The notes under the pieces were generated by a model. The model did no database searches, was not told the origin of the DNA, and saw only the letters and a list, made by a program, of their open reading frames with translations. A DNA stretch of 61,991 nucleotides, filler included, from Gemmatimonadota bacterium (lineage in GTDB: Bacteria > 4572-55 > J002), in assembly GCA_003697105.1 (NCBI GenBank). It is 6 parts of 6 records of this genome, joined end to end, with 100 filler letters (N's around TTAATTAATTAA, not from the genome) between each part and the next. Parts side by side here need not be neighbours in the genome. Positions count along the whole stretch, not along the records: positions 33,644 to 42,971 come from RFFQ01000103.1; 5 more parts are not named here. One strand, 5' to 3'. The translations under genes were made by a program, and so were the position numbers. Each line of letters opens with the position of its first letter. Position 1 is the first letter of the stretch. This document shows, piece by piece, positions 1 through 61,991 of the stretch.

Positions 1-1554
1 GAACAGGTGGAAGTATTCGATGGCGTCATCGATGGAGGCGGTGGCGAAGAGCGCGTTGAACTTGCGTTGGTTGGTGGCGGCGTCGTGCTTGTCGAGGATC
101 GCCTCGACCACCGCGTGCTTGGTGAGCGCTTCGCCGGGCTTGACGGGCGCGCCGTCGGGCTTGAAGTAGTCCACATGGAACCGCAGCACGTTGCCATCGT
201 CGATGGCGTGGGTGATGGTGTAGGCGTGGAGCTGCTTTTCGAAGATGTCCTTGGTGGTGGCCAGACGCGCCTCGTGCCCTTCGATGCGCCGATAGGTGGC
301 GTTCTGCTCGAAGATGGGGGTGCCGGTGAAGCCGAAGAGCTGGGCCTGGGGGAAGAACTCGCGGATGGCCCTGTGGTTTTCGCCGAACTGGGAGCGGTGG
401 CATTCGTCGAAGATGAAGACGATTCGCTTGTCGCGCAGCGGCTCCAGGCGCTTGCGGTATTCCTTGCGGTGGCTGGCATCGAGCGCCAGGCCCAGCTTCT
501 GGATGGTGGTGACGATGACCTTGTCCTTGTAATCGTCCGAGAGCAGGCGCCGCACCAGGGTTTCGGTGTTGGTGTTCTCCTCAACGCATTTGGGCTGGAA
601 GCGGTTGAATTCTTCCCGGGTCTGCTTGTCGAGATCCTTGCGGTCGACCACGAACAGGCATTTTTCGATGTCGGGGTTATCCTTGAGCAGGGTGGAGGCT
701 TTGAACGAGGTCAGGGTCTTGCCTGAGCCGGTGGTGTGCCAGATGTAGCCGTTGCCGCGGTTCTCGTGGATGCAATCGACAATCGCCTTGACGGCATAGA
801 TCTGATAGGGGCGCATCATCAGAATCTTGCGCTCGGTCTGCACCAGCACCAGGTAGCGGTTGAGCATCTCGGCCAGGGTGCATTTGGCGAGGAACTGGTC
901 GGCAAACTCGTCGAGGTGGGTGATTTTTTTGTTGTCCTTCGCTGCCCAGCGGTAGATAGGCAGGAAGCGCTCTTCGACGTTGAAGGTGAAGTGCGCGTTA
1001 TTGTTGTTGGCGAAATACCAGGTCTGGCTGCAATTGCTGACGATGAACAGCTGCATGAAGCAGAGCAGGCTGTTGGTGTAGCCGTTGCCCGGGTCGTTGC
1101 GGTAGTCGATGATCTGCTGCATCGCCTTGCGCGGCGAGACCTGGAGCGATTTCAGCTCAATCTGCACCAGCGGCAGGCCGTTGATCAGCAGGATGACGTC
1201 ATAGCGGTGATGGCTGCTCTTGGTATTGACGCGCAGCTGGTTGACGACCTCGAAACTGTTCTTGCACCAATCCTTGAGGTTGACCAGCTGGTAATGCAGC
1301 GGCGTGCCGTCTTCGCGCTCGAAGGTATTGCGGTGGCGCAAACGCTCGGAGTTCTCAAAAACATCGGGCGTCACGATCTCTTCCAGCAGGCGTCCGAATT
1401 CTCTATCGGACAGCTTCACCCGGTTGAGCGATTCGAATTTCTCGCGGAAATTACTTTCCAGGGCATCCCGATCCCGGATATCCGGGCGGTAGGTGTACTT
1501 GAGACCCCTGAGTTTGTCGATCAGGGTTTGTTCGATTTGGACTTCTTTGGTCAT
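1..1554 (-). CDS. hsdR: Type I restriction-modification endonuclease subunit R (3' part runs off the window)
   Basis: Manual translation from ATG 1554: MTKEVQIEQTLIDKL...RYDVILLINGLPLVQIELK (nuclease motif), HTTGSGKT (Walker A), FIFDECHRSQFG (DEAD-box), FNALFATASIDDAIEYF at the window edge. Absent from the ORF track because no stop lies in the window. Confidence 0.95.
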   Translation of the reverse strand, partial: MTKEVQIEQTLIDKLRGLKYTYRPDIRDRDALESNFREKFESLNRVKLSDREFGRLLEEIVTPDVFENSERLRHRNTFEREDGTPLHYQLVNLKDWCKNSFEVVNQLRVNTKSSHHRYDVILLINGLPLVQIELKSLQVSPRKAMQQIIDYRNDPGNGYTNSLLCFMQLFIVSNCSQTWYFANNNNAHFTFNVEERFLPIYRWAAKDNKKITHLDEFADQFLAKCTLAEMLNRYLVLVQTERKILMMRPYQIYAVKAIVDCIHENRGNGYIWHTTGSGKTLTSFKASTLLKDNPDIEKCLFVVDRKDLDKQTREEFNRFQPKCVEENTNTETLVRRLLSDDYKDKVIVTTIQKLGLALDASHRKEYRKRLEPLRDKRIVFIFDECHRSQFGENHRAIREFFPQAQLFGFTGTPIFEQNATYRRIEGHEARLATTKDIFEKQLHAYTITHAIDDGNVLRFHVDYFKPDGAPVKPGEALTKHAVVEAILDKHDAATNQRKFNALFATASIDDAIEYFHLF

Positions 1555-1937
1555 GGGCAATCCAGTTTGGTTTTTGTGTGTCCAACAACCCATTTCACTT
1601 GAAATAACAAATTTAAAAATGCTGATGTCACCGGATTAGAGGAAAACATTAAAATTCGTTCAGGAATTGGCTCACCCAATTTAATTCAACAAATCAAAAA
1701 CCATCTCGCCGGAATTGGCGCTATTCATACAGCCTAAAAGGTCACTTTTGGCGAAGGTATTGCTTATGCTTGTAAATATTACCCAACTCGGCAGGGAACT
1801 GCACGTTGCTTGGCCATAAATGACGCCAAAACAACCCCATGATATACATCATAGACAGATTCGGCTAATAAAAAGGTTTGCCCTGATAGTGTCAAGTGTT
1901 TTCCTTACGCTTTGCGGGAGCAGACCGCCCTTTACAA

Positions 1938-1966
1938 TTGACAACCAACCGTAAATACGCTATGAT
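1938..1966 (+). promoter_or_regulatory. Sigma70-type promoter for the TPR-CHAT gene
   Basis: TTGACA-17 nt-TATGAT. Confidence 0.7.
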
Positions 1967-2139
1967 TCGGGTCACCAAATTATATAGAATTTGCCACCGT
2001 TAAGAAAGTGTCCAAAACCCCAAAATGAAGCACCTGAGTGCTTGAACCCTCTTTAGAAAGATGCAATTCAGAGCGATACTCGCGTCCTGAAGAAGCATAA
2101 ACCCGCCACACCTTTCCCCGATTGTGGAGACCATATCTG

Positions 2140-5100
2140 ATGAAAATCACCTGGATACTTTTGGTACAGGTCGTATTAGCCTGCCCTATTTTTGCCGGAG
2201 AAATACCGGATTCGTTACGAATTTCCCAATCAGATTCACTGGCGATGCGGGGGCAGGATTCCTTGGCAGTGGGTAATGCCGGTGCCGCCTTAACCTATTG
2301 GGAGCAAGGTTACAATCTGATTGAGAATATCCCTGGACAAGAAGCCCGGATCGCGGCATACCTAAACGCTTTTGGTGTGGCTCACGAACACTTAGGGCAC
2401 TATGACAAAGCCGTTCAGGCATATCAAACCGCCGCTACCTATGCTATCGAACAAGGGGTCTTCTCGACCGCCGGACTGGCGTATAAAAATTTGGGATTAC
2501 TATACCACCGCATCTGGAATGATTCTGAAAAAGCGTTAGCATACACCCGCCAAGCCGAAGAAATGTACCAAAAGGCAGGGGATGTACGTGCCCAACTCCA
2601 AGCAAAAAATGACAGAGTTACCTTCTATTGGGCAGCAGAAGATTACGAATCTGCTTTACAGCTAACCCGCGAATTGATCGAAGGATGGGCAACCTTGCCA
2701 GATAGCCTCGAACTTGCCTACAACTTGCACAATGCCGGTCTTCTGCTCAATAATCTGGGACGCTATGAAGAGAGCGAAGCCTACTTTATCCAAGCGGTAC
2801 CCCTCTATACTCGCTTTGAAGAATATTCCAATTTGATGGAAGTTATCCGCTGGATTGCCATCATGCGCCGCAACCAGCACAAATTTGAGGACGCCATCAC
2901 CACCTCACAAGCCTATATCGAGATGGCACGAATACTTGACCCGAATGCCCTCCTTGATGCCTACGAAACTCTGGCAAGCACCTATTATCAAATGGGAGAG
3001 TGTGAAGCGGCAATTGCCACCTATGACACCCTGTACCACCTCGCCCAAACCGCAGATGACCTAGAACGGCAACGCAATGCGCTTTATTACACCGGTGTCT
3101 GCCTCAAAAATAACGGTGCGTATGATCAAGCGCGGGCAAAATTTGAAGCGGCAGCAACCTTCGACCAGCAACTGGAAAATACGGCACAGTTATCCTTGGA
3201 TTATAACATGATGGGCATTTGCTATGACCAATTAGACCAGCAGGAATTAGCGATTCCGGCATTCTTGAAATCGGCGCAACTTGACAGCATAAATGGCAAT
3301 CCCAAGGATGTGGGAATCAACTACCGCAATGTTGCCCTGATGTACCATGAATTGGCAGATTATACTACCGCCCAAATGTACTATGAGCAAGCGATCCAAT
3401 GGCACCAGACGACCCAAGACAGCAGTGAATTAATAGACGATTTCGATCAAGCCGGCGATAACTTCCAAAAATTAAAACAGTTCGATCTCGCCTTGAGTGC
3501 CTACCACCAGCAACGGATGCTGGCAGAAGCCCGCGCCGATACCCACCAGATCGCGAAAGCGTACCAATCGTTGGGGGAAACCTACCGCCACCTGAAACAG
3601 CCACGGCAAGGTATCGCATATTATGAAAAAGCACTGGCACTTGATCCCAGCGGTATCTATCTGGATTTGGGATATACCTTTAATGGATTGGCATTGTGCT
3701 ATGACGATCTGGATGACTATCCCCGCGCCCTAACCTACTTTTTACAAGCTGCTCAAGCCGATAGTTTAAATGGGGATGAAAGCGATTTTGCCCTGAATCT
3801 GCAAAATGTCGCCCTCACATACACCGACATGGGGCAGTACGATAACGCCGCGGCGTACTATCAACGCGCCCTTGCCATTCACCAAAACCTAAATGATTTT
3901 AGTGAGATGGGTGATGATCAGCAAGGAATCGGAGATATGTTTTATAACACCGGACAATATGATGATGCGTTGCAAGCATACCAGCAGGCATTAGCGTACT
4001 ACCAGCAAGCAAAAAACCAGGCCGGTATTGCCCAAACGTTCGACCGGATAGGCGATGCCTTCTCCAGTACCGGACACGTCGATAGTGCCCAAGCGTATTA
4101 TGAACAGGCAAATACCATCTTTGTAGCGCGGAATGATGCCAGCGGGCAAGCCAGTGTGGCGGTCAGTTTGGGACTCATGGAAACGGAACGTGGTAATACA
4201 ACCGCGGCATTAGACCAGTTTCAACGCGGCTTGGAACTCTATCAAATGCTACAAGATAGCTCCAACATTGCCATCGTTTACGAAAATTTAGGTGTCACCC
4301 TCAACCGCATGGGACGTAATGAAGAAGCCTTTACCTACTACCAACAGGCGATTGAAATCATGCAAAAATTGGGTGAAAACGCGAATCTGGCGCATGTATA
4401 TCAAAATTTGGCGACTACCTATAGCACCCTCGGACACTATCCCCAAGCACGGGATTACTACGAAATCGCCCTAGCGATCTATCGCCGCATCAACGACCGT
4501 AAAAATGAAAGCGCCCTCATAGCGAACCTTGCCTACGTTTACCTTTCTACCTCCAACTACCGCCGGGCAGAAGAACGGTTTATGGAAGCGTTGGAAATTT
4601 CCCACGAAATCGGAGATAGACCCGGACAAGCTATTATTTTTGAAGGACTTAGCGATACGTACCTGCGCCTTGGAAATTACCCTCTTGCTCTTGAATACGC
4701 AAATTTAAGTTTGGAAATCTATCAGGATATCGGTGACCGCTGGGGAGAAGGCGGCGCTTACCTCACCCTCGGCAACGCCTATTTTGGCAAAGATGAGTAC
4801 CAAACCGCCATCAAATTTTATCAAAAATCATTGGAAATTGGACAAGAAACCCAAAATATGAACTTACGCGGTACCCAGTACAACAATTTGGGAGTGATGT
4901 ATTTCCATTTGGGCGACTACGATCAGTCTATGGAACACCTCAACCGTGCGGAAGCACTTTACCACAGCACCGGGGATCGCTATGGACTCGCCTTGACCCT
5001 TGCCAACTGGAGTGAAATGTACACCGAAAAAGGCGACTATGCTCGCGCCTTGGAAAGTGCCACCCGGGCACTGAATATGTATCGTGAGATGGAAGTAACC

Positions 5101-7542
5101 GGGCGTTCCGCCTGGATGATGCATGATTTAGGCAAACTCCACCGGGAATTGGGGAATTATGACCGCGCCTTTGCCTTATTGGATTCTGCCCTAGCGATCT
5201 ACCGCTCAATTGGGCAAAAAACGGACACCGGCAACGTCTTGGCAGAGATCGGCTTCACCCATCAGGAACGAGCAGAATTTGATGCCGCTTTGGATTACTA
5301 CCAGCAATCCTTACAGATCGCCGAAGCGGTCGGACGGCGCAAGGAAAAAGGCAAATTTTTGATGCTTATCGGCTCGATCCACACTGCCCGAGGCGAATAT
5401 ACCCAAGCCTTAGAACGCTATGACACGGTTTACCAGTTATTTAACGAAATTGAATATCGCGTGGGGGTGCGCGATGTGGCGGAAAAACGGGGGAAAGTTC
5501 ATTTTTATTTGGGCGATTATGAGCGCGCCTTACAACAGTATCGCATTGCGTACCACATCGATACGGAACTGGGACGCAAAGTGGCTCAAGCAAAATTGAC
5601 CCTGAAAATCGGACAAGTCGAATTGGCACAAGGTAAATTTAACGCCGCCAAAACAACCTTGAGCCAGATTGAGACCCTTGAGGTCAATACGCCCCGGCTA
5701 AAAGCGGCAGCCGCCCATCGATTGGCACAAGCCAAATTGGCACTCGGTGAAATAGAGACCCTAGACCAACAGCTCCAACAGGCGTTGGAATGGTACCGCA
5801 CCAGCGAAGATCGATTGGGCATGGCAGAAGTGTATTTGACCCAAGGGGATTATCTCTTGCGCCGCCAGCAATACCCAGCGGCAACCGAGGCATACACCGC
5901 CGCCCACCATCTCGCACTAGAAATCGGTGTACCGGAACTGGTCTGGCAAGCCCAATGGGGCATCGGACGGGCATTGGCGGGATTGAACCAGATCGATTCT
6001 GCGGTAACCCATTTACAAGCGGCAGTCCAAACCGTAGAATCATTGCGGGAACAATTGGCTTCCGAAAATATCCAGCAGTCTTATAACACCAACAAGATGC
6101 AAATTTATGAGGAGCTTATCCAACTCCTGTTTGACTTGAACCGCGAAAAAGAGGCGCTGGAATATTTAGAACGGAGCCGTTCCCAATTGTTGCGAGACTC
6201 CTTCCGGGGATTGAATTACGGTACAAATGAAGAAAGCAGTGAAACATTAAATCGTCTCAAGGAATTGGATGCCCAAAATGCCCGCTTAACAGAACAGATT
6301 ACCGCCGAAAAAGCAAAACCATTTGCGAAACAGAATCAGAAAAAGATTGAGGAACTCAGCCGCCTTGTCGCCTCCAACGAAGCCGAATTTAACGAGTTGA
6401 TCTTCATTCTGGAAGCCGACCCCGACTATAAAAACCTGATTGCCATCCGCCCAGACCAGTTTAGTGATTTGCAGAGCAAAATTCCGCCGGGGAGTCTCTT
6501 TTTGGAATACTTCCCCTCCCAAACGGAATTGTATATTTTTGCGATCACGCCGGATCAATTAACGGCTAGCTCGGTTGAAATCCCTCGGGATGAACTGAAT
6601 CAACTGGTCACCCGCTTTCGACGCCAAATGGACCGGGAAGCCATACTCTTGCGGGATGGGATGCCCACCCATGTTAGCAGTTGGCAAGCGGAAACGGAAG
6701 TTGCACCACTCAAAGCCCTTATCACTCAATTATACGCCATTTTAATCCGCCCGATTGCCGCTGCCATTGAACCCGTGGAAACGCTCACCGTCATCCCTAC
6801 CGGGTCACTTTATTATTTGCCGTTCGCGGCGCTCGGCACTGAAGACGAAAACGGCAACTTACAATTTTTGATTGAAACCAAACGGATCACAACCCTCACC
6901 GCCGCCACATTGCAGGATTTAATCGCTGAAAAAAAACCGGAAACCGGCGAAAATTGTTTACTTGCGTTTGGTAACCCCGATGGAACATTAGCAGGCGCAC
7001 TGAAGGAAGTCATTGAAATAAAAGAGGTTTTCCCGGAGGAGGCGTACATCTACACCTTGAGTGACGCCACCGAAAGCCGGGCTAAAACGGAAGCGGGCAA
7101 CTGCGGGGTACTCCATTTTGCCACACATGGCAACCTAGACCCCAACTCGCCCATGCAATCCTTTTTGACGATGGCAAGCGATAATTCCGAGGATGATGGC
7201 AAACTGACCCTTGTGGAAATTCTGCGATTGCCGCTCAAAAAGCAGACTCATCTGGTAACGCTCTCTGCCTGCAATACTGCCATGGGCGAAAACCCTTCCG
7301 GCTTGGAGCTGATCAGCCTTGCTCGTGCCTTTGCGATGGCGGGTACACCATCTCTTATTGCGTCTTTGTGGAGTGTCAGTGATGACGCCACACAGGAATT
7401 AATGAAGACGTTTTACGCAAACTGGGGCAAAATCGATAAAGCCGAAGCCCTCCGGCAAGCACAACTCACCCTGATGGCTCAACCCGAATTTCGCCACCCG
7501 TTTTACTGGAGTCCGTTCGTGCTGATTGGTGATTACCGGTAA
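2140..7542 (+). CDS. Exported TPR-repeat protein with C-terminal CHAT (caspase-like) peptidase domain
   Basis: Signal peptide MKITWILLVQVVLACPIFA from ATG 2140; long TPR array; CHAT motifs VIPTGSLYYLPFAAL, LHFATHG (His), LVTLSACNT (Cys), SLWSVSD, HPFYWSPF. Confidence 0.93.
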   Translation: MKITWILLVQVVLACPIFAGEIPDSLRISQSDSLAMRGQDSLAVGNAGAALTYWEQGYNLIENIPGQEARIAAYLNAFGVAHEHLGHYDKAVQAYQTAATYAIEQGVFSTAGLAYKNLGLLYHRIWNDSEKALAYTRQAEEMYQKAGDVRAQLQAKNDRVTFYWAAEDYESALQLTRELIEGWATLPDSLELAYNLHNAGLLLNNLGRYEESEAYFIQAVPLYTRFEEYSNLMEVIRWIAIMRRNQHKFEDAITTSQAYIEMARILDPNALLDAYETLASTYYQMGECEAAIATYDTLYHLAQTADDLERQRNALYYTGVCLKNNGAYDQARAKFEAAATFDQQLENTAQLSLDYNMMGICYDQLDQQELAIPAFLKSAQLDSINGNPKDVGINYRNVALMYHELADYTTAQMYYEQAIQWHQTTQDSSELIDDFDQAGDNFQKLKQFDLALSAYHQQRMLAEARADTHQIAKAYQSLGETYRHLKQPRQGIAYYEKALALDPSGIYLDLGYTFNGLALCYDDLDDYPRALTYFLQAAQADSLNGDESDFALNLQNVALTYTDMGQYDNAAAYYQRALAIHQNLNDFSEMGDDQQGIGDMFYNTGQYDDALQAYQQALAYYQQAKNQAGIAQTFDRIGDAFSSTGHVDSAQAYYEQANTIFVARNDASGQASVAVSLGLMETERGNTTAALDQFQRGLELYQMLQDSSNIAIVYENLGVTLNRMGRNEEAFTYYQQAIEIMQKLGENANLAHVYQNLATTYSTLGHYPQARDYYEIALAIYRRINDRKNESALIANLAYVYLSTSNYRRAEERFMEALEISHEIGDRPGQAIIFEGLSDTYLRLGNYPLALEYANLSLEIYQDIGDRWGEGGAYLTLGNAYFGKDEYQTAIKFYQKSLEIGQETQNMNLRGTQYNNLGVMYFHLGDYDQSMEHLNRAEALYHSTGDRYGLALTLANWSEMYTEKGDYARALESATRALNMYREMEVTGRSAWMMHDLGKLHRELGNYDRAFALLDSALAIYRSIGQKTDTGNVLAEIGFTHQERAEFDAALDYYQQSLQIAEAVGRRKEKGKFLMLIGSIHTARGEYTQALERYDTVYQLFNEIEYRVGVRDVAEKRGKVHFYLGDYERALQQYRIAYHIDTELGRKVAQAKLTLKIGQVELAQGKFNAAKTTLSQIETLEVNTPRLKAAAAHRLAQAKLALGEIETLDQQLQQALEWYRTSEDRLGMAEVYLTQGDYLLRRQQYPAATEAYTAAHHLALEIGVPELVWQAQWGIGRALAGLNQIDSAVTHLQAAVQTVESLREQLASENIQQSYNTNKMQIYEELIQLLFDLNREKEALEYLERSRSQLLRDSFRGLNYGTNEESSETLNRLKELDAQNARLTEQITAEKAKPFAKQNQKKIEELSRLVASNEAEFNELIFILEADPDYKNLIAIRPDQFSDLQSKIPPGSLFLEYFPSQTELYIFAITPDQLTASSVEIPRDELNQLVTRFRRQMDREAILLRDGMPTHVSSWQAETEVAPLKALITQLYAILIRPIAAAIEPVETLTVIPTGSLYYLPFAALGTEDENGNLQFLIETKRITTLTAATLQDLIAEKKPETGENCLLAFGNPDGTLAGALKEVIEIKEVFPEEAYIYTLSDATESRAKTEAGNCGVLHFATHGNLDPNSPMQSFLTMASDNSEDDGKLTLVEILRLPLKKQTHLVTLSACNTAMGENPSGLELISLARAFAMAGTPSLIASLWSVSDDATQELMKTFYANWGKIDKAEALRQAQLTLMAQPEFRHPFYWSPFVLIGDYR

Positions 7543-7589
7543 TATCCTGTCCCCCACATCAAAAGGACGATAATCCTCCGATTTTCCTA

Positions 7590-7618
7590 TTGACGTTACC
7601 GCAATTAACTCTTAATAT
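7590..7618 (+). promoter_or_regulatory. Sigma70-type promoter
   Basis: TTGACG-17 nt-TAATAT upstream of ATG 7656. Confidence 0.55.
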
Positions 7619-7655
7619 CAGGACTTCTTCGTAACCCACACACAAAACACGGATT

Positions 7656-8816
7656 ATGGAATCAAAAACATTACAACAGATTATCGGGGAATCTCCCGCC
7701 ATCAAACACGTGTTGCGAACGGTCAAGCAGGTAGCCCCGACCAACGCGACCGTTTTAATTGTGGGTGAAAGTGGCACCGGCAAAGAACTCATCGCCCGCG
7801 CCCTTCACGAACTCAGTCCGCGGGCAGACCGCCCCTTTATTGCGATCAACTGCGGGGCTATTGCGGAAGGCGTGCTGGAAAGTGAACTGTTTGGCCATGA
7901 ACGAGGCGCGTTTACCGGCGCCCATGCCCTCCGCAAGGGGAAATTTGAACTTGCCGATCAAGGCACCATCTTTTTGGATGAAATCGGCGAGATGGACCTC
8001 TCTACTCAGGTCCGACTCCTGCGAGTATTGGAAGAGCAAGAATTTATGCGGGTGGGCGGCTCTCAAAATATTCAAGTGGATACTCGGGTCATTGCGGCAA
8101 CCAATCGGGATCTGACTCATGATGCCAAAACCGGGGTATTCCGGCAAGATTTATATTATCGCTTGAAAGTGGTCACGATTGAAGTCCCCCCGCTCCGGGA
8201 GCGCCGTTCCGATATACCCCTCCTGATCGATGCCTTTATCAAGCGGTTTTGCGCAGAACATAATACCCACTTTGTGGGCATCTCAGATAACGCAATGGAT
8301 GTGTTGATGGAATACGATTGGCCCGGAAATATCCGCGAGTTACGCAATTTTGTGGAAAGTATGGTGGTGCTCTCCCCCCACCAAACCGTACGAGAAGCCG
8401 ACTTGCCGGAATATATGCGCCTCCCTAAAGTGAATGCGCCGCCTCAAACGATGTTGGTACCCCGGGAATCCTTATTGCCACAAGTCAGCTCGAATCAAGC
8501 CGTGGATGTGCAGTTACAAAGCCTAATGCCCGTCTTATGGCTAAAAGGATTATTGGAAAAAATCGCCACAGATATTAGTGAACTCAAAGAGATCGCCCAT
8601 ACGATAGCCCAACATACCCCACCGGAATACGACAAAAAAGAAGATTTGGAAACCCTGGAAGTCAAGTTGGGGATGTCCTTACAAGAAGTGGAACAAGAGA
8701 TGATCCGGCGTGCGTTGGAAGCGACAAACGGGCACCGTCGTAAAGCCGCCGAACTGCTCGACATCAGTGAGCGTACCCTGTATCGCAAAATTAAAGAGTA
8801 CGGCTTAGATTCCTAA
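7656..8816 (+). CDS. Sigma54-dependent transcriptional activator (AAA+ and Fis-type HTH, no N-terminal sensor domain)
   Basis: [38 protein letters not shown]-terminal HTH. Confidence 0.93.
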   Translation: MESKTLQQIIGESPAIKHVLRTVKQVAPTNATVLIVGESGTGKELIARALHELSPRADRPFIAINCGAIAEGVLESELFGHERGAFTGAHALRKGKFELADQGTIFLDEIGEMDLSTQVRLLRVLEEQEFMRVGGSQNIQVDTRVIAATNRDLTHDAKTGVFRQDLYYRLKVVTIEVPPLRERRSDIPLLIDAFIKRFCAEHNTHFVGISDNAMDVLMEYDWPGNIRELRNFVESMVVLSPHQTVREADLPEYMRLPKVNAPPQTMLVPRESLLPQVSSNQAVDVQLQSLMPVLWLKGLLEKIATDISELKEIAHTIAQHTPPEYDKKEDLETLEVKLGMSLQEVEQEMIRRALEATNGHRRKAAELLDISERTLYRKIKEYGLDS

Positions 8817-8824
8817 AAAAGACG

Positions 8825-8853
8825 TTGACAAAGGCGTCAGAAATTGTTATACA
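8825..8853 (+). promoter_or_regulatory. Possible sigma70 promoter for tadA and the tRNA cluster
   Basis: TTGACA-17 nt-TATACA; very close to the ATG at 8857. Confidence 0.45.
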
Positions 8854-8856
8854 ACG

Positions 8857-9312
8857 ATGCACGAAAAATGGATGGCAGAAGCCCTCGCCGAAGCCGAAAA
8901 AGCGGCTCAGATGGGGGAAGTCCCGGTGGGGGCAGTAATTGTCTTTGAAAATGAAATCATTGCGCGGGGCAGAAACGAAATGCGTACCCGCCAAGACCCA
9001 ACCCACCATGCCGAAATGCAGGCAATTCAACGTGCCGCAACGCATCTGGGTTATTACCGGTTACTGGGTTGTGACCTGTACGTAACCCTAGAACCGTGTG
9101 CCATGTGTGCTGGGGCGATGGTTTTGGCACGGATTCGCCACTGCTACTACGGTACTTCAGACCCCAAAACTGGGGCGTGCCAGTCCTTGATGAATATTCC
9201 CCAAGATGAGCGGTTGAATCATCGGGTGGAATTAACCGCGGGGGTTTTAGCAGAAGCGTGCCGGGCGCAATTACAACAGTTCTTTCAACAGATTCGTCAT
9301 AAAAACGGGTAG
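8857..9312 (+). CDS. tadA: tRNA-specific adenosine-34 deaminase
   Basis: GEVPVGAV, HAE, TLEPCAMCAGA, DPKTGA motifs. Confidence 0.95.
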   Translation: MHEKWMAEALAEAEKAAQMGEVPVGAVIVFENEIIARGRNEMRTRQDPTHHAEMQAIQRAATHLGYYRLLGCDLYVTLEPCAMCAGAMVLARIRHCYYGTSDPKTGACQSLMNIPQDERLNHRVELTAGVLAEACRAQLQQFFQQIRHKNG

Positions 9313-9323
9313 ATCACAAATAA

Positions 9324-9417
<94 letters not shown>

Positions 9418-9449
9418 TTAAGATACCTGTTTCACCCGCCCGAATTGAA

Positions 9450-9538
9450 GGAGAGGTGGCCGAGTGGTTGAAGGCGCACGCCTGGAGAGCGTGTTAGGCT
9501 AATCACCTACGTGGGTTCGAATCCCACCCTCTCCGCCA
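9450..9538 (+). tRNA. tRNA-Ser(GGA)
   Basis: Anticodon arm CACGC-CT-GGA-GA-GCGTG, long variable arm, GTTCGAATC, CCA. Confidence 0.96.
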
Positions 9539-9553
9539 TTAAATCCAGTTCGG

Positions 9554-9630
<77 letters not shown>

Positions 9631-9640
9631 TTAAAATAAA

Positions 9641-9688
9641 ATAACCCCTCGTAAGTGATTTCAATATCAACAACTTACGAGGGGTTAT
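9641..9688. terminator. Hairpin between convergent tRNA cluster and panC
   Basis: 16-bp perfect inverted repeat ATAACCCCTCGTAAGT / ACTTACGAGGGGTTAT. Confidence 0.7.
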
Positions 9689-9718
9689 TCCATTTTGGAA
9701 TACCCCTACACGTATCCC

Positions 9719-9767
9719 AGACTTGGCAAGTCTTCAGGTGCGACGCACTTTGAAAGTGTGTCGCACC
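9719..9767. repeat. Two adjacent REP-like palindromes
   Basis: AGACTTGGCAAGTCT and GGTGCGACGCACTTTGAAAGTGTGTCGCACC. Confidence 0.45.
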
Positions 9768-9809
9768 GGATTCAGCCGAATGGCTCAGGGGTTCGTTCGC
9801 AAAAAGCGG

Positions 9810-10655
9810 TCACACCCGAATCAGGGCATTATCAATCAGGCGGGTTTTGCCAACAAACACAGCAAGAGCAATCAGAACTTCGCCTTCGATCTGCGCCACA
9901 TCGTGCAGAGTTTTCGTTTCCACAATGGACACATAATCGATAGTTGTGGTTGGTTTTTGCGCGATCATCGTGCGGATCATCTCAATGAGGGTCGCGGTGG
10001 ATCGCTCTCCCTGCGCGATGGCCTCCTGTGCTTTTTGCAAGGACTGCGAGAGGACCCGCGCATCTTCGCGTTCTGCTGGCGAAAGGTACACGTTGCGCGA
10101 ACTCATTGCCACCCCATCCGCTTCCCGTACAATTTCCCCGATAATAATCTCAACATCCATATTCAGGTCGGCGGTCATCCGTTTGATAATGAGCGCCTGT
10201 TGGGCATCTTTTTGCCCAAAGACGGCCACATGTGGTTTAACACAGTGGAACAACTTGGTCACAATCGTGGTCACACCGCGAAAATGCCTTGGGCGGGATG
10301 TGCCGCAAAGGTTTTCGGTTAGTTCCTCCACCGTGACGTAAGTGCGGTATTCGGGGGGGTACATAATGGCATCATTTGGCAAGAACAGCACGTCACACTC
10401 GACCGATTCCAACAACCGCTGGTCACGTGCCAGATCGCGGGGATAGGTGTCCAGGTCTTCATTGGCGCCAAATTGGGTCGGATTGACATAAATTGAGACA
10501 ACCAACACATCCGCCCGGGTTTTGGCAAGGCGCATCAAGCTCAGGTGCCCCTCATGCAAGTAACCCATCGTCGGGACAAAGCCGATGGTTTTACCTTGCT
10601 GTCGCCAGTGATCGGCGTAGTGTTGCATCTCTGAAATCGTTTCAATAATCGTCAT
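9810..10655 (-). CDS. panC: Pantoate--beta-alanine ligase
   Basis: FVPTMGYLHEGH, RPRHFRGV, FGQKDAQQ, AMSSRN, RLIDN. Confidence 0.97.
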   Translation of the reverse strand: MTIIETISEMQHYADHWRQQGKTIGFVPTMGYLHEGHLSLMRLAKTRADVLVVSIYVNPTQFGANEDLDTYPRDLARDQRLLESVECDVLFLPNDAIMYPPEYRTYVTVEELTENLCGTSRPRHFRGVTTIVTKLFHCVKPHVAVFGQKDAQQALIIKRMTADLNMDVEIIIGEIVREADGVAMSSRNVYLSPAEREDARVLSQSLQKAQEAIAQGERSTATLIEMIRTMIAQKPTTTIDYVSIVETKTLHDVAQIEGEVLIALAVFVGKTRLIDNALIRV

Positions 10656-11542
10656 GGGGACTCTTCCGCTACGGGAGTTTTGGGGAGTTCAACAATGAAC
10701 GTAGCGCCCTTATCTTTTCCGTCACTAACGGCGTACACGGTGCCGAACATCGCATCAACCAGTTTTTTGACAATCGCCAGACCTAAACCGGTCGAATGCT
10801 CCCCGCCGGTAGGGCGGGCGCTCAACCGCGAAAATTTATGAAAAAGTTTTTCCAAATCGGTTTCCGATAAGCCTTGACCTTCATCTTGCACCTCAAGGCG
10901 GACGGTCTTCTCTCCATCAATCAGGCGAATATAGATGTTGCGTTGAATGGGAGAATATTTGATGGCATTGGAAACCAGATTGTCCAAAATTTGGGTGGTC
11001 GCACTGGGGTCCGCGTAAACCATCACTTTTTGATCCGGTAATGTCGCTTGTAGATGGAGTTGCTTGGCACTTGCCATCTGCTGGTAATTGTCCAGCAGAG
11101 CCTCCAAGCGGTAACAGAGGTCAAATTGCTGAAAATAAAGGTTTAGCTCGCCGGATTCAATCGCGTTGACATCCAAAATATTGATCACAATATTCAGCAT
11201 ATCCACAATCATATTGCGCAACCATTTCAAACTTTGCAGCGCCTCATTTTTGGTAATATCGACGCCAAACTCAATCCAGGTCTCGATCATCAGCAAGATA
11301 GAAGTGAGTGGATTTTTGAGGTCATGGGTTGCCATACTCAAAAACTCGTTTTTTTCCCGATTCAATTCTTGCAAATGACGGTTGAGGCGTGTTAATTCCT
11401 CATTTTTAGCGCGATAGGTTTCGAGTTCTTGCTCTTTTTTCTTGAAATCATATTGAGATTGGGCATCAGCAATTTTTTGCCCCATTTCCAAACCCAAAAT
11501 ATCATCTTTGACTTCCGTAAATCGCTTTAAGTACTCATACGC
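10652..11542 (-). CDS. Sensor histidine kinase, probably TPR-containing (5' truncated by linker)
   Basis: HDLKNPL H-box, NLVSNAIKYS, DEGQG, STGLGL; frame stays open to the linker (AYEYLKRFTEVKDDILG...). Confidence 0.9.
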   Translation of the reverse strand, partial: AYEYLKRFTEVKDDILGLEMGQKIADAQSQYDFKKKEQELETYRAKNEELTRLNRHLQELNREKNEFLSMATHDLKNPLTSILLMIETWIEFGVDITKNEALQSLKWLRNMIVDMLNIVINILDVNAIESGELNLYFQQFDLCYRLEALLDNYQQMASAKQLHLQATLPDQKVMVYADPSATTQILDNLVSNAIKYSPIQRNIYIRLIDGEKTVRLEVQDEGQGLSETDLEKLFHKFSRLSARPTGGEHSTGLGLAIVKKLVDAMFGTVYAVSDGKDKGATFIVELPKTPVAEESP

Positions 11543-11642
11543 NNNNNNNNNNNNNNNNNNNNNNNNNNNNNNNNNNNNNNNNNNNNTTAATTAATTAANN
11601 NNNNNNNNNNNNNNNNNNNNNNNNNNNNNNNNNNNNNNNNNN
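11543..11642. other. Artificial contig linker
   Basis: 44 N + TTAATTAATTAA (stops in all six frames) + 44 N. Confidence 0.97.
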
Positions 11643-11643
11643 G

Positions 11644-13035
11644 ATCAGTTGGAAATTAAAGAAGCATTTCAATACGCAATTACCAGAAGACCTGCCGGAA
11701 GAAGAACGCTGGTTGGAACTCATTCCTCAAGACCGGCGAGGCGCCCTGCAACTGGGCTTTTTTGAACTAAACGATCTTCCCGCTAGTGAGATATACAACT
11801 TGATGGATGCCACCTGGTTTGTGGATCGAACGGGTGTGATTGAGGTCACCAATACTCCTCAGACCGTGGTGTTTACCCTCAACCGGTTCGGACTCCAACT
11901 AACCAAAACCCTGACCTTTTATCCGGGGCAATATTCGTTTGATTTGGGGGTTGATCTTCAAGGGATTTCCTCCGACGAATGGGAATACTACGAGATTACA
12001 TGGCATCCGGGCATGAATTCCACGGAGAAAAATTATAAAGATGATACCAACTTTTTTGCGGGAATCTCCAATGTGGGAAATCGTATTAACACCAAAATGT
12101 TAAGAAAAATTCAAAAACAAGAAAAAATTGTAATTGGCGATCAACATCGTGCTCAAGATGAAGTCATCTGGTCTGGGTTGAAGACCAAATATTTCACGGC
12201 GGTGGTCATTCCAGAGGAGCCGGGGGTCGAAGTCCGGTTTGGTGGCTCCAAAATGAATGCGCATTATATCGATTTTGAATTGGTCGTTCCGGCATATGTG
12301 AGCACATTCCGCGTTTATGTGGGACCGATCGATTTTGACGGCTTAAAAGCCGAAGGACACCAACTGGAAAAATTACTGGATTTAGGTAAATATATCGGCT
12401 TTATCAGCCGTCCCATGTTGGAACTGTTCCTCTTCTTACACCAATTTATCCCCAATTATGGCATTATTATCATCCTATTTTCAATTATGATGAAGACTGT
12501 ATTTTATCCATTCAACAAAAGCAGTTACACCTCCATGCGAAAAATGCAGGAAATTCAACCGAAAATGAAGGAACTGCAAGAAAAATACAAAAATAACCCC
12601 CAACAACTTCAAAAAGAGATGATGGAGTTGTATAAGGAGCACGGAGTCAACCCCCTCAGTGGCTGTCTGCCAATGTTACCCCAAATCCCGATATTTTTCG
12701 CCTTGTTCCGGGTTTTACGGGCAACGGTGGAACTGCGAAGTGCCGGTTTTATTCCCATCTGGTTGGAAGACCTTTCGCAACCGGATCCCTTCTATGCCCT
12801 GCCAATTATGATGGGGATTACGATGTTTATCCAGCAAAAAACCTCCCCACAATCCGCGGCAGCGGCGACAAATCCACAACAAAAAATGATGATGTACATT
12901 CTGCCATTTGTCATGACATTTATGTTTTTGAATTTTCAGGCAGGATTAGTCCTTTATTGGTTTACGAATAATATCTTAACTGTTATCCAACAATATATGA
13001 TTACCCATAGCCATACCAAGAGTCAGCAAGCATGA
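11644..13035 (+). CDS. yidC: Membrane protein insertase YidC (5' truncated)
   Basis: Open from the linker (ISWKLKKHF...); NYGIIII, SMRKMQEIQP, NPLSGCLP, WLEDLSQPDP, GLVLYW. Confidence 0.95.
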   Translation: MSWKLKKHFNTQLPEDLPEEERWLELIPQDRRGALQLGFFELNDLPASEIYNLMDATWFVDRTGVIEVTNTPQTVVFTLNRFGLQLTKTLTFYPGQYSFDLGVDLQGISSDEWEYYEITWHPGMNSTEKNYKDDTNFFAGISNVGNRINTKMLRKIQKQEKIVIGDQHRAQDEVIWSGLKTKYFTAVVIPEEPGVEVRFGGSKMNAHYIDFELVVPAYVSTFRVYVGPIDFDGLKAEGHQLEKLLDLGKYIGFISRPMLELFLFLHQFIPNYGIIIILFSIMMKTVFYPFNKSSYTSMRKMQEIQPKMKELQEKYKNNPQQLQKEMMELYKEHGVNPLSGCLPMLPQIPIFFALFRVLRATVELRSAGFIPIWLEDLSQPDPFYALPIMMGITMFIQQKTSPQSAAAATNPQQKMMMYILPFVMTFMFLNFQAGLVLYWFTNNILTVIQQYMITHSHTKSQQA

Positions 13036-13054
13036 GTGTGATAAAGAGAAGGAG

Positions 13055-13852
13055 ATGAGCATGGCGTTAATTGCAGAAGGAAAGACCATTGAAGATGCGT
13101 TAATATCCGCAATGAAACAATTAGGTGTAACCGATAAAACCGAAATCGAGTATGAAATTAAACAAGACAAAAAGGGAGGGTTTTTAGGACTTTTCGGCAA
13201 ACCTGCCGTGATTCGAGCTTGGGTCAAATCCAGTGAAACAAGCCAGTACAATACACGTCCCGAACCGGTGACAAGTTTAGAAGGTCGTGCCTCTCGCGAA
13301 CCCCAACTCAGTGCGGAAGAAACCTACCTTGTTGAACGGGCACACCACCATTTACAGACCATTTTGGAACACATGGGCTTCAACCCCACCATCACCCATC
13401 ACCGCCGAAATGGGGTTTTCTTTTTTAATATTGATGTGGAAGAAGCTGATAAAAGTGGTATTCTTATTGGTAAAAAGGGTCAAACACTGGGGGCATTGCA
13501 ACACATCATCAACCGGCTGATCGGCTTAGAAGAACATAGTGAGACCATAAAGATTGTTCTGGATGTTTCGGGATACCGTTACAAACGAGATAATTTTTTG
13601 CGAGCCAAAGCCCAATCTTTGGCGGCGACGGTCAAAGCCAAAGGAGAAGAAGTGATGCTATCACCGTTACACTCCTCAGACCGGCGGGTAGTACACGCCA
13701 CGCTCAGCGAAGACCCCAATGTCCGTACCTATACCGTTGGAGAAGGCTTATACCGGAACATTGTCATCGCTCCCAATAAACAGAAACGCAATGGTGTAAA
13801 AGCCGCTTCCAAACCGCCGAAACCCAAACGTCACTATGAAGATATGAGTTGA
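13055..13852 (+). CDS. jag: RNA-binding protein Jag/EloR/KhpB
   Basis: Jag_N (KGGFLGLFGK), KH (LIGKKGQTL), R3H (DRRVVH); follows yidC. Confidence 0.92.
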   Translation: MSMALIAEGKTIEDALISAMKQLGVTDKTEIEYEIKQDKKGGFLGLFGKPAVIRAWVKSSETSQYNTRPEPVTSLEGRASREPQLSAEETYLVERAHHHLQTILEHMGFNPTITHHRRNGVFFFNIDVEEADKSGILIGKKGQTLGALQHIINRLIGLEEHSETIKIVLDVSGYRYKRDNFLRAKAQSLAATVKAKGEEVMLSPLHSSDRRVVHATLSEDPNVRTYTVGEGLYRNIVIAPNKQKRNGVKAASKPPKPKRHYEDMS

Positions 13853-13866
13853 TCGAGGATTATCGA

Positions 13867-14580
13867 ATGGGGACTCCGGTCGTCACCGCCGTCATCCCCG
13901 CCGGGGGAAGAGGTTCGCGGGTAAAATTGCCCGTTGAAAAACAGTTTGCCACCCTCCATGGTAAACCGTTGCTCTCCTACTCCTTAATGACCCTACAACA
14001 ATGTGATGAAATTCAACATGTGGTGGTGGTTGTTCCGGCAGACCGGCTCGATTATACCCAAACTGAAATTATTCAACCTTATCAACTTGATAAGGTGCGG
14101 TGCGTTGTTTCCGGAGGGAAAACCCGTCAGGCATCCATCTGGAATGGCATACAAGCCGTCCCTCCGGAAACAACAATAATTACGGTCCATGACGCCGCCC
14201 GACCATTTGCCTCAGCACACCTTTTTACGGTATCCGTCCAAACCTGTTTAACAGAAGCCGCCGTGATTGTGGCACTCAAAGCAAAAGATACGATCAAACT
14301 AGACCAACACGGGTATGTGGGGAAAACCCTTGACCGCAACTTGGTTTGGCTGGCACAAACCCCCCAAACGTTTTCTGCCGGCTTGCTCCGCGAAGCCTAC
14401 CAGCGTGCCTTGAAAGAGGGCTTCACCGGCACCGATGATGCCTCGTTAATTGAGCGGCTCTCGCACCCGATTCGTGTGATCCCCGGCGAAGAAACCAACC
14501 GGAAAATCACCACACCGGCAGATTATCAGTGGGCAGAATTTTATCTTTCCTCCCAAAAACATCTTGATTCTCATCGCTAA
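13867..14580 (+). CDS. ispD: 2-C-methyl-D-erythritol 4-phosphate cytidylyltransferase
   Basis: PAGGRGSR, KQF, VHDAARP, AQTPQ, TDD, KIT; GAGGA RBS precedes ATG 13867. Confidence 0.95.
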   Translation: MGTPVVTAVIPAGGRGSRVKLPVEKQFATLHGKPLLSYSLMTLQQCDEIQHVVVVVPADRLDYTQTEIIQPYQLDKVRCVVSGGKTRQASIWNGIQAVPPETTIITVHDAARPFASAHLFTVSVQTCLTEAAVIVALKAKDTIKLDQHGYVGKTLDRNLVWLAQTPQTFSAGLLREAYQRALKEGFTGTDDASLIERLSHPIRVIPGEETNRKITTPADYQWAEFYLSSQKHLDSHR

Positions 14581-14598
14581 ATCCGCTATGCTTATCCT

Positions 14599-15090
14599 AT
14601 GATACGAATTGGTTTTGGATACGACGTACATGCCTTTGCCTCCGAACGGCCCTTAATTTTAGGGGGGTGCACAATACCCCATTCCCACGGGTTACAGGGG
14701 CATTCGGATGCCGACGTCCTACTGCACGCCATCTGCGATGCCTTGTTTGGCGCCCTGGCATTGGGTGATATTGGCACACACTTCCCCGATACAGACCCTC
14801 AATATAAAGGGATTGATAGCGGGTTATTGCTACAAAAATGCTATCGCATCGTGAGGGAACATGGCTACCAATTGGGTAACGTCGATGTAACCGTCGCAGC
14901 ACAAACTCCGAAACTTGCCCCCTATATTCCCCATATCCGGGAAAATGTGGCACGCCTGATGGAAGTGTCCACCAGTCAGATTTCTGTAAAAGCCACCACA
15001 ACCGAAAAACTCGGCTTTGTCGGTGAGAAAAAAGGAATTGCAGCGTATGCTGTGGTACTCATCCAGCTCGCAAACCCTGAAAGAGAGTAA
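14599..15090 (+). CDS. ispF: 2-C-methyl-D-erythritol 2,4-cyclodiphosphate synthase
   Basis: [33 protein letters not shown]. Confidence 0.97.
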
Positions 15091-15093
15091 ACG

Positions 15094-16350
15094 ATGGGAA
15101 ACGTCATTGCAATGATTTTAGCCGGTGGTAAAGCGGATCGCTTGAGCGTGATCTCAAAAGAACGGGCAAAAAGTGCCGTCCCCTTTGGGGGAAAATACCG
15201 GATTATTGATTTTGCGTTGAGTAATTGTGTCAATTCCAACATTTATACCGTTGGGGTGTTGACCCAGTATCTGCCCCGCTCCTTAAACAAACACATCGGG
15301 ACAGGCATCCCGTGGGATTTAAATCGACGCTGGGGTGGGGTAAAACTGTTACCCCCCTACATCCAGCGTTCCAATACAGAATGGTATTTGGGTACGGCAG
15401 ATGCCCTTGGCCAAAATATTGATTTTATGGACCACTATAACCCGGAGTTGGTGCTGGTGTTGTCCGGCGATCATGTTTATAAAATGGATTACCGCCAGTT
15501 GATTGCCTTTCACAAAGCGAAAAATGCCGATATTACCCTATCGCTCTCGCCGGTCCCGGCCGAGCAAATGGATCGGGTAGGCACTGTGGAGGTGGACACG
15601 AATGATCGCATTATCACCTTTCAGGAAAAAGTACTTCAGGCTAAATCAAACCTAGCTTCGATGGGAATTTACCTGTTTGACTATTCCTTTCTAAAAGCCC
15701 AATTACAACGCCAAAATGTATTCGATATTGTCCGCCACATCATCATTAATGGTTTGCAACAACACCGCATATTTGGGTACCGTTTTGACGGTTATTGGCG
15801 AGATATTGGTACCATTCAATGTTATTATGATGCCAATATGGAATTATTAACTGATCCGCCTGCCCTAATTTTGGATGAGCGTAACCGGGTCATCCACACC
15901 CAAAGTGAAGAGCGCCCACCGGTGAAATTTGGCGCCAATGCGGATGTCGTAAATTCTGTACTCTCCAACGGCGGCATTGTGAACGGGCGCGTAATTCGAT
16001 CCGTGTTGTCCCCCGGAGTGGTGGTCGAAGACGGGGCAATTGTTCAAGATGCCATCATCTTTAATGATACCCGTATCCGGCGTGGTGCCAAGGTGGATCG
16101 AGCCATTCTGGATAAAAACGTGGTTGTCGAAGAAGGATGCGTCGTGGGAGAAGGGGATGATTTCACCGGAAGTCAAAAACATCGGGATTTAATCTCAGGT
16201 ATTACCTTGATTGGCAAAGGAACCGTTTTGCCACCTAACTATCGACTGGGTCGAAATTGTATCCTAGATATTCACCTCAGACCAGAAGACCTGCCGGGAG
16301 ATGCCCTTCAGAGTGGGTCGTATGTGGAAAATAGACACGATCCAGATTAA
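15094..16350 (+). CDS. glgC: Glucose-1-phosphate adenylyltransferase
   Basis: [49 protein letters not shown]. Confidence 0.92.
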
Positions 16351-16392
16351 ACACAAATATCGGCTAACCCCCTGTTATTGTGTATCTTTTGC

Positions 16393-16421
16393 TTGACTTA
16401 TTATGGGGAATCCGTTATACT
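16393..16421 (+). promoter_or_regulatory. Sigma70-type promoter for ribF-pilBTC
   Basis: TTGACT-17 nt-TATACT. Confidence 0.7.
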
Positions 16422-16471
16422 TTCACCGGTATTTAAGTTGAGATGCTCATTTTTTAAACTTGTTAAATTGA

Positions 16472-17413
16472 ATGAAAATCATAACTGTTGATCACCGCCC
16501 CCATGACCCGCGAACACGACTCCCGGCAGAAACCGTAACAACAATTGGCATGTTCGATGGTGTTCATACTGCCCATCAAGCCATTTTAAGGAAGATGGTT
16601 ACCACAGCTCAGCAGCACCGGCGGTTAAGTGTGGTAATCACATTCTCACCACACCCACTGCGCGTCATTGCTCCCGAAAGAGCACCCCAGCTCCTTACGG
16701 TGGATGTCGAAAAATTTCGAGTGATGGAACAGTTGGGCATTGACGTGTTAGTTGTGGCAGATTTCCAACCGGAATTTGCCCAGATGCTACCGGATGATTT
16801 TATCCGCCATATGCTCCTTGATTTTATGACCACACGCCACGTGCTGGTTGGTTACGATCATGGATTTGGCAAAAACCGCAGTGGCGATACCAATCTCCTG
16901 AAAGCCATTGGCAGAATGAACGGCTTTACCGTAGAAATTGTAGAGCCGATTATCCAAGCCGATGGAATGCGCGTTGGGAGCACACCGTTACGCCAAGCCG
17001 TATTGGCTGGCGAATGGGAAACTGTCCAAAATATGCTGGGACGGCGTTATGAGCTTACCGGCACCGTCGTTCATGGCGATCACCGCGGGCATGATTTAGG
17101 ATTCCCCACCGCGAATTTAGACCTGCCCCCGGAAAAACTGCTTCCTCCAGATGGCGTTTACGCCGTCTATGTGGAGCTTGAAGGATGTCGCCACAAAGGG
17201 GTGATGAATGTCGGGACGCGCCCTACTTTTGAAGAAACGAAACGGCAGGTTGAAGTTCATCTGCTTGATAACCATCAGATGTTATACGGCAAAACCCTTC
17301 GGGTGGAAATAGAGGCATTTCTCCGCCCGGAACAGCGATTTGCTTCAACAGAGAATCTCCAATATCAAATCAAGAATGATATTGCACGAACCCGAGAAAT
17401 TTTAACCGAATAA
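16472..17413 (+). CDS. ribF: Bifunctional riboflavin kinase / FAD synthetase
   Basis: GMFDGVH, LGFPTAN, GVY, NVGTRPTF, EVH. Confidence 0.95.
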   Translation: MKIITVDHRPHDPRTRLPAETVTTIGMFDGVHTAHQAILRKMVTTAQQHRRLSVVITFSPHPLRVIAPERAPQLLTVDVEKFRVMEQLGIDVLVVADFQPEFAQMLPDDFIRHMLLDFMTTRHVLVGYDHGFGKNRSGDTNLLKAIGRMNGFTVEIVEPIIQADGMRVGSTPLRQAVLAGEWETVQNMLGRRYELTGTVVHGDHRGHDLGFPTANLDLPPEKLLPPDGVYAVYVELEGCRHKGVMNVGTRPTFEETKRQVEVHLLDNHQMLYGKTLRVEIEAFLRPEQRFASTENLQYQIKNDIARTREILTE

Positions 17414-17435
17414 CCGCTCTGGAAGGTGAATACTT

Positions 17436-19127
17436 ATGGCAATGTTAGGCGAAATGCTGGTCGCGGCAGGCGAGATCAGTAAAGATCAATTAAATGAAGC
17501 CCTTGAAGAGTCCAAAAAAAGTAGTGAGCGCTTAGGGTACCATCTGGTCAAAAAAGGCTTTATCGATGAAAATAAGCTATTGCCCTATTTAAGCAAGCAA
17601 TACTCTATCCCCGCTATCGATCTTGATGATTATGAAATTCCAGAGGACGTGATTAAATTAATCCCTGCCGATCTCGCCGTGAAATATCAAGTCGTACCCA
17701 TTAACAAGATGGGACGATCCCTGACAGTAGCTATCGCCGACCCCGGCGATGTTTTTGCCGTGGACGATTTGCGATTTCGAACCGGCTATGACATCGATTT
17801 GGTTGTGAGTCCTGAATCAGCCATTCGGAAAACCATCGATAAGTATTATGAAAAAGCGGATTCACGTTATCATCAAATTCAAAAAGAAATTCTAGAATCC
17901 GAAGACCTTTCCGTCGAGCATATTGACGAGTCTATGGCATCTGGCACCGACGTCACCGATGACGCGGATGCCGCCCCCGTGATTAAACTGGTGAATTCCA
18001 TGTTAGCGGATGCCGTGGTCAAAAAAGCCAGTGACATCCATGTGGAATGCTTTGAAAAGTTTATGCGAGTGCGTTTCCGAGTTGATGGTGTCCTGAGCGA
18101 ACAGCCGGCGCCCCCCAAGCAAATGCAAAATGCCGTGATTTCCCGTCTTAAGATTATGGCAGAATTGGATATTTCGGAACGCCGTGTCCCGCAAGATGGA
18201 CGAATTCGTATCCGGATGAAAAATAAAACCGTCGATTTCCGCGTATCCACCATGCCAACCGTCTTCGGGGAAAAAGTCTGCTTACGGATTTTGGATCAGA
18301 GTAACTTGATGCTCGATATGACCAAATTGGGGTTTGAACAACTCGCCTTGGAACGGCTACAAAATGCCCTATCCAAATCCCAAGGAATGGTGCTTGTGAC
18401 CGGACCCACCGGAAGCGGTAAAACCGTGACCCTCTATTCCGCGATGAGCGGCCTCAATGATGTGAGTGTCAATATCAGTACCGCCGAAGACCCGGTTGAG
18501 TTTAATCTGGTTGGAATTAATCAGGTCTATTGCCGGCCCGAAATCGGGATGACCTTCGCTGCCGCATTGAAAGCGTTCTTGCGCCAAGACCCAGACATCA
18601 TCCTGATCGGCGAAATCCGGGATTTAGAGACCGGGTCTATCGCCATTAAAGCCGCTATGACCGGTCACTTAGTGCTGAGTACCCTGCACACCAACAGTAC
18701 TGCCGCCACCATCAACCGAATGCTCGATATGGGACTTGAACCCTTTAATATTGCCACCGCGGTGATTTTAATTCAGGCACAGCGCCTCGCCAAACGAATC
18801 CATGCGGACTGTAAAGTGCCGGAAGAAATACCCGATAAAGCCTTTAAGCAACTCGGTATTGATCCTGCAAAAATGCGGGGAAAAACATTTTATACCGGTA
18901 AAGGCTGTGATGTGTGTGGTGGAACCGGATTAAAGGGCCGGATGGGGATATTTGAAGTCATGCCAATCTCACCCGCCATTGAACGAATGATTCTGGAAGG
19001 TGCATTAACCCCGGACTTGGAAGCTCAAGCGATCAAAGAAGGAATGCACACGTTACGGATGGATGCCCTCGTTAAATTTGCCAAAGGATTCCTATCCATT
19101 AAAGAAGTTATCCGGGTCGCCGGTTAA
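17436..19127 (+). CDS. pilB: Type IV pilus assembly ATPase
   Basis: MshEN-like N-terminus, ASDIH, PQDGR, GPTGSGKT, EDPVE, LRQDPD, GEIRD, Zn-binding Cys motif. Confidence 0.95.
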   Translation: MAMLGEMLVAAGEISKDQLNEALEESKKSSERLGYHLVKKGFIDENKLLPYLSKQYSIPAIDLDDYEIPEDVIKLIPADLAVKYQVVPINKMGRSLTVAIADPGDVFAVDDLRFRTGYDIDLVVSPESAIRKTIDKYYEKADSRYHQIQKEILESEDLSVEHIDESMASGTDVTDDADAAPVIKLVNSMLADAVVKKASDIHVECFEKFMRVRFRVDGVLSEQPAPPKQMQNAVISRLKIMAELDISERRVPQDGRIRIRMKNKTVDFRVSTMPTVFGEKVCLRILDQSNLMLDMTKLGFEQLALERLQNALSKSQGMVLVTGPTGSGKTVTLYSAMSGLNDVSVNISTAEDPVEFNLVGINQVYCRPEIGMTFAAALKAFLRQDPDIILIGEIRDLETGSIAIKAAMTGHLVLSTLHTNSTAATINRMLDMGLEPFNIATAVILIQAQRLAKRIHADCKVPEEIPDKAFKQLGIDPAKMRGKTFYTGKGCDVCGGTGLKGRMGIFEVMPISPAIERMILEGALTPDLEAQAIKEGMHTLRMDALVKFAKGFLSIKEVIRVAG

Positions 19128-19142
19128 TAAGGAGTACCGGAA

Positions 19143-20231
19143 ATGATTAATTTACGCCAATTACTGGAAGAAATGATCCAACGGGGCGCCTCGGATTTGC
19201 ATTTAACGGTCGGTGTTCCTCCCAAAATTCGGGTTGATGGGAAATTGGAAAGCCTTAAATATGAACCCTTAACCCGTGAAGATACCCAACAAGCAGCTTA
19301 CAGCGCCCTCACTGATGAACAGAAAAAACGCTTTGAAATTGATAATGAGTTGGATTTTTCGTTTGGTGTGACGGGATTAAGCCGGTTTCGGGGAAATCTG
19401 TACTTGCAAAAAGGCAGTGTGGGCATCGCGATTCGCCGTATTCCCTATGAAATTTTAACCTTCAAACAATTGGGTCTGCCTCAGGTGGTGGAAGAACTCG
19501 CCAACCGTGCCCGAGGATTGGTCTTAGTCACCGGACCGACCGGTAGTGGAAAATCAACTACTTTAGCCGCCATGATTGACAAAATCAACCGGGAACGTTC
19601 GGAACACATCATCACCATTGAAGACCCCATTGAGTTCCAACACCAGCATAAAAAGTGTATTGTCAACCAACGAGAGGTGGGTAGTGATACCCAATCATTT
19701 CATAATGCGTTGCGGCATGTCCTCCGCCAAGACCCCGATGTCGTCTTAATCGGTGAAATGCGGGACATGGAGACCATTGAAGCCGCCTTACGCATTGCAG
19801 AAACGGGTCACTTAACATTTGCGACCTTGCACACCAATTCCTGTGCGGAAACCATTGGACGGATTATCGATGTATTTCCTTCGGGACAACAAGCACAAGT
19901 CCGGGCACAATTGGCATTTGTGCTGCAAGGGGTCGTCACCCAGACCCTTCTCCCCAAAGCCTCTGGGCGAGGGCGGGTCATGGCAATGGAAATTATGATT
20001 GGGACACCTGCCATCGCCGCAACCATCCGCGATGCGAAAGAACACCAAATTTATAGCTTGATTCAAGCCGGACGAGCCTATGGGATGCAAACCATGAATC
20101 AATCCTTACTCGAATTAGTCTTATCAAAACAGGTTAAAGTGCGGGATGCCATGGTCCGTTCCGGGGATCGAAAAGAATTGGATGACATGCTTCGCAAGAG
20201 CGAGTTGGCGATGCAACAAAAACGCCGGTAA
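19143..20231 (+). CDS. pilT: Type IV pilus retraction ATPase
   Basis: ASDLH, GPTGSGKSTT, EDPIE, LRQDPD, AETGH, GMQTM. Confidence 0.95.
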   Translation: MINLRQLLEEMIQRGASDLHLTVGVPPKIRVDGKLESLKYEPLTREDTQQAAYSALTDEQKKRFEIDNELDFSFGVTGLSRFRGNLYLQKGSVGIAIRRIPYEILTFKQLGLPQVVEELANRARGLVLVTGPTGSGKSTTLAAMIDKINRERSEHIITIEDPIEFQHQHKKCIVNQREVGSDTQSFHNALRHVLRQDPDVVLIGEMRDMETIEAALRIAETGHLTFATLHTNSCAETIGRIIDVFPSGQQAQVRAQLAFVLQGVVTQTLLPKASGRGRVMAMEIMIGTPAIAATIRDAKEHQIYSLIQAGRAYGMQTMNQSLLELVLSKQVKVRDAMVRSGDRKELDDMLRKSELAMQQKRR

Positions 20232-20267
20232 CCTTTCCGCAAATGAAACCAACAGGAGGTAATTTGC

Positions 20268-21470
20268 ATGCCTATTTATATCTGGCAAGGACGTGATAGA
20301 GAAGGTAATCCTCAACAGGGGGAAATGGAGGCCAAAAGTGAAGCGGCGGTTGTTGCGAAACTTCGGGGCAAAATTATTATTACCGGAATTCGCCAAAAGC
20401 CAGCCGGGTTTAAGTTACCGCTACCCCAAAGTGGACCCTCCTTTAAATCCAAAGTGATGTTCACTCGAATGTTTGCGGTGATGGTGAATGCGGGTCTGCC
20501 GTTGATCAATTGTTTGACCATTTTAGCCGAACAAGGGGATGATAAAAAAATGAATGCCGTGGTCGCGGAAGTCTCTGCCGATGTGGAAGGGGGGAGTTCC
20601 CTCGCGGCAGCAATGGCAAAACACCCCAAAACATTTGATGCCTTATATACCAATATGATCGAAGCCGGCGAGATGGGGGGGATTTTGGATGTGATTTTAG
20701 GACGGCTGGCAGAATTTTTGGAAAAAGCAGATGCCCTGCAACGCAAATTGAAAGGCGCCATGGTGTATCCCGCAGTAGTGATCACGATTTCGGCAGGAGC
20801 CGTGGCGTTCTTGCTGGCATTTGTTATCCCCACGTTCGTGGAAATGTTCAACGGTATGGGGGTGGAATTGCCGTTGCCCACCCAGATGGTGTTGTTGGGA
20901 AGTAAAATCATCACCGGCTATTGGTGGTTGATTATTGCGGTCATTGCTGGCGTAGCATTCGCTTACAAATCGTACCGCGCCACACCCATTGGGGAAAAAA
21001 CCACCGATGCCATCTATCTAAAAGTCCCCATTTTAGGGAACCTGCTCCGAAAAGGTGCCATCGCCCGGTTTACCCGCACATTAGGTACGCTCCTCCAAAG
21101 TGGGGTCAATATCATTGATTCCCTAGAAATTGTGGCGAAAACCTCCGGCAATAAAGTGGTCGAAGAAGCCATTATGGCAACGCGAGAGAGCATCTCCGAA
21201 GGGAAATCCATTGCCGAACCCCTCAAAGGACATCCGGTATTCCCGCCCATGGTGGTACAAATGATCGCCATTGGTGAAGCCACCGGGGCATTGGATGAAA
21301 TGTTAAGCAAAATCGCTGATTTCTATGATGAAGAAGTGGATGCCGCTGTGGAAGCCTTGACTTCGGCGATTGAACCGATCATGATCGTCGGTTTAGGGGG
21401 TATCATCGGGTTTATGGTGGTGGCGATGTATATGCCGATGTTTAGTCTGATCGGGGCAATGGGAAATTAA
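20268..21470 (+). CDS. pilC: Type IV pilus inner-membrane platform protein
   Basis: Two T2SS-F domains (AGEMGGILD, IGEATGALD, IEP); follows pilB-pilT. Confidence 0.94.
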   Translation: MPIYIWQGRDREGNPQQGEMEAKSEAAVVAKLRGKIIITGIRQKPAGFKLPLPQSGPSFKSKVMFTRMFAVMVNAGLPLINCLTILAEQGDDKKMNAVVAEVSADVEGGSSLAAAMAKHPKTFDALYTNMIEAGEMGGILDVILGRLAEFLEKADALQRKLKGAMVYPAVVITISAGAVAFLLAFVIPTFVEMFNGMGVELPLPTQMVLLGSKIITGYWWLIIAVIAGVAFAYKSYRATPIGEKTTDAIYLKVPILGNLLRKGAIARFTRTLGTLLQSGVNIIDSLEIVAKTSGNKVVEEAIMATRESISEGKSIAEPLKGHPVFPPMVVQMIAIGEATGALDEMLSKIADFYDEEVDAAVEALTSAIEPIMIVGLGGIIGFMVVAMYMPMFSLIGAMGN

Positions 21471-21589
21471 AAATAGCCCCACCGAATGCGGGAGATACTC
21501 ACAAACCTTAACCCAATCACATTATATCTACAAAGGGAAACGGAACCCTACCACTCGTTTCCCTCTTTTTTTATCACGGAGAATGCACT

Positions 21590-23062
21590 ATGTATATTTA
21601 CAATAACTTATCGAACCGGAAAGAACGCTTTATCCCGTGCGAAGATAATCAGGTCAAAATGTATGTTTGCGGCATGACGGTACAGGATAAACCCCATATT
21701 GGGCACATGAAATCCTTTTTAACGGCGGATGTGATGCGCCGCTATCTGGAATACCGGGGATACCGCGTTAAACTTGTCCAAAACTTCACGGATGTGGACG
21801 ATAAAATTATCAACCGGGCTAACCAAGAAGGTGTACCCTATCTCACCGTTGCGAACCGGTATATTGAAGAATATTATCAGGTGTCAGATCGGTTGAATAT
21901 CCGTCGAGCGGATATTTATCCCCGCGCCACGGAACATATCCCCGATATTATCGCACTGATCCAACGGTTGATCGACAAGGGAGTCGCCTATGAAGCCGCT
22001 GGAGATGTCTATTTTGCGGTGGAAAAACATCCGGATTACGGTAAACTTTCCAACCGGTCGATTGCTGATATGATCGAAGGTACTCGTAAGGACGTCCAAT
22101 CCAATAAAAAACATCCCTTGGATTTTGCCTTGTGGAAAGCTGCCAAACCGGACGAACCCCATTGGGACAGTCCGTGGGGCAAGGGACGCCCCGGGTGGCA
22201 CATTGAATGTTCCGCAATGGCAATGAAATATCTGGGAGAAACCTTTGATATTCACGGCGGTGGGCTGGACCTCATCTTCCCGCATCACGAAAATGAACGG
22301 GCGCAGTCCGAAGCGGCAACCGGAAAACCGTTCGCCCATTTCTGGTGCGAAGGCGGTCTGTTGGAAATTGAAAATACCGCCACAAAAAAAGTTGAAAAAA
22401 TGTCGAAGTCACTGAATAACTTTTTTGCCATGTCCGACATTTTGGAGAAATTTGAACCGGATGCCGTGCGCATGTTCCTCATCTCCGGGCATTATCGCAG
22501 CCCCCTCAATTTCAGTGAAGCCCGCATGGCAGAGGCAAAAGCCCGCTTAGACCGGCTTCGCGAAACCTTCCGCAACATGAGCTTCATCCTGAAAGATTTT
22601 GATGATGATGCGACCCTCGATGTGGAAAGTAGCGAACCGGAAGTCAAAGAATTGTATGAAAAAGCAAAAGCCGTCCGCGAAAAGTTTGAAGCGGCAATGG
22701 ATGACGATTTTAACACCGCTCAAGCCATGGCGGTTTTGTTTGATGTGGCAAAAGCAGCCAATACGTTTATGGCATCCCGTCAGGAACGATTTTCCAGCAC
22801 GGATAAACGGGTACTTGACTATAGCCGGGGCATCTTACAGGACTTCCTGCACGTGTTGGGGTTCTCCGATGCCATTTTTGCCGAAGATACCCGCGCCACA
22901 GACATCACGGATGATCTGATCCAGATTCTAATCGAAGTGCGGAAAACCGCCCGAATGGAAAAACAATGGGCAATTGCCGACACCATCCGAAACCGGCTGG
23001 AAGCATTGGGCATCGCCTTAGAAGACCGCCCCGGTGGCGAAACCCGGTGGAAATGGAAATAA
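21590..23062 (+). CDS. cysS: Cysteine--tRNA ligase
   Basis: YVCG, HIGH, GRPGWHIEC, DIHGGG, FPHHENE, KMSKS. Confidence 0.97.
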   Translation: MYIYNNLSNRKERFIPCEDNQVKMYVCGMTVQDKPHIGHMKSFLTADVMRRYLEYRGYRVKLVQNFTDVDDKIINRANQEGVPYLTVANRYIEEYYQVSDRLNIRRADIYPRATEHIPDIIALIQRLIDKGVAYEAAGDVYFAVEKHPDYGKLSNRSIADMIEGTRKDVQSNKKHPLDFALWKAAKPDEPHWDSPWGKGRPGWHIECSAMAMKYLGETFDIHGGGLDLIFPHHENERAQSEAATGKPFAHFWCEGGLLEIENTATKKVEKMSKSLNNFFAMSDILEKFEPDAVRMFLISGHYRSPLNFSEARMAEAKARLDRLRETFRNMSFILKDFDDDATLDVESSEPEVKELYEKAKAVREKFEAAMDDDFNTAQAMAVLFDVAKAANTFMASRQERFSSTDKRVLDYSRGILQDFLHVLGFSDAIFAEDTRATDITDDLIQILIEVRKTARMEKQWAIADTIRNRLEALGIALEDRPGGETRWKWK

Positions 23063-23118
23063 ACCGCAACGGCAGGTGTACCCAATTCAACATCACCCGT
23101 ATATCAAGGAGGAAGCTC

Positions 23119-25059
23119 ATGCGCTATATCCTATTTGGTTTGTTTTGTTCGATGCTGACCAACCTACCTTTAGGGGCACAGCCCAACCCACCCGAAAATT
23201 TGACAGCAAATTCCCGTGGAAGCACCATCGATTTGACATGGGAAGCTCCCAGCGGCAATATCATTTTTGAAGATGATTTTGAGTCCTACCCGGATTTTGC
23301 GCAGGAGTTCAGCCCGTGGATACTGATCGACGGCGACGGGCTGGAGACATGGGGCATCCAAGAAGCAAGTTTCCCCGGCGAAGGGGAACCCATGGCATAT
23401 ATCATTTTTAATCCGAGCCAAACCGTCCCCCCAATTGGTGGCGGTGACCCCCATTCTGGAGATAAATACGCCGCTTGTTTTGCCTCCAATCCCAATGGAG
23501 GGCAAATATTCAATGATGATTGGATGATCACACCCCAACTTCAGCTCGGCACCGGCAGTTCGATTACCTTGTGGGCACGTTCGTACACGGCGGAATGGGG
23601 ATTGGAACGGTTCCGGGTACTCATCTCTACCACCGGCACGGAACCGGATGATTTTACCCTGATTTCACCCGGCGATTACGTCGAAGCGCCCACCACCTGG
23701 TCAGATTTTACCTATGATTTGAGTGATTACGACAATCAGGCAGTTCATCTCGCCATTCACTGTGTGTCTGAAGATGCCTTTTTCCTAATGGTTGATGATG
23801 TCGTGGTGGAATCCGAAGGCGCACCGGCATTTACCCGCACGGCCCGGAAGTCAATAGAACATGAAAAGCAGGTGATACGATCCACCGGAATGGACTTCGT
23901 TCAACGGAATATCCCTTCCAAACCGGCGAAATTCACCGCAGGAGCGTCAAAGCCCGCCTCGAAAACCGGCCAATTACGAGCACTGCAAAATTACACGATA
24001 TATCGCCGTGCCGGCGGGGATAACGAGACGTGGGAAAATATCGCGACGGTGCCCGGGGATGTGCTTGCCTATTCCGATACCGATCTGCCAGATGGCGAGT
24101 GGTGCTATCAGGTTACGGCGGTATATGACGAAGGCGAAAGCGACCCTAGCAATGTTGCCTGTAGTGAAGTTCCGGTACTATTTTTTGATAGCTTTGAAAA
24201 TTATGACGACTTCGCCATTGAATTTGGCAATTGGACGCTAATTGATGGAGATGGGTTGAGTACCTGGGGAATCCAACAAGTCGATTTTGAACACGAAGGG
24301 GACCCCATGGCATTTATCATTTTTAACCCCTCCGCTACGGAACCCCCGCTCTCCAGTGGATTCCCGCACACCGGACGAAAATATGCCGCGTGCTTCTCTT
24401 CCATTCCATCGGGGGGGCAATACAATGATGATTGGCTAATCAGTCCCCGAATTACGCTGGGTACAAATTCCAGTGTCCGGTTTTGGGCAAGTACGTATCA
24501 GGAATATCAAGGACGGAGCGAGCGCTTTCAAGTGCTGGTCTCCACTGGCGGTACAGAGCCAAATGAGTTTACCCTGATTTCCGAAGGAGACTACATCGAA
24601 CCTCCGCTAGAATGGCAAGAATACACTTTTGACCTTAACGATTATAACGGACAGAGTGTCTATATTGCCATCCACTGTATCTCAGAAGATGTTTTTTTCT
24701 TGCAAGTTGATGATTTCAAGGTAGTTTCTAGCGGCGGCACGAGCGTCGGGTCCACCGTTCAGGCAATTCACACTCCGCAGCACTACCAACTGATGCCGAA
24801 CCACCCGAACCCTTTCAACCCCCAAACAGAGATTCGCTACACCCTGCCCCAACCGGATCAGGTGACGTTGACCATTTACGACCTAAAAGGCCGAGTCGTA
24901 AAGCAACTTGTTGACCAATACCAAACAGCAAATCAATATTCGGTCGTGTGGGACGGGCGAGATGATAGCGGAGCGGAACTGTCCAGCGGAGTTTATTTCT
25001 ATCATCTAGAAACACAGAACGGCTATCATGCCACTCAACAGATGGTCTTACTCCGGTAA
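23119..25059 (+). CDS. Secreted protein with two cleaved-adhesin (choice-of-anchor J-like) domains, FN3 and C-terminal FlgD-Ig/T9SS-like domain
   Basis: AGGAGG RBS before ATG 23119; signal peptide; repeated W-x-LIDGDG and DDW(M/L)I(T/S)P modules; NHPNPFNP...WDG...SGVYFY. Confidence 0.85.
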   Translation: MRYILFGLFCSMLTNLPLGAQPNPPENLTANSRGSTIDLTWEAPSGNIIFEDDFESYPDFAQEFSPWILIDGDGLETWGIQEASFPGEGEPMAYIIFNPSQTVPPIGGGDPHSGDKYAACFASNPNGGQIFNDDWMITPQLQLGTGSSITLWARSYTAEWGLERFRVLISTTGTEPDDFTLISPGDYVEAPTTWSDFTYDLSDYDNQAVHLAIHCVSEDAFFLMVDDVVVESEGAPAFTRTARKSIEHEKQVIRSTGMDFVQRNIPSKPAKFTAGASKPASKTGQLRALQNYTIYRRAGGDNETWENIATVPGDVLAYSDTDLPDGEWCYQVTAVYDEGESDPSNVACSEVPVLFFDSFENYDDFAIEFGNWTLIDGDGLSTWGIQQVDFEHEGDPMAFIIFNPSATEPPLSSGFPHTGRKYAACFSSIPSGGQYNDDWLISPRITLGTNSSVRFWASTYQEYQGRSERFQVLVSTGGTEPNEFTLISEGDYIEPPLEWQEYTFDLNDYNGQSVYIAIHCISEDVFFLQVDDFKVVSSGGTSVGSTVQAIHTPQHYQLMPNHPNPFNPQTEIRYTLPQPDQVTLTIYDLKGRVVKQLVDQYQTANQYSVVWDGRDDSGAELSSGVYFYHLETQNGYHATQQMVLLR

Positions 25060-25084
25060 TCCCGTTTTCACTGAGAATTCCAAC

Positions 25085-25130
25085 GGCGAATCTGGAAAGC
25101 ATAGTCTGATGTAATTCCAGATTCGCCTTT
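25085..25130 (+). terminator. Putative intrinsic terminator
   Basis: GGCGAATCTGGAA / TTCCAGATTCGCC followed by TTT. Confidence 0.55.
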
Positions 25131-25142
25131 GTTGTACGAAAA

Positions 25143-25757
25143 ATGATACTCAACCCTCTTTTTCACTGGATTTTGGAACAGCGTGCCGAACACCTTTACC
25201 GGCGGGTAATGCCATATCTACCTTCCACGGGAACCGTTTTGGATGTGGGATCGGCTACTGGGCATTTTCTGGTCACGTTGGAACAGCACACCTCACTTCG
25301 GGGAACACCTGTTGATGTCATTGATTTTCATCTGACCGGTCTCCCTCCCCTAATTTTGATGGCGGATCAACTCCCCTTCCCAGATCATCATTTTGATTGT
25401 ACATTCTTGATTTTTGTATTACAATATGTCCCATCACCTCGACACTTACTAAGCGAAATTCGCCGCGTGACTCGGCAGAAAATCATTGTGATAGAATCAA
25501 CCTATAAAACCGCCGTTGAACACGCACTTCTCAAACTGCGGGAGTGGGTCTGGGGTCCGCTAGCATTTCATACCAGTCGTTGGGGGGGGTTCATCCCGAA
25601 AGAAACCCCTTGTACCGTCCAACCTCTGCGGCATTTTACTCGAGAAGAGATTCGGCGAGTTCTTCAGACAACGGGTTTTCGCGAAATATGCCTCATTCCG
25701 GAGAGGTGGATGGGGAGCCATCTGAGCCGTGACCTCATCGTATTGGAGGCAATATAG
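25143..25757 (+). CDS. Class I SAM-dependent methyltransferase
   Basis: VLDVGSATG, LPFPDHHFD, EIRRV. Confidence 0.85.
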   Translation: MILNPLFHWILEQRAEHLYRRVMPYLPSTGTVLDVGSATGHFLVTLEQHTSLRGTPVDVIDFHLTGLPPLILMADQLPFPDHHFDCTFLIFVLQYVPSPRHLLSEIRRVTRQKIIVIESTYKTAVEHALLKLREWVWGPLAFHTSRWGGFIPKETPCTVQPLRHFTREEIRRVLQTTGFREICLIPERWMGSHLSRDLIVLEAI

Positions 25758-26497
25758 TGAAGCCTACCCTATCGATCATTATCCCCGCTCGTAATGAAGC
25801 CCAAATACTCCGTTCAACGCTGGAGAAGGTTCTAAAGGCGATAGACCACGCCAGAGGTCATTTTATCGATTATGAAATTATTGTCGTTGATAGTGACAGT
25901 CACGATGAAACACGTCACATTATCCGTGGGTATCATTCGCAGGGTGTACAGTACCGGTTTTGCTCAGAACATAAAGCCCCCGTTGCCCGGAATATTGGTG
26001 CACAAGCTGCACAGGGTACGCTGTTGCTCTTTTTGGATGCTGATACACACATTCCTGTCCATGCCATTAGACGGGTCATCACACATTATCAGCGGGGCTA
26101 CCGCGCCGGAATTTGCCGCTTAGCCTCGTTGGAGAAGAGCTTTCGTGCCCGCGTGTGGTGGTGGTTTTGGGAACATGTCCGGCGCTTACCCATACCAAAG
26201 GCGAAAGCCATGCCGGCATTTATGTTCTGTACCCGAACGGTTTTTGATGCCTACGGGCCCTTTGATGAAACCGTCCGAATTGGTGAAGAGTGGCCCATCC
26301 TTGCCCGCATGTACCGGGATCATCCTCACCAATTTATTTACGATCGCGATTTGACCGTGTACACCTCCAGCCGTCGCATGGAACTCCAATATTTTGGATA
26401 TTTACGTACATTTCTAAAATATGTTTGGGCAATTTTGCACCCCAGCGGGCGTATTCATTACACTGACCAATACCGGTATTCATCTTATCACTCCTAA
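25757..26497 (+). CDS. Glycosyltransferase family 2
   Basis: SIIIPARNE, IIVVD, ARNIGA, LFLDAD; start overlaps methyltransferase stop. Confidence 0.88.
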   Translation: MKPTLSIIIPARNEAQILRSTLEKVLKAIDHARGHFIDYEIIVVDSDSHDETRHIIRGYHSQGVQYRFCSEHKAPVARNIGAQAAQGTLLLFLDADTHIPVHAIRRVITHYQRGYRAGICRLASLEKSFRARVWWWFWEHVRRLPIPKAKAMPAFMFCTRTVFDAYGPFDETVRIGEEWPILARMYRDHPHQFIYDRDLTVYTSSRRMELQYFGYLRTFLKYVWAILHPSGRIHYTDQYRYSSYHS

Positions 26498-26512
26498 CGT
26501 GGAGGAAACCGT

Positions 26513-27607
26513 ATGAAGATTATTAAAAACACGTTCATGATTATCGTGAGCCTCGTAGTAATCTTATTGATTATCGGGCTTTTTCTTCCCACAACCTACC
26601 ACATAGAACGGTCGATCGTGATCCAAGCCAGCCCTAATTTTATTTTCCCTCATCTAAACAGCTTTCGCACGTGGCCGGAATGGACGGCATGGACTCCCGA
26701 ACGCGATCCAACAGTTAAATATGATTACGCGGGACCCGAAGCGGGTATCGGCGCAAAATACATGTGGAACGGGCAAGAATTGGGCAACGGGCATATCACG
26801 ATTGTGGAAAGTCAGGAAAATACACGAATCCGGTATGATTTGTGGATGGAAAATGATAAATATCATGCGGAAGATATGATGCAATTGGTACAAACCGCAG
26901 ATGGAACACGGGTAATCTGGACTGATGAGGGGGAGTTAGGCCACAATCCATTTTTACGATATTTGGGGTTGCTGATGGATCGATTCATCGGACCCGACTT
27001 TGAAGAAGGTCTTGCCAAACTGAAAGCCCGTGCCGAACAGGATGCCCGCGACTATGAAACCCTTACCGCCTGGATGACCGGCTCGTTTAGTAGCGCCGAA
27101 CAAGCAGTAGCGGACTCCGATTACTATGACATCCGTCTGGAAATGGTGCCAATCTGGCAAGAGCGCACCGATGGCTACTGGCTTTACGTCGAACAAGCTG
27201 TCGCCACGTATAAAGACCGACCTTACCGGCAACGTGTTTATCAGGTAACCCAGTCCACACCGGGTACGTACATCAGCTATATTTACACCCTGCCAGACCC
27301 GCCTCTGCGGTTTGCCGGTGCGTACCAACACGAAACGCCGCTTGCAACCCTCACTCCAGATTCATTGACTTTACGGGAAGGATGCGAGGTCATCTTGCAA
27401 AAACAAGATGTGGAGACGTTTGCCGGTGCAACCGGTAAAAAAACCTGTACCAGCGAGTTGCGAGGAGCAAGTTACGCCACATCTGAAGTAATCCTCACAA
27501 AAGAGGCCCTCATTAGTTGGGATCGTGGCTATGACTCTGAGGGCAATCAGGTTTGGGGAGCAGAAAAAGGTGGGTATATTTTTAAGCGAGTCACCCCGAC
27601 CGAATAA
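26513..27607 (+). CDS. SRPBCC (START-like) domain fused to CpcT/CpeT chromophore-lyase-like domain
   Basis: N-half: membrane anchor, YHIERSIVI, WTAW, IGPDFEEGLAKLK. C-half: MTGSFSSAEQA, WLYVEQA, PYRQRVY, REGC, SWDRGYD, QVWG. Confidence 0.85.
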   Translation: MKIIKNTFMIIVSLVVILLIIGLFLPTTYHIERSIVIQASPNFIFPHLNSFRTWPEWTAWTPERDPTVKYDYAGPEAGIGAKYMWNGQELGNGHITIVESQENTRIRYDLWMENDKYHAEDMMQLVQTADGTRVIWTDEGELGHNPFLRYLGLLMDRFIGPDFEEGLAKLKARAEQDARDYETLTAWMTGSFSSAEQAVADSDYYDIRLEMVPIWQERTDGYWLYVEQAVATYKDRPYRQRVYQVTQSTPGTYISYIYTLPDPPLRFAGAYQHETPLATLTPDSLTLREGCEVILQKQDVETFAGATGKKTCTSELRGASYATSEVILTKEALISWDRGYDSEGNQVWGAEKGGYIFKRVTPTE

Positions 27608-27616
27608 GACATCACT

Positions 27617-27650
27617 GGAATGAAGGGAGATATTCGGTCTCCCTTCCATT
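27617..27650 (+). terminator. Putative intrinsic terminator
   Basis: GAAGGGAGA / TCTCCCTTC hairpin followed by a T-rich tract. Confidence 0.55.
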
Positions 27651-27685
27651 TTCCGCCTTTATCCTTTCATTCAAAGAGGTTTTTC

Positions 27686-29566
27686 ATGGAAAACTACTAC
27701 CATCAATTCCACATTCCCGTGATGGGAACCGGTCATTCAATTGATACCCCCATTCGGGTCGCACCATTTGGGATTTCCTCTGTTATTTCGTTGGTGGATG
27801 ATCTATTACTGGAGAAAATCCGCCAGTATTATTGCAAAACATATAATCTGCCTTATGAGAATATCCCGCGTACCGCAGAAGATGGGCGCGCCAAGCGCAT
27901 CACCGCCTATTTGGAGATGGTCAACACCATTGTCCATAATAAGATGGAACGCCTCAAAGCTCAGCCTTTTTTTGATAAAAATGAGAAAACTACCTATTTT
28001 GAGTTGTTGCCTAAAGAAAGCCCACTCAAAAAAGCGTACCATCAGATGGTCAAAATGAAGGATAGCCCTGAACGGGCTTACCTCGCCGAACAGTTGACCC
28101 GGATGATGAAACCGGGTTCCATCGATGTGAATATTATGGTCAAGTTGGATAAAATCAACCGCAATGCCAGCGGTAAACCCCTTAGTGACCAATACAGCGA
28201 CGCCAAAGCGGCACTACGAGGATTTGCAAACAGTTCCCTAAGGTCGAGTGTCGTTTTTTCTGCCGGTATTAACAAAGGGCTATTTAATTATGCTACCCAA
28301 TTTGAAGATTTTTACCGGGACTCATTCGGTGAGCTGAAAAAGAAGATCATCCTGAAAGTGAGTGATTTTCGGTCAGCACTGATACAAGGTAAGTTTTTGG
28401 CAAAAAAAGGGTTAGAGGTATATGAGTTCCGCATTGAATCGGGGTTGAATTGTGGCGGGCATGCGTTTGCTTCTAACGGGCACTTGCTCCCCACGCTATT
28501 GCAGGAATTCAAGGAAAAGCGGGACGAATTAGCCGCTCAATTTCGACCCTACATCCAAAAATACTACCAAAAAATGGGTTGGGATTTCCCAGAAGCCGTG
28601 AAGCACCATCGCCCACGGGTCACCGTCCAAGGTGGAATCGGTACACATGGGGAGCACCGGCGCTTGATCGAAGATTTCGGGATAGATATGACCGGCTGGG
28701 CAAGCCCGTTTTTGCTAGTCCCCGAAGCAACATGTGTGGATGAACCCACCCGCAAATTGCTGGAACAAGCCCAAGAAGAAGACCTGTATTTAAGTGATGT
28801 CTCGCCGCTGGGTGTTCCGTTTAACAATGTTCGCCGCACGGGATCAGAGCAATGGACGCAGAAACGCATTGAACAGGGCAAACCGGGATCGCCCTGCCCC
28901 AAAAAGTTTTTGGTCTCAAATACGGAATTCACCGATACACCCATTTGCACGGCCTCACGGGAGTATCAGGAGCAAAAACTCGCCGAAATCGAACAGACGA
29001 CACCTTCGAACGGGGAACGGCTGAAATTACAGCTAAATGTGTTAGCCAAAACCTGTATCTGTGACCATTTGGGGAACGGGGCACTAATCGCACTCGGGTT
29101 GGTCAAACCCAGCAAAGCGCCACAGGCGGTCTGTCCGGGACCCAACATCGCCTGGTTCAACCGCAAATACTCTCTCAAAGAGATGGTGGATCATATTTAT
29201 GGACGAATCGCCTCCCTCGTACCCCCAGAGCGCCCGCACATGTTTGCCAAAGAAGCCGCGATGTATGTCGATTATGTCGCCAAACTGATCGATCAATGCA
29301 AATCCATGAGTGAAGTAAAAAAATTGCAAGAATTTCGGGAAAACTTACACCAAAGCATCGATTTTTGCCGTGCTATCGGGGATCGACTTCCCTATCCGGA
29401 TGAAAACCTAGCGTCAATCACCCAATTTATGGACGAACAAAAAGCTCGATTAGAAGCCCTGTTTACCGGCTGTGAAACCAAAATTAACCAGTTACGAGAC
29501 CAATTTTTAACTGATGTCTCCGACGCAACACACGACATACCCATGTTGCAATTAAGTCCTGTATAA
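27686..29566 (+). CDS. Conserved hypothetical Cys-rich protein, possible FMN-binding TIM barrel
   Basis: GAGG RBS before ATG 27686; FHIPVMG, ESGLNCGGH, QGGIGT, clustered Cys motifs. Confidence 0.75.
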   Translation: MENYYHQFHIPVMGTGHSIDTPIRVAPFGISSVISLVDDLLLEKIRQYYCKTYNLPYENIPRTAEDGRAKRITAYLEMVNTIVHNKMERLKAQPFFDKNEKTTYFELLPKESPLKKAYHQMVKMKDSPERAYLAEQLTRMMKPGSIDVNIMVKLDKINRNASGKPLSDQYSDAKAALRGFANSSLRSSVVFSAGINKGLFNYATQFEDFYRDSFGELKKKIILKVSDFRSALIQGKFLAKKGLEVYEFRIESGLNCGGHAFASNGHLLPTLLQEFKEKRDELAAQFRPYIQKYYQKMGWDFPEAVKHHRPRVTVQGGIGTHGEHRRLIEDFGIDMTGWASPFLLVPEATCVDEPTRKLLEQAQEEDLYLSDVSPLGVPFNNVRRTGSEQWTQKRIEQGKPGSPCPKKFLVSNTEFTDTPICTASREYQEQKLAEIEQTTPSNGERLKLQLNVLAKTCICDHLGNGALIALGLVKPSKAPQAVCPGPNIAWFNRKYSLKEMVDHIYGRIASLVPPERPHMFAKEAAMYVDYVAKLIDQCKSMSEVKKLQEFRENLHQSIDFCRAIGDRLPYPDENLASITQFMDEQKARLEALFTGCETKINQLRDQFLTDVSDATHDIPMLQLSPV

Positions 29567-29603
29567 TGGGGTTCGTATCTTAACAGTAAGGTGAGGTTCA
29601 TCA

Positions 29604-30260
29604 ATGAGTTATAAGATTCAACTTAATCAGCAGACGTTTCATACCGAGCGGATTTTTTGCATCGGACGCAATTATGTGCAACACATTGAAGAGCTTCAAA
29701 ATGAATTACCGGCAGCGCCCGTCATCTTTATGAAACCTGCTTCTTGTTTGGTGAAATCTGGTCAGTCCATTCCATACCCTACGCACGGGCAAGAGATGCA
29801 TCATGAGGCAGAAATCGTCGTACTGATTGGCAAATCCGGCAAGGCAAAACAGGTACAAGAAGCGCGGACATTCATTGCCGGTTTATCCATTGGCATTGAT
29901 TTTACCCTGCGGGATGTTCAACGGCAGTTAAAAGAAAAAGGGCTACCCTGGGAACGGGCAAAAGCATTTGATCACAGTGCCCCTATCGGCGATTTTATTC
30001 CCCTCTCCGGTACGATAGACCTAACCAATTTGGATATCCGCTGTTGGGTCAATGAGGACTTACGGCAAGAGGGAAATAGTGCGCAAATGATCTATCGTAT
30101 AGAAACGTTGATTGTGGAACTGAGTCATATTTGGCAGCTAAACGCAGGCGATTTAATCTATACCGGTACACCAGCAGGAGTTAGCGCGGTGAAAATTGGG
30201 GATGTTATTCGGGTTGAGAATTCGCAAATCGGCAGGTTTGAGTGGAAAATTACCGCTTAA
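29604..30260 (+). CDS. Fumarylacetoacetate hydrolase family protein
   Basis: CIGRNY, FMKP, HHEAE, DFTLRD, KAFD, GDLIYTGTP. Confidence 0.93.
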   Translation: MSYKIQLNQQTFHTERIFCIGRNYVQHIEELQNELPAAPVIFMKPASCLVKSGQSIPYPTHGQEMHHEAEIVVLIGKSGKAKQVQEARTFIAGLSIGIDFTLRDVQRQLKEKGLPWERAKAFDHSAPIGDFIPLSGTIDLTNLDIRCWVNEDLRQEGNSAQMIYRIETLIVELSHIWQLNAGDLIYTGTPAGVSAVKIGDVIRVENSQIGRFEWKITA

Positions 30261-30286
30261 AACCGACGTATCTTCATTCAAAAATC

Positions 30287-30329
30287 AAAAAGGTATCGAG
30301 TTAATAATACGTATCTCGATACCTTTTTT
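30287..30329. terminator. Bidirectional terminator
   Basis: AAAAAGGTATCGAG / CTCGATACCTTTTT between convergent genes. Confidence 0.75.
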
Positions 30330-30353
30330 ATGTCTATAAAGATGGGAAATCTG

Positions 30354-32024
30354 TTATTGGTCATGTGACGGGCTGTAACAATATGCGCCCACATAGAATG
30401 GATTGTATAAGACTTCAACACCATCCTGATCCGCCGTAAAATTATAGTTAGTAATCAAATCCCAATCGAGATCAGAGGAGCCATTACCCCCATTCCAATC
30501 AAAAGTATGCCGGGCAAGACCCTGATTATTACAAATCCCTTGTCCAAATTGAGCCGAGGGCAAGAAATTTGTCTGGCGGAGTGTATGATCATTGGCATTA
30601 TCACCTCTTTGAGAAGCGCCATTATCTTGGTAAAAAAGGTAATTCGGAAAATTCAGGGACTGTTCAAGGTAACCCATGCGCACACTGGAGGCAATTAGGA
30701 CGTCTGCCCGTCCTCCGCGCACCGTAAGTTCCACATAATCAAAACTAGAAGGTACGGTGGATTCTACATTGCCGCCAACAGGATTATACTGCCAACTACC
30801 GGGTTCTGCGGCGCCAGCAGGGGCTTCATCCGGGGCATCACCCGGAGCGTAGCTATAGGTATCCCCTTGTGGAGTATCAAAGGGTACATTACCGGCACGA
30901 CCCCCATTACCACCCAATGCCGCTTCCAGAATATCCCGAAGTTGGTCGGCGGTGAAGTCACCGAGATCATTCGGATCGGCGAACAACAAATCCGACTGCC
31001 AGGTCAAAGTATAGGAACGCCCATCCGGATCCAATACCGTAAAGGTAATCGAATTTGTCTCTTTATTCACCTCATCGACCGTAAGGCTCCCTCCACCAGA
31101 GCCTCCAGCCGGAGCGCCTAACACAAATTGAGTACCGCCCCCATCTTGGCGAAGGGTACCATTTGCCGCAAAACGGGTTAATTGGAATTGCGCCAGTTTA
31201 CTAACCTGTAATCCTTCAAATTGGGGGTCTTCCCATGTAATGTCCGCAAATTCTGGGTCTTCGATAACCGTGGCAAAGATCGGGTGATTATTTTTGTCAA
31301 CAGCTTGTTCCCATTCACCGCTCAGATGATTGTAGGTGCGAACCAACAGGGTTGTTCCCACAAACTGCAACGCTCGTAGGCTGAAGGTCACCGTTACCGG
31401 TTGGTTGAATTCGACATCACTCGGACCCAATTCTGTTGCGGCTAAATAATCAAAAATAGAAAGACCCATTTCGGTTTCCGTGTGTCGCAACGGCGTTACC
31501 GAAAGTTCTTTTGTTGCATTTAAAGCCCCGGCAGGTACATCCAACCGAATATTAATGGGTTTTTCAAACATTTCTGTCGTGCTTTCAATCGTGCCGCCAC
31601 CACGGGTGATCACTTGACGAACGGCTGCCGGTTTGGCATATAACGTCATAATCGAAGTACGCGCCATCTTACCGACGATTTCAATGTGACTGGAAGTGCT
31701 GATGTAGCCTTCTTTACGGGCAATCACCGTCATCATTGAGGCATCGACCTGATCGGCTTCAAAATAGTAGTTACCAAGTAAATCAGTCATTACCCGCAAC
31801 AACAACAGGCCGTCTTCATCCACTAGGTCGACGGTTACATCTGCTACCGGTTGGTTATTGATATCCACGACTTTACCTTCCACCACGAGGGGTTCCGGCT
31901 GGGTATCGGACGGTGGGATATAAGGCTCAGGGGCAGTTGTCAATTTTTCAGAATCCGAACAGTTCATCAACACCATCCCGCCGATCAAAATCAAAAACAA
32001 CCATAAAAAAGAAAAGTTACGCAT
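30354..32024 (-). CDS. Hypothetical lipoprotein (carboxypeptidase-regulatory-like and ZU5-like segments)
   Basis: Lipobox LMN-C; VEGKVVDINNQPV...TDLLGNY; RLDVPAGAL...ELGPSDVEFNQPVTVTF. Confidence 0.7.
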   Translation of the reverse strand: MRNFSFLWLFLILIGGMVLMNCSDSEKLTTAPEPYIPPSDTQPEPLVVEGKVVDINNQPVADVTVDLVDEDGLLLLRVMTDLLGNYYFEADQVDASMMTVIARKEGYISTSSHIEIVGKMARTSIMTLYAKPAAVRQVITRGGGTIESTTEMFEKPINIRLDVPAGALNATKELSVTPLRHTETEMGLSIFDYLAATELGPSDVEFNQPVTVTFSLRALQFVGTTLLVRTYNHLSGEWEQAVDKNNHPIFATVIEDPEFADITWEDPQFEGLQVSKLAQFQLTRFAANGTLRQDGGGTQFVLGAPAGGSGGGSLTVDEVNKETNSITFTVLDPDGRSYTLTWQSDLLFADPNDLGDFTADQLRDILEAALGGNGGRAGNVPFDTPQGDTYSYAPGDAPDEAPAGAAEPGSWQYNPVGGNVESTVPSSFDYVELTVRGGRADVLIASSVRMGYLEQSLNFPNYLFYQDNGASQRGDNANDHTLRQTNFLPSAQFGQGICNNQGLARHTFDWNGGNGSSDLDWDLITNYNFTADQDGVEVLYNPFYVGAYCYSPSHDQ

Positions 32025-32050
32025 ATGAAAATCTCCTCTACTAACGGGTT

Positions 32051-32080
32051 AAAAAAGAGGGAAGTGATTCACACTTCCCT
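32051..32080 (-). terminator. Intrinsic terminator after the cyclase gene
   Basis: AGGGAAGTG / CACTTCCCT with T-run on the minus strand. Confidence 0.6.
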
Positions 32081-32081
32081 G

Positions 32082-33543
32082 TTATTCAATCGCTTCCACA
32101 AAATACATCCGCATGTTGCCCTTTCCTTTGACTTCCTGCGGTTGGCGTGGGATGAATTTTACCGGAATGTTGAACGCTTCTACATTTTCCTGCAAAATGG
32201 AATAGGTCATCTCCGAGATGTTAATCCGCATCGGTTCGGAGTTGCTTTCCATTCGGCTGGCAGTATTTACGGTATCCCCAAAAATATCATACAAATATTT
32301 TTTGGTCCCGACAACCCCCCCCACAACTTCCCCAGAGTGGATCCCGATCCGGATGTACCAGGTTAGGTCATGTGTTCGGTTCCGGTTTTTTAGATATTCA
32401 AGGATTTCAAGTGCGGCATTCACTAAATTATGAGCATGATGTTCGTTTGGTTGCGGCATTCCACAAACCGCTAAATAGGCATCCCCGATGGTTTTAATAC
32501 GCTCACAGCGATTTTTCTCCATAATTTCATCAAATCGGGTAAATAAGTCGCTGAGTTCATTAATGATCACCCCTGCCGGTAGTCCCGAAGATATTTTGGT
32601 AAATCCAGCAAAGTCCGAGAAAAAGACCGATACATCATGGAACAATTCGGGTTCGGTTTTGCCGGTTTCCTTGAGGTCGTTCACAATACTTTGAGGTAGA
32701 ATGTTCAGCAATAATCGTTCACTTTTCTCCCGTTCGCGGGCAAGTTCCACATTACGCAAACGATAAATTTCAGCTTCACGCTTATTTTTTTCGCTTTCAT
32801 AGCGCGTTTGCATTTCGGCAATTTGACGACTCTTTTCTTCATTAAAAATAGATTCCTTCAATTCTGCATAACGGCGGTAATAGTCTAGTGCAGATTGATA
32901 ATCGCCTTCAATTTCAGCTAACTCTGACATCGTTTTGTAGAAATTGAATTCGAGATCTTTTACCCCGATCTCCAGTGCTATACTTAAACCCTGTTGTAAC
33001 CAGAGGCGAGCCGCTTTTAGGTTTCCAAGTACAATTTCAGCATCCCCCATACTCAATTTTGAGCGGGCAATACCATATTTATCTTTCAATTTTTCATAAA
33101 TGTTCAAGGCGTTTCGATGAAATTCTAGAGATTTCTCAGACTCACCTTTTTTATGATAATAGTCTGCGATATTACTATAACAGTGGGCAATGCCATTTTG
33201 GTCACCAATGGCTTCTCGTATTGCTAGTGACTTTTGGTAATATGTGAGTGCTTGGTCATATTCTTCTTGCAGCCAATATACAATCCCAATATTATTGTAT
33301 GATCCTGCCGCGCCATACCGGTCTCCAATGGCTTCAAATGTTTCGCGGGAACGGTTGTAATACTCCAAGGCTTGTTCAAAATATTGTTGATCTTGATAAA
33401 CGACCCCAATATTATGATACGTTCGGGCAATTCGAACTTTGTCGCCCACCTCATCGTAAATTTTGATGGCTTTCATGTAGTATTCTAACGCTTGGTCATA
33501 ATCACTCAGATTTTTATAGACAATACCTATATTGGAATAACAC
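32082..33543 (-). CDS. TPR-containing class III adenylate/guanylate cyclase (5' truncated)
   Basis: TPRs (YNNIG), ERLLLNILP, FSDFAGFT, KTIGDAY, RIGIHSG, YDIFGDTVNTASRMES; frame open to the linker. Confidence 0.93.
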
Positions 33544-33643
33544 NNNNNNNNNNNNNNNNNNNNNNNNNNNNNNNNNNNNNNNNNNNNTTAATTAATTAAN
33601 NNNNNNNNNNNNNNNNNNNNNNNNNNNNNNNNNNNNNNNNNNN
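33544..33643. other. Artificial contig linker
   Basis: 44 N + TTAATTAATTAA + 44 N. Confidence 0.97.
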
Positions 33644-33778
33644 CCTAAATAATTTATTGTCTGATAAAATACCAATCAAATTTAAAACCCGATGAATTTG
33701 CCCAGTCAACAGAATTTAAATTCAATAAACTGGTAGCCACCAAACCGGTTTAATACGGTTAGCCTTTGTTGAAAAAGG

Positions 33779-33807
33779 TTGATTCCGCGCCTCGGAACAT
33801 CTATAAT
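33779..33807 (+). promoter_or_regulatory. Sigma70-type promoter for the ProRS-like gene
   Basis: TTGATT-17 nt-TATAAT. Confidence 0.7.
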
Positions 33808-33896
33808 GCACCGGTCCCAATCGATTCGGTTCTCCAGTAATGGGGGTGGGGCAGAATAATCCTTCATTTTTTAGAACATCTTGATACGGAAAAGCC

Positions 33897-35549
33897 ATGC
33901 GTTGGACTCAATCTGCTATCCAGACTCAAAACACCGTTCCGGGGGACGTAAATGTAACGTCGCTTGCTTTGCTCCTCCAAGGAGGTTTCCTCGACCTGTA
34001 TGCCAGCGGGTTCTTTCACTATTTGCCCCTTGGTCAACGGATGCTTCAAAATCTGATCACCACTTTCAAAGCCAAATTGGCACTGTTAAACGGGCAAGAA
34101 TTCATTCTTTCACCCCTTATCTGGGATATGAACGGGTTGCACGATACGGGGATGCCGCGGTTTACCGTTTCTGACCAGCATGACCGGTATTTTTCCCTGC
34201 CAGATTCACATCTGGTTGAATTTATAAAACTGGCGACGAAACGATTACGAAGCTATCGGGATTTGCCGCAGGTGTGGTACCAAATTCAGCCCCATTTTAT
34301 TGATTGGGCAAAACCCAAATCCGGTTTGGTGCAGAGCCGTGCCTATTGGCTCGGGGAAGTGTATCTCTTTAGCCCTAATGAATCTACCCGGCGAGAACTG
34401 GCAGATCATCTCAAAATGTTCCATCTACAATGGTTTCAACAGTGTGGCATTCCGGTAATTCAGACCAAAACGGGCGATTTCCTGCTCTCTCCCACTGGCG
34501 AACAACGGGTGGTCGGTTGTGCCAACTGCGGGTATTATGCAGATCAACAAATTGCCCCAACCGTTGCAAAATCGTATCCTAGCGGAGATATGGAGACCAC
34601 AGCTAAAAACGTGCATACACCAAACAAGCGCACCATTGGCGAAGTATCAGCTTTTCTGGGGATTCCGGCACACCGGTTCATCAAAACCTTGCTGTTTATG
34701 GTTGATGAGACGCCGCACTTGGTACTGATCCGGGGGGATCATGATGCCAGCGAACCCAAGTTAAGAGAGCATTTTGGCGATGCCCATCTCCGCACGGCGA
34801 CGGCAACTGAAATTGAACAGATATTAAAAACGCCGGTTGGTTTTTTGGGACCTCAAGGGCGCACCGGCATTCCCATTACGGCGGATATAGCGCTAAAGGG
34901 AGCGGTTGGGATGGTCACCGGTGCGAATATCGATCAATATCATACTATTGGGCTTACTGTGGGACAGGATTTCCCAGTGGATCGGTGGGCGGATGTGCGT
35001 TTGGCACAGGAAGGGGATGGCTGCCCACAGTGTTCACAACCGGTAGCATCGTACCGCGCAATCCAGTTGGTACACCGGCGCGAAATCATCCGTACATCCG
35101 CCACATTTCAGGATGCCAACGGTGTGGATCAGCCACTTCAAGTGAGTATGAGCCATCTTTTTTTGGAGCGCCTCATCGCGGCGCTCATTGAGGTCAATCA
35201 TGATGATGATGGCATCTGTTTTCCCCCGCTTGCGGCACCGTTCGCCGTCATAATTTTACCGTTAAATATGGCAGATGACGCCACCCGAAATGTCGCGGAA
35301 GACCTGTACCGGCAGTGCCAGCAACGGGGTATTTCCGTCTTAATGGATGACCGGGATGCCCATCCCGGGGTGAAATTCAAAGATGCCGACCGGATCGGTT
35401 GCCCCTACCGGCTCGTGATCGGTCGCCGGGGATTGAAAAATAACACCGTTGAAATTCAAATTCGTCGCACTCAGGCGAAAATGAGCATTCCGTATGATCA
35501 GGTGATGGATCAGCTTACTCAATTGCTTTCAACGGATTCATCAGCATAG
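33897..35549 (+). CDS. Bacterial-type prolyl-tRNA synthetase paralog with degenerate catalytic domain and intact INS editing and anticodon-binding domains
   Basis: ProRS architecture (SYRDLP..YQIQ; INS: VHTP, IKTL, IRGDH, GFLGP, GAN...H; anticodon domain DDR...GVKFKDAD.IG.P); motif 2, motif 3 and Pro-binding residues substituted. Confidence 0.85.
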   Translation: MRWTQSAIQTQNTVPGDVNVTSLALLLQGGFLDLYASGFFHYLPLGQRMLQNLITTFKAKLALLNGQEFILSPLIWDMNGLHDTGMPRFTVSDQHDRYFSLPDSHLVEFIKLATKRLRSYRDLPQVWYQIQPHFIDWAKPKSGLVQSRAYWLGEVYLFSPNESTRRELADHLKMFHLQWFQQCGIPVIQTKTGDFLLSPTGEQRVVGCANCGYYADQQIAPTVAKSYPSGDMETTAKNVHTPNKRTIGEVSAFLGIPAHRFIKTLLFMVDETPHLVLIRGDHDASEPKLREHFGDAHLRTATATEIEQILKTPVGFLGPQGRTGIPITADIALKGAVGMVTGANIDQYHTIGLTVGQDFPVDRWADVRLAQEGDGCPQCSQPVASYRAIQLVHRREIIRTSATFQDANGVDQPLQVSMSHLFLERLIAALIEVNHDDDGICFPPLAAPFAVIILPLNMADDATRNVAEDLYRQCQQRGISVLMDDRDAHPGVKFKDADRIGCPYRLVIGRRGLKNNTVEIQIRRTQAKMSIPYDQVMDQLTQLLSTDSSA

Positions 35550-35667
35550 CGTGTCATGATTTTTGCAGATATTTACAAAACGAACTGTAAAATTACACGA
35601 TAGCTTCTTTATCGTGTTGAGATTCTGCAAATTTCTGCAAAAAATCAACTGTAAAAAGGAGTCTCCG

Positions 35668-38001
35668 ATGCGAACCCTGTTAAGTATCCTCCTCTGTGTT
35701 GCCAGTTTTAACATAGCCCACGCCGAAACATGGCAGTGGGAAACCTACACCAACCCCAATTATGTGAATCATATTTGTGTCGAAAATGATACCCTTTGGT
35801 GGTCAACCACCGGGGGCGTCGTTCAATTTAATACCCAAATGGATACCGTGGTTCGCATTTATCACCGGGAGGACGGGTTAAGCGGCAATTATGTCACCTG
35901 TTCGGTGATTGACCCGTATGGGAATCACTGGTTTGGAACGCGCGATCATTATATGACCCGATTGACTCCTCAGGGGGAATGGACGGTTTATGATGAATTT
36001 GATGGCATCCGTACCAACGCCCAAATCAATTGTGCAACGATCATTGGTGATACCCTCTGGATTGGGACGAGTCAGGGTGTGGGGGTGCTGGATGTGCGCC
36101 GCCCGCAAAACGGATTTTTATGGCTGGATACGAACGATGGATTAGTCAATAACAATGTTCAGGTTATCCAAAAATTTAAGGGAGACCTCTGGTTTGGGAC
36201 GCGGGGAGGTATTTCCATCTGGCATCATTTTCAGGAATGGACAAACTACACCCCAGAATATTTTGCCCGTGCCGATGGCGCAGATTGCCGGGGACTGGTA
36301 CAGGATTGGGAAGGTGGGGTCGTCTCTGCCAGCAAACGCGGATTGTATCGCTTGGCACCACAAGAAGAGGAATGGGATTTGATTGGCAACCTTAACAACC
36401 GGCAATTATTAACAATTGCGGTATATGATTCCAGTATTTGGACTTCCAGTTATGTCTCTTCATCTTCGGCACACCTGTATCGGGTCTATTTTGATGGAAG
36501 TCGGTGGCAAAGTGAGACCGTCGAAACAGGGCTTAACGGATTGGGACGGAGTTTAGCTTTTGCCGTGGATTCCCAAAACCGGCTCTGGACCTCCGATTGG
36601 GGTGCGGGCGTCGCCGTTTTAGAGAATGGCAACACCTGGCGGGATTTTAGCGCCCCCGGTATTGTGGGCAATCATGTCCGTAAAGTGGATCGTGCCCCCA
36701 ATGGTGACTTGTGGCTCGCGGTCGAGTCCGATTACGGGGCAAACAGCGAACCCATTGAATACAAGCAACAAGAGGGCGGCGCGGCACGGTTTTCCATCGA
36801 ACTCAATCAGTGGGTCAATTACACCCGGGCGGACGGGTTACTGATGAATACGGTTAAATCCATGTGTGTTACCCAAGATGGGCGGGCGTGGTTCTCCCAA
36901 TGGCCCTACGGATTTATGGAATTGGATGATCAGGGTACCGTTGATAAAGAAGACGACACATGGTCGCAAGTCCGACGACCTACAATTCACAGCGAGGTAG
37001 TTTACCGCCTGTTTCGAGACCCCGCAGGGTTCAGTTGGGTTGGTACGTTGTTTTGGGAGAGCAATAATGGCATCCATCAAGGCGGCGTGGAGGTCGAAAA
37101 CCCCGAAACCGGTGAATTCACGTTTTGGGGACACCCACAGGTGATCTCATTTGATAAAAACAACATCCGGGATAATGTGGAAATTTACGACATTCATCTG
37201 GCAGATGATGGCTTGTACTGGCTCGCCGGTTTTGGTGGAATTTCGGTAATTGACACACGCGGAACACTTTTCGACCCCACAGATGACCGCACCGAACGCT
37301 GGGACGCAGAAAATGAAGGGCTATTGGCACTAGAGACCTATTGTGTCACCACAGATGCTCAAGGCATCGTCTGGATCGGGGGGTTAGGCGGTCTGAATCG
37401 CTTGGATGTAAACGGCACCCCTTTTGATAAATCAGATGACAATATTCAAGTGATTTTTGAACTGCCTGTGGAAGAATTAACCATCGATCCAGAGGGCAAC
37501 CTTTGGTGCGCTACCCGTAATTACGGCGTGATTCGCTATAACCCGGCAACCGGTGAGCAACTGACCATCGATTCCGACCGTTACCCGCTGAGTTCGGATG
37601 TGGTCAACAGTGTCTCGATTGAGGAAAACGGTACGGAGCGCATCGTCTGGTTTTCCACCGGTTTGGGACTGAACAAACTGACCATTGACCTCACCGGTAG
37701 CGATCCCAACCCCGGTGATGAGGTCAGCGAGGGACCCTATCCCAATCCGTTTCAGCCCTCGGCGGGACACACGCACCTAACGTTTGAAAATCTCACCAAT
37801 GAAGGCACACTTCAAATTTTTGACCTGAGCGGGGATTTAGTCCATGAAGTGAATCTCGAAGCTGAAATGGCACCCTCCAGCACCCTTTGGCAGTGGGATG
37901 GAACAAATACCAGAGGTGCTGATGTCGCCAGTGGCGTCTATATTTACCGCGTGGATTCACCGTCTGGTATCCGCACCGGTAAATTTGCAATCATCCGTTA
38001 A
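35668..38001 (+). CDS. PorZ-like secreted beta-propeller protein with C-terminal FlgD-Ig/T9SS-like domain
   Basis: AAGGAG RBS, signal peptide, WETYTN start, repeated DGL..N.V / LWFGT blades, PYPNPF...WDG...ASGVYIY...GKFAIIR. Confidence 0.8.
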   Translation: MRTLLSILLCVASFNIAHAETWQWETYTNPNYVNHICVENDTLWWSTTGGVVQFNTQMDTVVRIYHREDGLSGNYVTCSVIDPYGNHWFGTRDHYMTRLTPQGEWTVYDEFDGIRTNAQINCATIIGDTLWIGTSQGVGVLDVRRPQNGFLWLDTNDGLVNNNVQVIQKFKGDLWFGTRGGISIWHHFQEWTNYTPEYFARADGADCRGLVQDWEGGVVSASKRGLYRLAPQEEEWDLIGNLNNRQLLTIAVYDSSIWTSSYVSSSSAHLYRVYFDGSRWQSETVETGLNGLGRSLAFAVDSQNRLWTSDWGAGVAVLENGNTWRDFSAPGIVGNHVRKVDRAPNGDLWLAVESDYGANSEPIEYKQQEGGAARFSIELNQWVNYTRADGLLMNTVKSMCVTQDGRAWFSQWPYGFMELDDQGTVDKEDDTWSQVRRPTIHSEVVYRLFRDPAGFSWVGTLFWESNNGIHQGGVEVENPETGEFTFWGHPQVISFDKNNIRDNVEIYDIHLADDGLYWLAGFGGISVIDTRGTLFDPTDDRTERWDAENEGLLALETYCVTTDAQGIVWIGGLGGLNRLDVNGTPFDKSDDNIQVIFELPVEELTIDPEGNLWCATRNYGVIRYNPATGEQLTIDSDRYPLSSDVVNSVSIEENGTERIVWFSTGLGLNKLTIDLTGSDPNPGDEVSEGPYPNPFQPSAGHTHLTFENLTNEGTLQIFDLSGDLVHEVNLEAEMAPSSTLWQWDGTNTRGADVASGVYIYRVDSPSGIRTGKFAIIR

Positions 38002-39116
38002 TGTTTGCTTCCATCCGATGTCAAAATGTACTGATTTACCTGATCCTGCTGGCGATCAGTAGTTTGTATTTGGTCAAGTATGGTGGACGAATCACCCCGC
38101 ATTATGGGTGGCTCACCGCCGCCTACGGAGTCCTCGGGTGTGGGGTATTTTTTATGTGGCATCGCCGGTATCATCGATTGGCATTTGATCTAAACCGGCG
38201 TTACCAGATGGCCCTCTTACTCCTGTTGATCGGGTTGGGGGTATTGGTGATGAGCATCATCCCAATCAAAACACAGGTCGGGCGGGCAATTGCCATTCAG
38301 GAATGGTTAGAAAATCTGTTTCAAGGGCAATTCCCTTACCGCGCCGAATCGCTACCTTCCGGTTTTCCCGTTCTCTTTTTGATTGCCGCTCCATTTTATC
38401 TTCTCGGCGACATTGGTTATCTGGAAGTCATTGGGATCGCTCTTTTTGTCATTCTGGTGGGGTTATATTCTCAGCCGGCGGATCGACTGCTGCGGTTGTG
38501 GGTTCTCTTCAGCTTGCCAACAACCTACTACGAACTTCTGACCCGCAGCGAACTGTTCACCAACATGGTACTGGTGATCACCTTCATTTTCGCGGCAGAG
38601 ATGTGGCTCAATCCTGAAAAAATAGACCGATATTTTATCCTGTTAGCGATACTCGCAGGCTTGCTTTTATCCACACGCTTAATTGTCGCGGAAGTGCTTG
38701 CCATATACGGTATATACACCTTTCGGGATCAACTCCGGCACGGATTTTTGTTCGCCGGGATCATGAGTGCCACATTTGCGCTCACGCTGTTGCCTTTTGT
38801 GCTGTGGGATGCCGATTATTTCGTTTGCCACGGACCTTTTCAGAGACAGGGTCAATACTTACCAACTTTGTGGATGATTGATTTTTTGATCCTGAGCCTA
38901 CTCACCAGTTGGCACATTCGCTCCATCCGTGCCGTGTTTTTTACCAGCGGAATATTTTTAATGGGGATCGTCTCGGCGGGATTTATTCGTGCCGTTATGC
39001 TCGTCGGGTTACAAAATACCCTATTTGCCAATGACTTTGATATCGCATATTTTATCTTTTGTGTACCGTTTTTTATTTTCGCGATTGAAACACCCAGAGG
39101 AAAGGAGTCAACATGA
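38001..39116 (+). CDS. Polytopic membrane protein (possible GT-C-type glycosyltransferase)
   Basis: Many hydrophobic segments, G.FPY...SGFP loop; translationally coupled to both neighbours. Confidence 0.6.
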   Translation: MFASIRCQNVLIYLILLAISSLYLVKYGGRITPHYGWLTAAYGVLGCGVFFMWHRRYHRLAFDLNRRYQMALLLLLIGLGVLVMSIIPIKTQVGRAIAIQEWLENLFQGQFPYRAESLPSGFPVLFLIAAPFYLLGDIGYLEVIGIALFVILVGLYSQPADRLLRLWVLFSLPTTYYELLTRSELFTNMVLVITFIFAAEMWLNPEKIDRYFILLAILAGLLLSTRLIVAEVLAIYGIYTFRDQLRHGFLFAGIMSATFALTLLPFVLWDADYFVCHGPFQRQGQYLPTLWMIDFLILSLLTSWHIRSIRAVFFTSGIFLMGIVSAGFIRAVMLVGLQNTLFANDFDIAYFIFCVPFFIFAIETPRGKEST

Positions 39117-39889
39117 TCGATATAATTGTGACCGGCGCGTATGGCAGGATGGGGCACCGGCTGGCGGAATGCATCGTGGAAGACCCGCAACTCCATTTAG
39201 CCGGATTAACCGAACATCCAGAGCACCCACAATTGGGCACGCCGGTGTGTGGGGTTGAGGTATGCACCGATTTAAAAGAAATTATTGACAAAGGACTTGT
39301 TATTATTGATTTTACCACCCCGCAAGCCTCCGTGAACGCCGCCCAACTGGCAGTTGCTCACCAAAAAGCATTTATTTGCGGCACAACCGGCTTTTCTCCC
39401 GAACAATTGTCTGTGCTAAAACATGCCGGCTCTAAAATTCCGGTAGTGTATTCGCCAAATATGAGCGTGGGAGTCAATCTATTATTCAAATTAGTTGCCG
39501 ATGTGGCATCTCTGTTGAACGAGGGTTACGATGTGGAAATTGTAGAAGCCCATCACCGTTATAAAAAAGATGCCCCCAGCGGGACAGCACAGCGGCTAGC
39601 TGACATCATCGCGGATACGTGGAATCTGGACCCAAAACAGGCGTTTGAATACGGAAGAGAGGGTCTTACTGGCGAACGAAAAGACCACATTATCGGAGTT
39701 CATGCCGTGCGTGGCGGCGACATCGTCGGAGAACACACCGTCAGCTTTATCGGCTTAGGTGAACGCCTAGAATTAACCCACAAAGCTCACAGCCGGGATA
39801 CCTTCATCCGCGGAGCACTAAGCGCCGCCAAATGGATTGTAAATCAACCGGCGGGTTTCTACACCATGCACGATATTTTGAGTTCGTGA
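39113..39889 (+). CDS. dapB: 4-hydroxy-tetrahydrodipicolinate reductase
   Basis: GAYGRMG, IDFT, GTTG, EAHHRYKKDAPSGTA. Confidence 0.97.
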   Translation: MIDIIVTGAYGRMGHRLAECIVEDPQLHLAGLTEHPEHPQLGTPVCGVEVCTDLKEIIDKGLVIIDFTTPQASVNAAQLAVAHQKAFICGTTGFSPEQLSVLKHAGSKIPVVYSPNMSVGVNLLFKLVADVASLLNEGYDVEIVEAHHRYKKDAPSGTAQRLADIIADTWNLDPKQAFEYGREGLTGERKDHIIGVHAVRGGDIVGEHTVSFIGLGERLELTHKAHSRDTFIRGALSAAKWIVNQPAGFYTMHDILSS

Positions 39890-39999
39890 GTTGGGGAGTT
39901 GGGGAGTTTGGGAGTTCGTGAGTTGGGGAGTTCGGGAGTTTAGGAGTTGACGAGTTGGGGAGTTCGGGAGTTCGGGAGTTTGGGAGTTTGGGAGTTTTT
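39880..39999 (+). repeat. Tandem array of 15 octamers GAGTTnnn (mostly GAGTTnGG)
   Basis: Direct inspection: exact 8-nt phase, invariant GAGTT. Confidence 0.9.
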
Positions 40000-40034
40000 G
40001 TACACTGCTAACTGTAAACGGCTAAGAGGTGATT

Positions 40035-40745
40035 ATGATCTTACCAAATGAGTTGTTATGGATCGGTTTTTTACTGATGGATTTTACCATCGCACTGCTG
40101 GTTTACCGGTTTTTCAAAAAAGAAGGGCTGTTCTTACTGATTGTTGCCAATATCGTACTCTGCAATTTGCAAGTACTAAAAATGGTGGAGCTATTCGGCA
40201 TTACGGTTTCGTTGGGGAACATCCTTTATGGTAGTATATTTTTCGCCACAGATTTGCTAGGGGAGGTTTACGGTAAAAAAGAGGCTCGCCGGGGTGTCAC
40301 TTTTGGTTTTTTGACATTGTTTTATATGACAATCATCATGCAAGTCACGTTGTTGTTTCAACCTGCCGAAGCAGATTTTGCTCATGAATCCATGACGGTA
40401 CTTTTTGGATTTGTACCGCGCATTGCTATTGCCAGTTTAATAGCGTACTATCTGAGCCAAATGCATGATGTGTGGGCGTTCCACTTTTGGAAGATCAAAA
40501 CTGAGGGGAAATATCTCTGGTTGCGGAACAATGCCTCTACGCTGGTTTCGCAGGCGATTGATAGCACAATTTTTGTGTTTATCGCCTTTTGGGGTGTGTT
40601 TGATTTGACCGTTTTTTGGCAGATATTGATTACCACGTACTTAATGAAAGTGGTCGTTGCCGCTATTGATACTCCATTTTTGTACCTAGCAAAACGCTTT
40701 GCTGAACCGGAAGAACCCCTCAAGGTGGTCCCATCCGTCTCTTGA
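40035..40745 (+). CDS. yhhQ: Queuosine precursor transporter (VUT/YhhQ family)
   Basis: TDLLGEVYGKKEA, PRIAIASLIAY, WLRNNASTLVSQAIDS, DTPF. Confidence 0.9.
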   Translation: MILPNELLWIGFLLMDFTIALLVYRFFKKEGLFLLIVANIVLCNLQVLKMVELFGITVSLGNILYGSIFFATDLLGEVYGKKEARRGVTFGFLTLFYMTIIMQVTLLFQPAEADFAHESMTVLFGFVPRIAIASLIAYYLSQMHDVWAFHFWKIKTEGKYLWLRNNASTLVSQAIDSTIFVFIAFWGVFDLTVFWQILITTYLMKVVVAAIDTPFLYLAKRFAEPEEPLKVVPSVS

Positions 40746-40827
40746 AGGTCATTCCCCCCCCTTAAAACCGTTTCCCGTGGATAATTCCGCCACGAATAGC
40801 CCCTAACTTTTAATAAATCAACGGATT

Positions 40828-40867
40828 ATAAAACCCTTAGGATATTGAGTCACCCTAAGGGTTTTAT
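40828..40867. terminator. Hairpin terminator downstream of yhhQ
   Basis: ATAAAACCCTTAGG / CCTAAGGGTTTTAT followed by Ts. Confidence 0.55.
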
Positions 40868-40886
40868 TTTCAGCCAGCTATTATTC

Positions 40887-41019
40887 AACCCGACATTCCG
40901 CACCCTAAAACTGTAACTTATTGATAAAGCTGATGTTACGAAAAGTGGGTATCAAAAATTCAAAAAACTAACGTCAATGTTATCAGCTACTTAAGTATGG
41001 GGTGCGGAATGTCGGAGTT
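40887..41019. mobile_element. Putative MITE (non-autonomous IS derivative)
   Basis: 16-bp perfect terminal inverted repeats CCGACATTCCGCACCC (40890-40905) / GGGTGCGGAATGTCGG (41000-41015) around an AT-rich non-coding core. Confidence 0.65.
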
Positions 41020-41077
41020 AACCAACCGGCCAACTCCGCCACATGAGAACGGTTGGCAGAGCTTCTTGGAATCCATC

Positions 41078-41106
41078 TTGACAATCGTGGATCGAGAGTG
41101 TAAGAT
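41078..41106 (+). promoter_or_regulatory. Sigma70-type promoter
   Basis: TTGACA-17 nt-TAAGAT. Confidence 0.65.
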
Positions 41107-41190
41107 ATTTTAAAATCAAAACTTTCGTAGATACTCTCGGGTGGAGGAGCCCGGCGAGTCTGTTCACGTTTTTTGTAGCTGGGGGATATT

Positions 41191-41760
41191 ATGCAGCTTG
41201 TTTATTGGTTTTATAGGAGTTTAATTTACCTTGTTATCAGTGTGGGGGTGGTGAGCCTTACCGGTTGCACCGCCGGAATGAATGACCGGTACAATATACC
41301 CGCTTATCCCACGGCACAGGTCGAAACACAGGGATTATCCGATCTATACGAGACCTTGGGGGAGTTTGAGCCGGTCATCCCAGATACGAATGCTTTTGCT
41401 TTTGGGCAATGGCAAAGCCTACCGGGGACGGATATTTCGAAAAGTGGCTTACGCAGTGGTTATAAATTTACGTTGCAAGGGGTCAACTTCACGGAGTATG
41501 TCGCGAACAAATATGCGTCCATTCGGGAGCATTATCTGAAAAGTGAAAACGCCGTATTACTCATTCAACGTGATAACTATCAGGAATATACAATTGTGTT
41601 ATTTTACCCGATTATTTCCAACGAAAGCATCTGGGAAATCAAAATTAGCAAAGTCATCTTTGATGCCAATGAATTTGGTTCTATCCCCACATATCAGGAT
41701 GTTGTAAGGCGCTGGGTGGAACAAGGCGTAAATGGATATGCCGGTGGAGATATTCGATGA
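41191..41760 (+). CDS. Hypothetical lipoprotein
   Basis: GGGGG RBS, hydrophobic N-terminus with lipobox LTG-C. Confidence 0.65.
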   Translation: MQLVYWFYRSLIYLVISVGVVSLTGCTAGMNDRYNIPAYPTAQVETQGLSDLYETLGEFEPVIPDTNAFAFGQWQSLPGTDISKSGLRSGYKFTLQGVNFTEYVANKYASIREHYLKSENAVLLIQRDNYQEYTIVLFYPIISNESIWEIKISKVIFDANEFGSIPTYQDVVRRWVEQGVNGYAGGDIR

Positions 41761-42140
41761 GTTCTTTGATATCCGGTACTTCTACAGAGCAGTCGAAACC
41801 ATCTCTATTTTCCATTTTTATCTGGGCCATGGTGATCGTTATTTCTGTTATCACGATCTATATTTTTTATTCGATGCGCCAGGGTCGCGGAAATGCGGCA
41901 ATTATCGTTCCAGTAGAAACGGAGGTTTGGGTGGATGGCCGCCGGCAATCACCCTACCAATTCTTTGGAGCCGACCGGACGGTTGAATTGTGGGTCTATC
42001 AATTTCATGCTCCAGCAGGTCGCCATCCGGTAACCATCATCGAACCAGATGGGACGGAACATGCATTTGAAATCATGATGGAAAGCAAGCGCCGTGTGGA
42101 TGCTTACCAGTTTATCGATGGCCGGTTAGAACCGTATTAA
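41757..42140 (+). CDS. Hypothetical single-pass membrane protein (PEGA-like beta domain)
   Basis: ATGA overlap with upstream gene; one TM; EVWVDG...PAGRHPVTI. Confidence 0.6.
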   Translation: MSSLISGTSTEQSKPSLFSIFIWAMVIVISVITIYIFYSMRQGRGNAAIIVPVETEVWVDGRRQSPYQFFGADRTVELWVYQFHAPAGRHPVTIIEPDGTEHAFEIMMESKRRVDAYQFIDGRLEPY

Positions 42141-42161
42141 CTCTGGATAAGCCGAAACTAC

Positions 42162-42709
42162 ATGAAACAGATTCAAAGTATCATCCGAAAAACGCTCCAG
42201 TACATACCCTACCGGAAACCTTTGCTTCTCAATGAAGCCGTAAACTTTGAAAAGCAATGTATTTTCATTGCCATACCTAAAACAGGCACAACCTCTGTCC
42301 GATCCCAGTTAGCGCAAAAAGGTACTCCCCTAATCGAAAATCCTCACCTTAATATCATACAAGTCCGGGATTCCCTGTATGTTTATCTGTTGAAACAAGC
42401 CCTTGGACACAACGAGACGTTCCCTTCTAAATCCGTTCCTTCAGATACAGAACTTCGCTTGCAAGCCAAGATATTTTTACCACGTTTTTTAAATTTGCGG
42501 CGGTACGAAATCCTTGGGCAAGAGCGGTATCGTTGTATGCAAGACGTGAAGGCGTAAGAACAAGCCTTAAAATTTCATTTGAAGAATTCTGCAAAAATCA
42601 CATGTTTGCCAGTGACACCTGCCGGCACCCGACATTGCACCATAACCAGTTTGATTGGTTATGTGATGAGCAGGGACAATGTCTGATGGACTATGTTTAT
42701 AAAATCTGA
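42162..42709 (+). pseudogene. Sulfotransferase family 2 gene, frameshifted and truncated
   Basis: 5'-PSB motif FIAIPKTGTTS in the first frame; after a frameshift near 42470 the other frame reads FKFAAVRNPWARAVSLY (3'-PB motif)...QFDWL..DYVYKI, then stop at 42707-42709. Confidence 0.8.
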
Positions 42710-42971
42710 AAACTCTGGAAAAGTGGTTTTTTATTGATTTATGGTGCCCTTTTGAGTATGAACCCTATTTTGTATTTTTGATGAGGATGTTGATTATGAT
42801 GCTTGACTCCTATGTATCCGTGTTAGAGGGTGGTTTTGGCGATAAGCGTGTCCGTGCCAACATTCAAGTGACGATAAAGAAATGATCGAACACCGGACGA
42901 CGCGGTTATGGTCTCAGAGTGAAGATAGTCTGGCTTACGAGCGTTCCCATCGTCTCATCAATGGGAGAGGC
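42706..42971 (+). mobile_element. Probable IS left end with frameshifted transposase N-terminus, cut by contig end
   Basis: ATG 42796 MMLDSYVSVLEGGFGDKRVRANIQVTIKK, continuing in another frame as MIEHRTTRLWSQSEDSLAYERSHRLING; FGDKR resembles IS4/IS50-type N-termini. Confidence 0.45.
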
Positions 42972-43071
42972 NNNNNNNNNNNNNNNNNNNNNNNNNNNNN
43001 NNNNNNNNNNNNNNNTTAATTAATTAANNNNNNNNNNNNNNNNNNNNNNNNNNNNNNNNNNNNNNNNNNNN
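42972..43071. other. Artificial contig linker
   Basis: 44 N + TTAATTAATTAA + 44 N. Confidence 0.97.
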
Positions 43072-43187
43072 TATTTTATGGCAAGATTTATGGAAAAAGA
43101 CGTCCGGTTTGTAACCGTATTGACAAGTTAATTCCGATATTTTATCCGATTTGCCAACGACCATTTATAAGCTAGACCTAAAAGGAG

Positions 43188-43679
43188 ATGAACATGATCC
43201 GCCATAGCCTCATCCTCAGTTTTGTTTTCACCTTTGGTATGGTGTGCTTCGCGTACAGCCAATCGTTAGGGCTTAACCCCAGCGCGACCCCCTTATCACC
43301 GAATTTGGTGGGTGATATGGCAACCAAAGGTATCAGCCTGATTGATCCGGCGAAATTAGATATAGACCAAAGCGTTACCGTCTCTTACGCCACCAATGGT
43401 CAAAACAGCCTGATGTCCAATCTCTACTTGAACACGATGAGTTACCAATTCAACCCGAAATTGAATCTGAAGTTACATTTCGGGTTGGCATACCAACCGG
43501 CGGCGGTCTCTTCCATATTGGAAACCGACCAGCGGTTTATCCTGCCCGGGGCGGAACTCACTTACAAACCCACCGAAAATCTAATGATTCACCTGAATAT
43601 CTCCACGGGGCAAGGTGGATATTTGGCACATGATGCAGGGGGTTTCCCCTCCTCAATCCTTTCAAAAGACAGATGGTAA
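43188..43679 (+). CDS. Hypothetical exported beta-strand-rich protein
   Basis: AAGGAG RBS, signal peptide, alternating beta pattern (LYLNTMSYQF, ELTYKP). Confidence 0.75.
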   Translation: MNMIRHSLILSFVFTFGMVCFAYSQSLGLNPSATPLSPNLVGDMATKGISLIDPAKLDIDQSVTVSYATNGQNSLMSNLYLNTMSYQFNPKLNLKLHFGLAYQPAAVSSILETDQRFILPGAELTYKPTENLMIHLNISTGQGGYLAHDAGGFPSSILSKDRW

Positions 43680-43754
43680 CCGCCCATCGTTGATGGGGAC
43701 GCACCCCATCCATTACCGGAGGGAGGGCGATATTGCGGGTTCAGGTGATTCAGC

Positions 43755-45473
43755 TTAAAAGGTCTCTGCTAAACCAAAATGAATTTTGCCTGCCGTAAAT
43801 CCATCGCCTTCCCCCAAGCCATAATCGATACCAATCACCCCAAGGCGTGAAGCCACCCGCAAACCAACCCCATACCCAATTTTCCACGCCCGGACGGTTT
43901 CGGTTTCATCCTCGGAGACCCACCGGTCAAACTGATAAAAGCCCCTATCCAGAAATAGAAAAAAACGAGATTCACGCGCCACTAAAAAACGATATTCCAC
44001 ATTTGACCAGCCAATCACATCGCCTCGAAATTGATCCTCTTTATAGCCTCGCAAGGAATGGGTGCCCCCTAATGAGAACTGTTCATGGACGGGAATCACA
44101 TCTTCTGTGCTGGAAATCAATGCCCCATTCAGCGCAATTGCCAAAGCTTGGCGCGGGAACAACGGAAAATAATGTTCCCAGCGGGCGGTCACGACCCCTT
44201 CTGCCGCATCCTCTTTTTCCTCATAACGGCGTTTACCGTAATGAGCAGAAATACGGAAAAATGAGCCATGATCGGGATTATACCGTGAATTTCGGGTATC
44301 CCAGGTGAGTGCCCCACCGGTAAATGTTTTATCGCTTTGGTCAATGGGGTTCTGTGCTTGTGCGCCGGGGATGACCTCTTCCGAAGCAAAATGAAGTTCA
44401 CCACTTATATCCGCCGTCACCGGCACATGAAGCCGCAGTTGTGCCTGACGCTTGGTATAAAGCGAATCCTGAATCGTTTGTTGCAGGTCAATTCCGGCGG
44501 AAAGCGGCGACCCTCCAATCCAAGGCTCCCGGTAGTAAAAATGGATAAAGGAAGAATAGGGGTCTTTCCGCTGCCAATCAACATCCACATGCCGTCCCGT
44601 ACCGGCCAGATTTGGGAATGATAGGTCAAGCTGGCTTGTCCAATAACCGGCGTGGGTGTTGTTTTCCGGGATGTAGCCGATCACGCCGCTTACCCGGCTT
44701 GTACGGTCTTCCACCACGCGTACCAGCAAGGTCACCCGCGTGGGGTCATCCGGCTGCAACAGTTGAAAAGGGGCAACTTCCGCAAAAAACCCCGATTGCC
44801 GGAGCCGGCGTTCTGCGGCATCAATCCGCTCTTGATTATAAAGGTCGCCTTCACGCAGGCGCAAAATCCGCCGGATCACTTCACTATTCGTGATGGTATT
44901 GCCCACAATTTGAATCGACCCCAGAGTAACCCGGCGTCCTTCATCGATGTGCATCCGAAAATTGAGAATCGATCCCTCTGAGGAATAGCGAAAATCCACC
45001 GGTTGCACCTTCGCATAGGGGAAGCCGTGCTCCGCATACCGGTGTAAAACCCGATCCACATCTTGCAAAAAGAGAGATTCCCGAAAAATGGTACCGGGAC
45101 GGGTATCCATAAGCGGTAAGAGCCGATCCGTGCGGATCGAAAAATTGCCGTACCAATCCACCTCACCCACGGTAACTTGTGGACCTTCATCAATGTGGAG
45201 ACTCACCGTACCGGTCGAATCGATCCAATTCCAGATAATACGGGCGTGGTGATAGCCTTCGTCCCGGTAGCGAATCAGCAATGTTTGAAGATTGGGATTC
45301 ACCTGAGACGAATCAAATGGAGTACCGGTTTGAAATGAAAAATCATTGAGGATGTTTTGGGTCGTAAATACAGTGTTGCCGGAGAGGTTGATCTGGTGAA
45401 TAACCGCGGAGGGCGCCGCACTGAAGCTACTTAAACAAACCAACAAAAGGACAGATACAACGTTAAGCTTCAT
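43755..45473 (-). CDS. BamA/TamA-family outer membrane protein with POTRA domains
   Basis: POTRA repeats (I..GN..T, IDEG), LGGTHSLRGY, GYGVGLR, C-terminal Phe. Confidence 0.9.
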   Translation of the reverse strand: MKLNVVSVLLLVCLSSFSAAPSAVIHQINLSGNTVFTTQNILNDFSFQTGTPFDSSQVNPNLQTLLIRYRDEGYHHARIIWNWIDSTGTVSLHIDEGPQVTVGEVDWYGNFSIRTDRLLPLMDTRPGTIFRESLFLQDVDRVLHRYAEHGFPYAKVQPVDFRYSSEGSILNFRMHIDEGRRVTLGSIQIVGNTITNSEVIRRILRLREGDLYNQERIDAAERRLRQSGFFAEVAPFQLLQPDDPTRVTLLVRVVEDRTSRVSGVIGYIPENNTHAGYWTSQLDLSFPNLAGTGRHVDVDWQRKDPYSSFIHFYYREPWIGGSPLSAGIDLQQTIQDSLYTKRQAQLRLHVPVTADISGELHFASEEVIPGAQAQNPIDQSDKTFTGGALTWDTRNSRYNPDHGSFFRISAHYGKRRYEEKEDAAEGVVTARWEHYFPLFPRQALAIALNGALISSTEDVIPVHEQFSLGGTHSLRGYKEDQFRGDVIGWSNVEYRFLVARESRFFLFLDRGFYQFDRWVSEDETETVRAWKIGYGVGLRVASRLGVIGIDYGLGEGDGFTAGKIHFGLAETF

Positions 45474-45539
45474 CCGCTACAGCCCCAATATGTTGGTAAA
45501 TAGGTGGAGGAAACCCCGGCAACATCTGTTTTAGCGGAG

Positions 45540-46325
45540 TCATGGATTAATTCGATCAGACCTTGCCTGTTCAATTGCCCTTAAAAAGGTCTGAAGCACC
45601 TGTTCTAGCGAGGTTTTAAAGTTGGCGAAGGCATACTTCCGCAAGGAATCGTATCCTTTTGCTTCCAGATGCTCAAAATTAGGATATGCCAAAATCGGAG
45701 CTAAGCCCACATCCTGACCGGCATCGGAGAGCGCCCCCACCATGCCGGCAACCAGTTGATTGTAGTGGTGTACTTTCTCCACCAACTGCTCCGAATCGCG
45801 GTGTTCCCAATAACCGCCTTCATCATCAACATGCTGCAAAATACCAAGTTTCTGCGCTACATCCAGCACTGCCACCACCAGCAGATGGGCTTGCAAAAAG
45901 TTTGGCGAACCGCCGTAACGGGGATCGGAGGCATACTGGGTTTTACATGCAGATTGCCATTGCCAGCCATCTAAACCGGTGGCAATCGTTTCATCCGCCA
46001 CGGTGACGGTCTGCGGATAGCGGCATAACCCGAAATGAGCCTTCTCACTGCCTTCACCGGGGTCGGCAGCAAATCCGATGAGTTGATCGGGGGCAACCTT
46101 CAAATAGTGCCCACCGTGTGGCAAATAAAACTGTGCCTGCACTTTTAACCAAGTGAACGCATCCCGCCGGTCGGGATCGCACTGTTCCCCTTGCAGATGG
46201 ATCACTTCAGTCACGTGACGAAAGGGCAATCCGGCAGCAATATCGCGCAGTTGCTCTACCACCACACATGCATTATCGACTAAATCGGTATCAAGTTTAA
46301 ACTGATAATGGATGGAAAGTCCCAT
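45540..46325 (-). CDS. Hypothetical protein
   Basis: 261-aa ORF, GAGG RBS, co-oriented in the operon; motifs MGLSIHY, GLCRYP, CKTQYAS, DEGGYW. Confidence 0.75.
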   Translation of the reverse strand: MGLSIHYQFKLDTDLVDNACVVVEQLRDIAAGLPFRHVTEVIHLQGEQCDPDRRDAFTWLKVQAQFYLPHGGHYLKVAPDQLIGFAADPGEGSEKAHFGLCRYPQTVTVADETIATGLDGWQWQSACKTQYASDPRYGGSPNFLQAHLLVVAVLDVAQKLGILQHVDDEGGYWEHRDSEQLVEKVHHYNQLVAGMVGALSDAGQDVGLAPILAYPNFEHLEAKGYDSLRKYAFANFKTSLEQVLQTFLRAIEQARSDRINP

Positions 46326-46332
46326 GGTTGCC

Positions 46333-47697
46333 TCAATTTTGTCGAATGTCGTAGTACTTCATTTTTTTATAGAGATTGGTACGTTCAATGCCGAGTACCG
46401 TTGCGGTTTGGGAGATATTCCAGTCATTTTCGTTTAGTTTGGCAAGGATGTACTCCCGTTCGATCTCATTTTTCAATTCTTTCAGGGTTTTGGCACCACT
46501 AATGTTCTTCCGAAAGACGGCTTGATGGTGGGAGATATATTCCGGCAAGTCATTCGCGGTGATTTCATCGCCAACAGTCATAATCACCAACCGTTCAATT
46601 AGGTTTTGGAGTTCCCGCACGTTACCGGGGTAATCGTATTTCATCAATAGTTCCATTGCCTCTGGCGTGACCGTTTTGGTGCGGAATCCATTTTCCTCAC
46701 AAAAGGTTTTGACAAAATGGTGGACATAAATGGGGATATCCTCTTTACGGTTTCGGAGCGGTGTGGCATGGATGGGGATCACATTGATCCGGTAGTAGAG
46801 GTCTTCCCGAAATTCATTTGCTTTGATCATCGCCTCCAAGTCTTTGTTGGTGGCGCAAATAACCCGCACATCCACTTTGATCGTTTGGTTGCCGCCCACC
46901 CGCTCGATCTCCTGCTCCTGCAATGCTCGCAGAACTTTCGCCTGTGTTTTCAGGGACATATCACCGATTTCATCCAGAAATAGGGTACCGCCGTCCGCTT
47001 GTTCAAATTTACCAATCCGTTGGGCGGTTGCTCCGGTAAACGAGCCTTTTTCATGCCCGAACAGTTCACTTTCGATCAACTCTTCTGGAATAGCGGCACA
47101 ATTGACCTTCACAAAGGGTTGGTCTGCTCGATTACTCAGCCGGTGAATTGCCCTAGCGATGAGTTCCTTGCCGGTACCGTTTTCACCCTGAATCAGAATC
47201 CGTCCTTTACTGGGCGCGGCTTGTTGAATTTTTTTCCATAAATTTTTAATCGCTTTGCTCTCGCCGAGTAATTCATACCGTTTTTCCAGTTTGCCGCGCA
47301 ACTCACGGTTTTCTTGCTTGAGATAGCTCTGTTCCAACACATGTTGTACAGCGAGGAGTGTCTTTTCCCGGCTGAGGGGTTTTTCTAAAAAGTCAAACGC
47401 TCCTAAACGCAGGGCTTCTACCGCATGTTGAATGGTGCCATGCCCCGAAATCATGATCACGGCAATATCCGGGCGGAGTTGTTTTAGTTTTTCCAACACC
47501 TGCATGCCCTCCATATCTGGCATCCAGATATCCAGCAAAACGAGGTCAAAATCTTCCTTTTGAGCAAACGCAAGGGCAATTTCACCATTTTCGGCTTGTG
47601 TCGTACGATGCCCTTCGCTGGTTAAAATCATGCTCAGGGCACGACGGATATTTTTTTCATCATCTACAATTAATATATTAGCCGTTCTATTTCGCAT
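46333..47697 (-). CDS. Sigma54-dependent response regulator (NtrC/NtrX family)
   Basis: REC (IVDDE, LLDIWMP, ISGHG), GENGTGKE, GSFTGA, YPGNVREL, HTH. Confidence 0.95.
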   Translation of the reverse strand: MRNRTANILIVDDEKNIRRALSMILTSEGHRTTQAENGEIALAFAQKEDFDLVLLDIWMPDMEGMQVLEKLKQLRPDIAVIMISGHGTIQHAVEALRLGAFDFLEKPLSREKTLLAVQHVLEQSYLKQENRELRGKLEKRYELLGESKAIKNLWKKIQQAAPSKGRILIQGENGTGKELIARAIHRLSNRADQPFVKVNCAAIPEELIESELFGHEKGSFTGATAQRIGKFEQADGGTLFLDEIGDMSLKTQAKVLRALQEQEIERVGGNQTIKVDVRVICATNKDLEAMIKANEFREDLYYRINVIPIHATPLRNRKEDIPIYVHHFVKTFCEENGFRTKTVTPEAMELLMKYDYPGNVRELQNLIERLVIMTVGDEITANDLPEYISHHQAVFRKNISGAKTLKELKNEIEREYILAKLNENDWNISQTATVLGIERTNLYKKMKYYDIRQN

Positions 47698-47711
47698 CGA
47701 ACATCCTCATA

Positions 47712-48680
47712 TTAGGGTCCTACATATACCGTTCGGTTTCCATCTTTAGTTTTTTCCAGACAGGTTTGCATCCGTTCTGCGAGCAAAGAATCCTCAGGAA
47801 CGCGGCTCGAAAGACGGACAAGCATCCCGTCATAACTGATAATATTCCGTTTTTTATCGGTCAGGATCAACATTTGTCCCAATTCCTGCCCGCGGTCACC
47901 GGTTTTGGCAATAATGGCATCGTTGAGTTTAAGGGGGCGGTCTAGTTTTGCCCCACTTCCCCCGGCGATTAGTACATCAATACCGGGCACAATCATCGCA
48001 ATATTTTTAGTTTTATCCAGCCCCACATAGGAGAGTACTACCACCAACTCGGCTTTTTTACGGAGGGTCGGCACCAACTCGCGCAGTGCCGTGACGGGAT
48101 CATCCGCCGCAATGCGTCTTTCATTACCGGTAGGGGCGGTGCCACTGGGGGTAATGCCGGTAATACCGATCTTAACCCCTTTAATTTTTTTGATGATATA
48201 CGGCTGCCAAAATACATCCCCGGAAGTTGCCCGTAGATTGGCAGAAACCAGCGGAATTTTGTATTTGGCGAAATTTTCCCGTAGATAATCCTCCCCCATA
48301 TTCATCAGATCAATCGTGGTGAGATTGACCACATCCACCCCGATTTCCGCCATGGCTTCCAACGCAAATTTACCACGTTCCTGATAAACCGCATTGCGTG
48401 CCCCAAACACCCGCCCCACATCGACTTGTAAAATGGCGGTATAGGGGTCACGCGCCTTAAATTGCTGAAGATAGCCTGCCCGCCGGGCAAACCCGCCAAC
48501 CGGATTGCTTTGTCAGCCACAGGGTTCAATATAACCGCGCAAATCTGCGCTATAAAAAATGGTAACATCTTGTGGTTTACGGAAATCAAACGGGTCAATA
48601 CCTTTCCAACGCAACGCACCATAACAGGCGATGATGGTGATCCCTAGCACAATCAAGAGTATCCGTTCGGAACGTGTCAT
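47712..48680 (-). CDS. UshA/5'-nucleotidase-like selenoprotein (C-G-U motif, in-frame TGA at 48513-48515)
   Basis: ATG 48680 (ATGA overlap with upstream gene): MTRSERILLIVLGITIIAC...VTIFYSADLRGYIEPCG-TGA-QSNPVGGFARRA..., in frame with track ORF 47712..48419; 322 aa, TGA is codon 56. Confidence 0.85.
48473..48493 (-). promoter_or_regulatory. Candidate bacterial SECIS hairpin
   Basis: GGTTTGCCC-GGC-GGGCAGGCT stem-loop with apical G about 29 nt after the TGA. Confidence 0.55.
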
Positions 48681-48922
48681 GAGTCATTACTCCGTGACGA
48701 ATCGGGTTGAAGATCGTCAAACACATGAACAAAAAGATTGCGAATCTCGTTTTCGACCATTGGGTTGGCATTTTCTTCATGGAATGTTTTTCCGGCAATT
48801 CGTTGGCGCCGGGTGACCAACCGCTGGTGAATAATGCGGATGAGTTTTTCTTGTTCGTGGTCTGGTAACATTTCCACGGTTTCAAGCACATCTTGCAAGG
48901 TTGGGGTCGTTGAGTCTCCCAT
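48677..48922 (-). CDS. Small hypothetical protein, antitoxin-like N-terminus
   Basis: AAGGAG RBS; TLQDVLETVEMLPDHEQEKLIRII helix pattern. Confidence 0.6.
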   Translation of the reverse strand: MGDSTTPTLQDVLETVEMLPDHEQEKLIRIIHQRLVTRRQRIAGKTFHEENANPMVENEIRNLFVHVFDDLQPDSSRSNDS

Positions 48923-48940
48923 AAGTCTCCTTTATCACTT

Positions 48941-51925
48941 TTAGTTTTGGTTTATACGATTCCACTGCCGTTTGGCTTCCTGACCAAATTCATCATTGGG
49001 ATGGTCTTCTATCACTTTTTGATAGGTCAACTTTGCTTCATGAATATTATTTAAATGTTCGTAGCAACGAGCGGCTTTCAACATCGCCCGCGCCACCCAC
49101 GCCGTATGCTCCGAATACAAATACCGGATACGCAGAAATTCCACTGCCGCTTTTTCGTAATCTGCTAACTGAAAATACACCTCACCGATATAAAATTGTG
49201 CCTCGACCGCCGTCTCATCAGAACGATGGTTGGTCACTTGCGTTAAGTGGTCGAGGGCATCGCTGTAAATTCGATCCTGAATGAGGAGTTTACCCAGTTC
49301 CAAATGTGCTTTATCCGCCGCTACGGTTGTGGGATAATTCTGGATGGTATGTTGGAACGTTGTCCGCGCCTCAATGCGCTGTTTTAATTGCAATTGGCAC
49401 ACACCGAGATAGTATAACGCATCCGCCACACGCACGTGTTGGGGATAGGTGTTGATTAAGGCTTCAAAATCGTTGGCTGCCGGTGCATACCGCTGTTGTT
49501 GGTATTGAATGAGTGCCATATTGAAGAGTGCTTCCGGGGCGGTTTCCCGGTCACTGTATTGTTCCACCACCGCTTGGTAATGAATATAGGCGTTGGTCAA
49601 ATCATTGAGTTCCAAATATGCCGCACCCATCCACATATAGGCATCATCCGCATACTCACTTTGGGGGTAATCCGTGATAACTTTTCGATATTCCTGAATG
49701 GCAGTTTCAAACTGGTTTAAATTGAAATACAATTCTCCTTTACGAAATTGCAATCCGGCGGCAAATTCCGTTTTTGGATGTTGACGGATGTATTCATCCG
49801 CCACGTTGACCGCCTCCTCGTCGCGCCCCATTTGGATGTATGCCCATTGCAGCCCGCTAATGGCATCATCCACCCACTCGCTCTGGGGATAATGTTCAAT
49901 TACTTTGCGATACGCCATCACCGCTTCCTCGTAGTTTCCCAAATTAAAAAGGCAATCCCCAATGGCATATTGTGCCCGGTCGGCATAGTTGCTGGCGGGA
50001 TTATCGTTAATCACTTGGGAATATGCTTTGACGGCGTCCTGAAATCGATTTTGTTTAAAGTAAACAGTACCGACATTGAATTGAGCTTCCGCCCGGAGCG
50101 GGCTTTGTGGAAAATCACGGATCAAGAGCTGGTAACGGCTCACGGCGGCATCATATTGTTCCAGTTGGTCCAGACAATCCCCGATCCGGAGGTACGCATC
50201 GTCCACAAATTCAGAATCACCGTAACGTTGAATCAGGTATTCCAAGGCAGTAATCGCCTCGGAAAACTGCTGTTGGTTAAAAAGCGATTCTCCAATTTGG
50301 CGCTGGCTCTCCGGAGCAAAAGAACTTTGGGGATAATTTTGGGTCACGGCGGAGAAATCCACCACCGCCCGGTCATATTTGCCGAGTTGGAAGTAACACC
50401 ACCCGCGCCCGTAGTATGCTGCTGCCGTCATGGAGCTTTCAGGATAATCGCTTAGAATCCGGTTGTACGCATTAAGCGCCTCGGTATATTTTTTTTGGGC
50501 AAATTGGCTTTCACCCAACCAATAAAGAACTTCTGGGGCGTCTTCATGGGCGGCATGTGTTGCCAGAAAATCCTGAAAAATCGCCACCGCTTCGGCATAG
50601 CGCTGTGTCTGGTAACGCGCTAACCCTTGTTTGTACCGGGCGCGGATGGCAAAATCGTGGTAAGGGTGATTTTGAATAACTAAACCATAGCTAACAAAGC
50701 TGGCTTCATATTGCCCCATTTCGTACTGGCACTCTGCTATCATATACTGTGCGGCAGCAATCAGCGTGGAATCCGACCCCGCCAGCAGGTCTTCGTAGCG
50801 CTGTTTTGCTTCAGCAAATGCCCGTTTCCGGAACAAGAGCCGGGCAATGGCAAATTCCGCATCATCCCGCAGGTCACTTTGGGGGAATTTTTCGATCATT
50901 TGCCGGAAAATAACCTCCGCTTGGGTCAACCGGTTAAGCCGTTCGTAGCAAATACCGCTGTTGAATAGGGCATCATCCGCATAATCGGATTGGGGAAATT
51001 GGCTGTACACCTCGCGGAACGCTTCTGCCGCGGCTTCAAACTGCTCTTGAGCAAAGTACGTTTTAGCAATACCAAATTGAAGTTGGTCTGCATAAGCGCT
51101 GCCGGTATGGGTGCGCAAGCCTTGCTGGTAGGTCTGCCGGGCTTGATCATATTCCTGCAAAAAATAGAGGGCTTCGCCGAGCAAATAGCGCCCTTCCACG
51201 GCATAACCCGCATCAGGTGTCGCTTCCAAAAGGGATGCCAACCCGTCGCGAGCCTCCGCATAGCGCCCTTGATAAAAAAGCGCCCGGTACAACTGAAATT
51301 GACTGCCCGGCACGAGGGAACTTTGCGGGAACTCCTCCACCACCTTGCGAAATGCCCCGGCGGCTTTGACCTGATCATTCAACTGGCGGTAGCACCAACC
51401 CAACGAATAAAACGCATAAGGTTCCACCCGGGACCCACCATATTCCAAAATGACCGTTTGGTACGCTTTAATCGCTTTCGGGAAATCCTGTAATTTGAAG
51501 TAACATTCACCAATCCAATACTGCGCCTCGCTACAGATAGCCCCCTCACATTGACTCAGTGCCTGCTGGTAAAATTCCAGTGCGGTGTCGTAGTCCTGCT
51601 GGTCAAAGTGAATCTTACCCAACCGGAAATTCGCCTCATCCAGAAACGTGCTTGTGGGATATTTTGCCAGCAACAACTGATATTCATAGGTTGCCCGTTG
51701 GAGTTTGCCGGAAAAAAATAGACTTTCGGCTTTTAAGTACTGTGCCTCGTGCAACCGCCCGTCCGTGGGATAGGTTGTAATAAACCGGTCTAATTCTTCC
51801 ACGGCTAACCCGTACAATTTATCAGTAAACAGACCCTTTGCCGTGCGCCAATCTCGATCCGCATTGGAGGCGTAAGCTGGATGTAGCGCGGCAAGAAAAA
51901 ACAACACCAATAGCCCTTTTTTCAT
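48941..51925 (-). CDS. Large exported TPR protein (BamD/CpoB-like repeats)
   Basis: Signal peptide MKKGLLVLFFLAALHPAYA; many ~37-aa repeats ..YP.S.YADDA.F..G. Confidence 0.9.
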   Translation of the reverse strand: MKKGLLVLFFLAALHPAYASNADRDWRTAKGLFTDKLYGLAVEELDRFITTYPTDGRLHEAQYLKAESLFFSGKLQRATYEYQLLLAKYPTSTFLDEANFRLGKIHFDQQDYDTALEFYQQALSQCEGAICSEAQYWIGECYFKLQDFPKAIKAYQTVILEYGGSRVEPYAFYSLGWCYRQLNDQVKAAGAFRKVVEEFPQSSLVPGSQFQLYRALFYQGRYAEARDGLASLLEATPDAGYAVEGRYLLGEALYFLQEYDQARQTYQQGLRTHTGSAYADQLQFGIAKTYFAQEQFEAAAEAFREVYSQFPQSDYADDALFNSGICYERLNRLTQAEVIFRQMIEKFPQSDLRDDAEFAIARLLFRKRAFAEAKQRYEDLLAGSDSTLIAAAQYMIAECQYEMGQYEASFVSYGLVIQNHPYHDFAIRARYKQGLARYQTQRYAEAVAIFQDFLATHAAHEDAPEVLYWLGESQFAQKKYTEALNAYNRILSDYPESSMTAAAYYGRGWCYFQLGKYDRAVVDFSAVTQNYPQSSFAPESQRQIGESLFNQQQFSEAITALEYLIQRYGDSEFVDDAYLRIGDCLDQLEQYDAAVSRYQLLIRDFPQSPLRAEAQFNVGTVYFKQNRFQDAVKAYSQVINDNPASNYADRAQYAIGDCLFNLGNYEEAVMAYRKVIEHYPQSEWVDDAISGLQWAYIQMGRDEEAVNVADEYIRQHPKTEFAAGLQFRKGELYFNLNQFETAIQEYRKVITDYPQSEYADDAYMWMGAAYLELNDLTNAYIHYQAVVEQYSDRETAPEALFNMALIQYQQQRYAPAANDFEALINTYPQHVRVADALYYLGVCQLQLKQRIEARTTFQHTIQNYPTTVAADKAHLELGKLLIQDRIYSDALDHLTQVTNHRSDETAVEAQFYIGEVYFQLADYEKAAVEFLRIRYLYSEHTAWVARAMLKAARCYEHLNNIHEAKLTYQKVIEDHPNDEFGQEAKRQWNRINQN

Positions 51926-52173
51926 GGTATCCCTCATGGTTATATCAATACAATTATAGCACTTGATTTATACCCAAATATACAAAGACCGTATATTTTT
52001 TGCAACAATTATTTAACGCTGCAAAATCCATTCAAAGCGCTTGCTATTATGGGTCACGCCGGAGACGGCTGTGTTGTTGAATTGTTGAGCTGGGGAATCT
52101 AAACCAAATGTGGCGTATTCGCCTTTCCTGATGGAACTGCCTTACTCCTGCAAGTGGATTGCCAACCGGTCAC

Positions 52174-52212
52174 AAAAAAACGTCCGAAACCATCGGGTGA
52201 TTTCGGACGTTT
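52174..52212 (-). terminator. Intrinsic terminator of the cohesin gene
   Basis: AAACGTCCGAAA / TTTCGGACGTTT with minus-strand T-run. Confidence 0.7.
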
Positions 52213-52248
52213 GCAACCGCTAGCGGTATGACGGAGAAAATAGAAATC

Positions 52249-52836
52249 CTATTCCTCCTCGTCCTGAAAATCCGCTTTAATCTTGCCCCAACTGGAACTG
52301 CCCACATCGCTGACACCGATTCCAACCTCCGTTGCCGCCCAATTCTCCACCGGAATGGAATCATTGGGACCGGGAATCGCGACGCAACGTAGCAGGTCAG
52401 ACCGGTAATTACCGGTAATCCGAAAATTGATGGGACAAACCCCCTCACCCACCGCCGTGAAGGTCACGGAACAGAGTTCTCCAGAGCCATACGCGCACGG
52501 CAGGTCACCATTTCGCACAAAGGCAAAGGTGTAATTGCTCCACCCTTGTTCATCCGGGGGATAGGCGCCCAGCGGCGCCTGACATTCGCCCACATCCAAC
52601 ATAAATTGCCCAAACGTCCATGATTCTGGATTGACATTGAGTAGAGATTGATCATATTCCAACGTGATGGAAACACCGCCTAATGAATCCACATCGGTCA
52701 CGTACACATAAACAGTGACTTGCTGATTGAGTTCGATCCGCCCGTTTGGCGCATCGGTCTCCAAATAGACCTCTGTGGCGAGCGCCACCGTAGCGGTTAG
52801 CAACACGACCCATAAGGTACTGAAAAAATAGCGCAT
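52249..52836 (-). CDS. Secreted cohesin-like domain protein with C-terminal SWGKIKA motif
   Basis: AAGGAG RBS, signal peptide, VTVYVYV..V..LGGV.ITLEYD..LL, GSGELCSVTF, tail SSWGKIKADF. Confidence 0.75.
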   Translation of the reverse strand: MRYFFSTLWVVLLTATVALATEVYLETDAPNGRIELNQQVTVYVYVTDVDSLGGVSITLEYDQSLLNVNPESWTFGQFMLDVGECQAPLGAYPPDEQGWSNYTFAFVRNGDLPCAYGSGELCSVTFTAVGEGVCPINFRITGNYRSDLLRCVAIPGPNDSIPVENWAATEVGIGVSDVGSSSWGKIKADFQDEEE

Positions 52837-52950
52837 GGTAACTCCTTTATATAAAATAAGTTAAATCCAAATGATTATTTCAACAAAATCATCCGCAGGG
52901 TTTTGGATTCCAATCCCGCCCTCAAGCGGTAGAGGTACACTCCACTTGCA

Positions 52951-53050
52951 NNNNNNNNNNNNNNNNNNNNNNNNNNNNNNNNNNNNNNNNNNNNTTAATT
53001 AATTAANNNNNNNNNNNNNNNNNNNNNNNNNNNNNNNNNNNNNNNNNNNN
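52951..53050. other. Artificial contig linker
   Basis: 44 N + TTAATTAATTAA + 44 N. Confidence 0.97.
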
Positions 53051-53089
53051 AACCAAAACCATCATTTATCCCTCTCGGAGTGTGGACAC

Positions 53090-54445
53090 ATGAAAACATC
53101 CATCAAAATTGCCAGTGGTCAAGGATTTTGGGGAGACCTGCAAATAGCACCAATTAATCAAGTACGACGTGGGAAAATTGATTATTTAGTAATGGACTAT
53201 TTGGCAGAAGTTACCATGTCCATTTTGCAGAAACAAAAATTACGTTACCCCGAAATGGGATACGCCCGAGACTTCCCGGAAACACTTCGTGAAATTTTAC
53301 CTGACATTAAAGAAAAAGGCATCAAAATCATTTCCAATGCGGGCGGAGTCAACCCGGAAGCATGTCGAGATAAAGTCCTTGAAATTGCCAATGAACTCGG
53401 TATTCGGAATCTTAAAATCGGTCTTATTTTAGGTGACAACATTTTAGACCAGATTGACGACTTCATAGCTGCGGGGACAACCCTTAACCATATGGAAACA
53501 GGGGAACCACTGTCAATGGTACGGGATAAAATATTGTCTGCCAATGTGTATCTGGGAGCGTTTCCGATGGTAGAAGCGTTACAGCAAGGCGCCGACATCG
53601 TTATTGCCGGACGTGCTACCGATACCGGCTTAACCCTTGCCCCAATGATCTATGAATTTGGGTGGAAACCAACCGATTATGATAAACTTGCCGCAGGAAC
53701 CGTGGCAGGGCACATCATGGAATGTGGTGCACAAGCCAGTGGTGGAAATTTCTTGGGAGATTGGCGCGCCGTCCCCAATATGCACGACATTGGATTCCCA
53801 ATTGTAGAAGCCTACCCCGACGGAACATTTGAAGTAACCAAACATGAAAATATGGGTGGATTAGTCAACTCAGCTACCGTTAAAGAACAACTACTTTACG
53901 AAATTGGGGATCCAACAGCGTATATCACTCCTGATTGCATTGCTGATTTTACCACAATTCAATTAGACAATATTGCACCAAATCGCGTAAAAGTCACCGG
54001 AATCAAAGGTTATCCAGAAACACCGTACTATAAAGTATCGGCGGCGTATGCCGCGGGATTTTCTACAGCGGCAACACTGGTATACAGTTGGCCGGACGCT
54101 CTGGAAAAGGCCCAATACGCCTTCGATATTCTAAAAAAGCGATGCGATGCCCTTGGACTCCGGTTTGACGAAATTCATGCCGATTACATTGGCGCAAACG
54201 CCTGCCATTTGGACGTCGCCGATCCGCAAGATCAGTATAATGAAGTCATGTTGCGCGTAGCCGTAAAGAGCCAGTATAAAGAGGACATCGCCCGGTTCGG
54301 TCGGGAAATTGCCCCGTTAATTCTGACAGGTCCCCCGGCGGTTACCGGATTTGCCGGAGGACGACCCCGACCCTCCGAAGTGGTTGCCTATTGGCCAGCA
54401 TTGATCGAAAAAACATTAATCAATCCGAAAGTAGATGTGAGGTAA
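53090..54445 (+). CDS. Acyclic terpene utilization AtuA family protein (DUF1446)
   Basis: GFWGD, DYLAEVTMSIL, NAGGVNP, GHIMECGAQASGGNF, EQLLYEI. Confidence 0.9.
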   Translation: MKTSIKIASGQGFWGDLQIAPINQVRRGKIDYLVMDYLAEVTMSILQKQKLRYPEMGYARDFPETLREILPDIKEKGIKIISNAGGVNPEACRDKVLEIANELGIRNLKIGLILGDNILDQIDDFIAAGTTLNHMETGEPLSMVRDKILSANVYLGAFPMVEALQQGADIVIAGRATDTGLTLAPMIYEFGWKPTDYDKLAAGTVAGHIMECGAQASGGNFLGDWRAVPNMHDIGFPIVEAYPDGTFEVTKHENMGGLVNSATVKEQLLYEIGDPTAYITPDCIADFTTIQLDNIAPNRVKVTGIKGYPETPYYKVSAAYAAGFSTAATLVYSWPDALEKAQYAFDILKKRCDALGLRFDEIHADYIGANACHLDVADPQDQYNEVMLRVAVKSQYKEDIARFGREIAPLILTGPPAVTGFAGGRPRPSEVVAYWPALIEKTLINPKVDVR

Positions 54446-54449
54446 CTCA

Positions 54450-54815
54450 ATGAAAACAGTATTCTTATACCAAATCGCACATGGTAGAAGCGGCGACAAA
54501 GGTGACGCCGTCAATGTGGGTATCATTGCGCGTAAGCCTGAATTTTATGAATTCATTGGACAAACCCTAACACCCGAACGTGTCAAATCCCATATGGGGC
54601 AAATGGTTGCTGGGGAGGTCATCCGGTATGACCTTCCCAATCTTCATGCGTACAATTTTATCTTGAATAACGCACTCGGTGGAGGGGGTACGATGTCCTT
54701 GCAATTGGATGCTCAAGGCAAAACATACGCCGCCGCTTTACTCAAAATGAAAGTGGAAGTTCCAGAGGAATGGGAAGTAATGCCGTGGCCTCAAAAAAGT
54801 GCCGAAAAGCAGTAA
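54450..54815 (+). CDS. Stand-alone AtuA C-terminal-like domain protein
   Basis: AHGRSGDKGD, LGGGG, DAQGK. Confidence 0.88.
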   Translation: MKTVFLYQIAHGRSGDKGDAVNVGIIARKPEFYEFIGQTLTPERVKSHMGQMVAGEVIRYDLPNLHAYNFILNNALGGGGTMSLQLDAQGKTYAAALLKMKVEVPEEWEVMPWPQKSAEKQ

Positions 54816-54897
54816 ACCAGATGCAAAAAATCCTTGCGTAACGCAGGCGAATCATTTATTTTTCTCGTCCTTCAAATGATGTCTGCTTTACCGGCGT

Positions 54898-54974
54898 GGG
54901 CGGTTAGCTCAGATGGTTAGAGTACTTGCTTGACATGCAAGGGGTCACTGGTTCAATTCCAGTACCGCCCACCA
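54898..54974 (+). tRNA. tRNA-Val(GAC)
   Basis: GGGCGGT acceptor, anticodon arm CTTGC-TT-GAC-AT-GCAAG, GGTTCAATTCC, CCA. Confidence 0.96.
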
Positions 54975-55041
54975 CTTTCATTAGAATACCTCCCCTATCC
55001 CACATGTTATGTGACCTCTTTTAATTTTTCCGGAGAAGCGT

Positions 55042-57174
55042 ATGACGCGAAATAACAGCCTACTATATCTTAGTTTGGGAATTATTCTCTTATTTAGCGG
55101 TATAACCCATGCCGTCACCACCCATTTTTGGGAACAAAAAACATCCACAGACTTTGCCAAAGGTGTTACAGAACATCTCGCCATCACAAGTGATGGTGAT
55201 GTCGTGCTCTCACCCCGGCTCAAAACAGTATCTAAGGAGTTATCCGAACTTTACATCTGGGCGCTGGTAGCCGATCAAAACGGAAATTTATATGCTGGAA
55301 CCGGTAACGGCGGTAAAATATTTAAAATTACCCCAGATGGAAGGGTTTCGGTCTTCATGGATTCCCCCCAAGTGAGCATTTTATCATTGATATTTGATAA
55401 AAAAGGCAATTTATACGCTGGCACCAGCCCCGATGGACTCATCTATAAGATTGAGCCAAACGGGAACGCCACCACGTTTTATCAAACCGAACAACGTTAT
55501 GTCTGGTCACTCGTCACCGATAACGATGGAAATGTGTATGCGGGCACCGGTACCCGCGGCAAAATATTTCGGATTCAGCCGGATGGTACCGGCGAAGAAT
55601 GGTACGATGCCCGGGAAACCCATATTATGACCTTACTCTACCGGAATCAAACCCTATACGCGGGTGGCGCCGGATACGGACTGATTTATAAAATTGACGC
55701 GAATAAAAATGTGTTCGTCTTATATGACGCCCCAGAAGAAGAAATTCATACGCTCATCATGGACACCGCCGGAAACCTCTATGCCGGCAGTATTCCCATC
55801 AACTTCCTAGATGTACCGTCTGTTCCGGTAGAGCGGCGTGACCCCAATACAAACGGTGAGTCATCTGATTCCGGTACTACTGGCATCTCCTCTGGATTTT
55901 CGCTCTCCTCCAACCAGCAAAGTTCGGTGTACCGGATTACACCGGATGGAAATGTGGATCGTATTTGGAAGTGCCCAGAACCTTTAATCTTATCCATGTT
56001 GATCGATTCACAGGGTAATTTGCTGGTCGGTACAGGCAACAATGGAGCGTTATATCAGGTGAAATTGAATGATCATCGAAACTACATCCAGTTACTGAAC
56101 TCATCCGACTCGCAATTATTGGCAATGGCAAAATCCCCCCGCAACGAGACTATCTACATTGCGACGGGGAATCTCGGACGGCTATATAAGTTAAGTGACA
56201 CACTGGCAGGAGAAGGTATCTTAGAATCGGATGTCTATGATACTCAGTTTCACTCGCAATGGGGAGTTTTGAGCTGGGAAAGTGTGACTCCCGAACAAAC
56301 CGGAATTCGCTTTGCCACCCGTAGTGGCAACACGGAAATCCCTGATGATACGTGGAGCGACTGGTCACCTGAATTCGACAAACCCAGTAAAATAACAAGC
56401 CCAGCCGCACGATTTATCCAGTGGCGCGCCACTTTAACCACACAGGATAGTACCATCTCACCGGATTTGTACGAGGTCTCCCTTGCATTTTTGCCAGAAA
56501 ATATGCCACCGGTGATCTCCGCGATTTCAGTCTATACCGCCGGTGAGAATGTCGGTAGTGCCGATGATAATGAGGGAGCAACATCACCAGACGCGACGAA
56601 TAAGAAAAATGGAAATACGCTCGATAATGGCAAAAGCACCGTGAAATGGAGTTGCACCGACCCCAACGAGGATGACCTCAGTTACACCCTCTATTTTCGC
56701 GGCAAGGGAGAATCAAACTGGAAAATACTGGCAAAAGATCAGACGAGTACCGAATACACCTGGAACACCGATACCTTCCCCGACGGTAAATACCAAATTA
56801 AAGTGGTTGCCACGGATAGCCTCGACAACCCCGCTACCTTGGCACACACAACTGAATTTATCAGCCGAGATTTCATCATTGATAATCATCCCCCAGTGGT
56901 TTCCAATTTAACAGCAACACCCGACCGGGGACGTACCGTCCGCATTGAAGCTACCGCGACAGATAGCATCAACCGGTTGGAAGAAGCGCATTATGCCCTT
57001 GATGGGGGAGAGTGGCAATTGATTTTCCCTACAGATCACATTCTCGATCAGCAAACCGAGTACTTTTCATTTGAATTCACCGGATTAGCCAAAGGCGAGC
57101 ATCTCATCGTCCTGCGAGTCAAGGATGCGGCAGGCAATACCGGTACCCAAAAAACCGTTTTTACAGTTCGATAA
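55042..57174 (+). CDS. Secreted beta-propeller protein with C-terminal Ig/FN3-like domains
   Basis: Signal peptide; repeated GNLYAGTG..G.I(F/Y)KI.P.G blades; RSGNT..PD.TWSDWS; DG.Y.IKV.A.D. Confidence 0.82.
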   Translation: MTRNNSLLYLSLGIILLFSGITHAVTTHFWEQKTSTDFAKGVTEHLAITSDGDVVLSPRLKTVSKELSELYIWALVADQNGNLYAGTGNGGKIFKITPDGRVSVFMDSPQVSILSLIFDKKGNLYAGTSPDGLIYKIEPNGNATTFYQTEQRYVWSLVTDNDGNVYAGTGTRGKIFRIQPDGTGEEWYDARETHIMTLLYRNQTLYAGGAGYGLIYKIDANKNVFVLYDAPEEEIHTLIMDTAGNLYAGSIPINFLDVPSVPVERRDPNTNGESSDSGTTGISSGFSLSSNQQSSVYRITPDGNVDRIWKCPEPLILSMLIDSQGNLLVGTGNNGALYQVKLNDHRNYIQLLNSSDSQLLAMAKSPRNETIYIATGNLGRLYKLSDTLAGEGILESDVYDTQFHSQWGVLSWESVTPEQTGIRFATRSGNTEIPDDTWSDWSPEFDKPSKITSPAARFIQWRATLTTQDSTISPDLYEVSLAFLPENMPPVISAISVYTAGENVGSADDNEGATSPDATNKKNGNTLDNGKSTVKWSCTDPNEDDLSYTLYFRGKGESNWKILAKDQTSTEYTWNTDTFPDGKYQIKVVATDSLDNPATLAHTTEFISRDFIIDNHPPVVSNLTATPDRGRTVRIEATATDSINRLEEAHYALDGGEWQLIFPTDHILDQQTEYFSFEFTGLAKGEHLIVLRVKDAAGNTGTQKTVFTVR

Positions 57175-57193
57175 CTTCAACTCAGGAGGATGC

Positions 57194-57790
57194 ATGATGC
57201 CAAAATGGATGATGGCACTTATCGGTATGTTCGTTATCGCCGGCTGGACCTCTCAAGCCTGCGCCCAGATGAATGTTGTTGGTATTGAAAAACAGATCAA
57301 ATTGGGATTGAATTTCGCCAATATCGGCGGTGATGATGCAGACGATACCAGCACTAAAACCGGCTTGGTTGGCGGTTTTGGTGTAAAACTGAGTCTAGCC
57401 GGAATAATTGCGGTTCAATCGGAACTGCTTTATACCAAAAAAGGAGCAACGGTTGATACCGGCGCCGAAGAGATAGACGCGACTTACGATTATCTCGAAA
57501 TCCCCGTAATGGGCAAAATAAACATGCCGGGTATTCCCAATTTTTATGCCGGTCCCGCACTCGGATTTAAACTAAACGCAGAAGCGGATGGCGACGATAT
57601 TGGCGACACGGTAAAAAGTACGGATTTCAGCCTCGTTATCGGCAGTGATTATGGCGTACCAATTCCCACGATTGGACGAGCCATTTTAGACTTGCGTTAT
57701 ACCTTTGGATTGTCCTCCTTTGATGATTCTGGCGCCGATTTAGATACGAAACATCGTGTTTTCTCGGTAATGCTCGGCTTTGGCTTCTGA
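57194..57790 (+). CDS. Outer-membrane beta-barrel (porin family, PorT-like)
   Basis: AGGAGG RBS, signal peptide, KLGLNFAN, ELLYTKKG, YLEIP, DLRYTFGL, C-terminal Phe. Confidence 0.85.
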   Translation: MMPKWMMALIGMFVIAGWTSQACAQMNVVGIEKQIKLGLNFANIGGDDADDTSTKTGLVGGFGVKLSLAGIIAVQSELLYTKKGATVDTGAEEIDATYDYLEIPVMGKINMPGIPNFYAGPALGFKLNAEADGDDIGDTVKSTDFSLVIGSDYGVPIPTIGRAILDLRYTFGLSSFDDSGADLDTKHRVFSVMLGFGF

Positions 57791-57819
57791 TCCAGAACAA
57801 AAACAATCCGGCGATCAAT

Positions 57820-57863
57820 AAAAAAAGCCGCATCACTCTTGGCGAGAATGATGCGGCATTTTT
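57820..57863. terminator. Bidirectional terminator
   Basis: A-run, GCCGCATCA / TGATGCGGC, T-run between convergent genes. Confidence 0.7.
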
Positions 57864-57881
57864 ATACCGGTTCGCAACCAA

Positions 57882-58121
57882 TCAACGGGGCTTGTAATCG
57901 GGACAAGTCACTGCATTCGGGCGTTCAGAACGAGTACAAACCGTGCCATAATCGTATTTACAGGTATCACATAGATACCGGCTACCGGTCGTTTTCAAAT
58001 TTCGACCCCCACGCAATTGCCCCCGTTGTTTCTCCTGAATACCAATCATCAAATAATAAAATGACCGCAACACCAGTACACAGATAGCAAAAACCAAAAA
58101 TACCAAAAATACCCGCAACAT
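57882..58121 (-). CDS. Small membrane-anchored protein with four-Cys motif
   Basis: GGGAG RBS, ATG 58121, N-terminal TM, CDTC-x7-C-x10-C. Confidence 0.65.
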   Translation of the reverse strand: MLRVFLVFLVFAICVLVLRSFYYLMIGIQEKQRGQLRGGRNLKTTGSRYLCDTCKYDYGTVCTRSERPNAVTCPDYKPR

Positions 58122-58200
58122 GGAACACTCCCGGATAGAACTCAAAACCCAGTTTCGATGTTCCATAATAAAACGATCCGCGGATAATCGCAATCCGAAA

Positions 58201-58483
58201 TTAACGCACGGCAATTGCCTGAGGCCCATCTCCAACTAAAAATTCACCGGAAACCTCCCCCGTCGTCACATCCAAAATACCGACTTTATCTTCACCGAAA
58301 ATATTGAAATAGACAAAGTCCCCACGCCCAATCATGGCGCCGCTATCTGCCAACGTGGTGAGGGGGTCATCCAGCCCGTGCAAAATCGTATTGGATACCG
58401 GATCGTAATTCAATATTCCAACACCAAACCCCGCCAAATACATGGAACCCTGATGGTACAAAATACCTCCCGGGGAACTCCCA
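58201..58483 (-). CDS. C-terminal fragment of a YncE/YVTN-like beta-propeller protein (5' truncated)
   Basis: Ends ...VGILDVTTGEVSGEFLVGDGPQAIAVR. Confidence 0.65.
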
Positions 58484-58583
58484 NNNNNNNNNNNNNNNNN
58501 NNNNNNNNNNNNNNNNNNNNNNNNNNNTTAATTAATTAANNNNNNNNNNNNNNNNNNNNNNNNNNNNNNNNNNNNNNNNNNNN
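58484..58583. other. Artificial contig linker
   Basis: 44 N + TTAATTAATTAA + 44 N. Confidence 0.97.
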
Positions 58584-59732
58584 CGGCTGGGTGTCTTGTA
58601 TGTGGATACACACCTTGCCTTACGGGAATTTTCGAAGTCCGATTTAGCCTTTTTGCACGCGATCTCCCGTCAGTTGGCGGCGGTGATCGAAAACGCTAGT
58701 CTGCACAAACGAGAGTTGGAAGAGGAAGAAGAAAAAATCCGCCGGTTGGAAGAAGAAAAATTGAACCTCAAAAAATTATTGGAAGGTAAACGCAAAATTA
58801 TTGGCAATTGTGAGGCAATGGAAGCGGTATTTTCTGCCATCCATAAAGTCGCCCAGACAGATGCTACGGTGCTGATTTATGGGGAAAGCGGCACGGGGAA
58901 GGAATCGGTTGCCCACAGTATCCATAATTTAAGTCATCGTATGGATCAGCCGTTTGTCATTGTTGATTGTGGGGCGATTCCCGAAAATCTGATTGAAAGC
59001 GAACTTTTCGGGCACGAAAAAGGGGCGTTTACCGGCGCTTATACTCAGAAAAAAGGTAAGTTTGAACTGGCAAACAAAGGGACGATCTTTTTGGATGAGA
59101 TCGGGGAGTTGCCGCTCCATTTGCAAGTGAAACTATTGCGCGTTTTGCAAGAATCTGAAATCACCCGGATTGGCGGGCGGCAACCCATCAAACTGGATAT
59201 TCGAGTCATTGCTGCCACCAACCGGAATTTAGAGCAGGAAATTGAGGAAAAGACGTTCCGTACCGACCTCTACTACCGCTTAAATACCGTCCAAATTGAT
59301 CTACCCCCCTTACGGGAACGGGGCTCTGACGTGATCCTGCTGGCAAACTTTTTCCTGAACCGGTTTGGTCAGGAGAGTCATAAAAAAATTAAAGGCTTTA
59401 CCAAAGAAGCCATTGCCGCCATGGAAGCCTACGAGTGGCCCGGTAATATCCGTGAGCTCGAACATAAAATTGAACGGGCGGTAATCATGACCGAAAATCA
59501 ATATCTTACCCCAGAAGATTTACAACTGGGTGTCGATTCGGTCAAAAAGATGAAATTAAAAGAAGCCCGCGAACAACTGGAAATTCAGTACTTACGAGAA
59601 TCATTAACCAAGCATCAAGGGAATGTGACCTACGCGGCGGAAGATATTGGTATTAGCCGGGTGCGTTTTCACCAATTGCTCGATAAATATGGTATTGACC
59701 GCGAAGCGTTTACACCCCATGCCGCGCGCTGA
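58584..59732 (+). CDS. GAF-domain sigma54-dependent activator (5' truncated)
   Basis: GAF end (LGVLYVD...FSKSDL...IENA.L), [25 protein letters not shown]. Confidence 0.93.
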
Positions 59733-59752
59733 TGTATTAATACCACCGGTAC

Positions 59753-59769
59753 TGTAATTATAATTTACA
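59753..59769. promoter_or_regulatory. Palindromic candidate upstream activator site
   Basis: TGTAATTATAATTTACA about 180 nt upstream of a -24/-12 promoter. Confidence 0.45.
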
Positions 59770-59946
59770 TAACTTCTAATATGCTTATTATCAATTGGTT
59801 ACAAAATTTGTTATCGGGGGTACTATATTTGACCCTGTAATCTTTTTTAACGAATTCCCTTTCATTTTCCTTTGTTTTCCGTTTTGTTTTCCATCGGACG
59901 CCTCTTTATATGTTATAACTTAATGAAAAATAAATAGTTAACTAGG

Positions 59947-59962
59947 TTGGCACTCTTTTCGC
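59947..59962 (+). promoter_or_regulatory. Sigma54 (-24/-12) promoter of the subtilase gene
   Basis: TTGGCACTCTTTTCGC, GG-N10-GC spacing. Confidence 0.7.
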
Positions 59963-60041
59963 CTTATGGGATATTTAGTTCACACGTTTTATTCCTTTTT
60001 CATTTACATTTTGTATCCCATTCGGGAAGAGGAGATATATC

Positions 60042-61256
60042 ATGACCTTTCGCAAACTTTCTCACTGGGTTGTTGCTGGTGTAGCGGTATTGTCCCTTGG
60101 GTTTTGGGGATGTAGCGATAATACGTTGGCTCCCCTGTCTAATGAGGATGTCGCCAGCCAACATGCTGTGGCGATCCACCAGCCGCAAAATGGTGATCCG
60201 ATTCCGGGTCAGTATATTGTGGTCATGAAGCCGGATCAAAAGACAGGTTCGTTGCGCGCGGCTGAAGTGGAAACCCACGCTCGTCATATTTTGGCGGATA
60301 ATGGCATTTCGGAATCCAAGTTGAATCGGGTATATAGTACGGCATTGCAAGGGTTTGTGGCAACCGGTTTGACGGTTGATCAAGCTGATGGTTTAGCCCG
60401 AGATGCCCGTGTCGATTATGTTGAACAAGATAAGTATATTATTTTGAAAAAGCCGAGTAACCCAGGTGGCGGTGGCGGTGGTGGTGGCGGTGGCCAAACC
60501 ACACCGTGGGGTATCACCCGTGTGGGGGGTCCGTCCACCAACTTTAGTGGTGATGCCTGGATTATTGATACCGGTATCGATCTGGATCACGGTGACTTAA
60601 ATGTGGATGTGAACCGGAGCTGGTCCGCGTTTACCAGCGGTCGTGATGCGACACCGGATGACCTAAACGGGCATGGAACTCATGTAGCCGGTACGGTCGC
60701 TGCGATCGATAACGAACAAGATGTTGTGGGAGTTGCTCCGGGAGCTACCGTGATTGCCGTTAAAGTGCTGAATCGCCGGGGAAGTGGTTCTACCTCTGGA
60801 GTGATTGCCGGTGTAGATTATGCGGCGGCGAATTTCAATACGGGTGACGTAGCAAATATGAGCTTAGGCGGTGGTGTTTCCACAGCACTTGATCAAGCAG
60901 TGATCAATGCGGCTCAAGCTGGGTTGAAGTTTGCTTTGGCGGCTGGTAATGAAGGCCAAGATGCAGACAATTCATCGCCGGGTCGCGCGAATCATGCCCG
61001 TATTTGGACGGTCTCCGCGATTGATAGCAATGATGGCTTTGCTTACTTCTCCAACTGGGGCAATCCGCCGGTAGATTTTGCCGCACCGGGCGTTAGCATC
61101 CTCTCTTTGGCAAAAGGCGGCGGTACCACGACCATGAGCGGTACTTCGATGGCAAGTCCGCATGTTTGCGGTCTGCTATTGCTGGGTAATATCAGTACAG
61201 ATGGGTATGCGGTCGGTGACCCGGATGGTAATCCAGACCCTATTGCGCATAACTAA
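60042..61256 (+). CDS. Subtilisin-family (S8) serine protease lipoprotein with I9 propeptide
   Basis: Lipobox FWG-C; IPGQYIV propeptide; poly-Gly linker; IDTG (Asp), HGTHVAG (His), GTSMASPH (Ser). Confidence 0.95.
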   Translation: MTFRKLSHWVVAGVAVLSLGFWGCSDNTLAPLSNEDVASQHAVAIHQPQNGDPIPGQYIVVMKPDQKTGSLRAAEVETHARHILADNGISESKLNRVYSTALQGFVATGLTVDQADGLARDARVDYVEQDKYIILKKPSNPGGGGGGGGGGQTTPWGITRVGGPSTNFSGDAWIIDTGIDLDHGDLNVDVNRSWSAFTSGRDATPDDLNGHGTHVAGTVAAIDNEQDVVGVAPGATVIAVKVLNRRGSGSTSGVIAGVDYAAANFNTGDVANMSLGGGVSTALDQAVINAAQAGLKFALAAGNEGQDADNSSPGRANHARIWTVSAIDSNDGFAYFSNWGNPPVDFAAPGVSILSLAKGGGTTTMSGTSMASPHVCGLLLLGNISTDGYAVGDPDGNPDPIAHN

Positions 61257-61283
61257 ACCCCCTTTTTACCGGACGGTTTTTCG

Positions 61284-61318
61284 CCCCTCTGAACATCATG
61301 TTCAGAGGGGGTTTTTTA
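61284..61318 (+). terminator. Intrinsic terminator
   Basis: CCCCTCTGAACA / TGTTCAGAGGGG followed by TTTTTT. Confidence 0.8.
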
Positions 61319-61517
61319 TGGATGATATGGCAACCGTTCGGATTTGCTTCCATATATCCGTATGTTAATTATAATTACACTCAATAATTTATTTATTATC
61401 AGTACCTTAAGGTTTTATCTGTTGGGTTATTGGGTTTATTATTCATTTGGGTTAATGATGTATCATGTCTTTATCTTACTGCAAATAAATGTGTTAGTTA
61501 TATTTTATTTTTGTAAC

Positions 61518-61535
61518 TGTAAAACTTATTTTACA
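61518..61535. promoter_or_regulatory. Palindromic candidate upstream activator site
   Basis: TGTAAAACTTATTTTACA about 85 nt upstream of a -24/-12-like promoter. Confidence 0.45.
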
Positions 61536-61618
61536 GAACCATTACTTCACTTTCGGTGGGGTTAGTAGCCTTAAATAAAAACAACTTTAACCTAATGATA
61601 AATAAGGTGTTATTTGTT

Positions 61619-61634
61619 TTGGCACATTCCTTGT
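61619..61634 (+). promoter_or_regulatory. Sigma54-like promoter of the metalloprotease gene
   Basis: TTGGCACATTCCTTGT: perfect -24 element, TTGT variant at -12. Confidence 0.55.
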
Positions 61635-61703
61635 TATGGTTCTATTCTACTAACGGTTAGTTCCTTATTTTTTAATCATTACGCTTTATTGGAGGTTTTT
61701 CCG

Positions 61704-61991
61704 ATGAAACACTTATTGATTTTCACCGCGTTACTAAGTTTGATTTTTTCCGGCAGTAGCTTTGCCCGAAATTGCGGCACGATGGATGTTCACGAGCATT
61801 TGCTCCAAACCGACCCCAAATATGCTGAAAATATCGAGCAGATCGAAGCCTTTACCGCCGCACGAATTGCTGAGCTGGAACGCACCGGTCACATGCGGGT
61901 TAATGGGGTGATTACGATACCGGTAAATGTGATAGTGGTTTATAGCAATTCCCAGCAAAATATCAGTGATGCTCAGATTCAATCGCAAATC
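61704..61991 (+). CDS. M43 (pappalysin/ulilysin-like) zinc metalloprotease, N-terminal part (runs off window)
   Basis: GGAGG RBS; MKHLLIFTALLSLIFSGSSFA-RNCGTM (Cys switch)...VITIPVNVIVVY...NISDAQIQSQI; not in the ORF track. Confidence 0.85.
   Translation, partial: MKHLLIFTALLSLIFSGSSFARNCGTMDVHEHLLQTDPKYAENIEQIEAFTAARIAELERTGHMRVNGVITIPVNVIVVYSNSQQNISDAQIQSQI

Follow-up and report, generated by a model that had tools for sequence, protein, structure and literature searches.

A bacterial-type prolyl-tRNA synthetase with a degenerate aminoacylation site and intact editing and anticodon-binding domains is a candidate trans-editing factor

Introduction

Mis-incorporation of alanine at proline codons is prevented either by the INS editing domain inside bacterial prolyl-tRNA synthetase (ProRS) or by small free-standing INS homologues. 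ThrRS-ed of crenarchaea derives from a synthetase and has retained editing and recognition of the anticodon, with charging carried out by the product of a second gene. In the accessible part of a 2024 review (PMC11295145), the architecture of ThrRS-ed is given as an editing domain joined to an anticodon-binding domain, next to a separate catalytic ThrRS, and the members of the INS superfamily other than the INS domain itself are given as single-domain proteins. The available sections of two papers (PMC10404621, PMC9437257) present ProRSx of Streptomyces and Kitasatospora, a bacterial-type ProRS paralogue that coexists with the canonical ProRS, and the portion consulted of another paper (PMC11229370) reports active P-type and E-type ProRS in one genome of Bacillus thuringiensis.

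Here we analyse P0001, a ProRS-like gene in a 61,991-nucleotide stretch of DNA (the window). By analogy, P0001 appears to share with ThrRS-ed the logic of editing and anticodon recognition without charging, but it belongs to another synthetase family with another editing fold, and its catalytic domain is present as a seemingly dead scaffold whereas that of ThrRS-ed is absent; the reduced Chloroflexota forms described below are a closer parallel to ThrRS-ed than P0001 is. The hydrolytic domain of P0001 is homologous to that of ProXp-ala and of the free-standing INS-superfamily trans-editing proteins, and the proposed substrate, Ala-tRNA-Pro, is the same. However, ProXp-ala, YbaK and ProXp-x are single-domain proteins of ~150-200 aa, whereas P0001 has 550 aa, three domains and a full anticodon-binding domain. 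Like ProRSx, P0001 derives from a bacterial-type ProRS; ProRSx, as far as the available sections on it go, is active, has altered anticodon specificity and lies beside its special tRNA, whereas in P0001 the active site is dead and the anticodon domain conserved, and its contig carries no tRNA gene. In B. thuringiensis both ProRS are active, whereas P0001 would be a P-type copy without charging. Finally, P0001 shares domain order and predicted fold with E. faecalis ProRS (2j3l), a P-type enzyme with INS; it differs in that its aminoacylation motifs are destroyed, three of its active-site loops are shortened and its scores fall below the curated family cut-offs.

Results

The window consists of six contigs with N-linkers between them. 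Because one such joint lies immediately before the P0001 contig (Table 1), the sequence upstream of 33644 is no true neighbour of P0001, whose start is 253 bp from the contig end. The length of this contig equals that of the longest contig on record for P0001, and two hot-spring runs contain it at depths of ~27x and ~23x. As originally predicted, P0001 is an uninterrupted ORF of 550 aa plus stop, with zero internal stops. The prediction had also assigned the gene its own promoter. The TTGATT-17-TATAAT hexamer pair is indeed present, but sites of this kind are at chance level in the region (3 observed versus 3.9 +/- 2.1 in shuffles), so that it counts as a possible promoter of P0001. The Shine-Dalgarno match is weak, 3 nt, and ~10 of the 27 window genes examined have no better one; both signals are uninformative. 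Rfam detected four tRNAs in the window, none of them on the P0001 contig. Comparison of the contigs of 4 sequencing runs with the P0001 contig revealed 5 differences inside the gene, a number that does not suffice to test the domains separately. Among the variants in the other runs, 3 are synonymous and 1 alters a codon. Runs X1, X2 and X3 have contigs free of insertions and deletions within the gene.

Table 1. Coordinates of P0001, its domains and flanking features, in window positions
Feature	Position	Strand	Evidence
Pseudo-ProRS gene P0001	33897..35549	+	ORF; NF006625 350.9 bits vs cut-off 558; AF2 model
Artificial contig joint, N44 + TTAATTAATTAA + N44	33544..33643		P0001 contig = 33644-42971, length 9328
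Sigma-70-like hexamer pair TTGATT-17-TATAAT	33779..33807	+	10/12 matches, ~90 nt upstream of ATG
N-terminal class II catalytic part (CatN), residues 1-194, degenerate	33897..34478	+	19/39 conserved columns kept
INS editing domain, residues 195-384, intact	34479..35048	+	15/15 conserved columns kept
C-terminal catalytic strands and motif 3 start (CatC), residues 385-420, degenerate	35049..35156	+	1/9 conserved columns kept
Motif 3 helix (R425) and class IIa anticodon-binding domain (ABD), residues 421-550, intact	35157..35546	+	15/17 conserved columns kept

HMMER identified P0001 as a bacterial-type ProRS homologue that matches E. faecalis ProRS (2j3l) over its full length (E 3.5e-78). Pfam placed the domains in the predicted ProRS order, catalytic-INS-catalytic-anticodon. 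The tRNA_edit domain (PF04073, residues 241-352, 71.8 bits versus a cut-off of 25.5, 6.8e-20) and the HGTP_anticodon domain (PF03129, residues 451-542, 72.3 bits versus 21, 3.6e-20) were detected clearly, and the class II core was marginal (33.6 bits versus 29.3). P0001 fell short of both NCBIfam ProRS equivalog models, scoring 274.6 against a cut-off of 306.7 for TIGR00409 and missing that of NF006625 (Table 1), which all 16 canonical controls exceeded with scores of 622-851. The AF2 model (pLDDT 94.7, TM 0.90 to 2j3l) predicts a complete, ProRS-like fold, but the alignment behind the model consists of normal ProRS, and the real folding of the remodelled catalytic core is therefore not demonstrable from it. 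Confidence is high for the helix region of motif 1 (residues 44-62), and the lowest pLDDT values (72-79) fall right behind motif 1, at residues 71-90.

Aligned with E. faecalis ProRS and 119 homologues, P0001 bears out every motif change that had been read from the sequence. The T-H-E-E of the PTHEE motif reads S-H-L-V (S104, L106 and V107 for T, E and E). F-R-D-E of motif 2 has become F-I-D-W (I135 for R and W137 for E), so that the Arg which is invariant in this class II motif is gone, and the second half of the motif, G-L-x-R-x-R-E-F, reads G-L-V-Q-S-R-A-Y (Q146 for R and A149 for E). An 11-residue gap behind residue 193 eliminates the GG..SHEF loop, the GHIF.LG..YS strand is altered with a 5-residue gap after residue 397, and a further gap, of 4 residues, follows residue 74; deletions affect three active-site loops. 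The three Gly positions of motif 3 are S417, H420 and F422. The catalytic replacement, predicted to be systematic, covers most motif residues but spares two arginines, R148 (the second motif 2 Arg) and R425 (motif 3). Thus P0001 lacks the class II motif 2 pattern (fRxE ... RxxxF with its invariant Arg), of which only R148 is kept; the combination of the motif 3 glycine-rich strand and Arg with the GHIF.LG..YS strand, though R425 is kept; and the proline/ATP-binding T-H-E-E and GG..SHEF loop. Of 14 signature residues for aminoacylation it retains 3, whereas each of the 62 representatives classed as canonical has 12 or more.

The decay is domain-selective, as had been proposed. We scored the columns whose conservation across 56 canonical ProRS is 90% or higher (Table 1) and measured the identity of P0001 to the same 56 sequences. 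CatN identity was 0.269, compared with 0.498 among canonical sequences, and CatC identity 0.202 compared with 0.507, both outside the canonical per-sequence ranges. INS (0.325 versus 0.341; range 0.255-0.386) and ABD (0.370 versus 0.401; range 0.337-0.450) lie inside them. An INS domain no better conserved than the catalytic domain, which would have counted against the prediction, is therefore not what we found. All 7 INS key residues (K263, G315/G318/P319, G342/N344 and H349) are kept as claimed, and G280, D281, K288 and D330 are intact too; we take the INS Lys and His to be the equivalents of E. coli K279 and H369. P0001 thus combines a PF04073 match over cut-off with the Lys, G...GP and GxN...H features of the INS superfamily, and a PF03129 match over cut-off with the anticodon-domain motif DDR..GVKFKDAD.IG.P, which is preserved as predicted. 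Stops, frameshifts and even decay, the marks of a pseudogene, are absent: decay is confined to the catalytic parts, and neither P0001 nor its analogues carry the stops that had been named as counter-evidence. By a rough estimate rather than a formal test, ~8 nonsense mutations would be expected if the ~153 extra catalytic-domain replacements were neutral, and the probability of no stop would be ~2e-4.

The databases searched held no close orthologue of P0001, the best non-self match being 39% identical, so that the evidence for selection on P0001 itself comes from one sequence and the 5 strain differences. Part of the divergence reflects the depth of the lineage, since the CysRS of the same organism has no relative closer than 53% (best match 47% in GTDB genomes and 53% in the protein collection). 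We found no closer homologue of P0001 in 20 genomes of the phylum of the best CysRS match, in which full-length ProRS-like matches were 31-35% identical to P0001 and three partial ORFs 34-38%.

Degenerate ProRS recur among more distant relatives. We took as representatives 124 non-self homologues of at least 500 aa and called degenerate those with at most 7 of the 14 signature residues. Degeneracy with retention of the INS catalytic residues was seen in 44 of the 124, and 43 of these 44 scored below the NF006625 cut-off. The INS key residues averaged 6.64 of 7 in degenerate and 6.50 in canonical representatives. On a FastTree tree their distribution requires 11 or more independent origins. When 76 sequences of mixed type were aligned, 14 columns were invariant: INS holds 6 of them, the C-terminal stretch 421-550, which comprises the motif 3 helix, linker and anticodon domain, holds the other 8, and the catalytic motifs hold none.

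The genomic setting of such proteins was followed in a sample of 121 Chloroflexota genomes. Twelve of them had only a sub-cut-off ProRS-like ORF (11 of these ORFs were checked by sequence; the twelfth, from G083, is a fragment outside this check). All 12 genomes with only degenerate or reduced ProRS encode a type-I (archaeal/eukaryote-type) ProRS over the cut-off, the separate synthetase expected of a ThrRS-ed type of system, and none encodes a canonical bacterial ProRS. The canonical enzyme was present in 69 genomes, 21 of which also had a type-I match (20 over the cut-off). The reduced forms have lost the entire catalytic core but retain INS and the anticodon domain, indicating that the function shared by the class does not reside in the catalytic domain. 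These reduced analogues are under purifying selection, with dN/dS of 0.172 (dS 0.59) and 0.150 (dS 1.08) in two unsaturated pairs. Two type-I-only genomes, G014 and G015, showed no INS-family protein, which speaks against trans-editing being obligatory in these genomes. NCBIfam has no ProXp-ala model; its YbaK model was the only one to match free-standing INS-like ORFs, with scores under the cut-off. In G047 a bacterial-type ProRS is broken into three frames and occurs beside a type-I ProRS.

Discussion

Together these data favour, with a probability of roughly 0.55, the reading that P0001, a ProRS of the bacterial type, no longer aminoacylates and has been kept by selection as a scaffold for a working INS site and a tRNA-Pro anticodon-binding domain. 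Judged from its sequence, P0001 is most likely a tRNA-Pro-specific trans-editing deacylase that works beside a separate active ProRS, and the original trans-editing interpretation is supported: as far as the computational checks proposed with it could be made, each gave the outcome that it had foreseen. We infer the deacylase activity and the specificity for Ala-tRNA-Pro, and likewise the presence and type of an active ProRS in the source organism. The anticodon domain would select tRNA-Pro, whose acceptor end would reach the INS pocket formed by Lys263, the G315-P319 loop and His349, and Ala-tRNA-Pro made by the separate active ProRS would be hydrolysed in trans. The partner would most likely be an archaeal/eukaryote-type ProRS, without an INS domain.

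A functional role other than editing is unlikely but deserves weight. P0001 might bind tRNA-Pro for sequestration, delivery or regulation, or its catalytic domain might be remodelled for a new ligand, for which the HisRS paralogue HisZ is a precedent. The anticodon domain conserved to the level of real ProRS, the survival of about half of the conserved CatN columns, including the SYRxLP..YQIQ strand, and the completeness of the predicted fold are all consistent with such a role. However, pure binding would have no need of the INS chemistry residues that P0001 keeps in full, and the Chloroflexota reduced forms have dispensed with the catalytic core while keeping INS and the anticodon domain. 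A small chance remains for a relic nearing loss, a native proS that was displaced by a second ProRS, inactivated and left open by chance. P0001 is indeed a single sequence without orthologues, and its Shine-Dalgarno match is weak, although many window genes do no better. Against a relic stand the unevenness of the decay, with INS and ABD in the canonical range, and a frame open across 550 codons despite heavy change in the catalytic domain; the truly broken ProRS of G047 looks different.

Bacterial ProRS dimerises via its catalytic domain, and P0001, whose motif 1 helix region is confidently predicted, could be an inactive subunit that supplies editing or tRNA binding to an active bacterial-type partner. 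We consider this improbable: the 12 degenerate-only Chloroflexota genomes offer no canonical bacterial-type ProRS as a partner, and in P0001 the 4-residue deletion and the lowest pLDDT lie directly after motif 1. That P0001 is the working, very divergent ProRS of the organism is highly improbable. ProRS is essential, no other proS is visible within the window, and two catalytic arginines survive, one in motif 2 and one in motif 3; but a 62 kb sample is silent on proS elsewhere in the genome, Ile and Trp stand in for the invariant Arg and Glu of motif 2, deletions have removed the loops for proline and ATP, and the count of signature residues is far from that of every canonical-classed sequence.

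Beyond P0001, we give even odds to the view that the trans-editing candidate independently exemplifies a class of 'fossil ProRS' that is widespread and seems not to have been described, in which bacterial-type ProRS repeatedly loses aminoacylation in genomes that have come to contain an archaeal/eukaryote-type ProRS without editing, and the survivors serve as multi-domain, anticodon-guided trans-editing enzymes. A likely starting state is the coexistence of P-type and E-type ProRS, as in B. thuringiensis. The forms would span full-length dead synthetases such as P0001 to proteins of ~400 aa made of an N-terminal stub, INS and the anticodon domain, and the class would correspond, on the ProRS side, to ThrRS-ed of crenarchaea. 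It would also provide the first trans-editing factor of the INS superfamily that recognises the tRNA body by itself. The literature searched, to which the supplementary ProRS trees of PMC11229370 and PMC10404621 did not belong, contained no description of a catalytically dead ProRS with intact INS. If true, a dead synthetase that proofreads under the guidance of the anticodon would add a third way of keeping alanine out of proline codons, and the class would reveal a stepwise route from an essential enzyme to a quality-control factor once a second ProRS does the charging.

Annotation pipelines label degenerate ProRS 'proline--tRNA ligase', and for the lineages that carry them genome-based synthetase inventories and metabolic or essential-gene models would then be wrong. 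One degenerate cluster contains proteins whose names assign them to Clostridium amazonitimonense and C. simiarum; these strains, if in culture, would make the idea testable at the bench. A family model found no degenerate ProRS in 151 genomes of one clostridial family, and there was no close match to protein P0351 in 401 genomes. It counts against the trans-editing reading that none of 101 genomes of Nitrospirota, the phylum with the ProRS nearest to P0001, contained a degenerate ProRS. Some Nitrospirota genomes encode INS-less ProRS forms of 430-474 aa.

The P0001 gene and its contig

The gene under study encodes P0001, a homologue of bacterial-type prolyl-tRNA synthetase (ProRS), and its reading frame is uninterrupted, as originally noted. 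Pfam searches assigned residues 241-352 to the aminoacyl-tRNA editing domain (INS; 71.8 bits) and residues 451-542 to the class IIa anticodon-binding domain (72.3 bits). The class II core is marginal (33.6 bits, cut-off 29.3), and its match stretches over residues 89-433 because INS is inserted within it. P0001 aligns end to end with bacterial-type ProRS, yet falls under both curated NCBIfam cut-offs (NF006625, 350.9 against 558; TIGR00409, 274.6 against 306.7). The closest solved structure is E. faecalis ProRS, 2j3l (E 3.5e-78).

The hexamers of the promoter proposed for this gene are present, but such pairs are equally frequent in shuffled sequence. Gene neighbourhood across the five artificial joints is not real; since P0001 lies so near its own contig end, the TPR-cyclase gene upstream is no true neighbour. 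Downstream, the same contig encodes a propeller/FlgD-Ig protein, a membrane protein, dapB and a Vut_1 transporter, and it carries no tRNA genes.

Features of the window
Feature	Position	Strand	Remarks
Pseudo-ProRS ORF (P0001)	33897..35549	+	550 codons, open throughout
Hexamer pair TTGATT-17-TATAAT	33779-33807		Upstream of P0001; equally common in shuffled sequence
Contig bearing the P0001 gene	33644-42971		9328 bp; gene 253 bp from contig end
Five artificial joints, N44-TTAATTAATTAA-N44	11543-11642, 33544-33643, 42972-43071, 52951-53050, 58484-58583		Six contigs from a binned assembly make up the window, end to end
Tandem array	39880-39997		8-nt unit (GGGAGTTN-like), between dapB and Vut_1 transporter gene
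1806-aa protein	2122-7542		Long TPR array, C-terminal CHAT protease domain
TPR-adenylate/guanylate cyclase	32082-33476
Secreted proteins	22966-25059, 35563-38001		FlgD-Ig / type IX secretion-like C-terminal sorting domains

Decay of the aminoacylation site

The catalytic residues had been described as systematically replaced, and both a HMMER alignment to 2j3l and a MAFFT alignment with 119 homologues bear this out. P0001 has S-H-L-V where ProRS has T-H-E-E, and a 4-residue gap just after motif 1. In motif 2, F-R-D-E becomes F-I-D-W and the following R-x-R-E-F becomes Q-S-R-A-Y. The GG..SHEF loop is absent (11-residue gap), the GHIF.LG..YS strand is shortened by a 5-residue gap, and the three glycines of motif 3 are replaced by S, H and F. 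Only 3 of 14 signature residues of the site are kept (H105, R148 and R425). The invariant arginine of class II synthetases sits in motif 2, and in P0001 it is an isoleucine. Judged from what is established for class II enzymes, P0001 is unable to activate proline.

The decay is domain-selective. P0001 was compared with 56 canonical ProRS representatives (each of at least 540 aa and with at least 13 of the 14 signature residues, taken from a library that had been clustered at 50% identity), columns conserved in at least 90% of them being counted as conserved. The identities of INS and the anticodon domain lie within the canonical per-sequence ranges and those of both catalytic parts lie outside theirs, hence INS is clearly better conserved than the catalytic domain.

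Identity and conserved columns by domain
Domain	Identity of P0001 to canonical	Identity within canonical set	Conserved columns kept
N-terminal catalytic	0.269	0.498	19/39
C-terminal catalytic	0.202	0.507	1/9
INS	0.325	0.341	15/15
Anticodon domain	0.370	0.401	15/17

A recurrent class of degenerate ProRS

No relative of P0001 above 39% identity was found in a 5.8-billion-protein collection or among 1.84 billion representatives. The CysRS of the same organism has no relative above 53% in the protein collection or above 47% in GTDB genomes; by these comparisons the source organism is itself isolated.

Signature residues divided 124 non-self representatives of at least 500 aa (25 shorter rows having been left out beforehand) into 62 canonical (at least 12/14), 18 intermediate and 44 degenerate (at most 7/14); as clustering at 50% over-represents fast-evolving sequences, 44/124 is not a frequency among genomes. 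Degenerate representatives keep on average 6.64 of 7 key INS residues, against 6.50 in canonical ones, and all have the anticodon-domain motif. An independent NCBIfam check of 78 of the 125 sequences placed 43/44 degenerate proteins under the NF006625 cut-off (the exception, P0248, scores 573 bits), 16/16 canonical controls above it, and 13 intermediates above and 5 below. A mixed 76-sequence alignment has 14 invariant columns: 6 in INS, 8 in the C-terminal segment (residues 421-550: motif 3 helix, linker and anticodon domain) and 0 in the catalytic motifs. Degenerate members with a named source belong to Armatimonadota, Eremiobacterota and Acidimicrobiia and to two Clostridium species; their annotation reads "proline--tRNA ligase" or "hypothetical".

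A FastTree phylogeny (142 rows, INS and anticodon-domain columns only) requires at least 16 changes between canonical and degenerate states, 11 of them forced by well-supported branches alone; the method readily joins long branches, making the number of independent origins a rough lower bound. P0001 falls in a nine-row clade (support 95) with eight canonical Nitrospirota-type ProRS, and so looks like a separate loss event.

No degenerate ProRS turned up in 101 Nitrospirota genomes, in 151 from a single clostridial family or in the 20 of the phylum that gave the best CysRS match. In about 15 of the 101 Nitrospirota genomes there are bacterial-type ProRS ORFs (429-474 aa) whose match is confined to model positions 1-238 and 387-558 (for example G202:C2:31137-32369 and G168:C1:1986426-1987622) and which thus lack INS; such genomes would need editing in trans.

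Partner enzyme and reduced forms in Chloroflexota

The original prediction expected an editing-less, archaeal/eukaryote-type (type-I) partner ProRS, and analogues in Chloroflexota support it. Among 121 genomes, bacterial-type ProRS scored over cut-off in 69 (including G036, flagged as unpublished) and type-I in 70; 21 of the 69 also have a type-I match, 20 over cut-off. A sub-cut-off ProRS-like ORF occurs alone in 12 genomes (G007, G016, G029, G051, G060, G069, G074, G083, G087, G105, G114 and G122), and these have type-I ProRS over cut-off in 12/12 and canonical bacterial ProRS in 0/12.

Eleven of the 12 ORFs were aligned, the G083 one being an unverified fragment from the edge of a contig, and they form a reduction series. 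Loci L104, L136 and L137 encode proteins of 500-540 aa with a degenerate core. The other eight (~390-417 aa) retain a ~55-residue N-terminal stub, INS, the motif 3 helix and the anticodon domain, the catalytic core being deleted; as these eight group in a single clade, the 12 genomes cannot be counted as 12 independent cases. Reduced-protein pairs gave dN/dS of 0.172 (dS 0.59) and 0.150 (dS 1.08), and three further pairs 0.10-0.17 with saturated dS. Low dN/dS together with type-I co-occurrence indicates that the class is selected for and lives beside an editing-less ProRS. Two genomes with type-I ProRS alone hold no INS-family protein; a trans-editor is therefore not obligatory.

One slightly sub-cut-off ProRS (509 bits; G130:C14:5423-7096, locus L146), with type-I ProRS alongside, has T-D-E-A for T-H-E-E and W-D-D for R-D-E, and may represent an early stage of the same decay. 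Two full-scoring bacterial-type genes each occur in Chloroflexota G056, G065 and G101 and in Planctomycetota G008 (C54:2221-3957 and C22:7676-9451; L102, L105).

Pseudogene or trans-editing factor

Simple pseudogenisation was rejected; the frame is open. Were the ~153 extra catalytic-domain replacements neutral, ~8 nonsense hits would be expected from the gene's own codons, and the probability of no stop would be ~2e-4, a rough estimate and not a formal test. Contigs from two other samples differ within the gene at 5 positions, three synonymous third positions and two adjacent ones in codon 86, which points towards constraint, the number being too small for a test. By contrast, in Chloroflexota G047 the bacterial-type ProRS gene (C179:1582-3135, locus L147) is spread across three frames, with an intact type-I ProRS alongside; this gene is a true pseudogene or else reflects an assembly error. 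An AF2 model of P0001 from a 76-row alignment (pLDDT 94.7, TM 0.90 to 2j3l) indicates compatibility with the fold and nothing beyond, as the alignment is mostly normal ProRS.

The original observation is thus real and its interpretation the best supported: on the sequence evidence, the gene is read as a catalytically dead ProRS kept for its editing and tRNA-recognition domains. The likeliest role for P0001 is that of an Ala-tRNA-Pro deacylase editing in trans, alongside a distinct active ProRS that is probably a type-I enzyme.

A full-text literature search (main texts) yielded no account of a ProRS that is dead yet has its INS domain intact. ThrRS-ed combines an editing and an anticodon domain (PMC11295145); ProRSx, the sole ProRS paralogue listed when duplicated synthetases were reviewed in 2022, is active and has altered anticodon specificity (PMC10404621 / PMC9437257); and P-type (bacterial) and E-type ProRS coexist in B. 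thuringiensis, both active (PMC11229370). Dead ProRS with intact editing parts is a recurrent and apparently undescribed architecture, and its recurrence makes it more interesting than one odd gene would be.

Other features of the window

Summed depth over the tandem array is very high in 4/4 sequencing runs, with many unrelated contigs contributing to it, and the array has no Rfam match. Three sigma-54 activators are encoded elsewhere in the window. The sorting domains of the secreted proteins suggest an organism of FCB-like groups. Sequencing runs containing the P0001 contig are labelled hot-spring metagenomes.
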